Source: Terriglobia bacterium
GTDB taxonomy: Bacteria; Acidobacteriota; Terriglobia; Acidiferrales; UBA7541
Assembly: GCA_963695545.1 (NCBI GenBank)
Contig: OY968796.1
Location: 96,001-160,000, forward strand
Direction: 5' to 3'
Length of the DNA: 64,000 bases
The notes under the pieces were generated by a model. It was not told where the DNA came from and made no database searches. It was given only the letters and a program-made list of their open reading frames with translations. Made by a program: the position numbers and the translations under genes. Positions 1 through 64,000 of this stretch are shown here, piece by piece; position 1 is the first letter of the stretch, and the number at the start of each line of letters is the position of its first letter.

Positions 1-1
1 G

Positions 2-3000
2 CATCACCAGGGAATGTCTCTGGTGGCGCTGGCCGATGTGCTGAACGACGGCGCCATGCGCAGCCGTTTTCACGCCGCGCCCATGGTGCAGGCCACGGAA
101 TTACTCCTCCAAGAGCGCACGCCGCGCGACGTTCCCGTGGCCCGGCCGCGCGCTGAGGAAGTTTCCGCCGCGGCGCAAGTCCGCGAACTTCAGCCGCCGG
201 TGGTGCGGCGATTCTCAAGTGCGCACAGTCCGACGCCGCGCACGCACCTGCTCTCAAACGGTCGATACGCCGTCATGCTCACCTCTGCGGGCTCGGGCTA
301 TAGCCGCTGGCGCGACCTGGCCATAACGCGCTGGCGCGAGGACGTGACGCGCGATTGCTGGGGCAGCTACATTTATCTTCGCGACGCGCAATCCGGCGAA
401 GTGTGGTCTGCGGGCTATCAGCCCAGCGGCGTCGAACCTGACGCGTACGAAGTTTCTTTTTACGAAGACCGCGCCGAATTCATCCGGCGCGACCACGCGC
501 TGACCACCGTGCTTGAGGTCGTGGTCTCGCCCGAAGACGATGCCGAGAGCCGGCGCGTTTCCATCACCAACCTCGGCACGCGCGCGCGCACCATCCAAAT
601 CACCTCTTACGCGGAGATTTGCCTCGCGGCGCAGGCCGCCGACGTGGCACATCCCGCGTTCTCCAACCTTTTTGTCGAGACCGAGTTTTTCGCCGACATT
701 GGCACGCTGCTGGCCACGCGGCGAAGACAATCCGCCAAGGAGAGCCCTGTTTGGGCCGCGCAGGTGGTTGTCGCGGAAAGCGAAGCTGTCGGCGATGTGC
801 AGTATGAATCGGATCGCGCGCGCTTTTTGGGCCGCGGCCGCGATCTCCTCAATCCTGTTTCGATTCTCGATGGCCGGCCGCTCTCGAATACCGCCGGCCC
901 GGTGCTCGATCCCATTTTCAGTCTGCGCCGCACCGTGCGCATTCCTCCCGGAGCCACTGTGCGCGTCACGTTCTCGACCATCGTCGCGGAAACCCGCGAG
1001 CAGGTCCTTGATCTCGCCGATAAGTATCGCAGCGCATCCACATTTGAGCGCACGCTCGAGCTCGCCTGGACGCAGGCGCAAGTGCAGCTTCGTCATCTGG
1101 GTATCGACCTCGACGAGGCCCACGTGTTTCAGCGCCTCGCGAACTTCATGCTCTACGCGGACGATTCGCTGCGGCCCTCTTCCGAAGTGCTCAGCAGCAC
1201 AACCCTGGAAAGATCCGCGCTGTGGGCTCACGGAATTTCCGGCGATTTGCCCATCGTACTGGTGCGCATCGACGAAGCCGAAGATATCGAAATCGTGCGC
1301 CAGTTGCTGCGCGCTCACGAATACTGGCGCACCAAGCAACTCTTCGCCGATTTGGTTATTCTCAACGAAAAGTCCGCGTCGTATGCGCAGGAACTCGAGA
1401 CCACTCTCGACGGGCTCGTGCGCGGCAGCCGCATGCGCCTGAATCTCAGCCCGGACGACGCGCACGGTGGGATCTTCCTGCTGCGCGCGGACCTGATCTC
1501 TCCTCGCGAACGCGCGCTGCTTCAATCCGTGGCGCGCGCCGTGCTTCTCAGCCGGCGCGGCACATTGTCGGAACAAGTCGCCAGGTCGCAGCGCGCCGAA
1601 GGCGCAGCGCCTCCGCCGCCGCGGCCCGTGCGCACGGCCAAGCGCTTGGACGTGGCGCTTCCGCAGCACGCTCTGGAATTCTTCAATGGTCTCGGCGGCT
1701 TTGCCGACGAAGGCCGCGAGTACGTAACCGTGCTCGGCGAAGGTCTGCGCACGCCCGCGCCCTGGATCAACGTGATTGCAAATCCCTCGTTTGGCTTTTT
1801 GGTGTCGGAATCCGGCTCCGGCCACACCTGGTCTCTCAACAGCAGCGAAAACCGGCTCACACCTTGGTCGAACGATCCCGTCAGCGATCCGCCGGGAGAA
1901 TCCATTTACATTCGAGACGAAGTCACCGGCGAAGTTTGGAGCCCGACGGCGCTGCCGATTCGCGACGAACTCGCGCCATACATCGCGCGACATGGCCAGG
2001 GCTACAGCCGATTCCAGCACGGCTCGCGCGGCATCCTGCTGGATCTGGTGCAATTCGTGCCGCAGGAAGATCCGGTGAAAATCTCGCGTCTGGTTCTCGA
2101 AAACGATTCCGGCCGCGCGCGGCGTCTTTCCGTTACCGCCTACGTGGAATGGGTGCTGGGCACTTCGCGCGGCGCCGCGGCGCCTTACATCGTTACCGAG
2201 CTCGACGCACAGTCGCGCGCGATGTTTGCGCAAAGCGAATGGGGCGGAGAATTCGGCGGAAGAATTGCGTTTGCGGATCTGGCCGGCAAACAAACTTCGT
2301 ACACGGGCGATCGCACGGAATTCCTCGGCCGCAACGGAAGTTCCGCGCGTCCCGCGGCGCTGGAACGCGGCGGCGCGCTTTCGCGGAAGGTGGGAGCGGG
2401 TCTCGATCCGTGCGCGGCGCTGCAAACTTCGATCGACTTGCGCCCCGGCGCGCGGGTGGAGATCGTGTTTTTTCTCGGACAAGCGGAAAACCGAGAGCAA
2501 GCGCGCGCGTTGCTCGCAAAATACCGTGCGGCGGATTTGGACGCGATTTTCGCGGGCGTGACGCGCCGTTGGGACGACGTGCTCAACACCGTGCACGTGA
2601 CCACTCCCGATCCCGCGATGAATCTGATTCTGAATCGCTGGCTGCTCTATCAAACGCTGTCGTGCAGAATTTGGGCGCGAGCGGCGTTCTATCAATTGAG
2701 CGGCGCGTACGGTTTCCGCGATCAGTTGCAGGACGTGATGGCGCTGTGCGTCTCGGACCGCGCGGTCGCGCGCAAGCATCTGCTGCGCGCAGCCGGGCGG
2801 CAGTTCATCGAAGGCGACGTGCAGCATTGGTGGCATCCGCCCTCCGGACGCGGCACGCGCACGCGCATTTCCGACGATCTCTTGTGGCTGCCGTACGCCG
2901 TCGTGCGTTTTCTCGAAGCCACCGGCGACCTGACCGTTCTGGACGAAACAGTTCCCTTCCTCGAAGGCGAAGTCCTCGCGCCGAGACAAACGGAATCTTA

Positions 3001-4078
3001 TTTCGAGCCGCGCATTTCCGAAATTTCCGCGACGCTGTTTGAGCATTGCGCGCGCACGATCGACCGAAGTCTCGCGGTGGGAAGTCACGGCCTGCCGCTG
3101 ATCGGCACCGGCGATTGGAACGATGGATTCAATCGCGTCGGCGAATTGGGCAAGGGAGAAAGCGTTTGGCTCGGCTGGTTCTTGCACACGATCCTCTGGG
3201 AATTCTCCAAGGTTGCGGATGCGCGCGGCGAGCGCGATCGCGCCGAAGCCTGGCGCTTGCACGTGAGCGCGCTCAAAGCGGCGCTGGAGCGCGAAGCCTG
3301 GGACGGCGGATGGTATCGCCGCGCGTATTTCGACGACGGTACGCCGCTCGGCTCGGTCGAGAATTCGGAATGCCGTATCGATTCCATCGCGCAATCCTGG
3401 GGCGTGATGAGCGGCGCGGCCGAACCCGGCCGGATCGCGCGCGCCATGTCCGCCGTCGATCAACAATTGGTGCGCCGGCCCGAGGGCTTGGTGCTGCTCT
3501 TCACGCCGCCGTTCGATCATTCGTCACCCGATCCCGGTTACATCAAAGCGTACCTGCCGGGCATTCGCGAAAACGGCGGGCAGTACACACACGCGGCGGC
3601 GTGGACTACGATTGGTTTCGCGGAACTCAGCGACGGCGACAAGGCCGTGGAATTATTCCGCATGCTGAATCCGATCACGCGCAGCGACTCGCGCTCGAGC
3701 GTGCAACGCTACAAAGTAGAGCCGTATGTTTTGGCCAGCGACGTTTACTCCGAGCCTCCTCACGTGGGGCGCGGCGGGTGGACGTGGTACACAGGTTCAT
3801 CGGGATGGCTGTATCGCGCGGGCATCGAATGGATTCTGGGATTTCGCGTGCACGGGATGATGCTTTCGATCGATCCGTGCATTCCGCGGAACTGGCCGGG
3901 CTATACGATCGATTTCAAATATCACTCGGCGACGTATCGAATCAAAGTTGAAAACCCTTCCAGCGTCACGCGCGGCGTGGCGCTGGCCGAACTTGACGGA
4001 AAGCTGCTGCATGGTCCGGCCACGATTCCGCTGGTTGACGACGCTGCGGTGCATCAACTTCACATCGTGCTCGGCTGA
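2..4078 (+). CDS. ndvB: GH94 cyclic beta-1,2-glucan synthase/phosphorylase (NdvB/Cgs-like), 5'-partial
   Basis: Frame is open from base 2 (HHQG-MSLVAL), so the gene starts upstream of the window. Two GH94 N-terminal-type modules (LLSNGRY, PWINVIAN), GFRDQLQD, GDWNDG, RENGGQYTH, WYTGSSGW. Confidence 0.85.
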   Translation, partial: HHQGMSLVALADVLNDGAMRSRFHAAPMVQATELLLQERTPRDVPVARPRAEEVSAAAQVRELQPPVVRRFSSAHSPTPRTHLLSNGRYAVMLTSAGSGYSRWRDLAITRWREDVTRDCWGSYIYLRDAQSGEVWSAGYQPSGVEPDAYEVSFYEDRAEFIRRDHALTTVLEVVVSPEDDAESRRVSITNLGTRARTIQITSYAEICLAAQAADVAHPAFSNLFVETEFFADIGTLLATRRRQSAKESPVWAAQVVVAESEAVGDVQYESDRARFLGRGRDLLNPVSILDGRPLSNTAGPVLDPIFSLRRTVRIPPGATVRVTFSTIVAETREQVLDLADKYRSASTFERTLELAWTQAQVQLRHLGIDLDEAHVFQRLANFMLYADDSLRPSSEVLSSTTLERSALWAHGISGDLPIVLVRIDEAEDIEIVRQLLRAHEYWRTKQLFADLVILNEKSASYAQELETTLDGLVRGSRMRLNLSPDDAHGGIFLLRADLISPRERALLQSVARAVLLSRRGTLSEQVARSQRAEGAAPPPPRPVRTAKRLDVALPQHALEFFNGLGGFADEGREYVTVLGEGLRTPAPWINVIANPSFGFLVSESGSGHTWSLNSSENRLTPWSNDPVSDPPGESIYIRDEVTGEVWSPTALPIRDELAPYIARHGQGYSRFQHGSRGILLDLVQFVPQEDPVKISRLVLENDSGRARRLSVTAYVEWVLGTSRGAAAPYIVTELDAQSRAMFAQSEWGGEFGGRIAFADLAGKQTSYTGDRTEFLGRNGSSARPAALERGGALSRKVGAGLDPCAALQTSIDLRPGARVEIVFFLGQAENREQARALLAKYRAADLDAIFAGVTRRWDDVLNTVHVTTPDPAMNLILNRWLLYQTLSCRIWARAAFYQLSGAYGFRDQLQDVMALCVSDRAVARKHLLRAAGRQFIEGDVQHWWHPPSGRGTRTRISDDLLWLPYAVVRFLEATGDLTVLDETVPFLEGEVLAPRQTESYFEPRISEISATLFEHCARTIDRSLAVGSHGLPLIGTGDWNDGFNRVGELGKGESVWLGWFLHTILWEFSKVADARGERDRAEAWRLHVSALKAALEREAWDGGWYRRAYFDDGTPLGSVENSECRIDSIAQSWGVMSGAAEPGRIARAMSAVDQQLVRRPEGLVLLFTPPFDHSSPDPGYIKAYLPGIRENGGQYTHAAAWTTIGFAELSDGDKAVELFRMLNPITRSDSRSSVQRYKVEPYVLASDVYSEPPHVGRGGWTWYTGSSGWLYRAGIEWILGFRVHGMMLSIDPCIPRNWPGYTIDFKYHSATYRIKVENPSSVTRGVALAELDGKLLHGPATIPLVDDAAVHQLHIVLG

Positions 4079-4117
4079 ACGCCCCACAACCAAAAACGTC
4101 TCCAAAAAACGTTCCGA

Positions 4118-5032
4118 TCAGCGGCGCTTATCTGAATCGAGGAACGTTCCCTGCTGCAGCTCGCTGAACGCGGCGCGGAGCTGCTCCTGCGTGTTCATCA
4201 CGATGGGGCCGTACCAAGCGACGGGCTCTTCGAGCGGCTTTCCGGAAACGAGCAGGAAACGGATGCCATCGTTGCCGGCTTGCACCACGACTTCATCGCC
4301 GCGATCGAAGAGCACAAGCGAGCGATCCTCGGCGTCTTTCGGCGGAGCGGTGTCCAGCCAGCCGACGGATTCCGTGGGCACGGCGAGCGGGCCGGATGCG
4401 TTGCAGAATTTTCCATCGCCCGAAAAAATATAAGCAAAGGCCTGGCGCATGGTCTCGACCGGAAGAGTTTTTCGTCTGCCGGGCGGCACAGAGACGTCGA
4501 TGTAAATCGGATCGGCGGCAATGCCTTCGACGGGGCCGCGTTTCCCCCAGAATTCGCCGCAGACGATCCGCACGCGCGTGCCGTCGTCGTCAATGATTTC
4601 CGGAATTTCCGGGGCTGTCACTTCCTGATAGCGCGGCGCGGTCATCTTGAGCGAGGCGGGGAGATTGGCCCACAACTGAAAGCCGTGCATGCGGCCATCG
4701 GGACCGCCCTTGGGCATTTCCTGATGGATGATGCCGCGGCCGGCGGTCATCCATTGAATGTCGCCGGCGGCGATGGCGCCGCGATTGCCCATGCTGTCGC
4801 CGTGCTCGACGGTTCCGGCGAGAACATAAGTGATGGTTTCGATGCCGCGATGCGGATGCCAGGGAAAACCGGCGAGATAATCCTCGGGCACATCGTTGCG
4901 GAAATCGTCGAGGAGGAGGAACGGATCGAAATCTTTCGTATTGTCGAATCCGAAGGCGCGGCGGAGATGAACTCCGGCGCCCTCGATGGTCGGCTTCGAT
5001 CTGATGAGCCGCTTCACTGGTCGAATTGACGT
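4118..5032 (-). CDS. Pirin family protein
   Basis: DPFLLLD, GFPWHPHRGIETITY, WMTAGRGIIHQE, GFQLWANLP, YGPIVMNT. Start is either ACG at 5032 (behind GGGAGG) or GTG at 5017. Confidence 0.92.
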   Translation of the reverse strand, partial: TSIRPVKRLIRSKPTIEGAGVHLRRAFGFDNTKDFDPFLLLDDFRNDVPEDYLAGFPWHPHRGIETITYVLAGTVEHGDSMGNRGAIAAGDIQWMTAGRGIIHQEMPKGGPDGRMHGFQLWANLPASLKMTAPRYQEVTAPEIPEIIDDDGTRVRIVCGEFWGKRGPVEGIAADPIYIDVSVPPGRRKTLPVETMRQAFAYIFSGDGKFCNASGPLAVPTESVGWLDTAPPKDAEDRSLVLFDRGDEVVVQAGNDGIRFLLVSGKPLEEPVAWYGPIVMNTQEQLRAAFSELQQGTFLDSDKRR

Positions 5033-5090
5033 AAACGCCTCCCGTGCTGCAGAAATCGTTCGTTCTGAATCGTGCCGGAACGCGCCGAGA

Positions 5091-6019
5091 TTAGTGCGCG
5101 TTCAAGCTGTGGATTTCGGCGATGTAACCGCCGGGAAATTCCACGATGGCGGAAGTCCGGTCAGACATCTTGTACGCCGGCGAGAGAACCGTTGCGCCGC
5201 TGGCTTTGGCTTTTTCGAGCGTGGCGCTGAGATCCTGCACTTCGTACCCGGTGATTTCACGGCCGAAGGGATATGGCAAGTGCCCATGAGTGACGAACAC
5301 CTGCATGTTGCCGAAGGCTGAGGTGATTCGTATGCGCCGGTAAGTTTCTCCGGGGCGGCCGATTTCGCCGGCGTCGGCGTGGGGATCGTCCGAGATCACT
5401 TTGCCGTGGGAGAAGGCTACGAAATCATTGACGAAAGTGACCGCGTCGTCAGGCGAAACATAGACGCGGTTATCCGGAATCGTGGCGAGAGGCGGAGACG
5501 AGGGGGGGTGAAGTGCGAGTAGAGTTGCATCATCAGGCCGCCGGGCCACTGGATCACGGCGTCGTTTCCGATCGGGTCTTTCCATGGCGCAACGATCACT
5601 TCGGCTCCATCGGCGCGAGCGTCGCGAAGCGCCGTGTCCATGTCCGTGACGAGATATCCGGTGCGTTCCTGTCCGATCGGAAACGGGATCGGAGTTTGGA
5701 ACGCGAAGACGGACAACGCACCGACCGGAGTCGACAAAAATTGCCATTCTTCGCTGCTCGGCACGGGCAAGACATTTACGACGATGCGTTTCGATGCCTG
5801 GCCGCCGAAGGTGGCCGCTATGCTGGCGACGAAGGCGCTAAGGTTGCTGGGCGAGACACAGACGTGCGTGGAATCGTACTGCGGCCCGACGGCGACACCC
5901 GCATCGGGCGCGGACGCGGCGGCCTGACCGCTGGCCGCGATGGCCGCGAACGGAAGAAAGAGGATGGCCGCTAGAATCAGCGGCCATCCTTGTGGCTTCG
6001 AGTTAACGCTGTGTTGCAT
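5091..6019 (-). pseudogene. Secreted glyoxalase/VOC-like protein, frameshifted at a C7 run (5502-5508)
   Basis: The N-half (signal peptide, VGPQYDSTHV, GQERTGYLVTDMD, QWPGG) is in ORF 5417..6025. The C-half (PDNRVYVSPD, GREITGYEVQDL, VEFPGGYIAEIH) is in ORF 5091..5747. The halves are internal duplicates of each other and join at the homopolymer. Confidence 0.75.
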
Positions 6020-6063
6020 GAGCATCTATTTCCTCTACTTCCCCGCCGGGTTCGGCGGAGCGA

Positions 6064-6903
6064 TTACGCCGAGGCGGAACGCTGCGCCTGAATAAAGGCG
6101 AGGAGTTCCGCGTTGATCTGGTCTTTCAAAGTGGAGCACATGCCGTGCGGCGCGCCGGGAATGATTTTCAGGACGGCGCCTTTGATAATTCTGGCCTGCA
6201 GGAGAGACGCATCGGCGTAGGGCACGATCTGATCGTCGTCTCCCTGAAGGATGAGCGTGGGCACGTCGAACTTCTTCAGGTCTTCGTTCTGATCGGTTTC
6301 CGAAAATGCCTTGACGCATTCGTAGACGGCATTGATACCGCACATCATTCCCGCAAGCCAGAACGAATCGCGCAAGCCTTGCGAGACTTTGGAGCCGGGC
6401 CGATTCGCGCCATAGAAGGGCGCGCTCAAGTCCTTCCAGAACTGAGAGCGGTCGGCCTGGATTGCGGAGCGGATTTGATTGAGCGCCTCGATGGGCGTGC
6501 CGCCCGGATTGGAGGGCGACTTGATCATGATGGGAGGAATGGCGCTGATCAACACGGCCTTGGCGACGCGTTTCGTGCCGTGGCGGGCGATGTAGCGAGC
6601 GACTTCACCGCCGCCGGTGGAATGGCCGACGTGAATGGCGTCCTTCAGATCGAGTTTTTGGACGAGCTCGGCGAGATCGTCGGCGTAGGTGTCCAGGTCG
6701 TTGCCGCCCCACGGCTGGCTTGATCGGCCGTGGCCGCGGCGATCGTGCGCGACGCAGCGGTATCCGCGGTTGGCCAGAAACATCATTTGATCCTCGAACG
6801 CGTCCGCGTTGAGCGGCCAGCCGTGACTGAAAACTACGGGTTGTCCTGTGCCCCAATCCTTATAGTAAATCTCGGTGCCGGCTTTGGTGGTGAATGTAGC
6901 CAT
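6064..6903 (-). CDS. Non-heme chloroperoxidase-type alpha/beta hydrolase
   Basis: [21 protein letters not shown] nucleophile, [21 protein letters not shown] upstream. Confidence 0.92.
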
Positions 6904-7044
6904 GTGATTCCTCCTGGCGCGAAGGGCGCCGGTTCACGCTGACGGATACCACGATTGGTGGATGGGCGCAATTACGCGGCTGTGAATATCAAATGATCGC
7001 CAGCGGCTAGGATTTTTCGGGGTCATACGCTGCTCCAATTGGGA

Positions 7045-7375
7045 CGGGGTATATACACCCCCGTATGTTTTGCGTAAGTATTGCAAACAAAGGGGATGCA
7101 GGGAAAGAGTGCGGATGAGTGTGAAAACAAAGGGATGTAATGTTCTTTGTTTTGAGCGAGTTGCGCACTCTTTTGCGAGAGATTGAAAACAAAGGGGCTG
7201 CAGAGCGGGTTTGATGCAGATGAGTGCAGGGTTTGGCGAGGCTGGATATGCCCGGCGGTGCGCGGCGGCCGGGAAAGAAGCGGCGTTTCGAGGAATTGTT
7301 GCGCGTTCATACCGACTTGTAGCACAGGTCTTTTAGATTCGTCAACAGTATTTTGTGAGTATAGTGTTCGAATAG
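7045..7375 (-). repeat. Dispersed intergenic promoter/palindrome element, copy 1
   Basis: Core 7049-7220 aligns with 53938-54115. TTGACG at 7345-7340, ATG at 7310, GTGTTCGAATAG at 7364-7375. Confidence 0.8.
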
Positions 7376-7517
7376 AGTTTTCGAAACCAGATGGAGGGCG
7401 CTCGCCGGCGGCATTCGAAAAGAGTGCGCCGCCCGCACGGGCTTGACAGGGGACGGGACGGCACAGCGCGCAGCTGTCACACCGCGCGTGACTCTGCGCC
7501 ACCAGCGTGATCGAAGA

Positions 7518-7596
7518 GGGATTCTTCGACTGCGGCACGACTCGTCCGCGCAGCGCGGACGAGAAGAAAAAGAGTCGCGCCTCCGCTCAGAATGAC
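7518..7596. repeat. REP-like palindrome (GGGATTCTTCGACT...CGCTCAGAATGAC)
   Basis: REP-type arms enclose the hairpin CTCGTCCGCG-CAG-CGCGGACGAG (7541-7563). Confidence 0.6.
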
Positions 7597-7673
7597 CACG
7601 CTCGCTGTGGGGCGCCGCACGACGTGGGCGAACACAGCGTGGGCACGCGACGAAATGAACCGGGCCCAGCCGA

Positions 7674-8600
7674 TCAGAGAAAATTCAAGAGCGCGTCGGC
7701 GGTGGCCTTGGGCTGCTCTTCCATCAACCAATGGCCGGCGTTTGGCACGACCACGACAGTTACGTCCGTTGCGACCAACTTCATTTGATCTCCGAGCGCA
7801 ACGCCCAGAGATTTATCGCCGCCGATGGAGAGAACCGGCATGGTTAGCTTGGTTTGAGAGAATTGCGCGAAATCGGTGGCGGCTTTTTGGAAAGAAACGA
7901 AATAGGCCCATCCGGCTCTCATGCGGCCGGGGCGCGAATAGGCCGCGGTGTAGGCCTCGCGATCGGCTTCAGGAATGGAATGCGTTTTATCGGCGGCAAA
8001 ATCGTCCCAGTAATAATTGAAATAGATGCGTTCGCGGCCCTGGACCAGTGCTTCCGGAGTGGGGCCGTGGAAACGAAAGTGCCAGAGGTTGGGGCTGTTG
8101 TAGATCGCTTCCCAACCTGGGACGCCGGGCAGAAAGGCGTCCATGACCACGAGTTTCTGAACCTCGAGTGGGAACTGCGCGGCGTAGGCATAGGCCACCA
8201 TGAGGCCGATGTCGTGGCCGACGACGCTGGCTTTCTCAATGCCCAGCGAACGAACCAGCGCGTGAATGCGAGTGGCGGCGGTGGTCAGATCGAGACCGTC
8301 GGCGGGAATCGAGGAATCGCCGATGCCGGGAAGATCGGGGGCGATTACCGTGAATTTTTCGCCGAGGGCGGGGAGAATCGGTGTCCACATGCGGGAGGTC
8401 TCGGCGTATCCGTGGAGCAATATCACGGCTGGGCCGTGGCCGCCGATGGTGTAATGAATCGTCGCGCCGGCAACGTCGGCGTCGTGAGAGACGAATCCAT
8501 TGTCGGCGGCTTGGACGCGAACCGCCGCTGGAAGCAACAGGAAAACCAGGCACGCAAAGATCAGGCGGAGAGATCGGCGAGAACGAAGAACGGATTCCAT
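7674..8600 (-). CDS. Alpha/beta hydrolase, epoxide hydrolase-like, with signal peptide
   Basis: LLHGY, PDLPGIG, GHDIG nucleophile, AGHWLMEE; start reassigned to MESVL at 8600. Confidence 0.88.
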   Translation of the reverse strand: MESVLRSRRSLRLIFACLVFLLLPAAVRVQAADNGFVSHDADVAGATIHYTIGGHGPAVILLHGYAETSRMWTPILPALGEKFTVIAPDLPGIGDSSIPADGLDLTTAATRIHALVRSLGIEKASVVGHDIGLMVAYAYAAQFPLEVQKLVVMDAFLPGVPGWEAIYNSPNLWHFRFHGPTPEALVQGRERIYFNYYWDDFAADKTHSIPEADREAYTAAYSRPGRMRAGWAYFVSFQKAATDFAQFSQTKLTMPVLSIGGDKSLGVALGDQMKLVATDVTVVVVPNAGHWLMEEQPKATADALLNFL

Positions 8601-8775
8601 GGGGGCTCCGGTCGAATTTATTTGGTGATCGCTATTGGGCCGCTGGCGGCCAGCGATGAACGAACTAGCGATTCTGCGGGAAATCTTACACACGGCGAAG
8701 GGCACGCGGCAAGAGGGGCGGGAGTTTGATCTTCGCATGCTTCGCGAGCGAGTTTTTGCGCGGCGCAGTGGGCGA

Positions 8776-10848
8776 TTATTGGAGGACGGCTTGGGGGATG
8801 CCGGAGGCGAGCAATTTTGCGAACTGGTCGGCGGGGACGGGGCGGCTGAAATAATAGCCCTGGGCCTCGTCGCAATCGTGGGCTTGGAGGAAGGCGAGTT
8901 CTTCGCGCGTTTCCACACCTTCGGCGACGACGCGCAGATTGAGATCGCGGCCCATGGAGATGATGGCGGTGACGATGGTGTTCTCGCCGGGAGCGGTGGA
9001 GATTTGGCGGATGAAGGATTGGTCGATCTTCAAGGAATCGATGGGAAATTTAGTGAGATAGCTCAAGCTGGAGTAGCCGGTGCCGAAATCGTCGACGGCG
9101 ACTTGCACGCCTTTGGCCCGGAGATTCGCGAGGATTGATTGGGTGGTGCCGACGCGCTTCATCAAAATGCTTTCGGTGAGTTCGAGCTCGAGAAATTTCG
9201 GATCGAGGCCGGATTGATCGAGAATGGCGAAGACGCCGTCGAGAAAATGGTCGTCGCGGAACATCACGGCGGAGATGTTCACGGACATCTTGGTTGCGAT
9301 CAGGCCGGAATCGGCCCAGGCGCGCGCCTGTTTGCAGGCTTCGCGAAGAACCCAATTGCCGATGGGCAAGATCAGGCCGCAATCTTCGGCAACGGGGATG
9401 AATTGCGCGGGAGAGACGAGGCCGCGCGTGGGATGCGTCCAACGGATCAAGGCTTCGGCTCCGGTGATCTCTCCGGAGCGCAGATCGATCATGGGCTGAT
9501 AGTGCAGAGCAAATTCGCGGCGCTCGAGGGCGCGGCGCAGACTCTCCTCGACGGATTGGCGCTCGACGGCGCGGACGTTCATCTCGGGCTTGAAGAATTG
9601 ATAGCGCTGGCGGCCGTGTTCTTTGGCTTGGTACATGGCGGTGTCCGCGTTCTTGATGAGCGTTTCGGCATCGAGCCCGTCGTCTGGATAAACGCTGACG
9701 CCGATGCAGGTGGTCAAGTGAAGTTCGTGGCCGCCGATGGAATAAGCGTCAGCGACAGATTGCAGAATTCTTTTCGCGCTGATGGCTACGCCCTCGGCAT
9801 GATCCACGGCCGAAAGCAACACGACGAATTCATCGCCGCCCTGGCGGCTCACGGTGTCCGAGGCACGCACGCAATCGACCAGGCGCTTGGCGATGGATTG
9901 AAGAAGCTGATCGCCGATCGGATGACCGAGGGAGTCGTTGATATGTTTGAAACCATCCAAATCCAAAAACAACACCGCGACTTTTTTCCCATGGCGCGGG
10001 GCGAGGGCGATGGCGCGGCTGACGCGATCATTGAGGAGCAGGCGGTTGGGCAAGCCAGTGAGAAAATCGTGTTGCGCGGAATGGGCCATCTCGAGCGCCA
10101 TGGCCCGGGCCGCACTGACGTCTCGAAAAACCAGGACGGTTCCGCTAAGCCGGCCTTCGGCATCATGGATCGTAGAGACGGAGTCTTCGATGGGAATCTG
10201 CAGGCCGTTGCGCGGAATGAGAATGCAGTTTGACGGCAGCTTCATGATTTGGTTTTGGCGGAGCGCCGACGCCATTGGAATCGGCGAGGTCTCGCGGGGC
10301 GAGGCGTGCAGGATGCGGAACACTTCGGCGACGGGCCGGCCGACGGCTTCTTCCCACACCCAGCCGGTCATTTTTTCGGCGACGGCGTTGAGGAAGGTGA
10401 TGTTGCCGGCGATGTCGGTGCAGATGACGGCGTCGCCGATGGAGTTGAGCGTGACCTGGGCGCGTTCCTTTTCGATGAACAGCGCCTGTTCCATGGCGAT
10501 GCGCGCGGCCTGTTCTGCGAGAAGAGCGGCGCCGGCATTGCGCACGGGGATTTCGATGCCCGCCGCATCTTGCGGCGCACGCTGAAGATTCTGCTTTCGC
10601 ACGCGGGGCCACGTCAGGACGGCGAAGAAGATTTCGGGGAGGAGCAGCCACGCGGACAGAGTGAAGAGCGCTAGTTCCAGCGCCGCGCTGTTTTTCATGG
10701 CGAGGACTCTGGGGAGGGCGGTGATCAGGAATTCCGTGTGGAACGCCCAACCGATCGCGACGAGGTATCCGAGGCCGGCCAGGCAGATGGCGGTCGCCGC
10801 GCAGTAGAGCCGCAGAAATGTGAGAAGACGGACGTTGGGCCTAGACAT
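8776..10848 (-). CDS. Membrane PAS-GGDEF-EAL diguanylate cyclase/phosphodiesterase
   Basis: N-terminal hydrophobic segments, PAS (TLNSIGDAVI), HDFLTGLPNR, GGDEF, EAL, DDFGTGYSSL. Confidence 0.93.
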   Translation of the reverse strand: MSRPNVRLLTFLRLYCAATAICLAGLGYLVAIGWAFHTEFLITALPRVLAMKNSAALELALFTLSAWLLLPEIFFAVLTWPRVRKQNLQRAPQDAAGIEIPVRNAGAALLAEQAARIAMEQALFIEKERAQVTLNSIGDAVICTDIAGNITFLNAVAEKMTGWVWEEAVGRPVAEVFRILHASPRETSPIPMASALRQNQIMKLPSNCILIPRNGLQIPIEDSVSTIHDAEGRLSGTVLVFRDVSAARAMALEMAHSAQHDFLTGLPNRLLLNDRVSRAIALAPRHGKKVAVLFLDLDGFKHINDSLGHPIGDQLLQSIAKRLVDCVRASDTVSRQGGDEFVVLLSAVDHAEGVAISAKRILQSVADAYSIGGHELHLTTCIGVSVYPDDGLDAETLIKNADTAMYQAKEHGRQRYQFFKPEMNVRAVERQSVEESLRRALERREFALHYQPMIDLRSGEITGAEALIRWTHPTRGLVSPAQFIPVAEDCGLILPIGNWVLREACKQARAWADSGLIATKMSVNISAVMFRDDHFLDGVFAILDQSGLDPKFLELELTESILMKRVGTTQSILANLRAKGVQVAVDDFGTGYSSLSYLTKFPIDSLKIDQSFIRQISTAPGENTIVTAIISMGRDLNLRVVAEGVETREELAFLQAHDCDEAQGYYFSRPVPADQFAKLLASGIPQAVLQ

Positions 10849-11084
10849 CGAAAATCCAGACAGTGATACCTGTGCACACGAGAGTTCCGATCTAAAGAGA
10901 GGGAGAAAAATCCAGGTGCCTTGCCAAGATTACTGAAGGGGAATCTATTGTGACGGAATGCGCGGGGTATTCAAGACAGATCGGCAGCTGGCGTGCCTAG
11001 TAGGCCATCCACGCTGACGAGGATCGTCATGCGCGGGAGCAGTGACTCGGGCACGAGCAAGAGCGACGGGCGGCGACGCCGCAG

Positions 11085-11279
11085 CTACTTGGAAATTTTA
11101 ATTTTGGGGAATTTGCGCCTGACCGCGGCGACGACGGCGGCGTGTTCCGGCTTTCCCGAGCTTCTGGCGAGGGCATCGCGCGCGTGAGCGGCGTCGGGGA
11201 TCGGATATTTTCTGTCGCGTTCTTCGGCGAAGTCGGACTTGGGGAGTCTTTTTCTGGCAGACGTGGTTAGTTTGGCCAT
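11085..11279 (-). CDS. Small basic protein, DUF6582-like
   Basis: AAGGAGG SD; RKYPIPDAAHARDALAR motif; 64 aa. Confidence 0.7.
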   Translation of the reverse strand: MAKLTTSARKRLPKSDFAEERDRKYPIPDAAHARDALARSSGKPEHAAVVAAVRRKFPKIKISK

Positions 11280-11431
11280 GATTGAGAATCCTCCTTCCTA
11301 TTTTAGCGCGCTCTTTTTACAGAGCCCGCACTCCTTAGATTGACTTAGCGGAAACTTCGGTGCGAACTTTTTCGGGCGCCCGACGGCGCTCCTGCGTCTC
11401 GACCGGTGCGCAACGCTGCCGCCATCAGGAT

Positions 11432-12514
11432 TCACGCGGCTTTGAGTGCCTTGCTCTTGGACGCGATGCCTTCGAGCAGATCATTCCACGATTTGACGAA
11501 GGAGGCGGCGCCTTCGTCCTGAAGTTGCGCGCCGAGGGCGTCAACGTCAATGCCGGCCTTGGCGAATTTGGCGAGCACTTCGTCAGAGAGATGAGCGCGC
11601 GAGAGCAAAGTGTCGCCGATGTCGGTCTGGTTGGAGAGGGCTTTCAGAGTGGCCTCGGGCATGGTGTTGACGGTGAAAGGCGAGGCGAGGGCTTCGATAT
11701 ACAAAGTGGGCGAGGCCTTCGGATCCTTGGTGCCGGTGCTGGCCCAGAGGACGCGCTGGTAACGCGCGCCGGCATTGAGGGTGCGCTGCCAGCGTGGTGA
11801 ATCGAGTAGCAAGCGGTAGGCTTTGTAGACCTGGCCGCCGATCGCGATGCCGAGTTGATTGTGCAGCGGCTCGGGGACTTTGCTGGCGACGGCGACGTCC
11901 CAGCGGCTGATGAACAGCGAAGCTACCGAGCCGACTTCGGGATTGAGGCCGGCGGCGATGCGGCGTTCGATGCCGCGCAGATAGGCTTCGGCGGCGGCGA
12001 CATATTGCGCGGTGGAGAAAAGGAGCGTGACGTTGATGGGCACACCGGCGAAGATGGCTTCCTCGATGGCGGGGAGGCCTTCGGGCGTGCCGGGGATCTT
12101 AATGAAAAGATTGGGGCGCGCGGCGCGAGCGTGAAGAGCTTTGGCCGCGGCGAGAGTACCGGCGGTATCGTGCGCGAGCAGGGGCGAGACTTCGAGGGAG
12201 ACCCAGCCGTCGACGCCGTTGGTGCCATCGTGGACGGGGCGAAACAAATCTGCGGCTTGGGCGAGGTCTTCGAGCGCGAGCTCGAAGAAGAGCGCCTCGC
12301 TCGATTTGCCGTCCTTCAATTTCTGGCGGATGGAGTCGTCGTAGTCGCGGCTGTTCTTGAGCGCGTTATCGAAAATTGTGGGGTTCGAGGTGAGGCCGGT
12401 GACGGAGAGCTCCTCGATATAACGGCGGAGCGTGCCGCTGGTCAATAGACCGCGGGTGATGTTATCGAGCCAGAGGCTCTGGCCGAAATCGTGAAGTTTC
12501 TGGGTGGCTTTCAT
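11432..12514 (-). CDS. tal: Transaldolase
   Basis: SLWLDN, GLTSNPTIF, VSLEVSP, FIKIP (Schiff-base Lys), NVTLLFS, WASTGTK. Confidence 0.95.
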   Translation of the reverse strand: MKATQKLHDFGQSLWLDNITRGLLTSGTLRRYIEELSVTGLTSNPTIFDNALKNSRDYDDSIRQKLKDGKSSEALFFELALEDLAQAADLFRPVHDGTNGVDGWVSLEVSPLLAHDTAGTLAAAKALHARAARPNLFIKIPGTPEGLPAIEEAIFAGVPINVTLLFSTAQYVAAAEAYLRGIERRIAAGLNPEVGSVASLFISRWDVAVASKVPEPLHNQLGIAIGGQVYKAYRLLLDSPRWQRTLNAGARYQRVLWASTGTKDPKASPTLYIEALASPFTVNTMPEATLKALSNQTDIGDTLLSRAHLSDEVLAKFAKAGIDVDALGAQLQDEGAASFVKSWNDLLEGIASKSKALKAA

Positions 12515-12847
12515 GATCGTATTCCTCCGACTCGCTTACTCTTTAGATGCGGTGATCGCCATGGTTGGCGCATGCTCACCGATGGCCTCGGCCTCGATCG
12601 GCCTGAATTCGATGCGGACGTATCTTGCCGCTAAATCGGTCGCATAGATTTTATGAATATCCCGGGGCTGGCTCAAGTAGAGAATTTTTTCGCGCTTGGC
12701 GGTATCCTTGGCGGACCCACATGAGGCATACAGCCAGCGCGCTCAGGAATTCCGCGTTCAAGAGTTTCTTAAGGCAATCGCATTCTATCAAAACGATTCG
12801 GAAAGATGCGGCGGGAGTAGTCACCGAAGCCAAGTTGGGAGCATCTT

Positions 12848-14308
12848 ATGCCTGTGTCGCGTTCCGCACAGAGACACGTTTTGAGCCGGCGCGTTCGTAG
12901 ACTGACGCCGAAGCGCGCGCTGCTGCTCGGCGCGATTTTGTTCAGCTGGAGTGCGGCGGCGTTTGCGCAAGACGCATCCGGATCGCAGGGAGCGAACCCG
13001 TATGCGGGCAGCGTGCCGGCAACGGCCACTCCGGGCGTGCTGCCGCTTTCGATGCTGGATGCGATCAATCAGGGATTGCGGCAGAATCTCGGCGTGCTTC
13101 TTTCCAACGCGAACACGGAATTGGCGCGGGGCGAACGCTGGGAGGAATTGAGCGCGCTGCTTCCGCACGCGACCGCGGAACCTTTGATCGATGCGTCGAA
13201 AGTAAATCTCGCCGAGGAAGGTCTTAGTAGTCTTCCCATCCCCGGACTCACATTGCCACGATCGATAGGGCCGTTTTCCTACTTTGACGCGCGTGCGAAC
13301 GTGACGCAGACGATTTTCGATTGGCAATCGATCAGCAATGTGCGTGCGGCGGGACAGAGCGTGAAGTCGTCGGAATTTTCGTATCAGGATGCGCGCGATT
13401 TGGTGGTGCTCGCCGTGGGCCTCACTTACTTGCAGGCAATCGCCGACGAGGCGCGCATTGAGTCGACGGAAGCGCAAGCGAACGCGGCGCAGGCGGTGTA
13501 CGACCAAGCGTCGGATCAGGTGAAGGCGGGAACGTCCGCGCCGATCGATGGCTTGCGGACAAAGGTAGAGTGGCAGACGCGGCAGCAGGAATTTATTCAA
13601 GCGACGAACGACTTTGCGGTCGAGAAGCTGGTGCTGGCGCGCGCGATTGGATTGCCGCCGGGACAGGAATTTGAACTGACGGACAAATCGCCGTACCAGC
13701 CGATCGAGGGGATGACGGTGGAAGCGGCGCTGACACGCGCTTACGCCTCGCGCGCGGATTATCAAGCGGCGCTGGCGGACCAGCGCGCCGCGGCGTATTC
13801 GCGGCAGGCCGCGGTGGCCGGCTACTTCCCTTCGCTGAATTTTTCGGCGGATTACGGAATAGGCGGAGAGCATCCTTCGACGGAGACGACCGTCGGCGAC
13901 GTGCGCGGAACGCTGATCATTCCGATCTTCGAGGGCGGCGTGGTGCACGGGGACATTCTGGTGGCCGACGCGAAACTCAAGCAAAGCCGCGAGCGCCTGG
14001 ATAACCTGCGGGCGCAGATCGATGCGGACGTGCGCACGGCGCTATTGAATCTGCAATCGTCGACGGATTTGGTCGAAGTGGCGCGAAGCAATGTGGATTT
14101 GGCGGACCAGACGCTGGCCCAGTCGCGCGATCGGTTCAGCGCGGGCGTGGCCGATTCGGTGGAAGTGGTGCAATCGGAAGAGGCCGTGGCCAGCGCACAC
14201 GATCAGTACATCGACAGTTTATTCAACGACGATAGCGCGAAGCTTTCTTTGGTGCGCGCGATGGGGATGGCGGAAGAAGGCGTGAAAGAATATTTCAAAG
14301 GACAATAG
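12848..14308 (+). CDS. TolC family outer membrane efflux protein
   Basis: Signal peptide, two OEP-like helical repeats; first gene of the efflux operon. Confidence 0.88.
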   Translation: MPVSRSAQRHVLSRRVRRLTPKRALLLGAILFSWSAAAFAQDASGSQGANPYAGSVPATATPGVLPLSMLDAINQGLRQNLGVLLSNANTELARGERWEELSALLPHATAEPLIDASKVNLAEEGLSSLPIPGLTLPRSIGPFSYFDARANVTQTIFDWQSISNVRAAGQSVKSSEFSYQDARDLVVLAVGLTYLQAIADEARIESTEAQANAAQAVYDQASDQVKAGTSAPIDGLRTKVEWQTRQQEFIQATNDFAVEKLVLARAIGLPPGQEFELTDKSPYQPIEGMTVEAALTRAYASRADYQAALADQRAAAYSRQAAVAGYFPSLNFSADYGIGGEHPSTETTVGDVRGTLIIPIFEGGVVHGDILVADAKLKQSRERLDNLRAQIDADVRTALLNLQSSTDLVEVARSNVDLADQTLAQSRDRFSAGVADSVEVVQSEEAVASAHDQYIDSLFNDDSAKLSLVRAMGMAEEGVKEYFKGQ

Positions 14309-14311
14309 ACC

Positions 14312-15592
14312 ATGGCCGAAGAGAATCCAGCCGATTCCGGGCCCAAGACGAACAAGGAATCCGCGCCGAGCACGCCGCCGCTGTCCGGCGCAGGGGCCGC
14401 GCCAGAAGTGCCGAAGCGGACTTCGCGCGCGAAGCGCCGCAGACTGCTTCTGATCGGCGCTGTGGCCGTGGTGGTGCTCGTCGTGGGCGGTATTCTGCTG
14501 TGGCTATACTTCAGCAGATACGAATCCACCGATGACGCGCAAGTTGACGTACATCTTTATCCGGTGAGCGCGCGCATTTCGGGATACGTGCTCAAGGTAA
14601 ATGTGGACGACAACCAGTGGGTGCAACAGGGCACGGTGCTGGTGGAAATCGATCCGAAAGATTACCAGGTCGCCGTCACGCAGGCGCAGGCGAATCTGGC
14701 GAGCGCGGAAGCAACCGCTCAATCGCTGAATATCACGATTCCGGTTACTTCCTCGAACACCGCCAGCGAAACAAAGGTCACAGCATCGGACGTGGCAACC
14801 TCCGATGCCGGGGTCATTGCGGCGGAGAAACAGGTTGCCGTGGCGCACGCTCAACTGGAGCAGGCCGAGGCCAACGACGTTAAGGCGCAAGACGACGTTC
14901 GCCGCTACAAGATGCTGATCGACAAGCAAGAAGTGGCCGAACAAATTTACGATTACGCCGTGGCCGCGGCCAAGGCCAGCGCGGCCACCGTCGCCGCAGC
15001 CCGAGCCAATGAGGGCGCCGCGGAGCAGGCCGTGGACCAGGCGCGGAGCCGGTTGGCGGGATCGGAAGCAAGCCATCAATCCGCCGCGGATACCGCGACG
15101 CAACAAGTGTCGTCGAGCCGCGATCGCGCGCGCGCGGCGCTGGCCGACGTGGAACAAAAACGCGCGGCGCTCGAACAGGCCGAACTGAACCTCCAGTACA
15201 CGGAAATCGTGGCGCCGGTGAGCGGCGAGGTGAACAAGACGGTTGTGGTTGGGATGAACGTGGAGGCGGGCCAGCAGTTGCTCACCGTCGTGCCTCTTGA
15301 TGAAGTTTGGATCACCGCGAATTTCAAGCAGACGCAGCTTAAGCACCTCCGACCGGGAGAGAGAGCGGAAATTCACGTGAGCTCGCTCGGCCGGACTTTC
15401 AAAGGCCACGTCGACAGCGTTGCGGGGGCCACGGGGCCGGTATTCAGTTTGCTTCCGCCGGAAAATGCCACGGGCAATTACGTCGAAATCGTCCAGAGGA
15501 TTCCGGTAAAGATCATTCTCGATCCGGGTGAAAACGCGGATCACCAGCTCCTGCCCGGCATGAACGTCACGCCCGACGTATACCTCAAATGA
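14312..15592 (+). CDS. HlyD/EmrA family membrane fusion protein
   Basis: N-terminal TM, ESTDDAQV, coiled coil, FSLLPPENATGNYV.IVQRIPV. Confidence 0.93.
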   Translation: MAEENPADSGPKTNKESAPSTPPLSGAGAAPEVPKRTSRAKRRRLLLIGAVAVVVLVVGGILLWLYFSRYESTDDAQVDVHLYPVSARISGYVLKVNVDDNQWVQQGTVLVEIDPKDYQVAVTQAQANLASAEATAQSLNITIPVTSSNTASETKVTASDVATSDAGVIAAEKQVAVAHAQLEQAEANDVKAQDDVRRYKMLIDKQEVAEQIYDYAVAAAKASAATVAAARANEGAAEQAVDQARSRLAGSEASHQSAADTATQQVSSSRDRARAALADVEQKRAALEQAELNLQYTEIVAPVSGEVNKTVVVGMNVEAGQQLLTVVPLDEVWITANFKQTQLKHLRPGERAEIHVSSLGRTFKGHVDSVAGATGPVFSLLPPENATGNYVEIVQRIPVKIILDPGENADHQLLPGMNVTPDVYLK

Positions 15593-17184
15593 GTTCCGCC
15601 GCGACCCTCACGGCCGACCAGGACATCTGGCGGCCCCAATTCAATCCCTGGCTGATTGCTGTGGTGGTGGCGCTGGCGGCATTCATGGAGGTGCTCGATA
15701 CGAGCATCGCCAACGTGGCGCTGCCTTACATGGCCGGAAGCCTGGGAGCCAGCAACGATCAGAGCACCTGGGTACTGACTTCTTATCTAGTGTCGAACGC
15801 GATCGTGCTGCCGATCAGCGGCTGGCTGGCAGGCACCTTTGGACGCAAGCGCTTTTTCATGACCTGCTTGGTGATATTCACGGTGAGCTCTTTGCTTTGT
15901 GGGATCGCGCCGAGTCTGGGCCTTCTTTTACTCTTCCGCGTGCTGCAAGGCGCGGGCGGAGGCGGTCTGCAGCCGATGGCCCAGGCGATTTTGGCGGACA
16001 CCTTTCCTCCGCAACAGCGAGGCTTGGCATTCGCACTGTATGGCATCACGACCATCATGGCGCCCACAATCGGGCCAACCCTGGGCGGCTGGATTACGTT
16101 CAACTATTCCTGGCGGTGGATATTTTTCATCAATCTTCCTGTGGGCGTGCTGGCAGTGTTTCTGGTCTATACCGTGGTTGAAGATCCGCCGTATTTGAAA
16201 CGTCTGCGCAACGCCGCCGTGAAGCTCGACTACATCGGCATCGCGCTGCTGATTCTGGGTGTCGGCGCGTTGCAGGTGCTGCTCGACAAGGGCCAGGAGG
16301 ATGACTGGTTCGGATCGCGCTTCATTACCACCCTGATCATCGTGTCGGTTGTCTCGCTGATCTCGCTGGTGATCTGGGAGTGGTATCAAAAGGCGCCCAT
16401 CGTGGACGTGCGCATGTTCAAGAGTTTCAATTTCGCCAGTTCAAGTTTGATGATGTTCGTATTGGGAATCATGCTGTTCAGCAGCCTGGTGATGATGCCG
16501 CAGTACCTGCAGATCTACCTGGGGTACACCTCCCAGGTCGCCGGCCTCGCGATTTCATTTGGAGGCGTCGCATTACTGATTGAAATGCCCATCATGGGCG
16601 TGCTGACAACGAAATTTCAGGCGCGCTACTTGATTGCCTTTGGCTGGGTGTGCCTGGCGCTGGCCATGTTCTATTCCACCAAGCGGATTGATTTGACGAT
16701 CAGCTTTAGTTCCGCGCTCTGGCTGCGCGTGGCGCAGGTGATTGGGCTTGGGTTCCTGTTCGTGCCGGTCACGCTGGTGGCTTACGTCGGAATTCCGGCG
16801 GAGAAGAACAACGCGATTTCCGGGATCATCAATTTCATGCGCAATATGGGAAGCAGCGTGGGGACGTCGATCGTCACGACGTTGATCGCGCGGCGTTCGC
16901 AATACCATCAGGAGATTTTGGGTGGTTATGCGACAGCCGGAAATCCAAACTTCACAAACTCAATAAATGGCCTGACCCAACATCTATCGCGCGCCGGATT
17001 GGGCGCGCATACCGCAAGGATTCAGGCCTACGCCAGGATTTACCAGGCCATCCAAGCGCAGGCAGGCACGCTGGCATATATCGATACATTCATGGTCCTT
17101 GCGATCGGAGCGTCGATCATGTTCTTTATATCTTTCGTCTTGAAAAAGAATGACCCAGGCGGGGGCAAGGTTGTCGCCGAGTGA
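15589..17184 (+). CDS. DHA2/EmrB family MFS efflux permease
   Basis: FMEVLDTSIANVALP, WVLTSYLV, WRWIFFINLP; ATGA overlap with the EmrA-like gene. Confidence 0.93.
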   Translation: MSSAATLTADQDIWRPQFNPWLIAVVVALAAFMEVLDTSIANVALPYMAGSLGASNDQSTWVLTSYLVSNAIVLPISGWLAGTFGRKRFFMTCLVIFTVSSLLCGIAPSLGLLLLFRVLQGAGGGGLQPMAQAILADTFPPQQRGLAFALYGITTIMAPTIGPTLGGWITFNYSWRWIFFINLPVGVLAVFLVYTVVEDPPYLKRLRNAAVKLDYIGIALLILGVGALQVLLDKGQEDDWFGSRFITTLIIVSVVSLISLVIWEWYQKAPIVDVRMFKSFNFASSSLMMFVLGIMLFSSLVMMPQYLQIYLGYTSQVAGLAISFGGVALLIEMPIMGVLTTKFQARYLIAFGWVCLALAMFYSTKRIDLTISFSSALWLRVAQVIGLGFLFVPVTLVAYVGIPAEKNNAISGIINFMRNMGSSVGTSIVTTLIARRSQYHQEILGGYATAGNPNFTNSINGLTQHLSRAGLGAHTARIQAYARIYQAIQAQAGTLAYIDTFMVLAIGASIMFFISFVLKKNDPGGGKVVAE

Positions 17185-17245
17185 GTGATGTAGAATCGCG
17201 GCGTCGGCAAATCGCCGCGCTGTAGGCAGCGGAACCGGGGAAACA

Positions 17246-17884
17246 ATGACGATAAGAATCGTGGCTGTGGAACGGGAGTACGGATGCGGTGGCGGAGAAA
17301 TCGCTCAGCAGCTTGCGCAGCACCTTGGCTGGAAACTTTGGGACCAAGCGCTGACGGAGGAGATCGCGCGGCTCGCGAGCTGCCCGAAGGCGGATGTCGA
17401 GCAGCGCGAGGAGCGAACCGATCCGCTCTACTACCGGCTATTCAAATCGTTTTTGCGCGGGAGTTACGAGGGGAGCCTGAACGCGCACAAGCTCAAGCTG
17501 CTGGATAGCGAAAGCATTTACGAATATACGGAGAGCGTGGTGCAGCGCGCGGCCAGCAGCGGGAATTGCGTGATCGTCGGAAGAGGATCGCAACTTTTTC
17601 TTCGCAAACGCCAGGACACGTTGCGCGTGTTTCTCTATGCTCCGCGAGAAGACAAAGTGCGGCGGCTACTCGCTCGCGGCAAAAGCGCGCATGAAGCGGA
17701 AGAGCTGGTGGACACCGTCGATCTGGAACGCGCGGCGTTCATCGCGAAATATTTCAAAGTTGAATGGCCAAGCCGCGCGGTCTATCACGCCATGATCAAT
17801 ACGGCTATCGGCGATGAGAACGTGATTAAGATGATCGTGGACATCATGAAAGCGGTCGATTCAAAATTGGCTGTCGGCGCATGA
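17246..17884 (+). CDS. Cytidylate kinase-like family protein
   Basis: VAVEREYGCGGGEIA variant P-loop, CVIVGRG, YHAMINT. Confidence 0.82.
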   Translation: MTIRIVAVEREYGCGGGEIAQQLAQHLGWKLWDQALTEEIARLASCPKADVEQREERTDPLYYRLFKSFLRGSYEGSLNAHKLKLLDSESIYEYTESVVQRAASSGNCVIVGRGSQLFLRKRQDTLRVFLYAPREDKVRRLLARGKSAHEAEELVDTVDLERAAFIAKYFKVEWPSRAVYHAMINTAIGDENVIKMIVDIMKAVDSKLAVGA

Positions 17885-17978
17885 GCCATCGCGGACCCAG
17901 CTGACGCGCCGCAGCGACCCTCGGATGCGAATCTTCCGTCTCGCTGATCGAGACAACCAACGGTCAGACGGATCTCCT

Positions 17979-18464
17979 TTACCGTGCGCTCCGTATCAAC
18001 AGCCCGAAGATTACAGCGTGCGACACCAAGAGGGGCGGCACGACCGCGGTCACGATATAGAAGCCTGCGCCCAGCGAGCCAGGCTCCAGACGGACGTGCG
18101 GGCCTTGATACATCGCGAACAACAAATCAGCCGCGCCCCAAACGTTGAATATCCACACCGCCGCAATTGCCCAGCCAGCCATATGAGCCAGCGCCACGGT
18201 GGCAATGATGGCCAGGATGCCGGCGACAAAGTCGCCGAACGCAGCGGGCATGGTCCATGCTTTCGGTAAAGAGCCGGAGACAACGCCCGGCACCAAAAAG
18301 CTAAGCCCAATAAAACGGAGAAACATGTGCGGCGCTACCAGCCAGATCAGCGCCTGCTCGGTGTTGCTGGCGCGAAGCCACGGCCATACAAAGAGCAGAG
18401 CGACCAGAATGGAACTCAGCAGGCTCATCAGAATGCTGAGCCCAAATGCGGCGCGCGGGTTCAT
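17979..18464 (-). CDS. Hypothetical membrane protein
   Basis: Several hydrophobic helices, H.FLRFIGLSFLVPGVV; GGAGG SD. Confidence 0.75.
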   Translation of the reverse strand: MNPRAAFGLSILMSLLSSILVALLFVWPWLRASNTEQALIWLVAPHMFLRFIGLSFLVPGVVSGSLPKAWTMPAAFGDFVAGILAIIATVALAHMAGWAIAAVWIFNVWGAADLLFAMYQGPHVRLEPGSLGAGFYIVTAVVPPLLVSHAVIFGLLIRSAR

Positions 18465-18601
18465 CGGCGGCCTCCTGACCCTGCCAGCGCGCTTTCGCGC
18501 GCCTGCGCGTTGCGCTTCTCGAGTCGCGGGAGAAGCGACTGCATGCGCTCATCGAAACTGATGAATTTCATTACTGTCGAGTGTTCAATCTGTTGCGCCA
18601 T
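18461..18601 (-). CDS. 46-aa small ORF missed by the ORF track (MAQQIEHSTV...GSGGRR)
   Basis: GGAG SD before the ATG at 18601; its TGA overlaps the next gene's ATG (ATGA). Confidence 0.45.
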   Translation of the reverse strand: MAQQIEHSTVMKFISFDERMQSLLPRLEKRNAQARESALAGSGGRR

Positions 18602-18658
18602 CGAATTGTCTCCATTGGATAAGAAAGATGTATGTACAGCTATTGCGCGAAAAAAGGG

Positions 18659-19111
18659 TCAGACCGCCGTGGATGCGCGGGTTACTCCGGAGAGCAGTAC
18701 GCCCACCTGGCTCCAGTGCGGTTCACCTAATCCCTTGTGCAAGCGTGTCTGTGCGCGGTCCCAATAGGGCTGGGATCGCTTCAACTTGTCTCGCCCTCCA
18801 GCAGTAAGTCGCAGAAGCCGGCGCCGGCGGTCGTCTCCCGTCTTCACGGCGATCCATCCGCGCTTCGTCAGGAGTCTCAGCATACGTGTCAAGCTCGTGG
18901 TGTCCAGCGCCAGCACCTTGCCCAAACCTCCTTGGGTAACTTCACCCGTGAGATCCAACGTCATCAGCAACGTAAACTGCGTCTGCTCCAGGCCGGTTGG
19001 TCGAAGCTCCCGGTTATACATTCGCGTAACCGCCCGCGCTGCGCGACGAAGGTTTGCGCACGCACAGGGCAGCATCGGCAACCGTCCTTCGGCTCGCGGC
19101 TTGCTCTTCAT
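18659..19111 (-). CDS. MarR family transcriptional regulator
   Basis: CACANLRRAARAVT, QFTLL, LDTTSLTR, DDRRRRLLRLT. Confidence 0.9.
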   Translation of the reverse strand: MKSKPRAEGRLPMLPCACANLRRAARAVTRMYNRELRPTGLEQTQFTLLMTLDLTGEVTQGGLGKVLALDTTSLTRMLRLLTKRGWIAVKTGDDRRRRLLRLTAGGRDKLKRSQPYWDRAQTRLHKGLGEPHWSQVGVLLSGVTRASTAV

Positions 19112-19122
19112 TCTCACAACAC

Positions 19123-19152
19123 ATGTATATACATATAATGTGGCGGCGTCAA
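19123..19152 (-). promoter_or_regulatory. marR promoter with palindromic operator ATGTATATACAT
   Basis: TTGACG -35 on the minus strand; perfect 12-bp palindrome 19123-19134 overlaps the -10 region. Confidence 0.6.
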
Positions 19153-19279
19153 GCGAAATCAGACGTCGGAACCTGGCCGGAACGTCCATTGAACAATTCG
19201 GCGCATGCGTAACGTCGATATTTCGCTTGCCGCTTTAGATTCCCGAGGACAATGCTTTAGAATGAACGCTATCCGGCGT

Positions 19280-19356
19280 GCGCCCGTAGCTCAGGTGGAT
19301 AGAGCGTCTGCCTTCTAAGCAGAGGGTCGGGAGTTCGAATCTCCCCGGGCGCGCCA
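19280..19356 (+). tRNA. tRNA-Arg (anticodon TCT)
   Basis: Acceptor stem GCGCCCG/CGGGCGC, TAGCTCAG..GGATAGAGC, anticodon arm TCTGC-CTTCTAA-GCAGA, GTTCGAATC, encoded CCA. Confidence 0.97.
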
Positions 19357-19405
19357 GATCCAATAAATTTGGCATCTGTGGTTTGGAAGAATTGACGCAA
19401 GATTC

Positions 19406-19444
19406 AAAAGCCCCACCCTTTGCTGCGCGAAGAATGGGCCACCC
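19406..19444. repeat. REP-like imperfect palindrome
   Basis: AAAAGCCCCACCCTTTGC...GAAGAATGGGCCACCC downstream of the tRNA. Confidence 0.45.
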
Positions 19445-19645
19445 CGGGCTGCTCATTACGCAGCCCGAAAAACGGCCGCGCTCCGGGCTGATTACTCCTG
19501 GAGATATCATCGGGGCGCGCCGAACCGCGAAAAGCGAAGCGCGAAACGCGTGGAAAGGCTGCGCCGCCCGCCGATGGAAGCTCCGCGAGTGCTCGCATCG
19601 GGCTCCCCATACCGCCTGAAATACCCATAAACTCAGCATCCACGC

Positions 19646-19999
19646 CTACGATCCTCTGGCATACAGTCCCAGAACAAGCGAGGCTCCGGCAAGCATGAGA
19701 AACACGGCGGCCCCACCGAATGAGGAGTCGCGTGCACGCCAGTGGGTGATGATGGCGGAGATAAAGAACAGTATCAGACCGATTGCGGCGGCTGTCCCGA
19801 TCAGTGGTAGACGAAAGCCGACCAGCAATCCAACTGCACCCGCTGCCTTGAGGATACCCAGCATTGGCAGCCATGATTCAGGCACCCCCAGTCTCGCCAT
19901 CATAAGGAGAATTTTTTTGTAGCGGACAAAGTCGAGAGTGGCCCCGTAGGCATTTGCAGCGGCAGCCAGCACAGTGAAAACGACATAAGCGATATACAT
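19646..19999 (-). CDS. DoxX-like membrane protein
   Basis: LGVPESWLPMLGILKAAGAVGLL, AIITHWRARD; GGAG SD before MYIAY. Confidence 0.85.
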   Translation of the reverse strand: MYIAYVVFTVLAAAANAYGATLDFVRYKKILLMMARLGVPESWLPMLGILKAAGAVGLLVGFRLPLIGTAAAIGLILFFISAIITHWRARDSSFGGAAVFLMLAGASLVLGLYARGS

Positions 20000-20078
20000 G
20001 GGAGACTCCAATGGTTTTTCCCGTTCGGTTGCAGATCGTTAACCGTCGAATTCAACCCGGTGGCTCGCAGAATCTTCC

Positions 20079-20140
20079 CGTCACATCCACCGGGTTTTAT
20101 CCGTCATACTCATGACGGATCGCGGCCAGAGAATGTGACA
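20079..20140. promoter_or_regulatory. Pair of inverted ECF41-type promoters
   Basis: Plus strand CGTCACA(20079-85)-N16-CGTC(20102-05); minus strand TGTCACA(20140-34)-N16-CGTC(20117-14). Confidence 0.75.
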
Positions 20141-20141
20141 A

Positions 20142-21023
20142 ATGAACGACCGGGATTGGTTAGCGCAAGAATTTGAGGAGAAGCGGCGTCACCTGCGGGC
20201 GGTTGGCTATCGCATGCTCGGTTCCCTGAGCGAGGCGGACGATGCAGTACAGGAAGCCTGGCTGCGGCTCAACCGCTCCGACGCCGGGCCCATCGAGAAC
20301 CTCGATGGTTGGCTGACGACGGTCGTCGCGCGGGTGTGCCTGGACATGCTGCGCTCGCGCAAGTCGCGGCGCGAGGAGTCCCTCAGTTCGCACATGCCCG
20401 ATCCGATCGTGAGCCGCGAGGACGGGAACGACCCCGAGAACCAAGCGCTACTGGCCGACTCGGTCGGTATCGCGCTGCTCGTGGTACTCGAAACGTTGGC
20501 ACCCGCCGAGCGGCTCGCCTTTGTGTTACATGACATGTTTGCCGTGCCCTTCGACGAAATCGCTCCCATTGTCGGGCGATCCCCGACTGCAACAAGGCAG
20601 CTCGCGAGTCGCGCACGCCGGCGGGTGCGGGAAGTGACCTCGGCCCCCGAATCCGACCTCTCCCGACAGCGAGAAGTTGTCGATGCCTTCGTCGCTGCCT
20701 CGCGGGGCGGTGACTTCGACGCGCTTCTCGCAGTGCTTGACCCAGACGTCGTCGTCCGAGTCGACGGCGGCGCCGAGACTTCGGGCGCATCAAGGGTGAT
20801 TCGCGGTGCGCGTGCCGTGGCCGCGCAGGCGGTCACGGTCTCGCGACTAGTCCTGACCGTGCAGCCGGTGCTCGTGAACGGGGCCGCGGGAATCGTCTCA
20901 TGGCTTCCGGGCGGGCGGCCGTTTTCGGTCATGGGCTTCACAGTCAGGCGCGGAAAGATTATCAAGATCGACGTGCTCACCGACCCCGTGCGCCTCAGCC
21001 AACTCGACCTAGCGGTCTTGTAG
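20142..21023 (+). CDS. ECF sigma factor, SigJ/ECF41 type with SnoaL-like C-terminal extension
   Basis: YRMLGSLSEADDAVQEAWLRL, ERLAFVLHDMF, RQLASRARR, LLAVLDPDVVVRVDGG, VNGAAG. Confidence 0.92.
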   Translation: MNDRDWLAQEFEEKRRHLRAVGYRMLGSLSEADDAVQEAWLRLNRSDAGPIENLDGWLTTVVARVCLDMLRSRKSRREESLSSHMPDPIVSREDGNDPENQALLADSVGIALLVVLETLAPAERLAFVLHDMFAVPFDEIAPIVGRSPTATRQLASRARRRVREVTSAPESDLSRQREVVDAFVAASRGGDFDALLAVLDPDVVVRVDGGAETSGASRVIRGARAVAAQAVTVSRLVLTVQPVLVNGAAGIVSWLPGGRPFSVMGFTVRRGKIIKIDVLTDPVRLSQLDLAVL

Positions 21024-21293
21024 ACCTTCTGTTGCTTCATGACGGAATTCGAGAGAAGTTGCGCTTTCGCGGCAAGCCGTTTACCGGCATTCAAAGCGCT
21101 ATCGCAGCAAAAGAGGCTCGACCTAAGGCGCTGTGGACAGCGCGATTAGCGCACCGAATGTCCATTTCGCCGAAATTTGACGGTATTTTTCGTTTAGTCC
21201 GGCGAAAACTGCGCGAAGCGGAGCTGCCCTGAAGCGATTCCCGCGTTTAGTTATAGTAGATAACTTGAAGCATGGTCGCGGAAGGGAAGCAGA

Positions 21294-21845
21294 ATGGTCA
21301 AACAAGCCGAGAAGGCGAAACGACTGCAACCTCTCCCCGAGACGTTGCGGCGCCTGTTCCTCACTTCGGGGAATGTGTGTGTTCCCCGGTTGCCGAGAAC
21401 TAATGATCGACTTGGCTGGGCATTTTGTTGGTCAACTCTGCCACGTTGAGGCTGCGGAACCGGGCGGCGAGAGGTTCAACCGTTCGACCACAAATGAACA
21501 AAGGCGGGCGTTCGAGAACCTCTTGCTCATGTGTTACGCACACCATGTGATCACAGACGATGTAGACGAGCATTCCGTCAGTAGGCTCAAAGATATGAAG
21601 GCGAATCACGAGGCATTGTTTTCCGATCCTGCGGTTGCAATGGCTCGGGTGTTAGAAGACGAGACCGCCAAAACAGAGAGTCGAAAGGCGCGCTCGTTGA
21701 AACGCCTAAACGAAGTGCTTGCTTGGGACCGTGACGATCATCAGCTGGAGGAAAGCGCAAAATTGTTGAATGGTCTCGTGTCGCGGCTCAAGAATCTTCC
21801 GAAAAACGCTCGCGTACTTGTCAGAATTATTGTGGAGCGCGCCAG
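21294..21845 (+). pseudogene. HNH endonuclease-like gene, frameshifted and probably 3'-truncated
   Basis: MVKQAEKAKRL...LFLTSGNVC is in one frame; FPGC...CHVEAAEPGGERFN...NLLLMCYAHH is in another; junction in (TG)4 at 21374-21381. Confidence 0.7.
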
Positions 21846-22062
21846 ATCTTGCGCAGTTTGTTCTCTACGACTTCGGCGGATACCTTCTGCTTCGTTTCGA
21901 ATTCACATTCCACGTTCGGTCTTGATGGAGGCGATGCAACGGTCAGTTGCAGGGGAATCGTTAGGTCGGGCGGCGTCGCTGCGTTTTAATGAGGCGAGAA
22001 ATGCCCGGAGAGCCTAAACTCCTCGCGGAAAGAAATCTTGTAATTGAGACAATGGAGATGCC

Positions 22063-22755
22063 GTGAGCGCCCACTTATTCGGCCTGTTCTTAGCGGGCCT
22101 GTTTGCGATTGGCCAAAGCGCGGGAGCGGGGAGCGCGGAGGTTTGGATGTTCGACCAGACCACCGCGATTGGCAATCATCCTACGAACGTTCTCGGCCAC
22201 CCGCAGGTGATCGAGACGCCGTTCGGCAAGGCCGTGCAATTCAATGGCGTCGATGACGCGTTGTTTGTCGCGGATCATCCCCTCGCAGGCGCGGAGACCT
22301 GGACGTGGGAAGTGATATTCCGGCCCGATGCGGATGGCGCCGCGGAGCAACGATTCTTCCATCTGTCGGTCTTGGATCAGGCAACGGGTAAGGACACCGA
22401 CGATCGCATGCTATTCGAGATACGGATTGTGAACGGCCAGTGGTGCCTGGATAGCTTTGCGGCAACGGGCGCGCATTCGCTGGCGCTGCTCGATCGCCAG
22501 AAATTGTATCCGCTCGGGAAATGGTATCGAGTCACTGCGGTTTACGACGGGCGGACGCTTAAGAATTATGTGGGCGATGACTTGCAGGGCGAAGGCGAAT
22601 TGCAACTGGCGCCGCAAGGACCGGGCCATTCGTCCGTAGGCGTGCGCATAAATCTGAAGGACTATTTTAAGGGAGCAATTTACGCGGCGCGATTTACGCG
22701 GCGCGCTTTGGCTGTGGACGAATTCCTAAAGATGCCCGCCGGCGCTGATCGCTAA
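22063..22755 (+). CDS. LamG-like jellyroll (ConA-like) secreted protein
   Basis: Signal peptide; AVQFNGVDD, W.RVTAVYDG, FKGAIYAARF. Confidence 0.8.
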   Translation: MSAHLFGLFLAGLFAIGQSAGAGSAEVWMFDQTTAIGNHPTNVLGHPQVIETPFGKAVQFNGVDDALFVADHPLAGAETWTWEVIFRPDADGAAEQRFFHLSVLDQATGKDTDDRMLFEIRIVNGQWCLDSFAATGAHSLALLDRQKLYPLGKWYRVTAVYDGRTLKNYVGDDLQGEGELQLAPQGPGHSSVGVRINLKDYFKGAIYAARFTRRALAVDEFLKMPAGADR

Positions 22756-22943
22756 CGGGGCGCTGGATCGAGCGGCTTCCATCGGGCCCTGGCCCTGGCT
22801 TTGTTTTGGATTGCTGACATATTTGTCACTCATTTACGGTGCAAAAGACTATACTAGTGGAGTCACACTAGCATCCTTCCGCGGCCTACCCTGCTCGAAG
22901 CGGTCCCTTGCGAAATCTGACGGTTTTTCGCGAGGAGACGCTG

Positions 22944-23729
22944 ATGGCCCACCCAAAAACTGGCCGTACCAGGATTTCCGCCGCAGAGCCCGCCGCCAAT
23001 GGAGCGGGCAACCGGACGGTGCAAAACAAAATACTCCTTGGGCTTCCAATCAGGGAGCGGAATGCGATCCTCTCGAAGCTGGAGTTCTTCCCCCTACCCG
23101 TTCCCATGGTGTTGAACGAAGTTGCGGAGCGCATCAAGTACGCCTACTTCGTCAACGATGGATTGGCGTCAGTTTTGAAAGTCATGGAAGATGGAAGCAG
23201 CGTTGAAGTGGGGCTTTGCGGACGAGAAGGCTTCGTCGGCGTGCCTTTGATCGTGGGATTCAGCTCCAGCCCCACGCGCGTGATCATGCAGGTTGGCGGC
23301 AGCGGGTTCAGAATCAGCGCCAAAAACCTGGCGGCCGCCATGGATGATTGTCCAACTCTCGTGGCGAGCCTGCGCAGGTTCGCGCAGGAACTGGCGCTTC
23401 AATCGGAACAAATTGCGGCCTGCAACCGGCTGCACGAAGTTGAAGAGAGGCTCGCGAGATGGCTGCTGATGTGTCAAGACCGCCTGGGCGGCAACGCGGT
23501 CCCGCTGACGCACACCTTTCTGGCACACATGCTGGGAACGCGCCGGGCCAGCGTGACCGAGGCAGCAGGTATTTTGCAAAAGATAAACCTCATCAGGTGT
23601 TCGCGCGGCCTGGTGGTCATCGAACATCGTGGCCGGCTCGAAAACGCAGCGTGCGAATGCTACGGCGTGCTGACTCGCCAGATCGCAGCCTGGCACCGGG
23701 AAACCAATGAACATGAGCGGAAAAGATAG
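22944..23729 (+). CDS. Crp/Fnr family transcriptional regulator
   Basis: VEVGLCGREG, ACNRLHEVEERLARWLL, LTHTFLAHMLGTRRASVT, ACECY; GAGGAG SD. Confidence 0.9.
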   Translation: MAHPKTGRTRISAAEPAANGAGNRTVQNKILLGLPIRERNAILSKLEFFPLPVPMVLNEVAERIKYAYFVNDGLASVLKVMEDGSSVEVGLCGREGFVGVPLIVGFSSSPTRVIMQVGGSGFRISAKNLAAAMDDCPTLVASLRRFAQELALQSEQIAACNRLHEVEERLARWLLMCQDRLGGNAVPLTHTFLAHMLGTRRASVTEAAGILQKINLIRCSRGLVVIEHRGRLENAACECYGVLTRQIAAWHRETNEHERKR

Positions 23730-23996
23730 CCTACGATTTGAATAGCTGTGCGCGACGCCGCGTCAGGCCGTAGTACGCCGAGTGTTTCAAAGTGAAACCA
23801 TCATCGTGGCGGATACGACACCACCCTGTGACGCGCGCGCGAGACTCCGCTTGCTCGCCGATTTGACCTTGCTAGACTCTCCCGTGCACTGCGGAACCCC
23901 TTCCGCGTTTTATTACCGGCGGCGATCGAACTGAATTTCCACGAATCGCCACGGTCGTAACCAATCCGCAAGACTCTCCTGGAGGATTGCAATCTT

Positions 23997-26900
23997 ATGC
24001 GCCCAACGCGCTTGCGGATATCGCTTTCTCAATCGTGGGTCGTGCGAGTTCTTCCGACCCTTTCGAGATTTGTGGCGTTCGCCACGCGCGCCGGTTCGTG
24101 GGCGCTGCTGCTTCTGATTTTTTCCGCGAGCGCGGCGCGCGCGCAGAACATCACCGCGGGCGGCATCATCTCGACCGCGGCGGGAAGCGGCGGCGCCGGC
24201 TCAGCGGGAAGCGGAGGGCTCGCGACGGCCACTCCAGTTGGCGGGCCCGACGGGGTGGCATTGGATCGCGCGGGAAATATCTATCTACTGGATCGCACCA
24301 ACGATCAGGTCGACGTCGTCAACACCCAGGCGGCGGCGATCACGGTCACCGGAGTAACGATCCAGCCTGGGAACGTCGCAGTGATCGTGGGGAGCACAGG
24401 TTCGTGCGGGACCGCCGGAGCGATTGGAGACGGCGGGCCGGCAATCGACGGGCTGCTTTGCGGACCACTCGGCTTGGCTCTGGACGCTTCGGGAAACATC
24501 TATATCGCGGACAATCAAGACCTGCGCATTCGCATCGTCAACACGCAGGCGACCGCGATCACGGTCGCGGGCGTCACCATTCCGCCCAACGATATCGCAA
24601 CTGTCGTGGGCACCGGAGTCTCCGGTTCCGCGGGAGACGGCGGCGCGGCGACGAGCGCAACGTTAACCAATCCCAGCGGCGTGGCTCTGGATGCGGCGGG
24701 GAATATTTATATTGCCGACGAAGGCGCGGACGTCGTGCGCGTCGTAAACACGCAAGCGGGATCAATCACCATCGCCGGCGTAACGATCGCTCCGAACGAT
24801 ATCAAGACGATCGCCGGGACGGCCGATTCTCCTGCGTACACCGGAGATGGCGGCGCGGCGACCAGCGCCAAATTGAGCTCGCCGTACGCTGTGGCGCTCG
24901 ACGCAGCCGGAAATATTTATATCGATGACGATGGCAACGAAGTGGTACGCGTCGTAAATCCGCAAGCCAGCGCGAGCGTCACCGTCGCGGGCGTTTCGAT
25001 CGCGGCCGGCGATATCAAGACGATTGCAGGAAACGGAACCTCCGGTTACATGGGCAATGGCGGAGCCGCGACCTCCGCGGAATTGAATAATCCGCTGGGC
25101 GTTTTCGTCGAGGCCAATGGAAACATCCTCATCGCCGATGCGAACAACTCCGTAATCCGGTTGGTGACCACGACCGGAACGATATCCACGTTCGCGGGCG
25201 ACAACACGTTTGGCTTCACCGGAGACGGTGGATTCGCGACGAGCGCCGAGCTGTCCGGCGCAGACGCTACGGTTTCCGACGCCGCCGGAGATGTGTACAT
25301 CGCGGATTTTAATGATCACCGGATTCGCGAAGTGGTGAGCGGTACGGCGAAGTTTGGTTCTGTGGCTGTGGGACAAAGCGTCACGCTGCCGATCGGCCTG
25401 AACTTCACTGCCGGCGAAACCCTGGCGACTATCTCCGCGAGCGGAGATAACACCGTCTCGAGTGTCGGCACGTGCACACTGGGCGTCGCGTTTGTGTCCG
25501 GAAATTCCTGCATCCTGAGTGTGAAGTTCACGCCGACCGCTCCCGGACCGCGATGGTTCCCGGTAACCGTCACCGACTCCAGCGGGAACATCTATTCTTT
25601 TGCATTGCAAGGCACCGGCGTCGCGCCAGCCACGGCCTTCACGCCCGGAATCATCGCCACGATTGTGGGCACTGGGACGGCCGGGTTCACGGGCGATGGC
25701 GGCCCGGCGACCGCAGCGGAAATCGGAAAACTCTGGGAAGCGACGGTGGATAGCGCGGGCAATCTCTACCTCGTCGATCACGACAACCAGCGCATTCGCG
25801 TTGTGAACAGGCAATCGAGCGCGATTACCGTCTTTGGCGTGACGATTCCGGCGGGCGACATTCAAACGGTAGCCGGAAATGGGACCGCGGGCGCTTTAGG
25901 CGACGGCGGAGCGGCCACGAGCGCGGAGTTTTATTACCCAGAGGGAGTGGTGCTGGATGGCGCGGGCAATCTCTATATCGCCGATAGCATCAACAACAAA
26001 ATTCGCAAAGTCACTGCGGCAGGCATCATCTCGACCGTGGCCGGTGGCGGCTCGGCGTGCGGTGCGGCCACCGACGGTTTAGGAGACGGTTGTCCGGCAA
26101 CGCAGGCGACGATTAATTCGCCGAACGGCGTTGGCTTCGACGCATCCGGGAATCTCTACATCGTGGACACGTTCAACAACCGCATCCGGAAAGTAAGCCC
26201 GGCCGGGATCATCACCACGGTGGCGGGCGGCGGGTCGGTATGCGGCGGCGCGACGGACTCCGTTGGCGATGGTTGCGCGGCCACCAGCGCGACTTTGGAT
26301 CTGCCTGGCAGCGCATTAGTGGATGCAGCGGGCAATCTCTACATCGCCGACACCAGCAATAATCGCGTCCGCAAAGTGAATACGAACGGCGTCATTACGA
26401 CCGTGGCGGGCACTGGAACGGCGGGCTTTAGTGGAGATGGAGGCCTCGCGACCAGCGCGGAATTGGATGTTCCGTTTCGTATTTCCATCGACGCCGCAGG
26501 GGATCTTTACGTCGACGATCAAACCAATGAGCGAATCCGCATGGTGGCTACGAACGGGGATATTTCCACCGTGGCGGGTGACGGGATCGCCGGTTTCATG
26601 GGTGACTCCGGATCCGCAACCGCCTCCGAACTCAGCAGTCCAGACAGCGCGGCCGTGGACGGCGCGGGCAATCTTTACATCGCCGACGGCGCAAACTCCA
26701 GGATTCGGAAAGTCAGCGTCACCCTTGCGCCAACCGAGGCCTTCGGCACTCTGGAGGTTGGCCAAACCAGCGGTGCGATGGGCGTCGGTCTCTCCGACGT
26801 GGGCAACGCTGCGCTCAGTATCAGTTCGCTGACGTGGCCCACCGGCTTCGCCATGGCAACTGTCGGCGACGATTGCGCCGTCGCCACGCCCGTGACGCTC

Positions 26901-29900
26901 GGCGGGAAATGCGATCTGGGCACCGTGTTTTCGCCTTCAACTGCGGGCGCGTTCAGCGCTTCGCTGGGCGTGGCCAGCAATGCCTTCGATGCGCCATCGA
27001 CAATCGCTCTAACCGGAACGGCGAATCTGCCTGTAACGGCTTTGCCAGCGACGCTCACATTCTCGAATCAGCCCGTCGCCCAGTTGAGCGCGACGCAAGC
27101 GGTGACGCTGACCAATCCAACCGGCGCGGCGATCACTGGAATCGCCATCACTTTCAGCGGCACGAACGGAACCGAGTTCACCGAGACCGACAATTGCACC
27201 GCCACGCTCGCCGCAAATTCCAGTTGCACGATCAACGTGGGATTCACGCCTACGGCGGTCGGCTCCGGCTCGCACACCGGTGAAATGAGCATCGCCGATA
27301 GCGATCCAAGCACTCCGCAAGTGGTGATGCTCACCGGCACCGCCGTCAAAGGCACGCCGGTAATCACCTGGGCCACTCCCGCGGCGATCACCTACGGCAC
27401 CGCGCTCAGCAGCACGCAACTTGATGCCAGCGCGAGCGTGTCCGGAGTATTTGCCTACACGCCCGCTTCGGGCAGCACGCCCGCGGCGGGGAGCGATACG
27501 CTTAGCGTCGTTTTCACTCCTACCGACACCACCGATTACGCGGCAACCACCGCGACTGTGAATCTCACCGTGAATCAGGCGATTCCGACAGTCACCTGGA
27601 CCACGCCAGCCGCCATCACTTACGGCACCGCGCTCAGCGCCACGCAACTCGACGCGACGGCGAGCACCGCGGGAACTTTCGTGTACGCGCCCGCATCCGG
27701 CACCGTGCTAACGGCAGGATTCCAAACGCTGCACGTGACATTCACTCCGACCGACGCGGTCGATTACACGACAGCTACCGGCACCACAACTCTAACCGTG
27801 GACGCGGCGGCGCCCGTGATCACCTGGGCCACGCCAGCCGCGATCACCTACGGAACCGCGCTCAGCGGCGCGCAACTTGATGCGACCGCGAGCGTGCCGG
27901 GAACTTTTGTCTACACACCAGCCGCGGGCATAGTGCTTGGCGCGGGCTCGAAGGTTCTCGACGTGACGTTCTCGCCGACCGACGCGGTCGATTACACCTC
28001 GGCCTCCGCCGGCGTATTTCTCACGGTAAACAAGGCGACTCCCGTGATCACCTGGGCCACGCCAGCCGCGATCACCTACGGCACCGCGCTCAGCGTCACG
28101 CAGCTTGACGCCACTGCCAGCACAGCGGGCACCTTCGTGTATTCACCCGCATCCGGCACCGTGCTAACCGGCGGAGCCCAAACGCTAAATGTGACGTTCA
28201 CTCCGACCGACGGCACCGATTACACCACCGCGACCGGCAGCACAATTCTGACCGTAAACAAGGCGGCGCCCGTGATCACCTGGGCCGGGCCTGCGGCGAT
28301 CACATACGGAACAGCGCTCAGCGGCACGCAACTTGATGCGACCGCGAGTGTAGGAGGGACGTTTGTCTACACGCCGGCAGCCGGCGCTGTGCTTACGGCG
28401 GGCGCGCAAGTGCTCGACGTAACGTTCTCCCCGACCGATACGGTCGATTACACCTCGGCCTCCGCCGGCGTACCTCTGACGGTAAACAAGGCAGTGCCCG
28501 TGGTTACCTGGGCCACGCCCGCCGCGATCACCTACGGCACCGCGCTCAGCGCTACGCAGCTTGATGCCACCGCGAGTGTGCCCGGCACGTTTGTCTATGC
28601 GCCGGCTGCGGGAGCCGTTCCGTTGGCGGGCAGCGATACGCTCGGCGTGACATTCACACCGACCGACTCCGTGGACTACACAACAGTCACTGCCAATGTG
28701 ACCTTGGTCGTACATCAGGCGACGCCCGTAATTACCTGGGCCACGCCCGCCGCGATCACCTACGGCACCGCGCTCAGCGCCACGCAGCTTGACGCGACGA
28801 CAACTGTGGCGGGTACTTTTGCCTACTCACCGGCCGCGGCGACCGTCCCCGGTGCAGGCAGTCAAACGCTGCACGTGACCTTCACTCCGACTGACGCGGT
28901 CGATTACACAACGGCCACCGCCACCACAACTCTCACCGTAAATCAGGCCACGCCCGTGATCACCTGGGCCACGCCCGCCGCGATCACGTATCTGACAGCT
29001 CTGAGCGGCACGCAACTCGATGCGACGACGACCACCGCGGGGACATTCGTCTACACGCCGGCGTCCGGCACCGTGCTGACGGCCGGAGCACAGACGCTGC
29101 ATGTGACCTTCACTCCAACCGATACGACTGATTTCACGACAGCGGCCGGCACCACGACCCTGACCGTGAATCAAGCCACGCCCGTGATTACCTGGACTAC
29201 GCCCGCGGCGATTACTTACCCGACTGCGCTGAGCGGTACGCAACTTGACGCCACAGCCAGCGTCGGTGGGACGTTCGTCTACTCGCCGGTATCAGGCTCT
29301 ACGCCGACCGCGGGGAACGATTTCCTCACCGTCACGTTCACCCCGACCGACGCCGTCGATTACACCACCGCCACCGCCAACGTGACGCTCGTCGTGCATC
29401 AAGCGACGCCCGTGATCACCTGGGGCACTCCCGCCGCCATCACCTACCCAACGCCGCTCAGCGCCACGCAGCTTGATGCAACAGCGAGCGTGCCAGGTAC
29501 CTTCGTCTATGCTCCAGCCGCGGCGAGTGTGCCACTCGCGGGCAGCGACACGCTCAATGTAGCTTTCACTCCCACCGACGCGGTCGATTACACCACGGCC
29601 ACGGCCAACGTAACGCTAACGGTCAACAAGGGGACGCCCGTAATCACCTGGGCCACGCCTGCGGCGATTACTTACGGAACAGCGCTCAGCGCCACGCAAC
29701 TTGACGCCACAACAACTGTGCCCGGAACTTTCGCCTATACGCCCGCTGCGGCAACCGTACTCGCCGCCGGCAGCCAAACGCTGCACGTGACGTTTACTCC
29801 CACTGACGCCGTCGACTACAACACAGCCAGCGGCACCACAACTCTCGTCGTGAATCAGGCCACGCCCGTGATCACCTGGGCCGCGCCCGCCGCGATCGCC

Positions 29901-32900
29901 TACGGCACCGCGCTAAGCGCCACCCAACTTGACGCGACGACCACTACCGCCGGGTCGTTTGCCTACACACCCGCGTCCGGAACTGTGCTCACGGCAGGAG
30001 CTCAAACGCTGCATGTGACGTTCACTCCAACGGACACGACCGATTTCACGACAGCGACGGCCACAACCACTCTGACCGTGAATCAGGCCGCGCCCGTGAT
30101 CACCTGGGCCACGCCCGCTGCGATCACCTATCCAACTCCGCTGAGCGGTACGCAACTTGATGCCACCGCGAGTGTGGGAGGAACGTTTGTTTACTCACCG
30201 CTATCCGGAACTGTTCCGACCGCCGGCAACGATTTCCTTAGCGTCACATTCACGCCGACCGACGCCGTCGATTACAGCACGGCCACCGCAAACGTAACCC
30301 TGGTCGTGCATCAGGCGACTTCGGTAATCACCTGGGGCACGCCCGCCGCGATCACTTACGGAACAGCGCTCAGCGGCACGCAACTTGACGCCACGGCGAG
30401 TGTCGCCGGTACCTTCGTCTATTCGCCTCTTGCAGGATCCGTGCCCGCAGCGGGCAGCGACACGCTCAGCGTCACGTTCACGCCGACCGACGCCGTCGAT
30501 AACACCACGGCCACCGCAACCGTAACTTTGGTCGTGAACAAGGCAGCGCCGGTGATCACCTGGGCCACGCCCGCCGCGATCACCTACGGCACTGCTCTCA
30601 GCGTTACGCAACTTGACGCCACCGCGAATGTGCCAGGAACTTTTGTCTACACGCCCGCCGCCGGCAGTGTGCCCGCAGCCGGCACGCAAGTGCTTGACGT
30701 GACGTTCTCGCCGACCGACGCAGTCGATTACACCTCAGCCTCCGCCGGCGTGAACCTGACGGTCAATAAGGCCACGCCCGTGATCACTTGGGCCACGCCT
30801 GCGGCGATCGCCTACCTGACGCCTCTAAGCGCGACGCAACTTGACGCGACAGCCAGCACCGCCGGGACTTTCGTTTACGCGCCCGCATCCGGAACCGTGC
30901 TCACCGCCGGCGCACAAACGCTCGATGTGACTTTTACTCCAACCGACGGGGCCGACTACACAACGGCCACAGCCAACGTAACTCTGACGGTGAACCAGGC
31001 GACGCCCGTGATCACCTGGGCCACGCCCGCGGCGATCACCTATCCGACCGCGTTGAGCGGCACACAACTTGACGCCACAGCCAGTGTGGCAGGGACGTTC
31101 GTCTACTCACCGCTATCCGGCACTGTTCCGACCGCGGGCAACGATTTCCTCAGCGTCACGTTCACCCCGACCGACGCCGTCGATTACGCAACGGCCACCG
31201 CCAACGTAACTCTGGTCGTGCATCAAGAACTTCCTGTGGTCACCTGGGCGACGCCTGCGGCGATCACCTACCTCACGCCTCTAAGCGCCACGCAACTTGA
31301 CGCCACAGCGAGCACGGCCGGCACGTTCGCATACACACCTTCGGCCGGTACCGTGCTCGGAGTCGGCAGCCAGACGCTGAACGTCACGTTCACGCCGACC
31401 GACGCAGTCGACTTCTCGACCGCCACCGGCACCACCACCCTCACAGTGAACAAGGCGACTCCAACAATTACCTGGGCCACGCCTGCCGCCATCTCTTACA
31501 ACACAGCTCTCAGCGCCACGCAACTCGACGCCACAGCGAGTACCGCCGGCACCTTCGTGTACGCGCCGCCGCTCGGCACTGTGCTCGGAGTCGGCAGCCA
31601 AACGCTGAACGTCACGTTCACGCCGACCGACGCCGTCGACTTCACCACGGCCACCGGCAGCACAACTCTGACGGTGAACAAAGCCACGCCCGTGATCACC
31701 TGGGCCACGCCAGCGGCGATCACCTACAACACCGCTCTCAGCGCCACGCAACTTGACGCCACGGCGAATACCGCCGGCACCTTTGTTTACGCGCCGCTCG
31801 CCGGTGTCGTGCTCGGAGCCGGGAGCCAAACACTCAGCGTGACGTTCACGCCAACTGACGCGACTGACTTCGCGACAGCCACCGGCACGACGACTCTGTT
31901 GGTAAACAAAGCCACGCCCGTGATCACCTGGGCCGCGCCCGCAGCCATCGCCTACGGCACAGCTCTAAGCGCCACGCAACTTGACGCGACCGCCAGCGTC
32001 GCCGGCACATTTGTGTACGCTCCGCTCGCCGGAGTAACGCTCGGCGGCGGCGCTCAAGTGCTCGCCACCACATTCACGCCCACCGACGCGGTTGACTACA
32101 CGACCGCGACCGCGACGGTAACTTTGACCGTGAACCCAGCCGTGACGACCACGACGCTCGTCTCGTCGACCAATCCATCCAACGCGAACGCGAACGTCAC
32201 GTTCATGGCCACCGTCACCTACGCCGCGGGCTCGCCCACCGGCAGCGTCACGTTCAGTAGCGGCGCCACACTGCTCGCGACGGTCACGCTCTCGAGCGGC
32301 TCCGCAACATTGATCACCGCCGCTTTGCCGCTCGGCGCCGACAACATTACGGCCACCTTTATCGCGGGCACGAACTTCGCGACAAGTACCTCGCCAATCT
32401 TGGTGCAAACCGTGATCGCCCCGAACTTCACGATCGCTCCTGCGTCGGTTGCGCCGCTCCCGCCAGTCGCCGCGGGCCAGGCGATCATCATTCCGATCAC
32501 ACTTGGCCCGGCAACTGTAGCCGGAGGAACGGTGCTCTTCTCCGCGACTGGTCTGCCGCCGAACAGCAGCATCGTCTTCGCTCCGCCCAGCCTCTCGGTC
32601 AGCACTGTGGCGCAGAACACAGTCATCACGCTGCAGACCACGCCGCAATTCCCCTACACCTCGCGCCACCCTGGGCCGTTTGGCGGCTGGCCTAGCCCGC
32701 GGCAACTCGAGTTCGCCGCGATCGGTCTTCTGCTTGCAGCTTTCGGCCTCTTCTGGGCCACCACGCGCAAACGCCGCGGCTGGGTTCTGGCGTTTGGAGG
32801 GCTCGCCCTTGCCGCAATTCTGGGAGGCTGCGCGACCACCGGCAGCAGCGGCAGCGGCACAGGAAACTTCTCGAGCTTCGGCACGACTCCGGGAACCTAC

Positions 32901-32969
32901 CCCGTTGTCGTCACCGGAAGCGACGGAAGCTACCAGCATTCCACGACGGTCAACGTCGTCGTGAATTAG
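23997..32969 (+). CDS. Giant surface protein (2990 aa): NHL beta-propellers, Ig-like domains, 21 tandem 76-aa repeats, C-terminal TM hairpin with lipobox
   Basis: Long signal peptide ending ARA; GDGG.AT.A.L..P.GVA.D.AGN.YIAD NHL repeats; repeat block; TTTTL.SSTNPS Ig-like domain; LGGC near the C-terminus. Confidence 0.92.
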   Translation: MRPTRLRISLSQSWVVRVLPTLSRFVAFATRAGSWALLLLIFSASAARAQNITAGGIISTAAGSGGAGSAGSGGLATATPVGGPDGVALDRAGNIYLLDRTNDQVDVVNTQAAAITVTGVTIQPGNVAVIVGSTGSCGTAGAIGDGGPAIDGLLCGPLGLALDASGNIYIADNQDLRIRIVNTQATAITVAGVTIPPNDIATVVGTGVSGSAGDGGAATSATLTNPSGVALDAAGNIYIADEGADVVRVVNTQAGSITIAGVTIAPNDIKTIAGTADSPAYTGDGGAATSAKLSSPYAVALDAAGNIYIDDDGNEVVRVVNPQASASVTVAGVSIAAGDIKTIAGNGTSGYMGNGGAATSAELNNPLGVFVEANGNILIADANNSVIRLVTTTGTISTFAGDNTFGFTGDGGFATSAELSGADATVSDAAGDVYIADFNDHRIREVVSGTAKFGSVAVGQSVTLPIGLNFTAGETLATISASGDNTVSSVGTCTLGVAFVSGNSCILSVKFTPTAPGPRWFPVTVTDSSGNIYSFALQGTGVAPATAFTPGIIATIVGTGTAGFTGDGGPATAAEIGKLWEATVDSAGNLYLVDHDNQRIRVVNRQSSAITVFGVTIPAGDIQTVAGNGTAGALGDGGAATSAEFYYPEGVVLDGAGNLYIADSINNKIRKVTAAGIISTVAGGGSACGAATDGLGDGCPATQATINSPNGVGFDASGNLYIVDTFNNRIRKVSPAGIITTVAGGGSVCGGATDSVGDGCAATSATLDLPGSALVDAAGNLYIADTSNNRVRKVNTNGVITTVAGTGTAGFSGDGGLATSAELDVPFRISIDAAGDLYVDDQTNERIRMVATNGDISTVAGDGIAGFMGDSGSATASELSSPDSAAVDGAGNLYIADGANSRIRKVSVTLAPTEAFGTLEVGQTSGAMGVGLSDVGNAALSISSLTWPTGFAMATVGDDCAVATPVTLGGKCDLGTVFSPSTAGAFSASLGVASNAFDAPSTIALTGTANLPVTALPATLTFSNQPVAQLSATQAVTLTNPTGAAITGIAITFSGTNGTEFTETDNCTATLAANSSCTINVGFTPTAVGSGSHTGEMSIADSDPSTPQVVMLTGTAVKGTPVITWATPAAITYGTALSSTQLDASASVSGVFAYTPASGSTPAAGSDTLSVVFTPTDTTDYAATTATVNLTVNQAIPTVTWTTPAAITYGTALSATQLDATASTAGTFVYAPASGTVLTAGFQTLHVTFTPTDAVDYTTATGTTTLTVDAAAPVITWATPAAITYGTALSGAQLDATASVPGTFVYTPAAGIVLGAGSKVLDVTFSPTDAVDYTSASAGVFLTVNKATPVITWATPAAITYGTALSVTQLDATASTAGTFVYSPASGTVLTGGAQTLNVTFTPTDGTDYTTATGSTILTVNKAAPVITWAGPAAITYGTALSGTQLDATASVGGTFVYTPAAGAVLTAGAQVLDVTFSPTDTVDYTSASAGVPLTVNKAVPVVTWATPAAITYGTALSATQLDATASVPGTFVYAPAAGAVPLAGSDTLGVTFTPTDSVDYTTVTANVTLVVHQATPVITWATPAAITYGTALSATQLDATTTVAGTFAYSPAAATVPGAGSQTLHVTFTPTDAVDYTTATATTTLTVNQATPVITWATPAAITYLTALSGTQLDATTTTAGTFVYTPASGTVLTAGAQTLHVTFTPTDTTDFTTAAGTTTLTVNQATPVITWTTPAAITYPTALSGTQLDATASVGGTFVYSPVSGSTPTAGNDFLTVTFTPTDAVDYTTATANVTLVVHQATPVITWGTPAAITYPTPLSATQLDATASVPGTFVYAPAAASVPLAGSDTLNVAFTPTDAVDYTTATANVTLTVNKGTPVITWATPAAITYGTALSATQLDATTTVPGTFAYTPAAATVLAAGSQTLHVTFTPTDAVDYNTASGTTTLVVNQATPVITWAAPAAIAYGTALSATQLDATTTTAGSFAYTPASGTVLTAGAQTLHVTFTPTDTTDFTTATATTTLTVNQAAPVITWATPAAITYPTPLSGTQLDATASVGGTFVYSPLSGTVPTAGNDFLSVTFTPTDAVDYSTATANVTLVVHQATSVITWGTPAAITYGTALSGTQLDATASVAGTFVYSPLAGSVPAAGSDTLSVTFTPTDAVDNTTATATVTLVVNKAAPVITWATPAAITYGTALSVTQLDATANVPGTFVYTPAAGSVPAAGTQVLDVTFSPTDAVDYTSASAGVNLTVNKATPVITWATPAAIAYLTPLSATQLDATASTAGTFVYAPASGTVLTAGAQTLDVTFTPTDGADYTTATANVTLTVNQATPVITWATPAAITYPTALSGTQLDATASVAGTFVYSPLSGTVPTAGNDFLSVTFTPTDAVDYATATANVTLVVHQELPVVTWATPAAITYLTPLSATQLDATASTAGTFAYTPSAGTVLGVGSQTLNVTFTPTDAVDFSTATGTTTLTVNKATPTITWATPAAISYNTALSATQLDATASTAGTFVYAPPLGTVLGVGSQTLNVTFTPTDAVDFTTATGSTTLTVNKATPVITWATPAAITYNTALSATQLDATANTAGTFVYAPLAGVVLGAGSQTLSVTFTPTDATDFATATGTTTLLVNKATPVITWAAPAAIAYGTALSATQLDATASVAGTFVYAPLAGVTLGGGAQVLATTFTPTDAVDYTTATATVTLTVNPAVTTTTLVSSTNPSNANANVTFMATVTYAAGSPTGSVTFSSGATLLATVTLSSGSATLITAALPLGADNITATFIAGTNFATSTSPILVQTVIAPNFTIAPASVAPLPPVAAGQAIIIPITLGPATVAGGTVLFSATGLPPNSSIVFAPPSLSVSTVAQNTVITLQTTPQFPYTSRHPGPFGGWPSPRQLEFAAIGLLLAAFGLFWATTRKRRGWVLAFGGLALAAILGGCATTGSSGSGTGNFSSFGTTPGTYPVVVTGSDGSYQHSTTVNVVVN
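27351..32138 (+). repeat. 21 x 228-bp intragenic tandem repeat (ATPVITWATPAAITYGTALS...TLTVN)
   Basis: Counted 21 units; 21 x 228 = 4788 bp, which matches the span exactly. Confidence 0.95.
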
Positions 32970-33122
32970 TGCCGGGCCATTGGATCGCGCCGAATTTCGG
33001 AGATCCGGCAACGAAGCCGTTTGCCGATCGCGGCGCACGAAGCATTCATCGAGGCTTGCAGTTACATCGACGAAAGCAATGAGAACGGGATTGAGCACGT
33101 CCACGAGGAGGGATAGAAAGGC

Positions 33123-33752
33123 ATGGAACCGAACCGCACATCGAACTCATCGCACACGGTCACGTGGCAGCGCAAGAATCTTCTCGCCGCCTTAGTAACC
33201 TTCGCGCTCTTGCTGATCGCCGCACCCGCGGCGCGCGCCCAGAATACCAACGTCGGCAGCATCAACGTCGACTATTCCTATCTCCGCGCCGATTCCTCCG
33301 GAAACGGCGGCGTCTTCTCCGCGGTCGGCGGCACGATCATGGGCGGATTCGATATTCGTGGCCCGCTCAGCATCGTTGGAGAGGTGCAGGGCTATTCCTT
33401 CCAGGGCCAGCCCGTCGGGACGAAAGGCCAAATGCTGATCTACGTCTTCGGCCCCGAACTGCAAGTCCCCATTCATCATTCGCCGATTTCCGTTTCGGCT
33501 GACGTGCTCTTCGGCGGCGGCTATCTCCGCGGCGAAGAGTCCGGCCAAGTGGCCTCCTCGAACGCCTTCGTCTTCGATTTCGGCCCGGGATTGATCGCCA
33601 ACGTTCGCGACCGCTGGTCCATTCAAATCGTGAAAGTGGAATATTTGATGACCAACTTCGCGCGCAACGACGGCGCCGCCGGCCGTCAGAACGACATGCG
33701 AATCTCCGCCGGCTTCACCTTCAACTTCCAGCGCAGAAGGACATACCATTAA
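33123..33752 (+). CDS. Small outer-membrane beta-barrel protein
   Basis: Signal peptide (ARA|Q), alternating amphipathic strands, last strand RISAGFTFNF. Confidence 0.75.
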   Translation: MEPNRTSNSSHTVTWQRKNLLAALVTFALLLIAAPAARAQNTNVGSINVDYSYLRADSSGNGGVFSAVGGTIMGGFDIRGPLSIVGEVQGYSFQGQPVGTKGQMLIYVFGPELQVPIHHSPISVSADVLFGGGYLRGEESGQVASSNAFVFDFGPGLIANVRDRWSIQIVKVEYLMTNFARNDGAAGRQNDMRISAGFTFNFQRRRTYH

Positions 33753-33780
33753 TCACGGCGCCATCGCGAGCCGCGCTCCG

Positions 33781-33808
33781 CACTCGCCACTCGCCACTCG
33801 TCACTCGT
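33781..33808. repeat. Heptamer tandem repeat CACTCGY x4
   Basis: CACTCGC CACTCGC CACTCGT CACTCGT between convergent genes. Confidence 0.7.
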
Positions 33809-33819
33809 CACCAGCCTCG

Positions 33820-34758
33820 CTAGTGCGTCGGTGGCGGCAAAGCAGTCGGCGGCGGAAGCCCCGGAGCCACCGGATTCGGATCCATCAATTCCAGCCGCGT
33901 CCCGTCTGGATCGTACAAATTGCACTGCCACTTGTTGTCCGCGCCGATCTTCGGCACGATCGTCCTCGTGTACAAACCCGTCGCCGCGCGGCTCTTCAGC
34001 GTGTCGGCCGTCTTCGGCATCTGGCCTGCCTCCACTGCCAGCGCCACGTGATTGTTCACGCCGCGATGATCCGGCGCCGGATATGGCCCGTATAACATGA
34101 ACTCCACGTAGTCCACTCCGTCCGGCACTTTCATATCGATCCAAGTCACATTTTTTCCGTTACCCGAACCACGCCAGAATTCCGTGAATCCCAGAATCCC
34201 GTTGTAAAATTTGTTCGCCTTATCCAGATCGCCCACGATAAATCCCGTGTGCAAAATTCGATCGCAAATCCGCGTGTCCGGCAAATGCTTCCCGATGTCT
34301 CGCCCCGTCAGGCTATGCGGCTCGTATTGCACAAACTGAAGTAAGTGCCCATCCGGATCCTTCACCTCGAAACTCTTGTCGCCCGTCTGGTCCTTCATCA
34401 CCTTCGCCGGCACTTCCACGCCCTGCGACTTCAAATATCGCCGCATCTGCTCCGCGTTATCCGTGTATACGGCGGTGTGCTCGAGCTGCCCTTCTCCGCG
34501 ATCCTTCTCGTTATCGAGCTCGAGAAATTGATGATCATTGATCTTTACGAACGCCACGCGCACTCCGCCCGAATCGTTCGGCAGCGTGAACGCCTCCTGA
34601 TACCCCAGAAAATCCTCGTAGAACGCGCGCGATTTCGCCAAATCCGAAACGAAGTACGAAACATTCGCCAGCCCCAATATCTTCGGCCGCTTCACCGCCG
34701 TTTGCGCCGATAGCGACGTGGCCATCAGCAAGCATCCCAACAATCTCAATAATTTCAT
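33820..34758 (-). CDS. Secreted two-domain VOC/glyoxalase family protein
   Basis: Signal peptide; FYEDFLG, DPDGHLLQFVQ, HTGFIVGDL, DPDGTRLELM. Confidence 0.88.
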   Translation of the reverse strand: MKLLRLLGCLLMATSLSAQTAVKRPKILGLANVSYFVSDLAKSRAFYEDFLGYQEAFTLPNDSGGVRVAFVKINDHQFLELDNEKDRGEGQLEHTAVYTDNAEQMRRYLKSQGVEVPAKVMKDQTGDKSFEVKDPDGHLLQFVQYEPHSLTGRDIGKHLPDTRICDRILHTGFIVGDLDKANKFYNGILGFTEFWRGSGNGKNVTWIDMKVPDGVDYVEFMLYGPYPAPDHRGVNNHVALAVEAGQMPKTADTLKSRAATGLYTRTIVPKIGADNKWQCNLYDPDGTRLELMDPNPVAPGLPPPTALPPPTH

Positions 34759-34990
34759 TCCCGTCCCCCGTATCCATCGAGCCCTGCTAACGCCGCGGGC
34801 GCTCGCGTTCTTGCCACAATCGCCGCATATTGTGTCACCATCCGCCCTCGCGGTCCCTCGATATTTGCCCGGTGCCGGCGCTGCGAGCCTCCGCACAAAT
34901 TTCTTGACTCTCGAATTGCCCTAGGCTATTCAACTCTAGGCCTTGGCGTAAATACCGTCAGGCCAATGCATACGCAAAGGCCCTTTCACC

Positions 34991-35332
34991 ATGAAAACCA
35001 GCGAACAACGAGATCTTTTCCCTGGCGCGCTCGAAATCATGATTCTCCGCACTCTCAAGCGCCAGCCGCTGCACGGCTACGCCCTGGTCCAGCACATCAA
35101 ACGCGCCTCCAACGATTTGCTTGAAATCGAGGAAGGCTCGCTCTATCCCGCTCTCCAGCGCCTGCTCAAGGATAAATTAGTCAGCGCCGAATGGGGCGTT
35201 TCCTCCACCCATCGCCGCGTGCGCGTTTACAAGCTCACGCCCGCGGGCAAAAAACATCTCGATCACGAAGTCTCAAAATTCGAGCGCATGCTCGACGGCG
35301 TCACGCGCGTCCTCGCGCCCGCGAAGTCATGA
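34991..35332 (+). CDS. PadR family regulator (acidobacterial type)
   Basis: GALEIMIL, LHGYAL, EEGSLYPALQRL, YKLTPAGKKHL; ATGA-coupled to an ADOP permease. Confidence 0.93.
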   Translation: MKTSEQRDLFPGALEIMILRTLKRQPLHGYALVQHIKRASNDLLEIEEGSLYPALQRLLKDKLVSAEWGVSSTHRRVRVYKLTPAGKKHLDHEVSKFERMLDGVTRVLAPAKS

Positions 35333-37992
35333 ACTGGTTCACAAAATTGTTCTCCCGTCGCCGCTACGACGACATCTCCGAAGAAATTCGCGAGCATCTC
35401 GACGAAAAAGTCGACGAACTCGTCGCCGGCGGAATGTCCCGCGCCGACGCCATGGCCGCCGCGCGCCGCCAGTTCGGCAATGTCGCGCTGATCGAAGAAC
35501 GCACGCGCGAAGTCTGGCGCTGGGCATGGCTTGAAAATTTATTTGCCGACGTCCGCTACGCCCTGCGCATGCTCCGCAAGAGCCCCGGCTTCACCGTCGT
35601 CGCCATCCTCACGCTCGCGCTCGGCATCGGCGCCAACACCGCGATCTTCTCCGTGGTCAACGCCGTGCTCCTCCAGCCGCTCGCCTACCCCAATCCCGAT
35701 CGCCTCGTCGAACTCGAACTCAGCTCGCCGCAAGGAAATGGGAATATCACGTCGATCCCGAAGTTCAACATCTGGCGCGAGCAGACCCAGGTGTTCGATT
35801 CCGTCGCGGCCTACGATCTCTCCGGTCCCGGCATCAATCTGATCGCAGGAGATCGCCCCGAGCAGCTCAAAGGCATCCACGCGTCGGCAGATTATTTCCA
35901 GGTGTTTGGCGCGCCCGTCGCGCTTGGCCGCACCTACACCGACGACGAGGATCGCCCCGGTGGCCCCGCCGTCGTTGTGATCAGCAACGGATTGTGGCGC
36001 AGCACGTTCGGCGGCGATCCGAATATCATCGGCCGCACCATCGATCTCGGCGGAGATCCCTACACGGTCATCGGAGTCCTCGGCCCCACTTTCGCGAGCG
36101 ATCCCGTGAGCGACCTTTGGCTTCCGCTCAAGGCTGATCCCAACAGTATCGATCAAGGACACTATCTGCGCTCCACGGCGCGCTTAAAGCCCGGTGTCAC
36201 CTTGGCGCAGGCGCAAGCCGCGATGAAGCTTGCTGCGGATGAGTTCAATCGAAAATTTCCCAACGCCCGTTTGGGCCCCGGAGGAAGCTTCACCGCCATT
36301 CCGCTGCGCGACAGCGTGATCGGCGATGTGCGTTTCGGTTTGCTGCTTCTTTTCGGAGCCGTCGGCTTCGTGCTCCTGATCGCCTGCGCCAATGTCGCCA
36401 ACTTGCTTCTCGTCCGCGCCGCGATCCGCCGCGGCGAAATCGCCATCCGCGCCGCGCTCGGCGCCGGACGCGCCCGCCTGATCTCGCAATTGCTCACGGA
36501 AAGTTTGCTGCTCTCGCTCGCCGGTGGCGCTCTCGGCCTCGTCCTTGGCTATTTCGGTGTGCGCGCTCTTTTGACCATCAATCCCGGCAATGTTCCGCGC
36601 ATCGGAGAGCAAGGCGCCGCCGTCACGCTTGACTGGCGCGTGCTCCTGTTCACTTTCGCCGCGTCCGTGGTCACCGGAATTTTGTTTGGACTCGTTCCCG
36701 CGCTCAGCGCTTCGCGCTCCGATCTCAATAGCACGTTGCGCGAAAGCGGCACGCGCTCCGGCTCAGGCGTGCGCCACAATAAAGCCCGCTCGGTCCTGGT
36801 GATCACGGAAATGGCGCTCGCTCTCGTTTTGCTCGTCGGCGCCGCTTTGCTGATTCGCACTTTCGGCGCGCTGCGCGGCGTCGATCCCGGCTTCGACGCG
36901 CACAACGTCTTGACCTTGCAAATGTCCCTCACCGGCGCGCGCTTTGAAAAAACCGACGGCGTTGCCGCACTCGAGCGCGACGCGAGCCAGCGCATCGACG
37001 CCCTCCCCGGCGTCTCCGCCGCGGCCATGACCTGCTGCCTCCCGCTCGAAGGCGGCTTCGGTTTGCCCTTCACCATCGAGGGACGTCCGCTGAAAGATAG
37101 CCCGTATCACGGTGGCGCGGGCTATCTGCCGATTTCTGCGGGCTATTTCGACGTCTTTCACATTCCCATCCTCAGTGGCCGCGCCTTCACCGATCAGGAC
37201 ACCACCGCCTCGGATCGCGTCGTGATCATTGATCAGGCCATGGCCAAACAATATTGGCCCAAAGGCGATGCCCTCGGCGCACGCATCACCATCGGCAAAG
37301 GTGTCGGACCGGAATTTGATGAGCCGCCGCGCCAAATCGTTGGCATCGTCGGCGATGTCCATCAGGGCGCGTTAAGCAGGCCGCCGGATCAGATCATGTA
37401 CCTGCCCATCCCGCAGCTCAACGATGGAATTATGGCGCTCAATAACCGGATCGTTCCCATGACCTGGGTCGTGCGCACAAAATATCAGCCTTTCTCGCTG
37501 AGCGCCGACATTCAGCGCGAATTGCGCGAATCGAGCGGCGGCCTGCCCGTAGCTCACGTCCGTAGCATGGAACAAGTAGTTGGCAATGCCACCACGCGCA
37601 ACGATTTCTATATGACCCTGCTCTCCATTTTCGCCGGCGTCGCGCTCCTCCTCGCCGCCATCGGCGTCTACGGCCTGATGGCCTATTCCGTGCAACAGCG
37701 CACGCAGGAAATCGGCGTGCGCATCGCTCTCGGTGCCAGCCCGCAGCAAGTGCGTCGCATGGTCGTGTTCCAGGGCATGACGCTCGCGTTCATCGGCGTA
37801 GTTCTCGGCGTCGCCGCCGCGCTCGCACTCACGCGCCTGATGCGCACTTTACTGTTCGGCGTGAAACCATGGGATCCCGCAACGATCGTGCTCGTGGCCG
37901 TCCTCCTCAGCGCGGTCAGTCTCGTCGCCACCTATCTCCCCGCCCGCCGAGCCAGCCGCGTCGACCCCATGGTCGCCCTCCGTTACGAATAG
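35329..37992 (+). CDS. ADOP family duplicated ABC permease 1
   Basis: Permease prefix (EEIREHL...AARRQFGN), LALGIGANTAIFS, LIACANVANL, C-terminal DPMVALRYE. Confidence 0.92.
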   Translation: MNWFTKLFSRRRYDDISEEIREHLDEKVDELVAGGMSRADAMAAARRQFGNVALIEERTREVWRWAWLENLFADVRYALRMLRKSPGFTVVAILTLALGIGANTAIFSVVNAVLLQPLAYPNPDRLVELELSSPQGNGNITSIPKFNIWREQTQVFDSVAAYDLSGPGINLIAGDRPEQLKGIHASADYFQVFGAPVALGRTYTDDEDRPGGPAVVVISNGLWRSTFGGDPNIIGRTIDLGGDPYTVIGVLGPTFASDPVSDLWLPLKADPNSIDQGHYLRSTARLKPGVTLAQAQAAMKLAADEFNRKFPNARLGPGGSFTAIPLRDSVIGDVRFGLLLLFGAVGFVLLIACANVANLLLVRAAIRRGEIAIRAALGAGRARLISQLLTESLLLSLAGGALGLVLGYFGVRALLTINPGNVPRIGEQGAAVTLDWRVLLFTFAASVVTGILFGLVPALSASRSDLNSTLRESGTRSGSGVRHNKARSVLVITEMALALVLLVGAALLIRTFGALRGVDPGFDAHNVLTLQMSLTGARFEKTDGVAALERDASQRIDALPGVSAAAMTCCLPLEGGFGLPFTIEGRPLKDSPYHGGAGYLPISAGYFDVFHIPILSGRAFTDQDTTASDRVVIIDQAMAKQYWPKGDALGARITIGKGVGPEFDEPPRQIVGIVGDVHQGALSRPPDQIMYLPIPQLNDGIMALNNRIVPMTWVVRTKYQPFSLSADIQRELRESSGGLPVAHVRSMEQVVGNATTRNDFYMTLLSIFAGVALLLAAIGVYGLMAYSVQQRTQEIGVRIALGASPQQVRRMVVFQGMTLAFIGVVLGVAAALALTRLMRTLLFGVKPWDPATIVLVAVLLSAVSLVATYLPARRASRVDPMVALRYE

Positions 37993-38036
37993 GTGATGTC
38001 ATGACAAGTCCCAACCGCGCGCTCTGCGGTGCTTAA

Positions 38037-40706
38037 ATGAATTGGTTTACAAACTTGTTCTCGCGTCGCCGCCGCTACGATGACATCTCCGAAGAAATTC
38101 GCGAGCATCTCGACGAAAAAGTCGACGAGCTCGTCGCCGCCGGAATACCCCGTCCCGACGCCATCGCCGCCGCGCGCCGCCAGTTCGGCAATGTCGCTCT
38201 GATCGAAGAACGTACCCGCGAAGTCTGGCAATGGTCCTGGCTTGAAGATCTATTCGCCGACATCCGTTACGCTCTGCGCACGCTCCGCAAAAGCCCCGGC
38301 TTCACGGCCGTCGCCATCCCCACCCTCGCCCTCGGCATTGGCGCGAACACCGCCATCTTCAGCGTGGTCGATGCCGTGCTTTTCCGCGCGCTTCCTTATC
38401 GCGACCCGGGCCGCCTAGTCTGGGCGACGAACTTTTTCCCAGAGCAAGGTCAGGATTTCGTTTTTCAGAATATATATGCGGGTTGGCGCGATCAAAGCCA
38501 TGTGTTCAAGAGCATCGCAGCGTACTCGCCCTCGGCCGAATATACGCTTACTGGCGCGGGGTTCCCTGAACGCATGCGGGGCGCCCAAGTCACCTCAAGT
38601 TTCCTCGACGTCTTGGGCGTCACGCCGCAGCTTGGGCGCAACTTTATCCCGGAGGAAGGCCGCCCTGGCGGACCAAAGGTCGTGCTCTTGAGCGACGCAG
38701 TATGGAGGTCGATCTTTGGCTCCGATCCGAAAGTGGTCGGACGAGGCATCGCGCTTGACGGCACTCCCTATACGGTTGTTGGAGTGCTCCCGCGCGATTT
38801 CGAATTTCTCGACAATAGCTCGGTCGACCTGCTGGTTCCCATGCAGTTTGCGGACACTGCTATAGAGGAAGTGAACGGACGTGCGGTGTTCAGACTTGAG
38901 ACGATGCAGGTGGTGGCGCGGCTGCGGCCGCGCGTGAGTGTAAGCGCCGCAGTGTCCGAACTGGATCCGATCAACGAGCGCGTCGTGAGAGACCTTCCTA
39001 GCCACGGTATATGGCTGCTCAATGACGCGCAAGCCCAAGTGATTTCGCTCCACGATCGAGAGATCGGCAACGTGCGTCCGGCGCTGCTCGTGTTGTTGGG
39101 AGCGGTCGGGCTCGTGCTGCTGATTACCTGCGCGAACGTGGCCAACATGCAGCTTGCCCGAGCGGTCTCGCGTGATAAGGAGGTCGCCATTCGAGGTGCG
39201 CTTGGCGCAGGACGTTGGCGGCTGGCTCGGCTTCTGCTGACGGAGAGTTCTGCGGTAGCGCTGGCCGGCGGCGCAGCTGGACTGCTCCTGTCAGACTGGA
39301 CGATCCGGCTGATTCAGCGCTTTGGGCCCGCGAACATTCCGCACTTGCAAAGCGCGCGAATCGATGAGCGCGTGCTGATGTTTACGCTCGGGTTGTCGTT
39401 GCTCACGGGCATCTTGTTTGGATTCGCGCCGGTAGTGGCCGCGTTTCACGTCTCATTGAACGACACACTGAAGGACGGCGCTTCGCACAGCGGAGCGAGC
39501 AAGGCCACGCGGCGCGCACAACAGATGCTGATTGTGACGGAGATCGCGCTTTCCTTCGTCCTGTTCACTGGCGCCGGTCTGCTGGTGAAGAGCTTCCGTC
39601 GACTCACGGCGATCCATCTAGGATTCGATCCGCATGGAGTGCTGACGGCGCGCGTGGCGCTGCCGCGGGATCAATATCAATCCGAAGACCAGCAGCGGGC
39701 TTTTTTCCAGCAGCTTGTCGCGAAGCTCCAGGCTCTTCCCGGAGTTGATTCAGCGGGAGCAACGGCTTGGGTTCCGCTCCGCGGAATCACAATGTTCTCA
39801 TTGATAGGGATCGAGGGGCAGCCGCCGCCGGACTTTTCCATGTCCGACGTTCCGAACGCGAGCGCTAATTCCGTGACGCCGGGGTATTTCGCGGCTCTGC
39901 GCATTCCCTTGATTGAGGGCCGTCTTCTCGATGAGCGCGACGGCGCAAGCGCACCGAATCCAGTGCTCGTAAACCAGGTCTTTGTGCACCGGTACTTCCC
40001 GAACGGCAATGACCCGATCGGCCAGAAATTCAACGGCGACGTGGGCGCAGGAACCGACGGGCTGCAGACCGCCACCATTGTCGGAGTGATTGGCGACACC
40101 AACGAAGAAAGCCTGGTGCGCGAGACCATCCCGGAAATAACGGTGTCGGCGTTGGAGTATCCGCGATTCGCGATGACGCTTGTGCTACGCACATCGGCGG
40201 ACCCTCTAAGCCTTGTCTCGGCCGTTCGCTTGCAAGTAAGCGAACTCGATAAGAACCTGCCCATCTACGACGTGCAGACGATGGATAACGTGGTCTCCGC
40301 CGAAATCGCTTCGCAGAGATTCAATGCGGGTGCCGTGGCGGGTTTCGCAGGGCTTGCGGCGCTGCTGGCGGCGGTCGGAATCTATGGTGTGACGGCTTAC
40401 GCGGTCAGTCAACGGACGCACGAAATGGGCGTGCGCATCGCTCTCGGTGCCGGACCCCAGCAAGTGCGCCGCATGGTTGTGTTCCAGGGCATGACGCTCG
40501 CATTCGTCGGCGTGGCTTCGGGCGTCGGCTCCGCGCTCGCGCTCACGCGCCTGATGCGCAGCCTGCTCTTCGAGGTAAAACCATGGGATCCCATGACCAT
40601 GGTCCTCGTCGCCGTCCTGCTAGGCGCCGTCTCACTCGTCGCGACCTATCTCCCCGCCCGCCGCGCCAGCCGTGTCGACCCCATGGTCGCTCTTCGCTAC
40701 GAATAG
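38037..40706 (+). CDS. ADOP family duplicated ABC permease 2
   Basis: Same motifs as permease 1; ends near-identical to it, middle divergent. Confidence 0.92.
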   Translation: MNWFTNLFSRRRRYDDISEEIREHLDEKVDELVAAGIPRPDAIAAARRQFGNVALIEERTREVWQWSWLEDLFADIRYALRTLRKSPGFTAVAIPTLALGIGANTAIFSVVDAVLFRALPYRDPGRLVWATNFFPEQGQDFVFQNIYAGWRDQSHVFKSIAAYSPSAEYTLTGAGFPERMRGAQVTSSFLDVLGVTPQLGRNFIPEEGRPGGPKVVLLSDAVWRSIFGSDPKVVGRGIALDGTPYTVVGVLPRDFEFLDNSSVDLLVPMQFADTAIEEVNGRAVFRLETMQVVARLRPRVSVSAAVSELDPINERVVRDLPSHGIWLLNDAQAQVISLHDREIGNVRPALLVLLGAVGLVLLITCANVANMQLARAVSRDKEVAIRGALGAGRWRLARLLLTESSAVALAGGAAGLLLSDWTIRLIQRFGPANIPHLQSARIDERVLMFTLGLSLLTGILFGFAPVVAAFHVSLNDTLKDGASHSGASKATRRAQQMLIVTEIALSFVLFTGAGLLVKSFRRLTAIHLGFDPHGVLTARVALPRDQYQSEDQQRAFFQQLVAKLQALPGVDSAGATAWVPLRGITMFSLIGIEGQPPPDFSMSDVPNASANSVTPGYFAALRIPLIEGRLLDERDGASAPNPVLVNQVFVHRYFPNGNDPIGQKFNGDVGAGTDGLQTATIVGVIGDTNEESLVRETIPEITVSALEYPRFAMTLVLRTSADPLSLVSAVRLQVSELDKNLPIYDVQTMDNVVSAEIASQRFNAGAVAGFAGLAALLAAVGIYGVTAYAVSQRTHEMGVRIALGAGPQQVRRMVVFQGMTLAFVGVASGVGSALALTRLMRSLLFEVKPWDPMTMVLVAVLLGAVSLVATYLPARRASRVDPMVALRYE

Positions 40707-40828
40707 CGCAGAGCAACCACCGCAACTCCCGGCAAGCCCGGCGGCGGCGCAGCTCGGCCGACGCCCCAAGTCCTCACGACGGGCCACCAATTCGAACGCA
40801 CCCCAGGAAGAGGAAATCCTGTGGATTC

Positions 40829-41089
40829 CTATTCGAATAGCTATATAATTATATTGACGCATACGCTATCGACATGCTATGGTTCGGTATGAATCGCGAA
40901 CGCAAACCATCGCTAAAAAGCCCCGAGAATCGCCATTTTCAGCACCTTTTCACCCGCAACACTTCTAGAATCAACACTTCTGAAAAACGCCATTTTAAAC
41001 CTTTTGGAATCACCACTTCTGGCGCAAAGGACTTAAAGTCGATTAGAATCAGCACTTCCAAAAAAGCACCCGGGGGGGAGGGGGTACCC
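40829..41089 (+). repeat. Dispersed intergenic promoter/palindrome element, copy 2 (variant with 39-bp repeats)
   Basis: CTATTCGAATAG 40829-40840, TTGACG 40854-59, ATG 40889, GAATCAnCACTTC at 40968/41007/41046, A-run/G-run end. Confidence 0.75.
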
Positions 41090-41264
41090 AGGCCTCCACG
41101 CATCGTCTTTTTCGATCCTTTCGCGGAACGTCTCGCCCCGCGCGACCGTCGGCATCGGCCCGCCCTCAACTATGGGCAAACGTTTACTCACATCTTCGTG
41201 CTAGAATCGCCCCGTTCGCGCCCCGTTCGCGCAGACGCCCCTACTTCCGAGGAGGAAGCCCGCC

Positions 41265-43397
41265 ATGCCAAAAGACATCACTCGCCGTCAATTCGTCGCA
41301 ACCGCGCTTTCCAGCGCCGCGATTTCATCCTTGGCTCTCGCCAAAGGAACTTCCGCGGATGCCGCTAATGCCGGCTCTGCTGCCGCCGCGTCACGGCCGC
41401 GCCAGGATGCCGCCGCTCCCGGCACAGACCAATATTCCTCCTGGCACGATCAGGGCGTTCTGAATCTCGCCCACTCGCCCTACGCCAAGCTGCATAGCGT
41501 CCCCGTCCGCGCTGTCACCATCGAAACTGGTTTCTGGGCCGCGCGCCGCGACGCCACCTTCTCGCAAAGCATTCCCACCATGCACGATCTCCTCGAATCC
41601 CATGGCCGCATGGATAATTTCCGCCGCCTGGTCGGCAAAAGCGACGCGCCGCAAATCGGGCCGGTCTATTCCGATTCCGACGTCTACAAATGGACCGAAG
41701 CAGTGGCCTTCACTCTTCAGTCCGGAGATCGCCCCGAGCTGCACAAAACCGCCGCGGACATCATCGACCTGATTGTCGCGGTGCAAAAACCGAACGGTTA
41801 CATCAACACGTATTTCGTCGGCGACCGCGCCGCTCTGAGCATGACTCCCGATACACAGCAGTCCGGCCACGAGCTCTATTGCCTCGGACACATGTTGCAA
41901 GGTGCCATCGCTTACTACCGCGCCACAGGCGACCGCAAGTGGCTCGACGCCGGAACACGAATGGTGGATGACTTCCTGATGCCCAGTTACGGCCCCGCGC
42001 CGAAGTTGCCCATCATCGCCGGCCACCCCGAAATCGAAATGTCGCTCATCGAGCTCTATCGCATCACCGGCGACAAACGGCAACTCGATCTCGCCGGTTA
42101 CATCCTCAACGGCGACGACCGCATCAAGTTCCCACGCCAGGCCAACATTTATTTGTTCTGCGGCACGCCCTTCATCGAACGCACTCAAATCGAAGGTCAC
42201 GCCGTGCGCGCCATGTACGCGTGCTCGGGCGCCGCCGACTACTATCTAGAAACCGGCGACCCCGCTTATTGGAAGACGCTGAATGTTCTGTGGGAAAGCA
42301 TGGCGGGTTCAAAAATGTACGTCACCGGCGGCCTCGGCGCGCGCGCGCAGGGAGAATCCTTTGGCGCCGCCTACGACCTGCCGAATGCCAGCGCCTACGC
42401 CGAAACCTGCGCCGCGATCGGCAACATGATGTGGAATTGGCGTCTGCTCGCCGCCACCGGCGACGCAAAATTCACCGACGTCCTCGAACGCGCGCTCTAC
42501 AACGGCGTCAATTCCGGAATGTCGCTCAGCGGCACGCTCTATTGCTACACCAATCCGCTGGCCTTCGATCCTTCCGCCGGCATCACCATTCGCAACCCCT
42601 GGTACAACACGGATTGCTGTCCGCCGAATTTCGAGCGCACGATGGCTTCCCTTCCCGGCTATTTCTACAGCACCGCGAGCGACGGCCTCTACGTTCATCT
42701 CTACGATAATTCCTCGCTCGATTGGCATCTCGAAGACGGCACGCCTCTCAAGGTCACGCAAAAAACAAATATGCCGTGGGATGGAGACGTCGAAATCACC
42801 GTGGCGCCCGCCCAGCCAACTGACTTCACGTTTTATCTGCGCATTCCCGGCTGGGCCGGCGACACCACACGCGTCGCCGTCAACGGCAAGCTTGTCTCGG
42901 GAGCAATGCCCGGCACGTATCTCCCGATCCATCGCCACTGGTCTTCAGGCGATGTAATTCAAGTGCGTTTCCCCATGACGCCACAGCCGCTTTCAGCCAA
43001 TCCCCACGTTGCCGACGACACCGGCCGCGTCGCCATCCAGCGCGGTCCCTTGGTCTATTGCCTCGAGCAGCTCGATCAGCCCGCCGAGGTGGATCTCACC
43101 GACAATTCACTCGCGGTCCGCATGAGGCCCGGCGCCGAATTCACTAGCGAAGTCAGAGAAGATTTCCTGGGCGGGATTGTCGTTCTGCATCGAGACGGCG
43201 TAGTCGCGGAATCGCACTCGCCGCAAGGCTCGCCAAATTCCAAAGCCGCACCTGCGCCACTCTACGGTCCATATCAAGATCAGGAAGCCAACGCGCGGTA
43301 TAGCCACACCGTACAGCTAACGTTCATTCCCTACTACGTGTGGGCCAACCGCGAGCCCAGCCAAATGCAGGTCTGGACTCCGGTCTCAAAGGTATAA
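41265..43397 (+). CDS. GH127 beta-L-arabinofuranosidase-like, Tat-exported
   Basis: TRRQFV twin-arginine signal; DSDVYKW, HELYC, GHPEIE, GHAVRAMY, YAETCAA, CCPPN. Confidence 0.92.
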   Translation: MPKDITRRQFVATALSSAAISSLALAKGTSADAANAGSAAAASRPRQDAAAPGTDQYSSWHDQGVLNLAHSPYAKLHSVPVRAVTIETGFWAARRDATFSQSIPTMHDLLESHGRMDNFRRLVGKSDAPQIGPVYSDSDVYKWTEAVAFTLQSGDRPELHKTAADIIDLIVAVQKPNGYINTYFVGDRAALSMTPDTQQSGHELYCLGHMLQGAIAYYRATGDRKWLDAGTRMVDDFLMPSYGPAPKLPIIAGHPEIEMSLIELYRITGDKRQLDLAGYILNGDDRIKFPRQANIYLFCGTPFIERTQIEGHAVRAMYACSGAADYYLETGDPAYWKTLNVLWESMAGSKMYVTGGLGARAQGESFGAAYDLPNASAYAETCAAIGNMMWNWRLLAATGDAKFTDVLERALYNGVNSGMSLSGTLYCYTNPLAFDPSAGITIRNPWYNTDCCPPNFERTMASLPGYFYSTASDGLYVHLYDNSSLDWHLEDGTPLKVTQKTNMPWDGDVEITVAPAQPTDFTFYLRIPGWAGDTTRVAVNGKLVSGAMPGTYLPIHRHWSSGDVIQVRFPMTPQPLSANPHVADDTGRVAIQRGPLVYCLEQLDQPAEVDLTDNSLAVRMRPGAEFTSEVREDFLGGIVVLHRDGVVAESHSPQGSPNSKAAPAPLYGPYQDQEANARYSHTVQLTFIPYYVWANREPSQMQVWTPVSKV

Positions 43398-43473
43398 GTC
43401 GCGCGAAGGTAGACAAACGAAGGTACAGAGAGGATCGTTCGCGACCAACGCGCTGGGGCGTACGGTTTTTCCC

Positions 43474-43505
43474 GTGTGCCCCACGCGTCGGTTTTACGCG
43501 CGGGG
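43474..43505. repeat. REP-like palindrome
   Basis: GTGCCCCACGCGT-CGGTTTT-ACGCGCGGGG between convergent genes. Confidence 0.5.
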
Positions 43506-43543
43506 ATTTTCGGTCCCGTTCCCTGCGCCGATGCTGCACTACC

Positions 43544-44098
43544 TCAGCGAAGCGCCGGCGCCGCTTCCGATGGTTTGCCCGCAGCCACAGTCCGCGGCTT
43601 GTTCCACGGCATTTTCCCCAGCAGCGTTGCCATCATGCAGATGTTGCTGATCCCCGCGAAGGTCAAACCCGCGCCGACAAAAATCGTCCCCGCGAAAAAC
43701 CATCGCGACACCGTCAATCCCAAAATCGCCGTAATCACAACCAAGCTCCCTGCAATCGTGCGCACCTGCCGTTCGAGCGACCACACCTTCGTCTCCAGCC
43801 GATCCAGCGGCAATCCCGAAGCGCGCCACGCGTCGATTCCGCCCGCGAGATTCGCCACGTTCGCAAACCCCGCTGCCGACATCTGTCGCGCAGCCGTCAT
43901 GCTCCGCTGGCCGACCTTGCACACGAAGATGTACTCCGCATTGCGATCCCAATTCTCCGCCGCCCGCTTCAGCGTCGATAGCGGCACCAACCGCGATTTC
44001 GATATGGCTCCCGCCGCAAACTCCGGATATTCGCGCACGTCGATCACCACGGCGTCCCGCAATTCCGCAACCCGCTCAGGTGTCAATTCCTGGATCAT
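43544..44098 (-). CDS. Rhodanese + DUF2892 membrane protein (YgaP-like)
   Basis: IDVREYPEF, active loop CKVGQRS, LAGGIDAW, SLERQVR, MPWN; GGAGG SD before MIQEL. Confidence 0.88.
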   Translation of the reverse strand: MIQELTPERVAELRDAVVIDVREYPEFAAGAISKSRLVPLSTLKRAAENWDRNAEYIFVCKVGQRSMTAARQMSAAGFANVANLAGGIDAWRASGLPLDRLETKVWSLERQVRTIAGSLVVITAILGLTVSRWFFAGTIFVGAGLTFAGISNICMMATLLGKMPWNKPRTVAAGKPSEAAPALR

Positions 44099-44159
44099 CG
44101 CGGCCTCCGATTCCACAACGCGCGCCATGGCGCGCCGCAACTCGAATTATCCTACCATC

Positions 44160-47100
44160 TCAATCGCCCGTCGCAGAAGCCTGCGGCAGATCCCGCTCGA
44201 GCCAATAGCTTGCCAACACCGGAATCAGCAAGAGTATCGCGAATGGCGCCGTGATCATGCCTCCCACAACGACTCGCGCCAGCGGCTGCTGGGCCTGCAC
44301 GCCGATCCCGCTCGAAATCGCCGCCGGCAGCAATCCGAATCCCGCCGCTGCGCAGGCCATGGCCACCGGCCGCATCTCGGCCAGCGCGCCTTGCTCGATC
44401 GCCGCGTGCATCGAAGCCGCGCCCTTCTCCTTGCGCCGGATGCCCGAGACGAACACCACGCCACCCAGCGTGCACACCCCGATGATTGACGCAAATCCCA
44501 CCGCCGCGGAAATACTGAACGGCGTCCCCGTCACCACCAGCGAAAGCAAACCGCCGCACGCCGCGAACGGCAGCATCACCAGCACCAGCAGCGCGTGCCG
44601 CAACGAATTGAACGCCGTGAACAACAACCCGAAAATCACGAGCAACGTAAGCGGAAGCACAATCGCGAGGCGCCGCTGCTCCTTCCGCAAGCTGTCGTAC
44701 TCGCCCGCCCATTCGTAGTGGTAGCCCTCGGGCAAATGAATCTGCTGCCTAAGTCGCCTCTGCATTTCTTCGATCGTGCTCGAAAGGTCTCGGCCGCGCA
44801 CGCTGAACTTCACTGGAATGTAACGCCGTCCATTTTCGCGATAGATCATGAACGCGCCTTCGTGCAGCGAGACGTCGGCGACTTGTCCCAATGGAACGCT
44901 GCTCCCACTCGGTGTGGGAAGAAGGATGTTGCGAATCTCCTCGGGCGTCGTGCGAAATCCGGGCTGATAACGGATCACGAAGTCGAACCGGCGGTCGCCT
45001 TCCAGAATTTGCGTCGCGGCGATGCCTCCGATGGCGGCCTGCACCGCGCTGTCAACGTCCGATGCCATCAGTCCGTAGCGCGCGCTCGCCGCGCGATCGA
45101 TCGAGATGAGCAGTTCGGGCTGTCCGGTCTCTTGGAACACGGCCAGGTCGGCGACGCCAGGTACGGTGGCCATCACGTCGCGAATCTCTCCGGCTTTTTC
45201 CACGAGCACGTCGATGTCATCGCCGAAAAGTTTCAGCGAATTCTCGCCCTTCACGCCCGACATGGCTTCTTCGACGTTGTCTTCGATGTTCTGCGAAAAA
45301 TTGAAGTCCACGCCCGGAAATTTTTCAAGCTCGCTGTCCATTTGGTTCACAAGCTTGTCCTTGGCCAGACCCGACGGCCAATCGCCCGGACTCTTGAGCG
45401 CAACCATGAACTCGATGTTGTTGAACGTGGTGACGTCCGTCCCATCGTCCGGCCGGCCCATCTGCGAAACGACTTCGGTGACTTCCGGATATTTCAGCAG
45501 GATCTCGCGGATGTCGTGCGCCATGCGCGCCCCGTCTTCGTACGAAGCATCCTGCGGCAGCGTCGCGCGTACCCACAAATTCCCTTCCTCGAGCTTGGGC
45601 ATGAATTCCCCGCCGACTCCGGTGCCCAACACCAGCGTGAACGCAAGCGCCGCGCCGGCAACGGCCAGCGTCGTTTTGCGGTGCGTGAGCACCCACCCGA
45701 GCATGCGCTCGTATCCGCGATACAACCAGGAGACCACGTGTGTCGGGGCGTTGCGAATTCGCTCCCGCCGAATCCACGAAGCCAGCACCGGCGCGAAGAT
45801 CACCGCAAAAATCAACGCGCCCACGAGCGCGAAACCGTAGGTTTCCGACATCGGCGCAAAAATTTGTCCCGGCACGCCCTGCATCGTAAATAACGGAATC
45901 AGCGCGACGATGATCACCAACACCGAAAACAGCACTGGCCGCACCGCTTCGGCGGTGGCGTCCGCAACCACTTCTCGCGTCGACGCATTCGGCGGCGATT
46001 GTTGCAGGCGCCGATACACGTTCTCAAGCACGATCACCGAAGCGTCCACCAGAATGCCGAAGTCGATCGCGCCAATCGAAATCAGATTCGCCGAGCCGCC
46101 GGTCAAAACCATCAGCGCAAATGCAAACAGGAGAGAGCACGGAATGGTCAGCGCAGCCATCAGAGAAACCGGCACGTCGCCCAAAAACACAATGAGCACG
46201 GCCGTCACCAGGATCAATCCCTCGATCACGATGTCGCGCACGGTCGCCGTCGTCACGTGAATCAAATTGGTGCGATCGTACAGCGTGATCAATTTCATCC
46301 CGCGCGGAAGCAATCCGCCGTTCAGCTCCGCCACTTTCTGCTCGAGCGCGCGCAACGCGGGCAAGGATTGCTCGCCGCGCTGCAACAGCACGATCCCCTG
46401 TACGGCGTCGTCGTCGTGATCCACACCCACTTGGCCGAGTCTGGGTTCCGAGCCCTCGTGCACGTCGGCGACATCGCGCAAGAAAACGGGAACGCCGTTG
46501 CGCTCAGTGATCAGGACGTCCTGCATCTCGGGAATGGTTTGCAGCAGGCCGAGACCCCGCACGTTCACGCTCTGGCTGCCCATGGTGAGATAGCTGCCGC
46601 CCGCGTTGGCGTTGCTGGCGCTCACGGCGGCGACAACTTGCGGCAACGTCACGTTGTACTGCAAGAGTTTGCGCGGATCGACTTCGGCGGAGTATTCGCG
46701 CGTGGTGCCGCCGAACGACGCGACGTCAATAATTCCGGACACTTCTTTGATTTCGCGCGTAACGAACCAGTCTTGCGTGGCCTTCAGTTCGTTGAGCGAA
46801 TATTCGGGGCCATACAAACGATAGCGGTAGATTTCGCCGACCGGCGATTCCGGCGAAAGTTGCGGCGAGACGTTGCCGGGCAGCGTGGCCAGTTGCAGGC
46901 GATTCAGAACCTCCTGGCGGTCCCATTTGTAGTCGCTGTCGTAATCGAAGTAGAGCTTGACGTCGCTCAAACCAAAAATCGAAATGGAGCGCACATACGT
47001 AAGCTTGGGAATTCCGAACAGAACCGTCTCGATCGGCACGGTCACTTGCCGCTCCATTTCCTCCGCGGACCACGAAGGATTCTGGGTGATTACTTCGACC

Positions 47101-47234
47101 AGAGGAGGCGAAGGGTCGGGATAAGCTTCGATATCGAGGCGCAGGAAAAAATAAATTCCCGCCGCGATCCACGCGAAAAGCGCCACGATCACGAGCGGGC
47201 GATAGCGCAACAGAGCGGCGATGAAATTGCGCAT
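44160..47234 (-). CDS. CusA/CzcA family heavy-metal RND permease
   Basis: IEAYPD, SIFGLS, ANLISIGAIDFGILVD, GGEFMPKLEEG, QQPLARVVVGG. Confidence 0.93.
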   Translation of the reverse strand: MRNFIAALLRYRPLVIVALFAWIAAGIYFFLRLDIEAYPDPSPPLVEVITQNPSWSAEEMERQVTVPIETVLFGIPKLTYVRSISIFGLSDVKLYFDYDSDYKWDRQEVLNRLQLATLPGNVSPQLSPESPVGEIYRYRLYGPEYSLNELKATQDWFVTREIKEVSGIIDVASFGGTTREYSAEVDPRKLLQYNVTLPQVVAAVSASNANAGGSYLTMGSQSVNVRGLGLLQTIPEMQDVLITERNGVPVFLRDVADVHEGSEPRLGQVGVDHDDDAVQGIVLLQRGEQSLPALRALEQKVAELNGGLLPRGMKLITLYDRTNLIHVTTATVRDIVIEGLILVTAVLIVFLGDVPVSLMAALTIPCSLLFAFALMVLTGGSANLISIGAIDFGILVDASVIVLENVYRRLQQSPPNASTREVVADATAEAVRPVLFSVLVIIVALIPLFTMQGVPGQIFAPMSETYGFALVGALIFAVIFAPVLASWIRRERIRNAPTHVVSWLYRGYERMLGWVLTHRKTTLAVAGAALAFTLVLGTGVGGEFMPKLEEGNLWVRATLPQDASYEDGARMAHDIREILLKYPEVTEVVSQMGRPDDGTDVTTFNNIEFMVALKSPGDWPSGLAKDKLVNQMDSELEKFPGVDFNFSQNIEDNVEEAMSGVKGENSLKLFGDDIDVLVEKAGEIRDVMATVPGVADLAVFQETGQPELLISIDRAASARYGLMASDVDSAVQAAIGGIAATQILEGDRRFDFVIRYQPGFRTTPEEIRNILLPTPSGSSVPLGQVADVSLHEGAFMIYRENGRRYIPVKFSVRGRDLSSTIEEMQRRLRQQIHLPEGYHYEWAGEYDSLRKEQRRLAIVLPLTLLVIFGLLFTAFNSLRHALLVLVMLPFAACGGLLSLVVTGTPFSISAAVGFASIIGVCTLGGVVFVSGIRRKEKGAASMHAAIEQGALAEMRPVAMACAAAGFGLLPAAISSGIGVQAQQPLARVVVGGMITAPFAILLLIPVLASYWLERDLPQASATGD

Positions 47235-47240
47235 CGGGAT

Positions 47241-48377
47241 TTATTCCTGCGGCGCCGCGCGCAGCAGCAGCGCGCCTTCGGAAACCACCGTATCGCCGGG
47301 ATTGATTCCGGAAACGATTTCAAGCGAGCCATCGACCGCGCGTCCGAGCTTCACGTCGCGGCGCGCGTAGCGATTATTTCCGACGCCCACAAACACGTAA
47401 GCGCCGCTGCCTTCACGGATCACGGCGGCGGACGGTAGCAGGATTCCCGGTGAAGCAGAACGCAACAACCGGATCGTGCCGAACAGCGAGGGCTTCAACT
47501 CGCCTCTCGGATTTTCGAGCACCACGCGGACTTGCAACGCGCGCGTGACGGCGTCGACTGCGTCGGAGACGCCGCTGACGCGCCCATTCCACACCTCGCC
47601 CGGATACGCGTCCAGCGTCACCTGCGCTTGCTGGCCCGCCTTCGCCGCGGCCAGATCTTTCTCGTAGATATCGCCGACAGCCCAAACGGTCGAAATATCC
47701 GCGATCGTGCAAAGTGGCGCGGGCGCCGCCAGAGCGTTGGAATATTCGCCGGGCGCGGCGCCGACATCCAAAATTACGCCGCCGCGTGGCGCGACGACAT
47801 TCAGTCGATTGCTCGCGTGATCCGGATCCATTCCGAGTTCGCGAATCTGATCGCGCGTAGCCACAAGTTCCGCAGCGGCCATCTGCGCGTCGCCTTGCGC
47901 TTGCTGTAAATCTTTTTCGGCAATGGCCTGATGATCGTAAAGATCGCGCGCGCGCACGAGTTCATCCTGTTTCACCTGATTGTCAGCTTGCGCCTTGTGA
48001 TAGTCCGCGACGGCGCGCGCAAGGTCGCCGCTCTCGATCACCGCGAGCGTTTGTCCCTTTTCCACGCGATCCCAGGGACGAACTTTCATTTCAATGATCC
48101 GGCCGGTGGCGGGCGGATAGACGTGAACCACGAGCGTTGGATCCGGATCGATGTGCGCGGGCAATTCGAGATATTCGGGAATCGGAGATTCCGCCACTTT
48201 CACGGTCTGAATGCCGCGCGCATCGGGGGCAACGTACTCGCCGGCGCTTCCAGCGGAATCCGCCGCGCTTGCATCGGCCTGAGACTGCACACCCGCGCCG
48301 GCGGAGCCGCCGCAGCCAACGGCGAGAAAAGCGGCGATCAATCCCACACATCCGAGGAACCACGCCCGTGCTTTCAT
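47241..48377 (-). CDS. CzcB-like RND periplasmic adaptor (lipoprotein)
   Basis: LAVGC lipobox, IADISTVWAVGDIYE, GDTVVSEGALLL. Confidence 0.9.
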   Translation of the reverse strand: MKARAWFLGCVGLIAAFLAVGCGGSAGAGVQSQADASAADSAGSAGEYVAPDARGIQTVKVAESPIPEYLELPAHIDPDPTLVVHVYPPATGRIIEMKVRPWDRVEKGQTLAVIESGDLARAVADYHKAQADNQVKQDELVRARDLYDHQAIAEKDLQQAQGDAQMAAAELVATRDQIRELGMDPDHASNRLNVVAPRGGVILDVGAAPGEYSNALAAPAPLCTIADISTVWAVGDIYEKDLAAAKAGQQAQVTLDAYPGEVWNGRVSGVSDAVDAVTRALQVRVVLENPRGELKPSLFGTIRLLRSASPGILLPSAAVIREGSGAYVFVGVGNNRYARRDVKLGRAVDGSLEIVSGINPGDTVVSEGALLLRAAPQE

Positions 48378-48420
48378 GAAAGAAACTCCGTTGCGGCAAG
48401 CCGCGTGAATAATATTGACG

Positions 48421-49011
48421 CTATTTGCGATGTCTAAAAATGCCAAAGGCCACGCGCATCTGAAAAGTATTGACGCCGGGGTTCGATTGCGTGAGCCCCG
48501 CGTCCGAAATATGCATATATCGAAACTCCGCGCTCCAGTTGTATTTGCCGGCCAGAAAATAGACGCCCGTGGCGCCACCCGAGGCGAAATTTACCCGCGA
48601 GACTTCCGGAGGCACGTCGCGGTTTGTAAACAACGATCCACCGCTGAACTCGAAATAGGGGACGACACGACGGCGCTCTCGGAAGTCCCACTTGAAGACG
48701 AACGGATCGAGCACAACCCCGTAAGCTGTTCCGCCGGGCTCAAAGACGCAGAATACCGGTGCGACATCCACGGCAAATTCAAGTTGGCTGCGCAGGATTC
48801 CTGGACCATGCGGGCCGGTGAGAATCCAGCCGTAGCGCAGGCCGAAGTTCAAAGTACCAACGTCCCTCACGCCGACGTTCCCGATGCGTGCGCTGTCGCC
48901 GCCGCCGGCCCACAATTCCAGTTCGCGGTCTCCTTGCAAGGGCCCGGATTGCGACATCGCAGGCGAGGCATACAAGAGAAGTAGCAGCAGCGATCCGGCC
49001 AGATATTTCAC
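48421..49011 (-). CDS. Acyloxyacyl hydrolase / PagL-like lipid A deacylase beta-barrel
   Basis: Signal peptide, beta strands, VPYFEF.GG, NF, RYMHISDAGL...NPGVN catalytic-type motif. Confidence 0.8.
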   Translation of the reverse strand: MKYLAGSLLLLLLYASPAMSQSGPLQGDRELELWAGGGDSARIGNVGVRDVGTLNFGLRYGWILTGPHGPGILRSQLEFAVDVAPVFCVFEPGGTAYGVVLDPFVFKWDFRERRRVVPYFEFSGGSLFTNRDVPPEVSRVNFASGGATGVYFLAGKYNWSAEFRYMHISDAGLTQSNPGVNTFQMRVAFGIFRHRK

Positions 49012-49210
49012 CGATTGCTCCTCGTCGTTTTCGGGAACGATGGAGTTCTGAATGCGTCGGTCGCATTCCGGATTCTTGCGCGAGGCGGCAGATCAGAACA
49101 GTAGCGCCGGCGCCCAGCGAACCATCAGACGTAACCGGCACAATGATTCTTCTCGGGACGAATGAGAACGAAACTCCGGAGTGGACTCCGGCGTATCGAG
49201 AGCGGAATGC

Positions 49211-49633
49211 TTAGAGGTTGGCGGGGGGCGCGCGAGCGACCGAGCGATCGCCCGCGAGAAACGAAATCGCAGGTTGGGCCGAAGGCGCGATCGCCGCGGA
49301 GGTGTTCAGCGGATTCGGCGAATCAGCGCGTGCCGGCATGGCGACGCTTGCCGACGACGGCGCGCACCGACTGCCCGGCGCGCGGTTCGCGGAACACCGC
49401 AGCAGCGCAGTGCGGCGGCCGGTGGAGCAGCCGTCGCACAACAGAATTTCGGGGTGCAGATCGTCCGTCATGGAGACGACGTAAAACATCAGGATCATGA
49501 CGCAAACGAACGCGGTCCATTCCTGAAGAGGATTGCGCCGCGACGCGCCTTTCTCGCGCACCCAACGCCGCTGCCAGACGCATAGTGCGACGGCGACGAG
49601 TAACACCCAAACTAAATTGAGAAATGTTTCCAT
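49211..49633 (-). CDS. Two-TM leader-like protein with TDDLH, CxxC and C-terminal RAPP
   Basis: METFLNLVW TM1, second TM ending SMTDDLH, LCDGCS, low-complexity linker, RAPPANL*. Confidence 0.75.
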   Translation of the reverse strand: METFLNLVWVLLVAVALCVWQRRWVREKGASRRNPLQEWTAFVCVMILMFYVVSMTDDLHPEILLCDGCSTGRRTALLRCSANRAPGSRCAPSSASVAMPARADSPNPLNTSAAIAPSAQPAISFLAGDRSVARAPPANL

Positions 49634-49917
49634 GGGCGGTCGATTAACGCAATGCGCTCCGCGCTGCCTATTGAAGCAATGCGCTCCCCGCAGGGCGGTG
49701 AACTAATGCGCACTGCGCGAGACCGACGCGCCAACACCACAAGCAACCGCTGGCAGTTCGTGCGCGCCGAAAATTCAATGTACCACCGCCGCCGATTGAC
49801 GGCAATCGTTTGAGTTCGCGGGCGTTACGCGAGAATTATCGGCGCCGCGCGAGCGGACGTGACGCGACTCGACGGATTCGATTGGTGAGAAGAAACGGGA
49901 AATTGTGACGCTGTCTG

Positions 49918-50391
49918 CTACTGCTGCTGCTCAGCAGTGGTGGTGTGGGTGTCCTTCGCGTCGGTTCGCGGGGTCATGGAAACGACGATGTACTCGCGTT
50001 CCTTCTGGCCGCTTTCGGGGTCGCGGAGGAACAGCGAACTCTTCTCGATCCTGAACTCGACGGCGTCACCGACGGGCAGGAGAATCGGATGCTTCGCATC
50101 CTTCAAGCGGATGTGGTAGACGATGCGGTCGGACTGAAGCACGTAGTCCTGGCAGAGAATTTGCTGCGTCGTTTTCTTCCCGGAATCGGTTCCGAGGATC
50201 TCGCCGGCGACGCTCTTCCCGCCGACCTCAGTCGAGCCGCACGCTTGCGAATCCATGGAGAGCAAAGTGCCGCGGTCGTAGACCGGATCCTTGGCCGATA
50301 GCGACGGCGCGACGGCGAGCAGCGAGACTCCGGCAAGAACGAAGACGATTCCCGCACGCGCGAATTGCAGCTTCACAGTGGAGTGGCTCAC
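49918..50391 (-). CDS. Secreted hypothetical protein
   Basis: Signal peptide ending LSA|K, two Cys, GC3-rich codon usage. Confidence 0.7.
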   Translation of the reverse strand: MSHSTVKLQFARAGIVFVLAGVSLLAVAPSLSAKDPVYDRGTLLSMDSQACGSTEVGGKSVAGEILGTDSGKKTTQQILCQDYVLQSDRIVYHIRLKDAKHPILLPVGDAVEFRIEKSSLFLRDPESGQKEREYIVVSMTPRTDAKDTHTTTAEQQQ

Positions 50392-50645
50392 GATTTTCGC
50401 CTCGCAGAATGTAATTAAAGCGCCCGTGGGACATCAAATGATTTAAGGCCCACAGGGACACACGAACGCGAATCACGTTTGCAATCGGGCAGCCACGCGC
50501 TAACCCTAGCGTTATCAGTGACTAACGAGGATCGCGAGAGGACCGGGGACACCCGGCGATGATCAGAAACGTAACGCATTCGGAAGAAAGGGCCCACCCA
50601 CAGCCGAGGCGGGCGTTTTGCGAGTAAGATAGAGGAATAGAATTT

Positions 50646-52646
50646 ATGCGCGGATTCCACTCCCACACTTACACAGCTCGCGGCAGGGACGCGCGGGATT
50701 CCGCCGCCGGCGGGAAAAAATCGAAAAAATCGTCTGGCAGCTTTCTGACGCTGCTTCCGGAAGTCTGGGTTTTTGTGCGGCCGCAGCGGTGGCTGTTGCT
50801 GCTTGGCTTCGGACTGATGGCCATCAATCGTCTGGCGGGATTTGTGCTGCCGGCATCGATGCAGCCCATCGCGGATAAGGTGATCCGGAACGGGCAACGA
50901 CAGTTGCTGGTTCCGATCGTGATTGCCATCCTGGCTGCGACCACGATTCAAGGGCTGACGTCGTTCGCGCTGACGCAATTGCTCTCGAAAGCGGCGCAGC
51001 GCATGATCGCCGATTTGCGCAAACAGGTGCAGGCGCATATCGGCCGGCTGACGGTCGCGTTTCATGATTCCAACAAGTCGGGCTCGCTGCTGACGCGGAT
51101 CATGACCGACGTCGATGGCTTGCGAAATCTGATGGGCACGGGGCTTGTGGATTTCGCCGGCAGCCTGATGACCGCGGTGATTGCGCTGGTGTTGCTGCTG
51201 CGCGTCAGCGTGATGCTGACCTCGGTGGTTCTGGTGATTCTGCTGGCGACGGGGCTGAGCCTGAACGTGGCGATCGGGTGGATCCGGCCGATATATCGAG
51301 CGCGGTCGAAAATATTCGCGGAGGTGACCGGGCGTCTGGCGGAATCGCTCGGAGGCATTCGCGTGGTGAAAGGCTATCGCGCGGAGGCGCGCGAGGAAGA
51401 AGTGTTCGCGGGCGGCGTGAAGCGGCTGCTGGAGAACGTGCTGCAGACGCTGACGGCGACTTCGTTGATGAGCCTGGCTTCCACGATGCTGCTCGGTACC
51501 GTGAGCGCGCTGATCATTTATCTGGGCGTGCAGCGAATACCCAGCGGAAATTCGTTGCCGGTCATCGGCCAAATGTCGTTCGGCATGTTCCTGAAGTTCG
51601 TGGGCTACATGGCCATGCTGGTCTCGCCGATTTTTCAGATTGTGAGCATCGGGCCGCAATTCAGCGACGGCATGGCGGGACTTGAGCGCACGACGGAAAT
51701 CCTGAAGGAAAATTTGGAAGACGCCGAACCGCGGCGCACCGTGGACATCGGCACGATTCGCGGCGACGTGGCGTTTGAAAACGTGAGCTTCGCGTACGAA
51801 AAAGAGCGCATGGTGCTGCACGACGTGAGTTTTGAATCGAAGCCGGGGACGGCGACGGCGCTGGTGGGTCCATCGGGCGGAGGCAAATCGACGATGATTG
51901 GGCTGGTGGCCGCCTTCTATACGCCGAATTCCGGGCGTGTGCTGGTGGACGGCGTGGACCTTGCGACGGTGCGCTTGGAAACTTTCCGCACGCAGCTGGG
52001 AATCGTGCTGCAGGATACATTTTTGTTCGACGGCACGATCCGCGAAAACGTGGCCTTCTCGCGGCCCGATGCGTCCGAGGAAGACATTCTGGCGGCGAGC
52101 CGCATCGCGCGGGTGGACGAATTCGCCGAATCGTTCGAGGAAAAATACGACACGGTGATCGGCGAGCGCGGCGTGCGATTGTCGGGCGGGCAGAAGCAGC
52201 GCATCTCGATCGCGCGCGCGATTTTGGCGGACCCGCGCATCTTGATTCTGGATGAAGCGACTTCGAGCCTCGATTCCGAATCGGAAGCGCTGATTCAGGA
52301 AGGATTGTCTTACTTGATGCGCGGGCGCACCACGTTCGTGATCGCGCATCGGCTTTCGACAATTCGCCGCTCGGATCAAATTCTGGTTGTGGAGGGCGGG
52401 CGCATCGTCGAGCGCGGGACGCATGCGTCGCTGTATGCGCGCGGCGGGCGATACTACGAGCTTTACACGAAGCAGCACGGCATCGAAACGAACCTGTTCC
52501 TCGCGCCGGGCGAAGGCGATCCGACCTCGGGCGACGGCGATGGCGCGGAGACCGCAACGACGGATCGCGGCGACGGCAACGGCTCCGCGGAAAACGACAG
52601 TGGAATTGCGCGCGCGGCGAGGCTTCTGCGCGGCCGCGAATCGTAG
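50646..52646 (+). CDS. ABC exporter, fused permease/ATPase (MsbA-like)
   Basis: TM domain, GPSGGGKST, LSGGQKQR, ILILDEATS, IAHRLST. Confidence 0.93.
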   Translation: MRGFHSHTYTARGRDARDSAAGGKKSKKSSGSFLTLLPEVWVFVRPQRWLLLLGFGLMAINRLAGFVLPASMQPIADKVIRNGQRQLLVPIVIAILAATTIQGLTSFALTQLLSKAAQRMIADLRKQVQAHIGRLTVAFHDSNKSGSLLTRIMTDVDGLRNLMGTGLVDFAGSLMTAVIALVLLLRVSVMLTSVVLVILLATGLSLNVAIGWIRPIYRARSKIFAEVTGRLAESLGGIRVVKGYRAEAREEEVFAGGVKRLLENVLQTLTATSLMSLASTMLLGTVSALIIYLGVQRIPSGNSLPVIGQMSFGMFLKFVGYMAMLVSPIFQIVSIGPQFSDGMAGLERTTEILKENLEDAEPRRTVDIGTIRGDVAFENVSFAYEKERMVLHDVSFESKPGTATALVGPSGGGKSTMIGLVAAFYTPNSGRVLVDGVDLATVRLETFRTQLGIVLQDTFLFDGTIRENVAFSRPDASEEDILAASRIARVDEFAESFEEKYDTVIGERGVRLSGGQKQRISIARAILADPRILILDEATSSLDSESEALIQEGLSYLMRGRTTFVIAHRLSTIRRSDQILVVEGGRIVERGTHASLYARGGRYYELYTKQHGIETNLFLAPGEGDPTSGDGDGAETATTDRGDGNGSAENDSGIARAARLLRGRES

Positions 52647-52852
52647 TGCCTGCCAAAACAGACGCTCAAGAAGAACGAAACCACGCGGGTTTGTGCGCCG
52701 ATTGCAAGCACGCGCAGAAAGTGGTTTCGTCGCGCGGCTCGAATTTTTATCTCTGCGGGCGTTCATTCAGCGATCCTACCTTCGCGAAATATCCAGCGAT
52801 CCCTGTGCGCTCCTGCGCGGGCTACGAACCCGATCGCAAACTCCCGTCTTGA
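52646..52852 (+). CDS. Small four-Cys protein
   Basis: GTG overlaps the upstream TAG; GLCADCKH...FYLC...KYP.IPVRSC.GYEP. Confidence 0.65.
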   Translation: MPAKTDAQEERNHAGLCADCKHAQKVVSSRGSNFYLCGRSFSDPTFAKYPAIPVRSCAGYEPDRKLPS

Positions 52853-52868
52853 TGGCGGCCGCCGCAGT

Positions 52869-53834
52869 TCATATGACCTCTTCCACTCGCGGGGACGGGG
52901 CGGCCAGGCGATCGACTTCGGCGAGTTCTTCGGCAGAGAGATGCCAATCGGCGGCGCGGACATTTTGCTCGACTTGCTCGGGCTTGGTGGCGCCGGCGAT
53001 GACGCTTGAGACGGGCTGCTGCGCGGCGAGCCACGCGATGGCCAAATCGAGAAGATTGTGGCCGCGCGGCGCGCAGAATTTTTCGAGACGCTCGACGACT
53101 TCCCAATTCGCGTCGGTGATGTAGCGATCGGCGAGGTGCTTGGCGGTGTTCAGGCGCGCGCCCGCGGGCATGGGCTGGCCGCGCTTGTACTTGCCGGAGA
53201 GGAAGCCGCCGGCCAGCGGGAAATATGGGAGCAGGCCGAGGCCGTACGCGCGCATGGCGGGAATCAATTCGCGCTCGGGCTCGCGGACGATCAGACTGTA
53301 TTCATCCTGGCAGGAAATGAAGGCGTGCGTGCCGATGGTGCGCGCGGTCCACTGGGCTTCGACGACTTGCCATGCCTGCAAATTGGAGCAACCGATGTAG
53401 CGGACCTTGCCCTGCTGGATCAGGTCTTCGAGAGCGCGCAGAGTTTCTTCGATCGGAGTTTTTGGGTCCGGGCGATGGAGCTGATAGAGATCGATCCAAT
53501 CGGTGCCGAGGCGGCGCAGGCTGGCTTCGGCGGCGGACATGACGTAGGCGCGCGCGGCGCCGCGCATGGTTTTGGCGTCGTCCATGGCCATGCCGAACTT
53601 GGTGGCGAGAACGATGTCTTTTCGGCGCGCTCCGAGGCTTTGGCCGAGCATGATTTCGGAGCCGCCCTTGTTGCCGTAAATGTCGGCGGTATCGAAAAGC
53701 GTGATGCCGAGATCGAGCGCTTTCGCGACCACGCGGCGCGTGGTCTCGAGATCGGTGCGGCTGCCGAAATTATTGCAGCCCAGACCGACGAGCGAAACTT
53801 CTAGCGGCGAGTTGCCGAGAGTGCGGTGCTTCAT
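52869..53834 (-). CDS. Aldo/keto reductase
   Basis: GLGCNNFG, FDTADIYG, LATKFG, IDLYQLH, GKVRYIGCSN, YFPLAGG. Confidence 0.94.
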   Translation of the reverse strand: MKHRTLGNSPLEVSLVGLGCNNFGSRTDLETTRRVVAKALDLGITLFDTADIYGNKGGSEIMLGQSLGARRKDIVLATKFGMAMDDAKTMRGAARAYVMSAAEASLRRLGTDWIDLYQLHRPDPKTPIEETLRALEDLIQQGKVRYIGCSNLQAWQVVEAQWTARTIGTHAFISCQDEYSLIVREPERELIPAMRAYGLGLLPYFPLAGGFLSGKYKRGQPMPAGARLNTAKHLADRYITDANWEVVERLEKFCAPRGHNLLDLAIAWLAAQQPVSSVIAGATKPEQVEQNVRAADWHLSAEELAEVDRLAAPSPRVEEVI

Positions 53835-53932
53835 GGCGAGTTCTCCCGAGGGCTGACGGAGTATCGCGCTTTTGATGCGCGGCGGGCTCGCGGCGGCGCT
53901 GCAGTCGGGTCGAAAGAGGACGAGAAAACTTG

Positions 53933-54260
53933 GGGCCTATATACACCCCCGGTATGTTTTTGCGAAAGTATTGAAAATACATGGGTTGCGGCAAAAGAGT
54001 GCGGATGAGTGTGAAAATACAGGGACTTGAAATCGAGTCGATTCAATGTGTTGCGCACTCTTTTGCAATGAATTGAAAACAAATGGGTTGCAGAGGCGAT
54101 TTGTTGCATAGAAATGCAAAGTGCGACGGGGCTGGAGCGGAGTGGAAGGCGGGCGCTGGACGGAAGCGACGATTCGAAAAGTTTTCGCGAGTACATGCCT
54201 ACGTATACCACGATAATTCCCACACGTCAACAATAATTTATAAGTATACTATTCGAATAG
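53933..54260 (-). repeat. Dispersed intergenic promoter/palindrome element, copy 3
   Basis: Homologous to copy 1; CTATTCGAATAG 54249-54260, TTGACG 54230-25, ATG 54196. Confidence 0.8.
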
Positions 54261-54300
54261 ATTCCGCGGCGCCGTTTTGCGCCATTCGAAAAGATTGTGT

Positions 54301-54548
54301 CGCCCCTACGGGGCTTGCACGGGCTGGGCTTGTGTACCCAGGGCTTCCGCCCTGGGCTAAAATGTATCGCCCCTACGGGGCTGAATCACAGTGCCGACCG
54401 CGATCGCACGGCGTGGCGCGCGGTTTTAGCAGCACGGCCACTCTTGGCGGTGCGGGGTCTGGATTTTTAATTCCGAAAAACCAAAGGCACACGGGCAAGA
54501 GTGCCTGTGCTACCGAAACCAAGATGGAGGCCTGAAGGCCTGCGCTAC
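54301..54548. repeat. Cluster of three REP-like palindrome types
   Basis: CGCCCCTACGGGGCT x2 (54301, 54368) around CCCAGGGCTTCCGCCCTGGG; inverted pair 54427-53 / 54487-513; AGGCCTGAAGGCCTGCGCTAC 54528-48. Confidence 0.7.
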
Positions 54549-54560
54549 GCAAGCCGAAGA

Positions 54561-55886
54561 TTAGCGTTGGAGGAAATCGTCGGAGTGGGTTAGGAATTCG
54601 GGGTAGGCGCCGGCGCCCAATTCGTAGAGGTCGAGGCCCTGGCGTTCGCCTTCGCGGGCGACGCGCTGGGGATAGAAGCGGTTGAGGAGCCAATTGAGGG
54701 AATAGGTGAGCGGGAGAACGAAACCGATGAGCGTGGCGATGCCGACGAGTTGAGCGAGCCATTGTCCGGGGGCCGCAGCGGCGCCGGGGTGAGCGGCGTC
54801 GGGAAAGCGGGCGAAGAGAGCGAGCGCCAGCAAACCCCAGAGGCCGGCCGCGGCATGCACGGAAATGGCGCCGCCGGGATCGTCAACGGCGAGACGCAAA
54901 TCGAGCCACTCGACAGACAAGGGCACGATGATTCCCGCGACAAGACCTACGATCATGGCCGCTGCGGGCGGCAAGAATGGCGCCGCGGCGCTGCTGGCCA
55001 CGAGGCCGCCGACCCAGCCGTTGGCGCAGAGCGAAGCGTCGGGCTTGCCGAAGCGAACGCGCGTGACGACGAGCGTGGCAAGCATGGCGGACGCCGCGCA
55101 CAGCGTGGTGTTGAAGGCGACGAGCACCGCGCTCGACGCCGGAACGCCGGCATACAAAATCGCGCCGGCGGAATTCAAGCCGCACCATCCGACGAGAGCG
55201 AGCACGCAACCAAAGACAATATAGACGACGTTGTGGCCGGGGATCGCGGCAGGCATTCCGTCGACTGCATATTTGCCGCGGCGCGGTCCAAGGATCCACG
55301 CAATGCTCAGCGCGGTGAGGCCGCCGACAACCTGAATTGTGGCCGTGCCCCCGGCGTCCTGAAAGCCGCGGCCCAAGCCGAAGAAAGAACCGAGTTGCGC
55401 GAGCCATCCGCCGGCCCAGACCCAGTGTGCAAATAGAGGATAGGTGATGCCGGCGAGCAAAGCGGTGGAAGCGCAGCAGGAGCCGAGGCGCCAGCGGTCG
55501 CCACCGCTGCCGAGAGGAATCAGGGCGGCGAGGCCGACGCTGAGCATTCCGAGCCAGGCTTCAAGAGAAGCGGGCGAACCATCGAGTTTTACTCCGCGCA
55601 GGAACCAGGGTTGCGCGGCGAGCAGGTTCCATCGATTGCCGGCCAGAAGGATGCCGTGCGCCGGTCCGCCGGCGAATCCTTGCCAGGAAAACCCGCAAAT
55701 AAAGTAGACGATGGCCGCTACGCTCACGACCACGAGCGACGCCAGAATCGCGTGCGCTGCGCTGCGCGAACGGCCGAGGCCGGTATTGATCAGAGCCAAG
55801 CCGGCGGCGGCGAAGGGAACCAAGAGAATGAAAACGATGCACAGCGCGGCGGAGGTTTCTGAAAACGCGGCGGCATTCGGCGTCAT
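54561..55886 (-). CDS. Divergent ammonium transporter (Amt) family protein
   Basis: YPLFAHWVWAGGWL, DAGG, LGPRRGKY, PGHN, VDDPGGAISVH, EGERQGLD. Confidence 0.88.
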   Translation of the reverse strand: MTPNAAAFSETSAALCIVFILLVPFAAAGLALINTGLGRSRSAAHAILASLVVVSVAAIVYFICGFSWQGFAGGPAHGILLAGNRWNLLAAQPWFLRGVKLDGSPASLEAWLGMLSVGLAALIPLGSGGDRWRLGSCCASTALLAGITYPLFAHWVWAGGWLAQLGSFFGLGRGFQDAGGTATIQVVGGLTALSIAWILGPRRGKYAVDGMPAAIPGHNVVYIVFGCVLALVGWCGLNSAGAILYAGVPASSAVLVAFNTTLCAASAMLATLVVTRVRFGKPDASLCANGWVGGLVASSAAAPFLPPAAAMIVGLVAGIIVPLSVEWLDLRLAVDDPGGAISVHAAAGLWGLLALALFARFPDAAHPGAAAAPGQWLAQLVGIATLIGFVLPLTYSLNWLLNRFYPQRVAREGERQGLDLYELGAGAYPEFLTHSDDFLQR

Positions 55887-56062
55887 TCGTGCTCCCGCGG
55901 CGCGCCGAGATGCGCGCGGAAGAAAAGCACGAGGCCCAAAATCTCGACGCCAATTCCGGCGAAGACAAACGCGCTTCGCGGATTGGAGCGAGTGAGCAGC
56001 ACGAGGGCGCAAACCACGAGCAGCCACCCGGCTGGCAACAATAAAAGTCCGGCGAGCTTCAT
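55883..56062 (-). CDS. 59-aa two-TM membrane protein coupled to the Amt-like gene
   Basis: MKLAGLLLLPAGWLLV...GVEILGLVLFFRAH; ATGA overlap with the Amt start. Confidence 0.7.
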   Translation of the reverse strand: MKLAGLLLLPAGWLLVVCALVLLTRSNPRSAFVFAGIGVEILGLVLFFRAHLGAPREHE

Positions 56063-56627
56063 GGAATTTTCCCCGGTGGGCGCGAATCCATCCGGGCTAC
56101 GACCCGAACGCGCGCCCGCGAGGGTTCGCATAACATATCACAATCGTTCGGGCGGCTCCGCGCACCGAAGCGTCGCGAAAGAGTTCAGACGCGAGCGAAA
56201 GCGGAGAACGCGCCCGGCGCCGCCACGTGAGAAAGCGAGATCCGCGTAGTTCGGCGACATTCTGCGCGTTCAACGAATTGGGACAGCGACATTGGCGGAG
56301 GTGCGATGCCATTGGAATGCCATACGATGCAACAGATTGATCTAACCTGAACAGCTGCTTAGACCGTGGTGAAGCTCGGCGCACAGGCGGCGGCCCAAAC
56401 TCCGTCCGGGGAGGGGTGGCGATATCTGGAGACATTGCTGGCACAAGTGCTTGCGATTCAATTGGTTACGCTGCGCGGGGGGCGCGACCGGGCAGGCTGG
56501 GCCCCTAAACAAAACCTAAATTGATGCGATTGAAAATTCGCGTTGTACATAACGACACATAGACGCAACAATGCCGCCCTCGATGCAGTTCCGCACGTCC
56601 GCAATCCCTTAAGGAGGGAACAATTCG

Positions 56628-58421
56628 ATGGCCGATGAAGCCAAAGCAGAGATGGTACCAACTTTAGGCCTTACAGGGCTCACGGTGAACGGCATGGCAT
56701 TGATTGCGCCCGGCGCCTTTCTTTGGCTGACGTTTTACGGGCAGTCGACCGAGGGCGCCACGTCGCCGGCCATGTGGGCGGGGATTTTTCTCGCCTTATT
56801 GCTGTGTTTGGCGACAGCGGTGTCGTACGCCGAACTGGCAAAGCTGTATCCCGGCACCGGAAGTTCCTACTATTTCGCGGAGCAATCGTTCCTAAATCAT
56901 GAGAAGGCCTGGAAGTGGGCGCGCTTGATGAAATTTATCACCGGCTGGGGTTCGCATCTTTACTACTGGATCTACCCCGCGGTGATGGTGGCCACGACCG
57001 GAATCTTCTGCGGTTACGTGGTGGGCACGCTTTGGCCGAACTTCATGAGCGCCTCGAATCCGGGTCCGATGTTCATGATGCTCGTGGCGATCATCTTCTC
57101 GTTCGCGGTTTCGTACATCGCGCACAGAGGGGTGATCGGCTCGACAGGAGTGAGCGTGGCGATCAATGTGATTCAAATTTCGGCGTTGATCGTCTTCTCG
57201 GTGATGTGCATCAGCTACCGCGTGAAGCATGCGCCGGGCAGCGTGGCCTTCCAATTCGATCCGACCACGGGCGAGGCTTACACCTATCAATTCGCATCCA
57301 CAACGGCGGCGGATGGAACGGTGACGATCACGCGCGATGCGAACAATGTTCCGGTGCCGCTGATGGACGCGAGCGGCAAGCCGGTTCCTTACACCATCAG
57401 CTATCCGACCACAGACAGCAGCGGCAACTTCCTGACGCATCCGAGCGCCAAGTCGGTGATCGCGCCGCACGGAATCGCCAATGTGTTCGTGCAAGCCACA
57501 GTGGCGATCCTGATCCTGGTGGGATTCGAGTCCATCACATCGTTGGGCGGTGAGGCCAAAAACCCCAAGCGGGACATCCCCATCGCGGTGATCGCGTCAC
57601 TGCTCATACAGGGGGCCTTCTGTTATCTGTTTGAGTATTTTGCGACGCTGTATTTCTTAAATAGCGGCTACACCATGCAAAGTGCGGGAGGATCAGCGGC
57701 GCCCATCGGCGACATGATGGTGGTCGTCGGCGACGCGCTGTTCGGCCAAGGGCATGGCCGCACGTTCATGCTGGTGGAAGCGTTCACCGTGTTCCTGGCG
57801 CTGATCGGCACGACGCTCTCTTGCATCAACACCGGGGCGCGCGTGACGTACGCCATGGGCAAGGATCAGGAAGTTCCCGAACACTTCGGCATGCTGCACT
57901 CGAAGAACCTGAGCCCCCACCGCGCGATTTGGACGCTCGCGGTGATCTCGGCGGTCCTCGGGTGCGTCGGCTGCATCACGATTTTCGCCGACTCCAGCGC
58001 GCCCACGGACGCCGTGATCGCGGCGCTACCTCACGGCTTCTGGTCGAGTTTCGGGTACATGAGCCACGCCAGGCTGGCGAATCTGCCAAACTCGTGGACG
58101 ACGCTGACGCTGGCTTCCAACTTCGGCACGTTCCTGCTATACGGGCTGAGCTGCTTCATCTGCATGGTGGCCTATCACAACCACCCCAACTTCAAATTCA
58201 TCCGGCACTGGGCAATCCCGGCGTTCGGAATCCTGGCGAACGTGATTTGTATGGCGTTCTACCTGATCGGGCCGTTCCTGGGGTTCGGAACAAAAATGGA
58301 GCCGTTCACCGCGTTGGGAATTGCGGCGGTGTGGGCCATATACGGTGGCATCTACTTCGTGCGCTCAAGTAAGGCGAGCGGGCGAACGACGTTCGTCACC
58401 AATCGCGCCACCAACAGTTGA
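56628..58421 (+). CDS. APC family amino acid permease
   Basis: AAGGAGG SD; SYAELAKLYPGTGSSY, GFESITSLGGEAKNPKRDIP, ARVTYAMGKD. Confidence 0.9.
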   Translation: MADEAKAEMVPTLGLTGLTVNGMALIAPGAFLWLTFYGQSTEGATSPAMWAGIFLALLLCLATAVSYAELAKLYPGTGSSYYFAEQSFLNHEKAWKWARLMKFITGWGSHLYYWIYPAVMVATTGIFCGYVVGTLWPNFMSASNPGPMFMMLVAIIFSFAVSYIAHRGVIGSTGVSVAINVIQISALIVFSVMCISYRVKHAPGSVAFQFDPTTGEAYTYQFASTTAADGTVTITRDANNVPVPLMDASGKPVPYTISYPTTDSSGNFLTHPSAKSVIAPHGIANVFVQATVAILILVGFESITSLGGEAKNPKRDIPIAVIASLLIQGAFCYLFEYFATLYFLNSGYTMQSAGGSAAPIGDMMVVVGDALFGQGHGRTFMLVEAFTVFLALIGTTLSCINTGARVTYAMGKDQEVPEHFGMLHSKNLSPHRAIWTLAVISAVLGCVGCITIFADSSAPTDAVIAALPHGFWSSFGYMSHARLANLPNSWTTLTLASNFGTFLLYGLSCFICMVAYHNHPNFKFIRHWAIPAFGILANVICMAFYLIGPFLGFGTKMEPFTALGIAAVWAIYGGIYFVRSSKASGRTTFVTNRATNS

Positions 58422-58447
58422 TCGCGGGGCGCAAACGAAAGCTGAGC

Positions 58448-58482
58448 ACCGGGCGGGCGCAAGCCCGCCCGGTCTTCTTTTT
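58448..58482 (+). terminator. Rho-independent terminator
   Basis: ACCGGGCGGGC-GCAA-GCCCGCCCGGT followed by CTTCTTTTT. Confidence 0.8.
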
Positions 58483-58498
58483 GGAGCGGGTATAATAA

Positions 58499-59383
58499 AT
58501 GTTTGAAATCTATCGAGGGCAGGCGGCCGCGAGCGCCAGCGAGAATGTGGTGCCGCTCACCGCGCCCGTGGTCTCTACTATGCTGGATATTGAATTCACG
58601 CAGCTTTCCGATGTTGGGCGGGTTCGACCGCACAACGAAGATTATCTGGGGCATGTGCCGGCGGACACACCGGAACGAGCGCGCTCGCACGGCTGGCTAT
58701 TTGTGCTTGCCGACGGCGTGGGTGGGCACGCGCAGGGCGAGGTCGCGTCGCACGCGGCGGTGGAAAGCGTGCTCGAGAACTTCCGCACGGCCGGCGCTGG
58801 AGAACCGCCGGTCGGCCTGATAGGGCGCCTGGTGCAGCAAGCCAACGCGCGCGTGTTCAACGTAGCGCTTGAGGCCGGACGCGCCGGCGCGGGGATGTCT
58901 ACCACGATCGTGGCCGTACTGTTGCGGCACGACCGGGTTGCCGTGGCGCACGTAGGCGATTCGCGCTGCTATCTGATTCGGCGCGGCGGGATTGAGTCCC
59001 TCACGCGCGATCACACCATGGCCAATGAACAGGTGCGGCTGGGCGTGATTTCAAGGCAAGAAGCCGACGAGGGCGAGACGCGGCATTTTCTCAGCAGGTC
59101 GCTCGGCGGCGGGCTGTTCGTGAGCGTGGAAACGAACGATCACCAAATCTTCCCGGGCGACGTGCTGCTGCTGTGCTCCGACGGCTTGCACGGCGCGGTC
59201 CCGCCCGGCGAAATTCAGGAAATACTGGCCTCGGCCTCGTTCGACCTGAAGGACGCCGCCCGGCGGTTGGTCGAGATTGCCAACGAGCGCGATGGCAGCG
59301 ATAATGTGAGCGTTCAATTGATTCGCGTTCGAGGCGTCGAACGCGTTGGCATGTACCGCGGGCGGCCCTACAAACTGCGTTGA
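58499..59383 (+). CDS. PP2C-family Ser/Thr phosphatase (start may be 58580)
   Basis: GRVRPHNED, LADGVGG, HVGDSRCY, LLCSDGL, GSDNVS. Confidence 0.93.
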   Translation: MFEIYRGQAAASASENVVPLTAPVVSTMLDIEFTQLSDVGRVRPHNEDYLGHVPADTPERARSHGWLFVLADGVGGHAQGEVASHAAVESVLENFRTAGAGEPPVGLIGRLVQQANARVFNVALEAGRAGAGMSTTIVAVLLRHDRVAVAHVGDSRCYLIRRGGIESLTRDHTMANEQVRLGVISRQEADEGETRHFLSRSLGGGLFVSVETNDHQIFPGDVLLLCSDGLHGAVPPGEIQEILASASFDLKDAARRLVEIANERDGSDNVSVQLIRVRGVERVGMYRGRPYKLR

Positions 59384-59421
59384 TTCTTCGCCCCGCCGCC
59401 TGCCGCTGATCTGCGCTCCCG

Positions 59422-60390
59422 ATGCCTTCTCTACATCCCGGCGACACGCTAGACCACTATCGCATCGAGAAGCTCGTTGCTCGCAGCGGGATGGCCTCGA
59501 TTTTTCGCGGCACGGATCTGCGGAACAATCGCGACGTGGCTATTAAGGTTCCCCACCCCGAAATGGAAGGCGACCCGACGTTCTTCGAGCGGTTCAAGCG
59601 CGAGGAGCAAATCGGCAAGGACCTGGACCACCCCGGCGTGATGAAAGTCTTCGCCGACGAGGATCGCAACCAGATTTACATGGTGATGGAGTGGGTCGAT
59701 GGCAAACTGCTGCGGCAGATTCTGATCGAGCAGAAGAAATTGCCGCCGGAACGCGCGGTGCACATCGCGCGGGGCGTTCTGGACGCACTCGCTTACATCC
59801 ACAGCCACGGCGTGGTCCATCGCGATTTGAAACCCGAAAACATCATGGTGGATCCAGAGGATCGCGTGAAGCTGATCGATTTCGGAATCGCGGGCGCGGC
59901 GGGCGCGCGCCGGCTGACGTTCGCCAAGCTCACGGCGGCCATGGGCACGCCCGATTACATTTCGCCGGAGCAAGTGAAGGGCAAACGCGGCGACGCGCGG
60001 AGCGACCTCTACTCGCTGGGAATCATCCTCTACGAGATGCTAACCGGCGAAGTGCCGTTCCACGGGCCCAACGCCTTCGTGATCATGAACGACCGCTTGC
60101 TGAACAGTTTCACGCCGCCGCGCGAGCTCAACCCGGCGATTTCGCCGCAGTTGCAGGAAGTGATTTACCGGGCGCTCGAACGCGACCCGAAGAATCGCTA
60201 CGCCAGCGCGCATGAATTCGCCACAGATCTCGAGCACCTGGATAAAGTCGGCGTTTCCGACCGGCCGGAAATGCACGACTGGCGGAAAAAGCGCTCGCCC
60301 TGGGGGCGACGGATCGCGTTCTACGTGATGCTCGCGCTGATCCCAGTCGCGATTTTTTGGCTGCTGCTCTACGTAGCGAAACATTCATGA
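59422..60390 (+). CDS. Hanks-type Ser/Thr kinase with C-terminal TM anchor
   Basis: VAIK, HRDLKPEN, DFG, GTPDYISPEQ, DLYSLG; TM at the extreme C-terminus with no extracellular domain. Confidence 0.94.
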   Translation: MPSLHPGDTLDHYRIEKLVARSGMASIFRGTDLRNNRDVAIKVPHPEMEGDPTFFERFKREEQIGKDLDHPGVMKVFADEDRNQIYMVMEWVDGKLLRQILIEQKKLPPERAVHIARGVLDALAYIHSHGVVHRDLKPENIMVDPEDRVKLIDFGIAGAAGARRLTFAKLTAAMGTPDYISPEQVKGKRGDARSDLYSLGIILYEMLTGEVPFHGPNAFVIMNDRLLNSFTPPRELNPAISPQLQEVIYRALERDPKNRYASAHEFATDLEHLDKVGVSDRPEMHDWRKKRSPWGRRIAFYVMLALIPVAIFWLLLYVAKHS

Positions 60391-61226
60391 GCGATACCAA
60401 AACCAATGGCGACGCGCCGGTCGCCGCGCTCGCCGCGGCGATTGAAACCCACGCGCTCACGCGAATCTTCGGCGAAGTGCGCGCCGTGAACCACATTTCT
60501 TTTTCGGTACCGCACGGCGAGATTTTCGGGCTGCTCGGTCCGAACGGCGCGGGGAAAAGCACCACGATCAAGATGCTCACCACGCTGCTTGAGCCTACGT
60601 CCGGCACAGCGCGCGTGGCGGGATTCGACATCGTGGCCGCTCCGGCGGAGGTGCGGCGAAGAATTGGATACGTGCCGCAGATGCTGTCCGCCGACGGCGC
60701 GCTGACCGGCATCGAGAATCTGACGCTTTCGGCGAAGCTTTACGACATGCCGCGCGCCGAACGCAAGGTGCGCATTGCTGAAGCGCTCGAGTTTATGGGC
60801 CTTGCGGAGGCGGCCAAGAGACTCGTGCGCACGTACTCGGGAGGCATGATCCGGCGGCTCGAAGTGGCGCAGGCCATGCTTCACCGGCCGGCGGTCCTGT
60901 TTCTGGATGAGCCGACCATCGGCCTCGATCCGGTTGCGCGGCGCACGGTGTGGGACCGGCTGCGTGAACTGAAAGAACGCTACGGCATCACCGTGCTGAT
61001 CACCACGCACGATATGGACGAAGCCGAGGAACTCTGCGACGAGCTGGCCATCATGCATCAGGGAAAAATCGGAGTGATCGGCAAGCCCGCGGAACTCAAG
61101 GCGTCGCTGGGCGAAGGCGCCTCGCTCGACGACGTGTTCGCGCACTACAGCGGCGGCTCGATTCACGAAGGAGGAAATTATGGCGACATCCAACGCACAC
61201 GCCGTGTTGCCCAGCGACTCGGTTGA
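60387..61226 (+). CDS. ABC transporter ATP-binding protein (DrrA-like)
   Basis: GPNGAGKST, YSGGMIRR, LDEPTIGLDP, TTHDMDEA; ATGA overlap with the kinase. Confidence 0.92.
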   Translation: MSDTKTNGDAPVAALAAAIETHALTRIFGEVRAVNHISFSVPHGEIFGLLGPNGAGKSTTIKMLTTLLEPTSGTARVAGFDIVAAPAEVRRRIGYVPQMLSADGALTGIENLTLSAKLYDMPRAERKVRIAEALEFMGLAEAAKRLVRTYSGGMIRRLEVAQAMLHRPAVLFLDEPTIGLDPVARRTVWDRLRELKERYGITVLITTHDMDEAEELCDELAIMHQGKIGVIGKPAELKASLGEGASLDDVFAHYSGGSIHEGGNYGDIQRTRRVAQRLG

Positions 61227-62007
61227 GCCTTCGCACGTTTTCAGTCTTTTCAGGGAGAGCGCCGCGATCGCCGAAGTCGAGCTGAAAAAAGTGCTGCGCG
61301 ATCCCACGGAATTGTTCACGCGCGCGGTGCAGCCGACGCTGTGGTTGGTGGTTTTCGGTCAGGTGTTCAGCCGCGTGCGCGGCATTCCCACCGGCAACGT
61401 TTCCTACCTGGCTTTCATGACGCCCGGCATTCTGGCGCAAAGCGTTTTGTTCGCGGCGATCTTCTACGGAATCGCGGTGATCTGGGAGCGCGACCTGGGC
61501 ATCATTCACAAGTTGCTGGTAAGCCCCGCGCATCGCGCGGCGTTCGTGCTGGGCAAGGCGATCTCGTCCGGATTTCGCGGCGCGATGCAATGCGTGATCA
61601 TTTACCTGTTGGCGCTGGCCTTGCACATCCAGATTCAGTGGAAGGTATTTCCGATACTCGGCGTGTTTGCCGGCGTCGCGTTGGGCTCGGCAATTTTTGC
61701 AACGTTTTCGCTGATCATCGCGTGCATCGTGAAATCGCGCGAGCGCTTCATGGGCATCGGTCAGGTGCTGACGATGCCGCTGTTTTTCGCGAGCAACGCG
61801 ATCTATCCGCTGGCGCTGATGCCGAAGTGGCTGCGCATGGTCGCGCTGGTGAATCCGCTGACGTATCTTGTGGACGCGCTGCGCGGACTGATGATCGTCG
61901 GCGGGCAGAGCACACACGGTTTCATGAGCGATTTCGCGTTGCTCGCCGTGATTTTTGTGATCCTTGCGGCGATCGCTGCCCGGCTTTATCCAACGCTCGT
62001 GCGCTAG
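61180..62007 (+). CDS. ABC-2 type permease
   Basis: YLAFMTPGILAQ, WERDLG, PLFFASNAIYP, NPLTYLVDALR. Confidence 0.9.
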   Translation: MATSNAHAVLPSDSVEPSHVFSLFRESAAIAEVELKKVLRDPTELFTRAVQPTLWLVVFGQVFSRVRGIPTGNVSYLAFMTPGILAQSVLFAAIFYGIAVIWERDLGIIHKLLVSPAHRAAFVLGKAISSGFRGAMQCVIIYLLALALHIQIQWKVFPILGVFAGVALGSAIFATFSLIIACIVKSRERFMGIGQVLTMPLFFASNAIYPLALMPKWLRMVALVNPLTYLVDALRGLMIVGGQSTHGFMSDFALLAVIFVILAAIAARLYPTLVR

Positions 62008-62044
62008 CGGCGCTTTCGCTAACGGTAATCGTGGAGGACGACGC

Positions 62045-62947
62045 ATGGCCAAAATAAAAGCGTTCAATTTCCTGGACCGATTCCGCATCGAGAGCGGCCG
62101 CGGATTCCGGCTGAAGGATTTCGACCCGGCGGATACGCACGGATTCAAATCCAAGAAAAAGGCCGAGGATCGGCTTGAGCAAGACATCGAACGCCTGTGC
62201 GAACTGCAAAGCAAACTTTACGCGCAGGAACGCTGGGCGCTGCTGATCGTGCTGCAAGCGTTGGACGCCGCGGGCAAGGACGGCACGGTGAAGCACGTGA
62301 TGTCAGGCGTGAATCCGGAAGGCTGCGACGTGGCCTCCTTTAAGACTCCCACGCCCGAAGAGCTCGATCACGATTATTTGTGGCGAACGACGGTGCGCCT
62401 GCCGGAGCGCGGCCGGATCGGCATCTTCAATCGCTCCTACTACGAAGACGTCCTGATCCTCCGCGTGCACCCCGAGATGCTTGAAACAAATAAACTGCCG
62501 CCGTCGCTGGTCTCAAAAAAAATCTGGAAGGAACGCTACGAGGACATCAACGCATACGAACGCCACCTGGCGCGGAACGGCACGGTGATCCTGAAATTTT
62601 TCCTGCACCTTTCGCGCGAGGAGCAGCTCAAGCGATTTCTGGAACGCCTCGACCAACCGGAAAAGAATTGGAAATTTTCACTGGCCGACGTGCGCGAGCG
62701 CGCTTACTGGAAGAAATATCAGAAGGCTTACGAAGAGGCTATCCGCACCACCGCCACGCGCCGCGCGCCATGGTACGTGGTGCCGGCGGATCACAAATGG
62801 TTTTCGCGGCTGGTCGTGGCCGCGGCGATCGTCGAACAGCTCGAAGCGCTGCACCTGGCCTACCCGGTCGTCGACAAGGAAAAGCGCCGGGAACTGGCGG
62901 CGGCCAAAGAGACCTTGCTGGGAGAGAGCGACCGCGCCGCAAAATAG
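62045..62947 (+). CDS. ppk2: Polyphosphate kinase 2 family protein
   Basis: QALDAAGKDG, HDYLWR, FNRSYYEDV, KNWKF, PWYVVPADHKW; GGAGG SD. Confidence 0.9.
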   Translation: MAKIKAFNFLDRFRIESGRGFRLKDFDPADTHGFKSKKKAEDRLEQDIERLCELQSKLYAQERWALLIVLQALDAAGKDGTVKHVMSGVNPEGCDVASFKTPTPEELDHDYLWRTTVRLPERGRIGIFNRSYYEDVLILRVHPEMLETNKLPPSLVSKKIWKERYEDINAYERHLARNGTVILKFFLHLSREEQLKRFLERLDQPEKNWKFSLADVRERAYWKKYQKAYEEAIRTTATRRAPWYVVPADHKWFSRLVVAAAIVEQLEALHLAYPVVDKEKRRELAAAKETLLGESDRAAK

Positions 62948-62962
62948 GCTCTTTTCGCCGCT

Positions 62963-63532
62963 CTAGTTCGTCGGCGGCGGTGTGTTCGGCCCATTGCCCG
63001 GCCCGTTGCTGGGGCCGTTGTTCGGACCATTGTTCGGACCATTGCCCGGTCCGCCGCCGCGGTTCTGCATGCGTTGCTCGCGTTCCTGCTCTTCCTGATC
63101 GAATTTCGCTTTCTGCTTGTCATCGAGCACCGCGCGAATCTTGGCATTGGCGTCGGTGCGGATCTGCTCGAATTTCTGCCGCATGGCTTGGCGATCGCCG
63201 CCGGAATTGTCGTTCCGGGCGTCTTCCATCTTCTTTTGTTGGTCCACGAGAATAGGCTTGATCTGGGCCTGCTCGTCAGCCGTGAGGTTCAAGTCCGCGG
63301 TCATCTGTTTCAGGCGATCATCTGGAGACATCGGCCCTCTTTGGCCGCCGCCGCGTCCGTTCCATTGGCCCTGCCCTTGGCCTGGGCCCGACCCTTGGCC
63401 TTGACCTTGACCCTGGCCTTGGCCAGAGCCTGAGCCGTTGTCGGGAGACTGCGCCAATGCAGGTGCCGCGACGCAAAGCGGCGCCGCGAGCAGAACAGCA
63501 AGCCAGAAGCGACTGTAACGTATTGAAATCAT
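62963..63532 (-). CDS. Spy/CpxP-like periplasmic protein with GQ and NNGP low-complexity tails
   Basis: Signal peptide, LNLTADEQ and LDDKQKAKF LTXXQ-like motifs, (GQ)n and (NNGP)n; GAGGAGG SD. Confidence 0.75.
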   Translation of the reverse strand: MISIRYSRFWLAVLLAAPLCVAAPALAQSPDNGSGSGQGQGQGQGQGSGPGQGQGQWNGRGGGQRGPMSPDDRLKQMTADLNLTADEQAQIKPILVDQQKKMEDARNDNSGGDRQAMRQKFEQIRTDANAKIRAVLDDKQKAKFDQEEQEREQRMQNRGGGPGNGPNNGPNNGPSNGPGNGPNTPPPTN

Positions 63533-63775
63533 GGAGAATACCTCCTCGTTGGAGAACTCAGCTGCGGTGGGCAGGTCACCTGTGGGCCGACCCCCAGCGG
63601 ACTCTACGCCAGTCAGCGGCTCCGCAGCAAGGCTGAGAGGCGGACGGCGTTAGCGAAGAGAGGCCCCCAGCGCTTCCCAGTTTTGGGGGCCTCCCCTGCT
63701 TGGGTCAGTCTGAAACTGTTTCGCTTGGCGAGCGGCAAAAGTTCCCGAGAGTTTCAAGTATCCGTCTGCGTGCGT

Positions 63776-64000
63776 TCAGACGGCCGGTTTCCCGCCCACA
63801 CGAGCGCCCGGAACGCCCGCGGTCAAAACCCTGACGGTCGAGCGCATGCCGTGGCGCGCGAAGGCCGCGGCGATGTCTTCGCCGATCGCCTGGCAATGCC
63901 CGTCGGCAAAGGCGAGCACGCTTGGTCCAGCGCCGCTGAGGGCGACGCCGAGAAGGCCAGGGCGCTTGAAGAGCTCGAGCGCTTCGGCCAGGCCCGGAAC
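63776..64000 (-). CDS. thrB: Homoserine kinase, 3' end (partial; not in the ORF track)
   Basis: Minus frame from 64000 reads VPGLAEALELFKRPGLLGVALSGAGPSVLAFA...GKPAV*; LSGAGPS GHMP-kinase motif. Confidence 0.8.
   Translation of the reverse strand, partial: VPGLAEALELFKRPGLLGVALSGAGPSVLAFADGHCQAIGEDIAAAFARHGMRSTVRVLTAGVPGARVGGKPAV

Follow-up and report, generated by a model that had tools for sequence, protein, structure and literature searches.

Phage satellites redirect or block the terminase of their helper phage, as SaPI does through its TerS, PICIs through Rpp or Ppi, and PLE likewise. The cos region of phage lambda combines R repeats, an IHF site, and a GC-rich nick site adjoining the TerS gene, and REP/REPIN-RAYT systems and MITEs are dispersed, intergenic, nonautonomous repeats. 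In the Salmonella chromosome, P22 pac-like sites are conserved and have been suggested to be under selection as starts for directional packaging (available text of PMC11260489). Described gene transfer agents (GTAs), as portrayed in the accessible parts of two sources, appear to need no packaging initiation site and to have no dispersed adaptor genes (PMC11841831, PMC6854486). The accessible sections of these and a third paper further describe TerS C termini that bind TerL and known GTA TerS proteins without a DNA-binding domain (PMC9611059, PMC6854486, PMC11841831). Acidobacteria are abundant in soil, and their gene exchange is little known.

Here we describe a family of cassettes dispersed through an acidobacterial genome, some of which encode a small zinc-finger protein with a TerS-like tail. 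The closest named relatives of its zinc-finger and TerS-like proteins belong to Candidatus Acidiferrales. An earlier note on three copies had proposed a dispersed, co-regulated transcription unit, and this proposal is supported by a total of 112 loci and by gain and loss of copies at orthologous sites. The element is real and apparently undescribed; we found no description of it in the openly accessible papers searched.

Anatomy of the cassette family

In a full copy, a TTCGAA box and a sigma70 promoter precede a leaderless start, which is followed by IHF-like repeats and a G-run end. Three copies lie in the window, by which we mean the whole 64-kb stretch of DNA that was analyzed: copy 1 at 7045 to 7375 (minus strand), copy 2 at 40829 to 41089 (plus strand), and copy 3 at 53933 to 54260 (minus strand). 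In copy 1, an outer TTCGAA (7414 to 7419) and an additional one (7380 to 7385) lie ahead of the main TTCGAA operator-like palindrome (7364 to 7375, 10 of 12 positions), which is followed by a sigma70-type promoter (7316 to 7345; -35 at 7340 to 7345, extended -10 at 7316 to 7324) predicted to be active from its consensus match. The leaderless open frame (7023 to 7310, 95 codons) spans the repeats and the G-run and stops 119 nt short of the codirectional gene at 6064 to 6903. The type A repeat array (7104 to 7188) has inverted 10-bp arms at 7164 to 7173 and 7104 to 7113 and IHF-like sites at 7176 to 7188 and 7151 to 7163, and the G-run with its short palindromic end motif (7045 to 7062; G-run 7056 to 7062) is a candidate cut or packaging-start site.

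The operator region of copy 2 (40791 to 40840) contains an outer TTCGAA (40791 to 40796), a TGTGGA (40820 to 40825) that we take to be DnaA-box-like, and a perfect palindrome (40829 to 40840). Its sigma70-type promoter (40854 to 40883; -35 at 40854 to 40859, extended -10 at 40875 to 40883) leads into a leaderless frame of 159 codons (40889 to 41368) that overlaps the start of the gene at 41265 to 43397 by 104 nt. Three 13-bp direct repeats with a 39-bp period make up its type B array (40968 to 41058), and the G-run end with the conserved type B tail (41072 to 41116; G-run 41072 to 41084) closes with a T-run about 45 nt on. Copy 3 has an operator region at 54249 to 54290 (outer TTCGAA 54285 to 54290, perfect palindrome 54249 to 54260), an inner TTCGAA at 54173 to 54178, a sigma70-type promoter (54202 to 54230; -35 at 54225 to 54230, extended -10 at 54202 to 54210), and a leaderless frame of 121 codons (53831 to 54196) whose stop overlaps the start of the gene at 52869 to 53834 in an ATGA coupling. 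Its type A array (53964 to 54078) has arms at 54054 to 54063 and 53994 to 54003 and IHF-like sites at 54066 to 54078, 54041 to 54053, 54020 to 54032, and 53964 to 53976, and the array is followed by a G-run/TATA end motif (53933 to 53950; G-run 53944 to 53950). REP-like hairpins (54301 to 54382, including Rfam Acido-Lenti-1 at 54337 to 54382) lie directly 5' of copy 3 and are also present at some copies of its subfamily.

The earlier note had read the palindromes, the outer TTCGAA boxes, the G-runs, and a TTGACG with a TGn extended -10 after it and an ATG 5 nt farther on in all three copies, and each was confirmed; the AT-rich spacers after the palindrome measure 18, 13, and 18 nt in copies 1, 2, and 3, respectively. 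It had overlooked the TTCGAA at 7380 to 7385 and at 54173 to 54178, as well as the ATG-opened frames of 95, 159, and 121 codons that run past the G-run. The only Rfam matches in the window are tRNA-Arg and Acido-Lenti-1, and no evident transposase is present in the window gene list, which derives from our own gene calls. The tRNA-Arg(TCT) gene (19280 to 19356) is surrounded by short, low-scoring genes, and a 2,990-codon gene with a signal-peptide-like start (23997 to 32969) probably encodes a large repetitive surface protein. Contigs from four DNA runs of one study, which may derive from the source sample, span copies 2 and 3 with few differences and contain no clean empty-site joint; no RNA run was listed as holding the element in our search of sequencing runs.

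The source genome (G000) is a single contig of 4.16 Mb, for which genes were called with our own codon model. A scan for the promoter pattern gave 79 matches and none in a backwards control, which is far beyond chance. Scanning for TTCGAA followed by TTGAC gave 95 matches, 88 of them with a whole promoter and a start codon 4 to 6 nt past the -10 element (5 nt in 82). Profile searches with promoter and body models, after removal of one weak locus and merging of two pairs split by an IS, yielded 112 loci, 56 per strand: 82 type A and 18 type B loci with a promoter, and 12 partial loci. The 12-bp palindrome is perfect in just 9 of the 88 full copies; the conserved core is TTCGAA(TA), with TTCGAATA in 74 and a second TTCGAA nearby in 72. 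Similarly, the TTGACG of the window copies holds for those three, but the usual -35 of the family is TTGACA (69/88). DnaA-box-like hexamers adjoin the operator (TCCACA in 19/88, TGTGGA in 14/88). The word TTCGAA is threefold underrepresented in the genome (564 observed versus 1,861 expected). Type A copies are diverged, with a mean identity of 63%. No recent identical copy was found among the cassettes, the best pair reaching 91%. The promoter pattern recurs in 5/5 congeners and 13/36 family genomes, a tally that takes in the unpublished G013 and G026, with backwards controls near zero.

LexA had been suggested as one possible regulator. TTCGAA is absent from the 260 to 300 nt upstream of lexA or recA, so neither a LexA box nor membership of the SOS regulon accounts for the operator. 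In this genome, lexA (2212436) is preceded by a direct repeat, ATTC-N7-ATTC, and recA (2228521) by a degenerate version of it; this repeat is likely the LexA box of the lineage, and it presumably corresponds to the Acidobacterium LexA box type. Two insertion sequences, IS1595-like by our own reading, occupy the same position in type B repeats (245223 to 247760 and 343585 to 346842; also at locus L206) with a short duplication. Since these are two different elements at one position, the cassette appears to be a target of this IS group.

Open frames and repeats

The frame set by the start codon is open to the G-run in 79 of the 80 copies with a located end; stops across these copies number 1 in the used frame and 174 and 192 in the alternatives. 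The eight copies without a located end, excluded from this count, include genome-wide copies 0, whose frame stops at codon 55 within the repeats, and 25, which has no body; copy 51 was assigned a false early end, and its frame stops at codon 67. The exceptions to the open frame are copies 0, 25, 51, and 82. Similar promoters without a cassette were followed by an open frame across 250 nt in two of nine cases. The rule also holds in other genomes (26/27 loci in G003, 22/26 in G004, and 16/19 in G001, from 30 of 52, 30 of 36, and 21 of 21 loci fetched, respectively, with four lacking a start pattern). Among 80 zinc-finger loci of other genomes, 31 gave no match to the promoter and 6 offered no usable start; the frame is open in 42 of the 43 with a recognizable promoter, with an ATGA overlap at 16 loci and an in-frame fusion at 10. 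The leaderless pattern was not matched at any of 18 additional loci and is therefore not universal.

The open frames do not encode a conserved product. Among type A copies, two different frames cover the core (25 and 31 copies) and all three occur across the right arm, and no peptide is thus conserved; the type B motif is read in a single frame in 12/12 copies, and its other frames contain stops. The micro-protein family that had been considered, with a conserved frame and amino acid sequence, does not fit the two-frame core, and frame lengths range from 35 to 1,287 codons and include fusions with unrelated genes. Of 55 codirectional neighbors, 9 are ATGA-coupled to the frame, 11 are fused to it, and 11 begin within 25 nt of its end; of the remaining frames, 7 enter the gene and 17 stop short, compared with 33 and 31 stopping short in the other two frames. 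Where the neighbor is convergent (24 copies), the used frame exceeds both others in 17, with a median length of 1,057 nt versus 114 and 106 nt (p 2e-4). Ribosome cover would extend at least 300 nt past the G-run in 57/79 copies, compared with 27 and 30 in the other frames, and the transcript is C-rich and G-poor (7,271 C versus 3,834 G). Selection acts on translation and not on a peptide product. Whatever the mechanism, about 80 frames are kept open without a conserved product, long antisense frames included.

Repeats had been described as common to the three window copies; every copy does carry repeats, but copies 1 and 3 have type A arrays and copy 2 a type B array. In type A, the inverted 10-bp arms are spaced 49 to 50 nt apart in 67/72 copies. 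IHF-like matches, scored against a relaxed consensus, number 190 in type A versus 36.5 in shuffles and 17 in type B versus 5.9, and distant homologues in other families have perfect IHF consensus matches upstream in 3/8 loci. Three IHF/HU family genes are present in the source genome. Changes in the type A arms of 72 copies comprise 39 single-side breaks, 13 G-U pairs, and 1 compensatory change. Type A RNA folds better than shuffles (z of -3.1 for copy 1, median of -2.1 over 30 copies), as is expected since any inverted repeat would fold, and type B RNA does not (z of +1.1). The structured noncoding RNA (ncRNA) considered in the earlier note is therefore not supported, for lack of covariation, of a type B fold, and of an Rfam family on the copies. 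From their sequences, the repeats behave as DNA sites predicted to bend DNA. In genome G018 (L199 to L223), at least two repeat-plus-G-run modules of different types are stacked within one open frame, and cassettes there have an AGTACT/GGTACC palindrome beside TTCGAA.

A zinc-finger gene with a TerS-like tail

Not visible from the window was the element's own zinc-finger gene and its tie to a terminase cluster. Four of the 112 copies carry a gene of 139 to 170 amino acids (aa) immediately past the G-run and 108 do not; a complete unit is the leader plus this one gene, with unrelated DNA directly beyond. At one orthologous site, the gene is present in the source genome and absent from G003. The encoded protein comprises a CCCH knuckle (C-x9-C-x10/11-C-x2-H in 226/266 homologues), a helical hairpin, and a tail; in the predicted model, the N terminus has no helices, and the order of metal knuckle, hairpin (69 to 114), and tail is that of TerS domains. 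Relatives form 2,362 clusters at 50% clustering. Within the family, the gene occurs in 39/100 genomes, and weakly in two other families, and it was not found in any of the 9 to 10 genomes searched in each of five well-sampled genera. All 13 genomes with at least three end motifs have the gene, and copy number varies widely among genomes.

Against Pfam and PHROG, the 4 zinc-finger proteins and 84 homologues gave no PHROG match and only scattered weak Pfam matches (zinc-finger and other families, each matched by one or two of the proteins). A fold search returned no viral match at an E value of ≤0.001 and a best PDB Z score of 6.6, a missing match excluding nothing here, and ESM structures gave DUF5681 as a weak neighbor (TM 0.54). 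Neither the element nor the gene had a match in viral and phage collections.

The tail motif, a regular expression picked after the tails had been seen, occurs exactly four times in the six frames of the source genome: in three zinc-finger proteins and in a 92-aa protein of a phage-like cluster. It is found in 149/266 zinc-finger homologues versus 1.0 expected after shuffling, and at 80 independent TerL loci from a viral database it terminates 22/359 open reading frames within 1.2 kb upstream of TerL versus 0/3,136 elsewhere. One tail (L278) agrees with the zinc-finger consensus at nearly every residue. These 80 viral loci contain neither the element nor the zinc-finger gene. By its sequence, the tail is that of the TerS-position gene in a domesticated phage-like particle cluster. 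At the profile level, the zinc-finger protein resembles the cluster TerS only within this 20-column tail (probability 53%), the N terminus differs from that of a canonical TerS, and the zinc-finger genes lie far from TerL. The cassettes account for spurious-looking "hypothetical proteins" and for an unannotated zinc-finger family of 2,362 clusters.

A phage-like cluster in the same genomes

The source genome contains a 35-kb phage-like cluster (3384434 to 3419758; L005 to L007) with matches to TerL, capsid, and transglycosylase and with portal-like, spike-like, and replication-initiator-like genes (the last phrog_1408, E value 3e-4). Here the portal gene is in two parts and the cluster harbors an IS3-like element. 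Homologues of the 92-aa protein are encoded directly upstream of TerL in G008 and G015, and in ESM space the protein lies near viral clusters (0.95) and DUF5681 (0.92); Pfam and PHROG gave nothing meaningful for the TerS-position proteins. In phage STGO-35-1, whose genome has been reoriented to start at TerL, DUF5681 is encoded by gene 88, close to the end, as given in the available text of PMC8954984, and so would adjoin TerL. The HK97/lambda-type TerL family PF03354 was not found in the source genome. In many family genomes (for example, G010, G036, G027, and G125), the TerL match is in two pieces within one long open reading frame, which implies inserted sequence around position 303 of the profile.

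Downstream of the cluster, G008, G016, G017, and G025 have one host gene in common; upstream flank genes are common to G004, G008, G015, and G016, and the flanks differ in G001 and G002. No integrase was found among the 26 cluster proteins scanned, nor an HxLRH motif. With host flanks common to several genera and TerL in 74/100 family genomes, the cluster is domesticated. Phage-derived head, tail, and packaging genes are fixed at one host locus, as in GTAs, and the cluster is a candidate Acidiferrales GTA in its own right. PMC5900883, in the text available, treats acidobacterial terminase clusters as prophages; supplements to published papers may list these clusters.

Among the 100 family genomes, 26 have both the zinc-finger gene and TerL, 13 the zinc-finger gene only, 48 TerL only, and 13 neither; this tally takes in three unpublished genomes, kinship makes some genomes nonindependent, and divergent forms may escape the gene profile. 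Eleven of the 13 zinc-finger genomes without TerL are also without the capsid gene, including genomes of 4 and 10 contigs and G018, which has at least 13 copies of the zinc-finger gene. A Terminase_6N match is present in only 2 of the 13.

Packaging starts as a tentative explanation

The explanation we consider best for the anatomy, the open-frame selection, the DNA-level repeats, the spacing, the polarity, the link of gene to cassette, and the identity of the TerS tail is that the cassette is a self-spreading packaging start with its own terminase adaptor, a reading of genes and sites that we hold tentatively and rate somewhat below an even chance. Since the small gene of the cassette ends in the docking tail of a phage packaging protein, the sites may load host DNA, and they may be where that DNA enters virus-like particles. 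One regulator acting at TTCGAA would turn on all copies together. Ribosomes on the C-rich leader would exclude Rho, letting polymerase pass the site and hundreds of bases beyond; the zinc-finger protein would bind the bent repeat array, and its tail would recruit TerL. TerL would cut near the G-run, and host DNA would be packaged into particles of the resident cluster or of an incoming relative, by which the cassette and neighboring genes would move between cells through transduction and recombination. Most copies would have lost the zinc-finger gene and remained as cis-acting sites. That hosts without a cluster are served by an outside helper is an added assumption.

Cassettes in the source genome are spaced 36.7 kb apart on average, and the median of 34.8 kb is close to the 35 kb of the cluster itself, which we counted in favor of packaging. 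The coefficient of variation (CV) of the spacing is 0.57 versus 0.98 to 1.00 for random intergenic placement, and 0/10,000 permutations were as even. Pairs per successive 10 kb number 7, 14, 26, and 36 versus 29.9 expected; the low counts at short range indicate exclusion below about 20 kb and not periodicity, which speaks against the packaging reading, as do the mixed orientations. Also against it are the absence of a positive association between gene and TerL, the 11/39 zinc-finger-positive genomes without cluster terminase and capsid, a TerS similarity that is confined to the tail, the lack of a fold match, and the absence of the element from the phage collections searched. The leaderless frame does not hold everywhere, the cluster in the source genome has a split portal and an IS3 element, the flanks of the G001 cluster differ, and the operator common to the cassettes was not found in the cluster promoter region. 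Nor does the reading offer an account of how new sites are first seeded. The largest cassette-free gap measures 140 kb (2218442 to 2359089).

A fuller version, in which more than 100 dedicated packaging origins of a domesticated particle tile Acidiferrales chromosomes, sequence specificity passes from the cluster TerS to the dispersed zinc-finger adaptor, and translation-coupled read-through arms the origins, is possible but doubtful. If it were true, selection would keep the passage of ribosomes and not the product, and the cassettes would form a site-directed gene transfer system shaping the positions of core and accessory genes in the genome.

Placement, turnover, and alternative explanations

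The DNA upstream of the cassettes is lower in GC content and codon score than the DNA downstream at 87/112 loci (p ~1e-9), an asymmetry seen at codirectional (61/75) and convergent (24/32) neighbors and absent from control gaps. For 64 cassette loci of three congeners, from which 13 short-flank loci had been excluded, the counterpart in the source genome was downstream only in 25 and upstream only in 5. Cassettes thus face core genes and have accessory DNA behind them, and the largest cassette-free gap suggests that they are missing from large accessory regions. Independently of mechanism, this is a repeat family that spaces itself out and marks core/accessory junctions.

An unlikely alternative is that the cassette is a nonautonomous element moved by an HUH tyrosine transposase (RAYT/REP-like or rolling circle) or another recombinase. 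The IHF array and G-run would be the fixed end of the element, whose outward promoter and open frame would limit damage to the downstream host gene, and the zinc-finger cargo would be a terminase decoy acting through its tail against phages or GTAs and not as an adaptor. All six Y1 (IS200/RAYT-like) transposase matches in the source genome (1198935, 1387492, 1424860, 1474552, 1475986, and 1479004) lie 0.13 to 4.6 kb upstream of a cassette, at four cassettes, which favors this reading, as do the 75 to 145 nt of REP-like upstream DNA common within subfamilies, a downstream end that is fairly fixed 45 to 75 nt past the G-run, and upstream DNA that is genome specific in the congener comparison. 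Turnover also fits: orthologous sites are filled at nine and empty at three loci in G003 and filled at two and empty at four in G004, two of the empty sites being clean and one retaining an operator remnant, and one orthologous site holds different cassette types in two species. The exclusion below 20 kb resembles target immunity, a property of Mu and Tn7, and the element persists in genomes without the cluster.

Against transposition, REP motifs precede only 20/88 copies and lie outside the conserved unit, and a decoy would have no need of 108 gene-less DNA sites. Gene-less copies keep promoter, repeats, and end at orthologous sites although the surrounding spacer DNA has diverged, and the long antisense frames at convergent copies protect no host gene. 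No recent identical copy was found. Neither target duplications nor terminal inverted repeats were seen in the portions of the empty-site alignments covered, at orthologous junctions, or between the closest pairs, which argues against the mobile element of the earlier note as a classical MITE or nonautonomous DDE transposon; since the spacers have diverged, an old target duplication could have been lost. Direct repeats around the upstream islets and dif-like or att-like sites were not found.

It is quite improbable, in our estimate, that the cassettes are host-domesticated chromosome landmarks, that is, sites of inducible long transcription or origin-like sites placed roughly 35 kb apart. They could serve extra replication (resembling Bartonella run-off replication and perhaps using the initiator-like gene of the cluster), mark supercoil or domain boundaries, or support transcription-coupled repair. 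The even spacing, the selected ribosome cover past the G-run, the DnaA-box-like hexamers beside the operator, the orientation toward core genes, the initiator-like cluster gene, and a cumulative GC skew that is weak and irregular in the source genome are all in keeping with this idea. It leaves the TerS tail unexplained, however, and copy numbers that vary widely, sites that turn over between species, and a gene found in none of five well-sampled genera would be odd for a housekeeping device. A structured ncRNA family or leaderless micro-proteins under one regulator would suit the strong, uniform promoters with their fixed start distance, the type A fold, and the single frame of the type B motif, but this is very improbable given the near absence of compensatory changes, the unfolded type B RNA, the shifting type A frames, the widely varying and fused open frames, and the lack of an Rfam match.

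Comparison with known systems

Like lambda cos, the cassette combines an IHF-like repeat array, an end that is palindromic and GC rich, and a TerS-like gene next to it; in lambda, the nick site and the TerS gene lie on either side of the repeats, whereas the cassette has its array beyond the G-run as seen from the gene, and cassettes belong to the host chromosome and not to a phage. Cassettes are dispersed and intergenic like REP/REPIN-RAYT repeats, with Y1 transposases and REPs clustering directly upstream, but unlike those repeats and MITEs they carry promoters, IHF-type arrays, and open frames under selection and are far more diverged. As in phage satellites, a small element-encoded protein would be directed at the packaging motor of a helper. 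The unit, a leader plus one gene of under 1 kb, is nevertheless no PICI or other satellite: it has no integrase, replication module, or att sites, and it is present in more than 100 copies per genome, most of them gene-less.

The cluster resembles GTAs such as RcGTA and Bartonella BaGTA in its host-fixed phage-like head, tail, and lysis genes, its conserved flanks, the lack of a detected integrase, and a short TerS-position protein without a recognizable DNA-binding domain. It differs in the proposed involvement of about 110 dedicated cassettes and a separate TerS-tailed DNA-binding protein. If the cassettes are packaging starts, this system would initiate gene transfer at programmed sites across the whole genome. 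The P22 pac-like sites are nine 17-nt motifs read by the TerS of the phage itself, according to the available text of PMC11260489, whereas here there are 112 transcribed and translated cassettes of 300 to 600 bp, some of which encode a TerS-tailed protein; as packaging starts, they would be a far larger case of the host-selected pac-like sites idea set out in that text. Of the systems considered here, the cassette would work most like such host pac-like sites (PMC11260489, available text) joined to a satellite-type terminase redirector.
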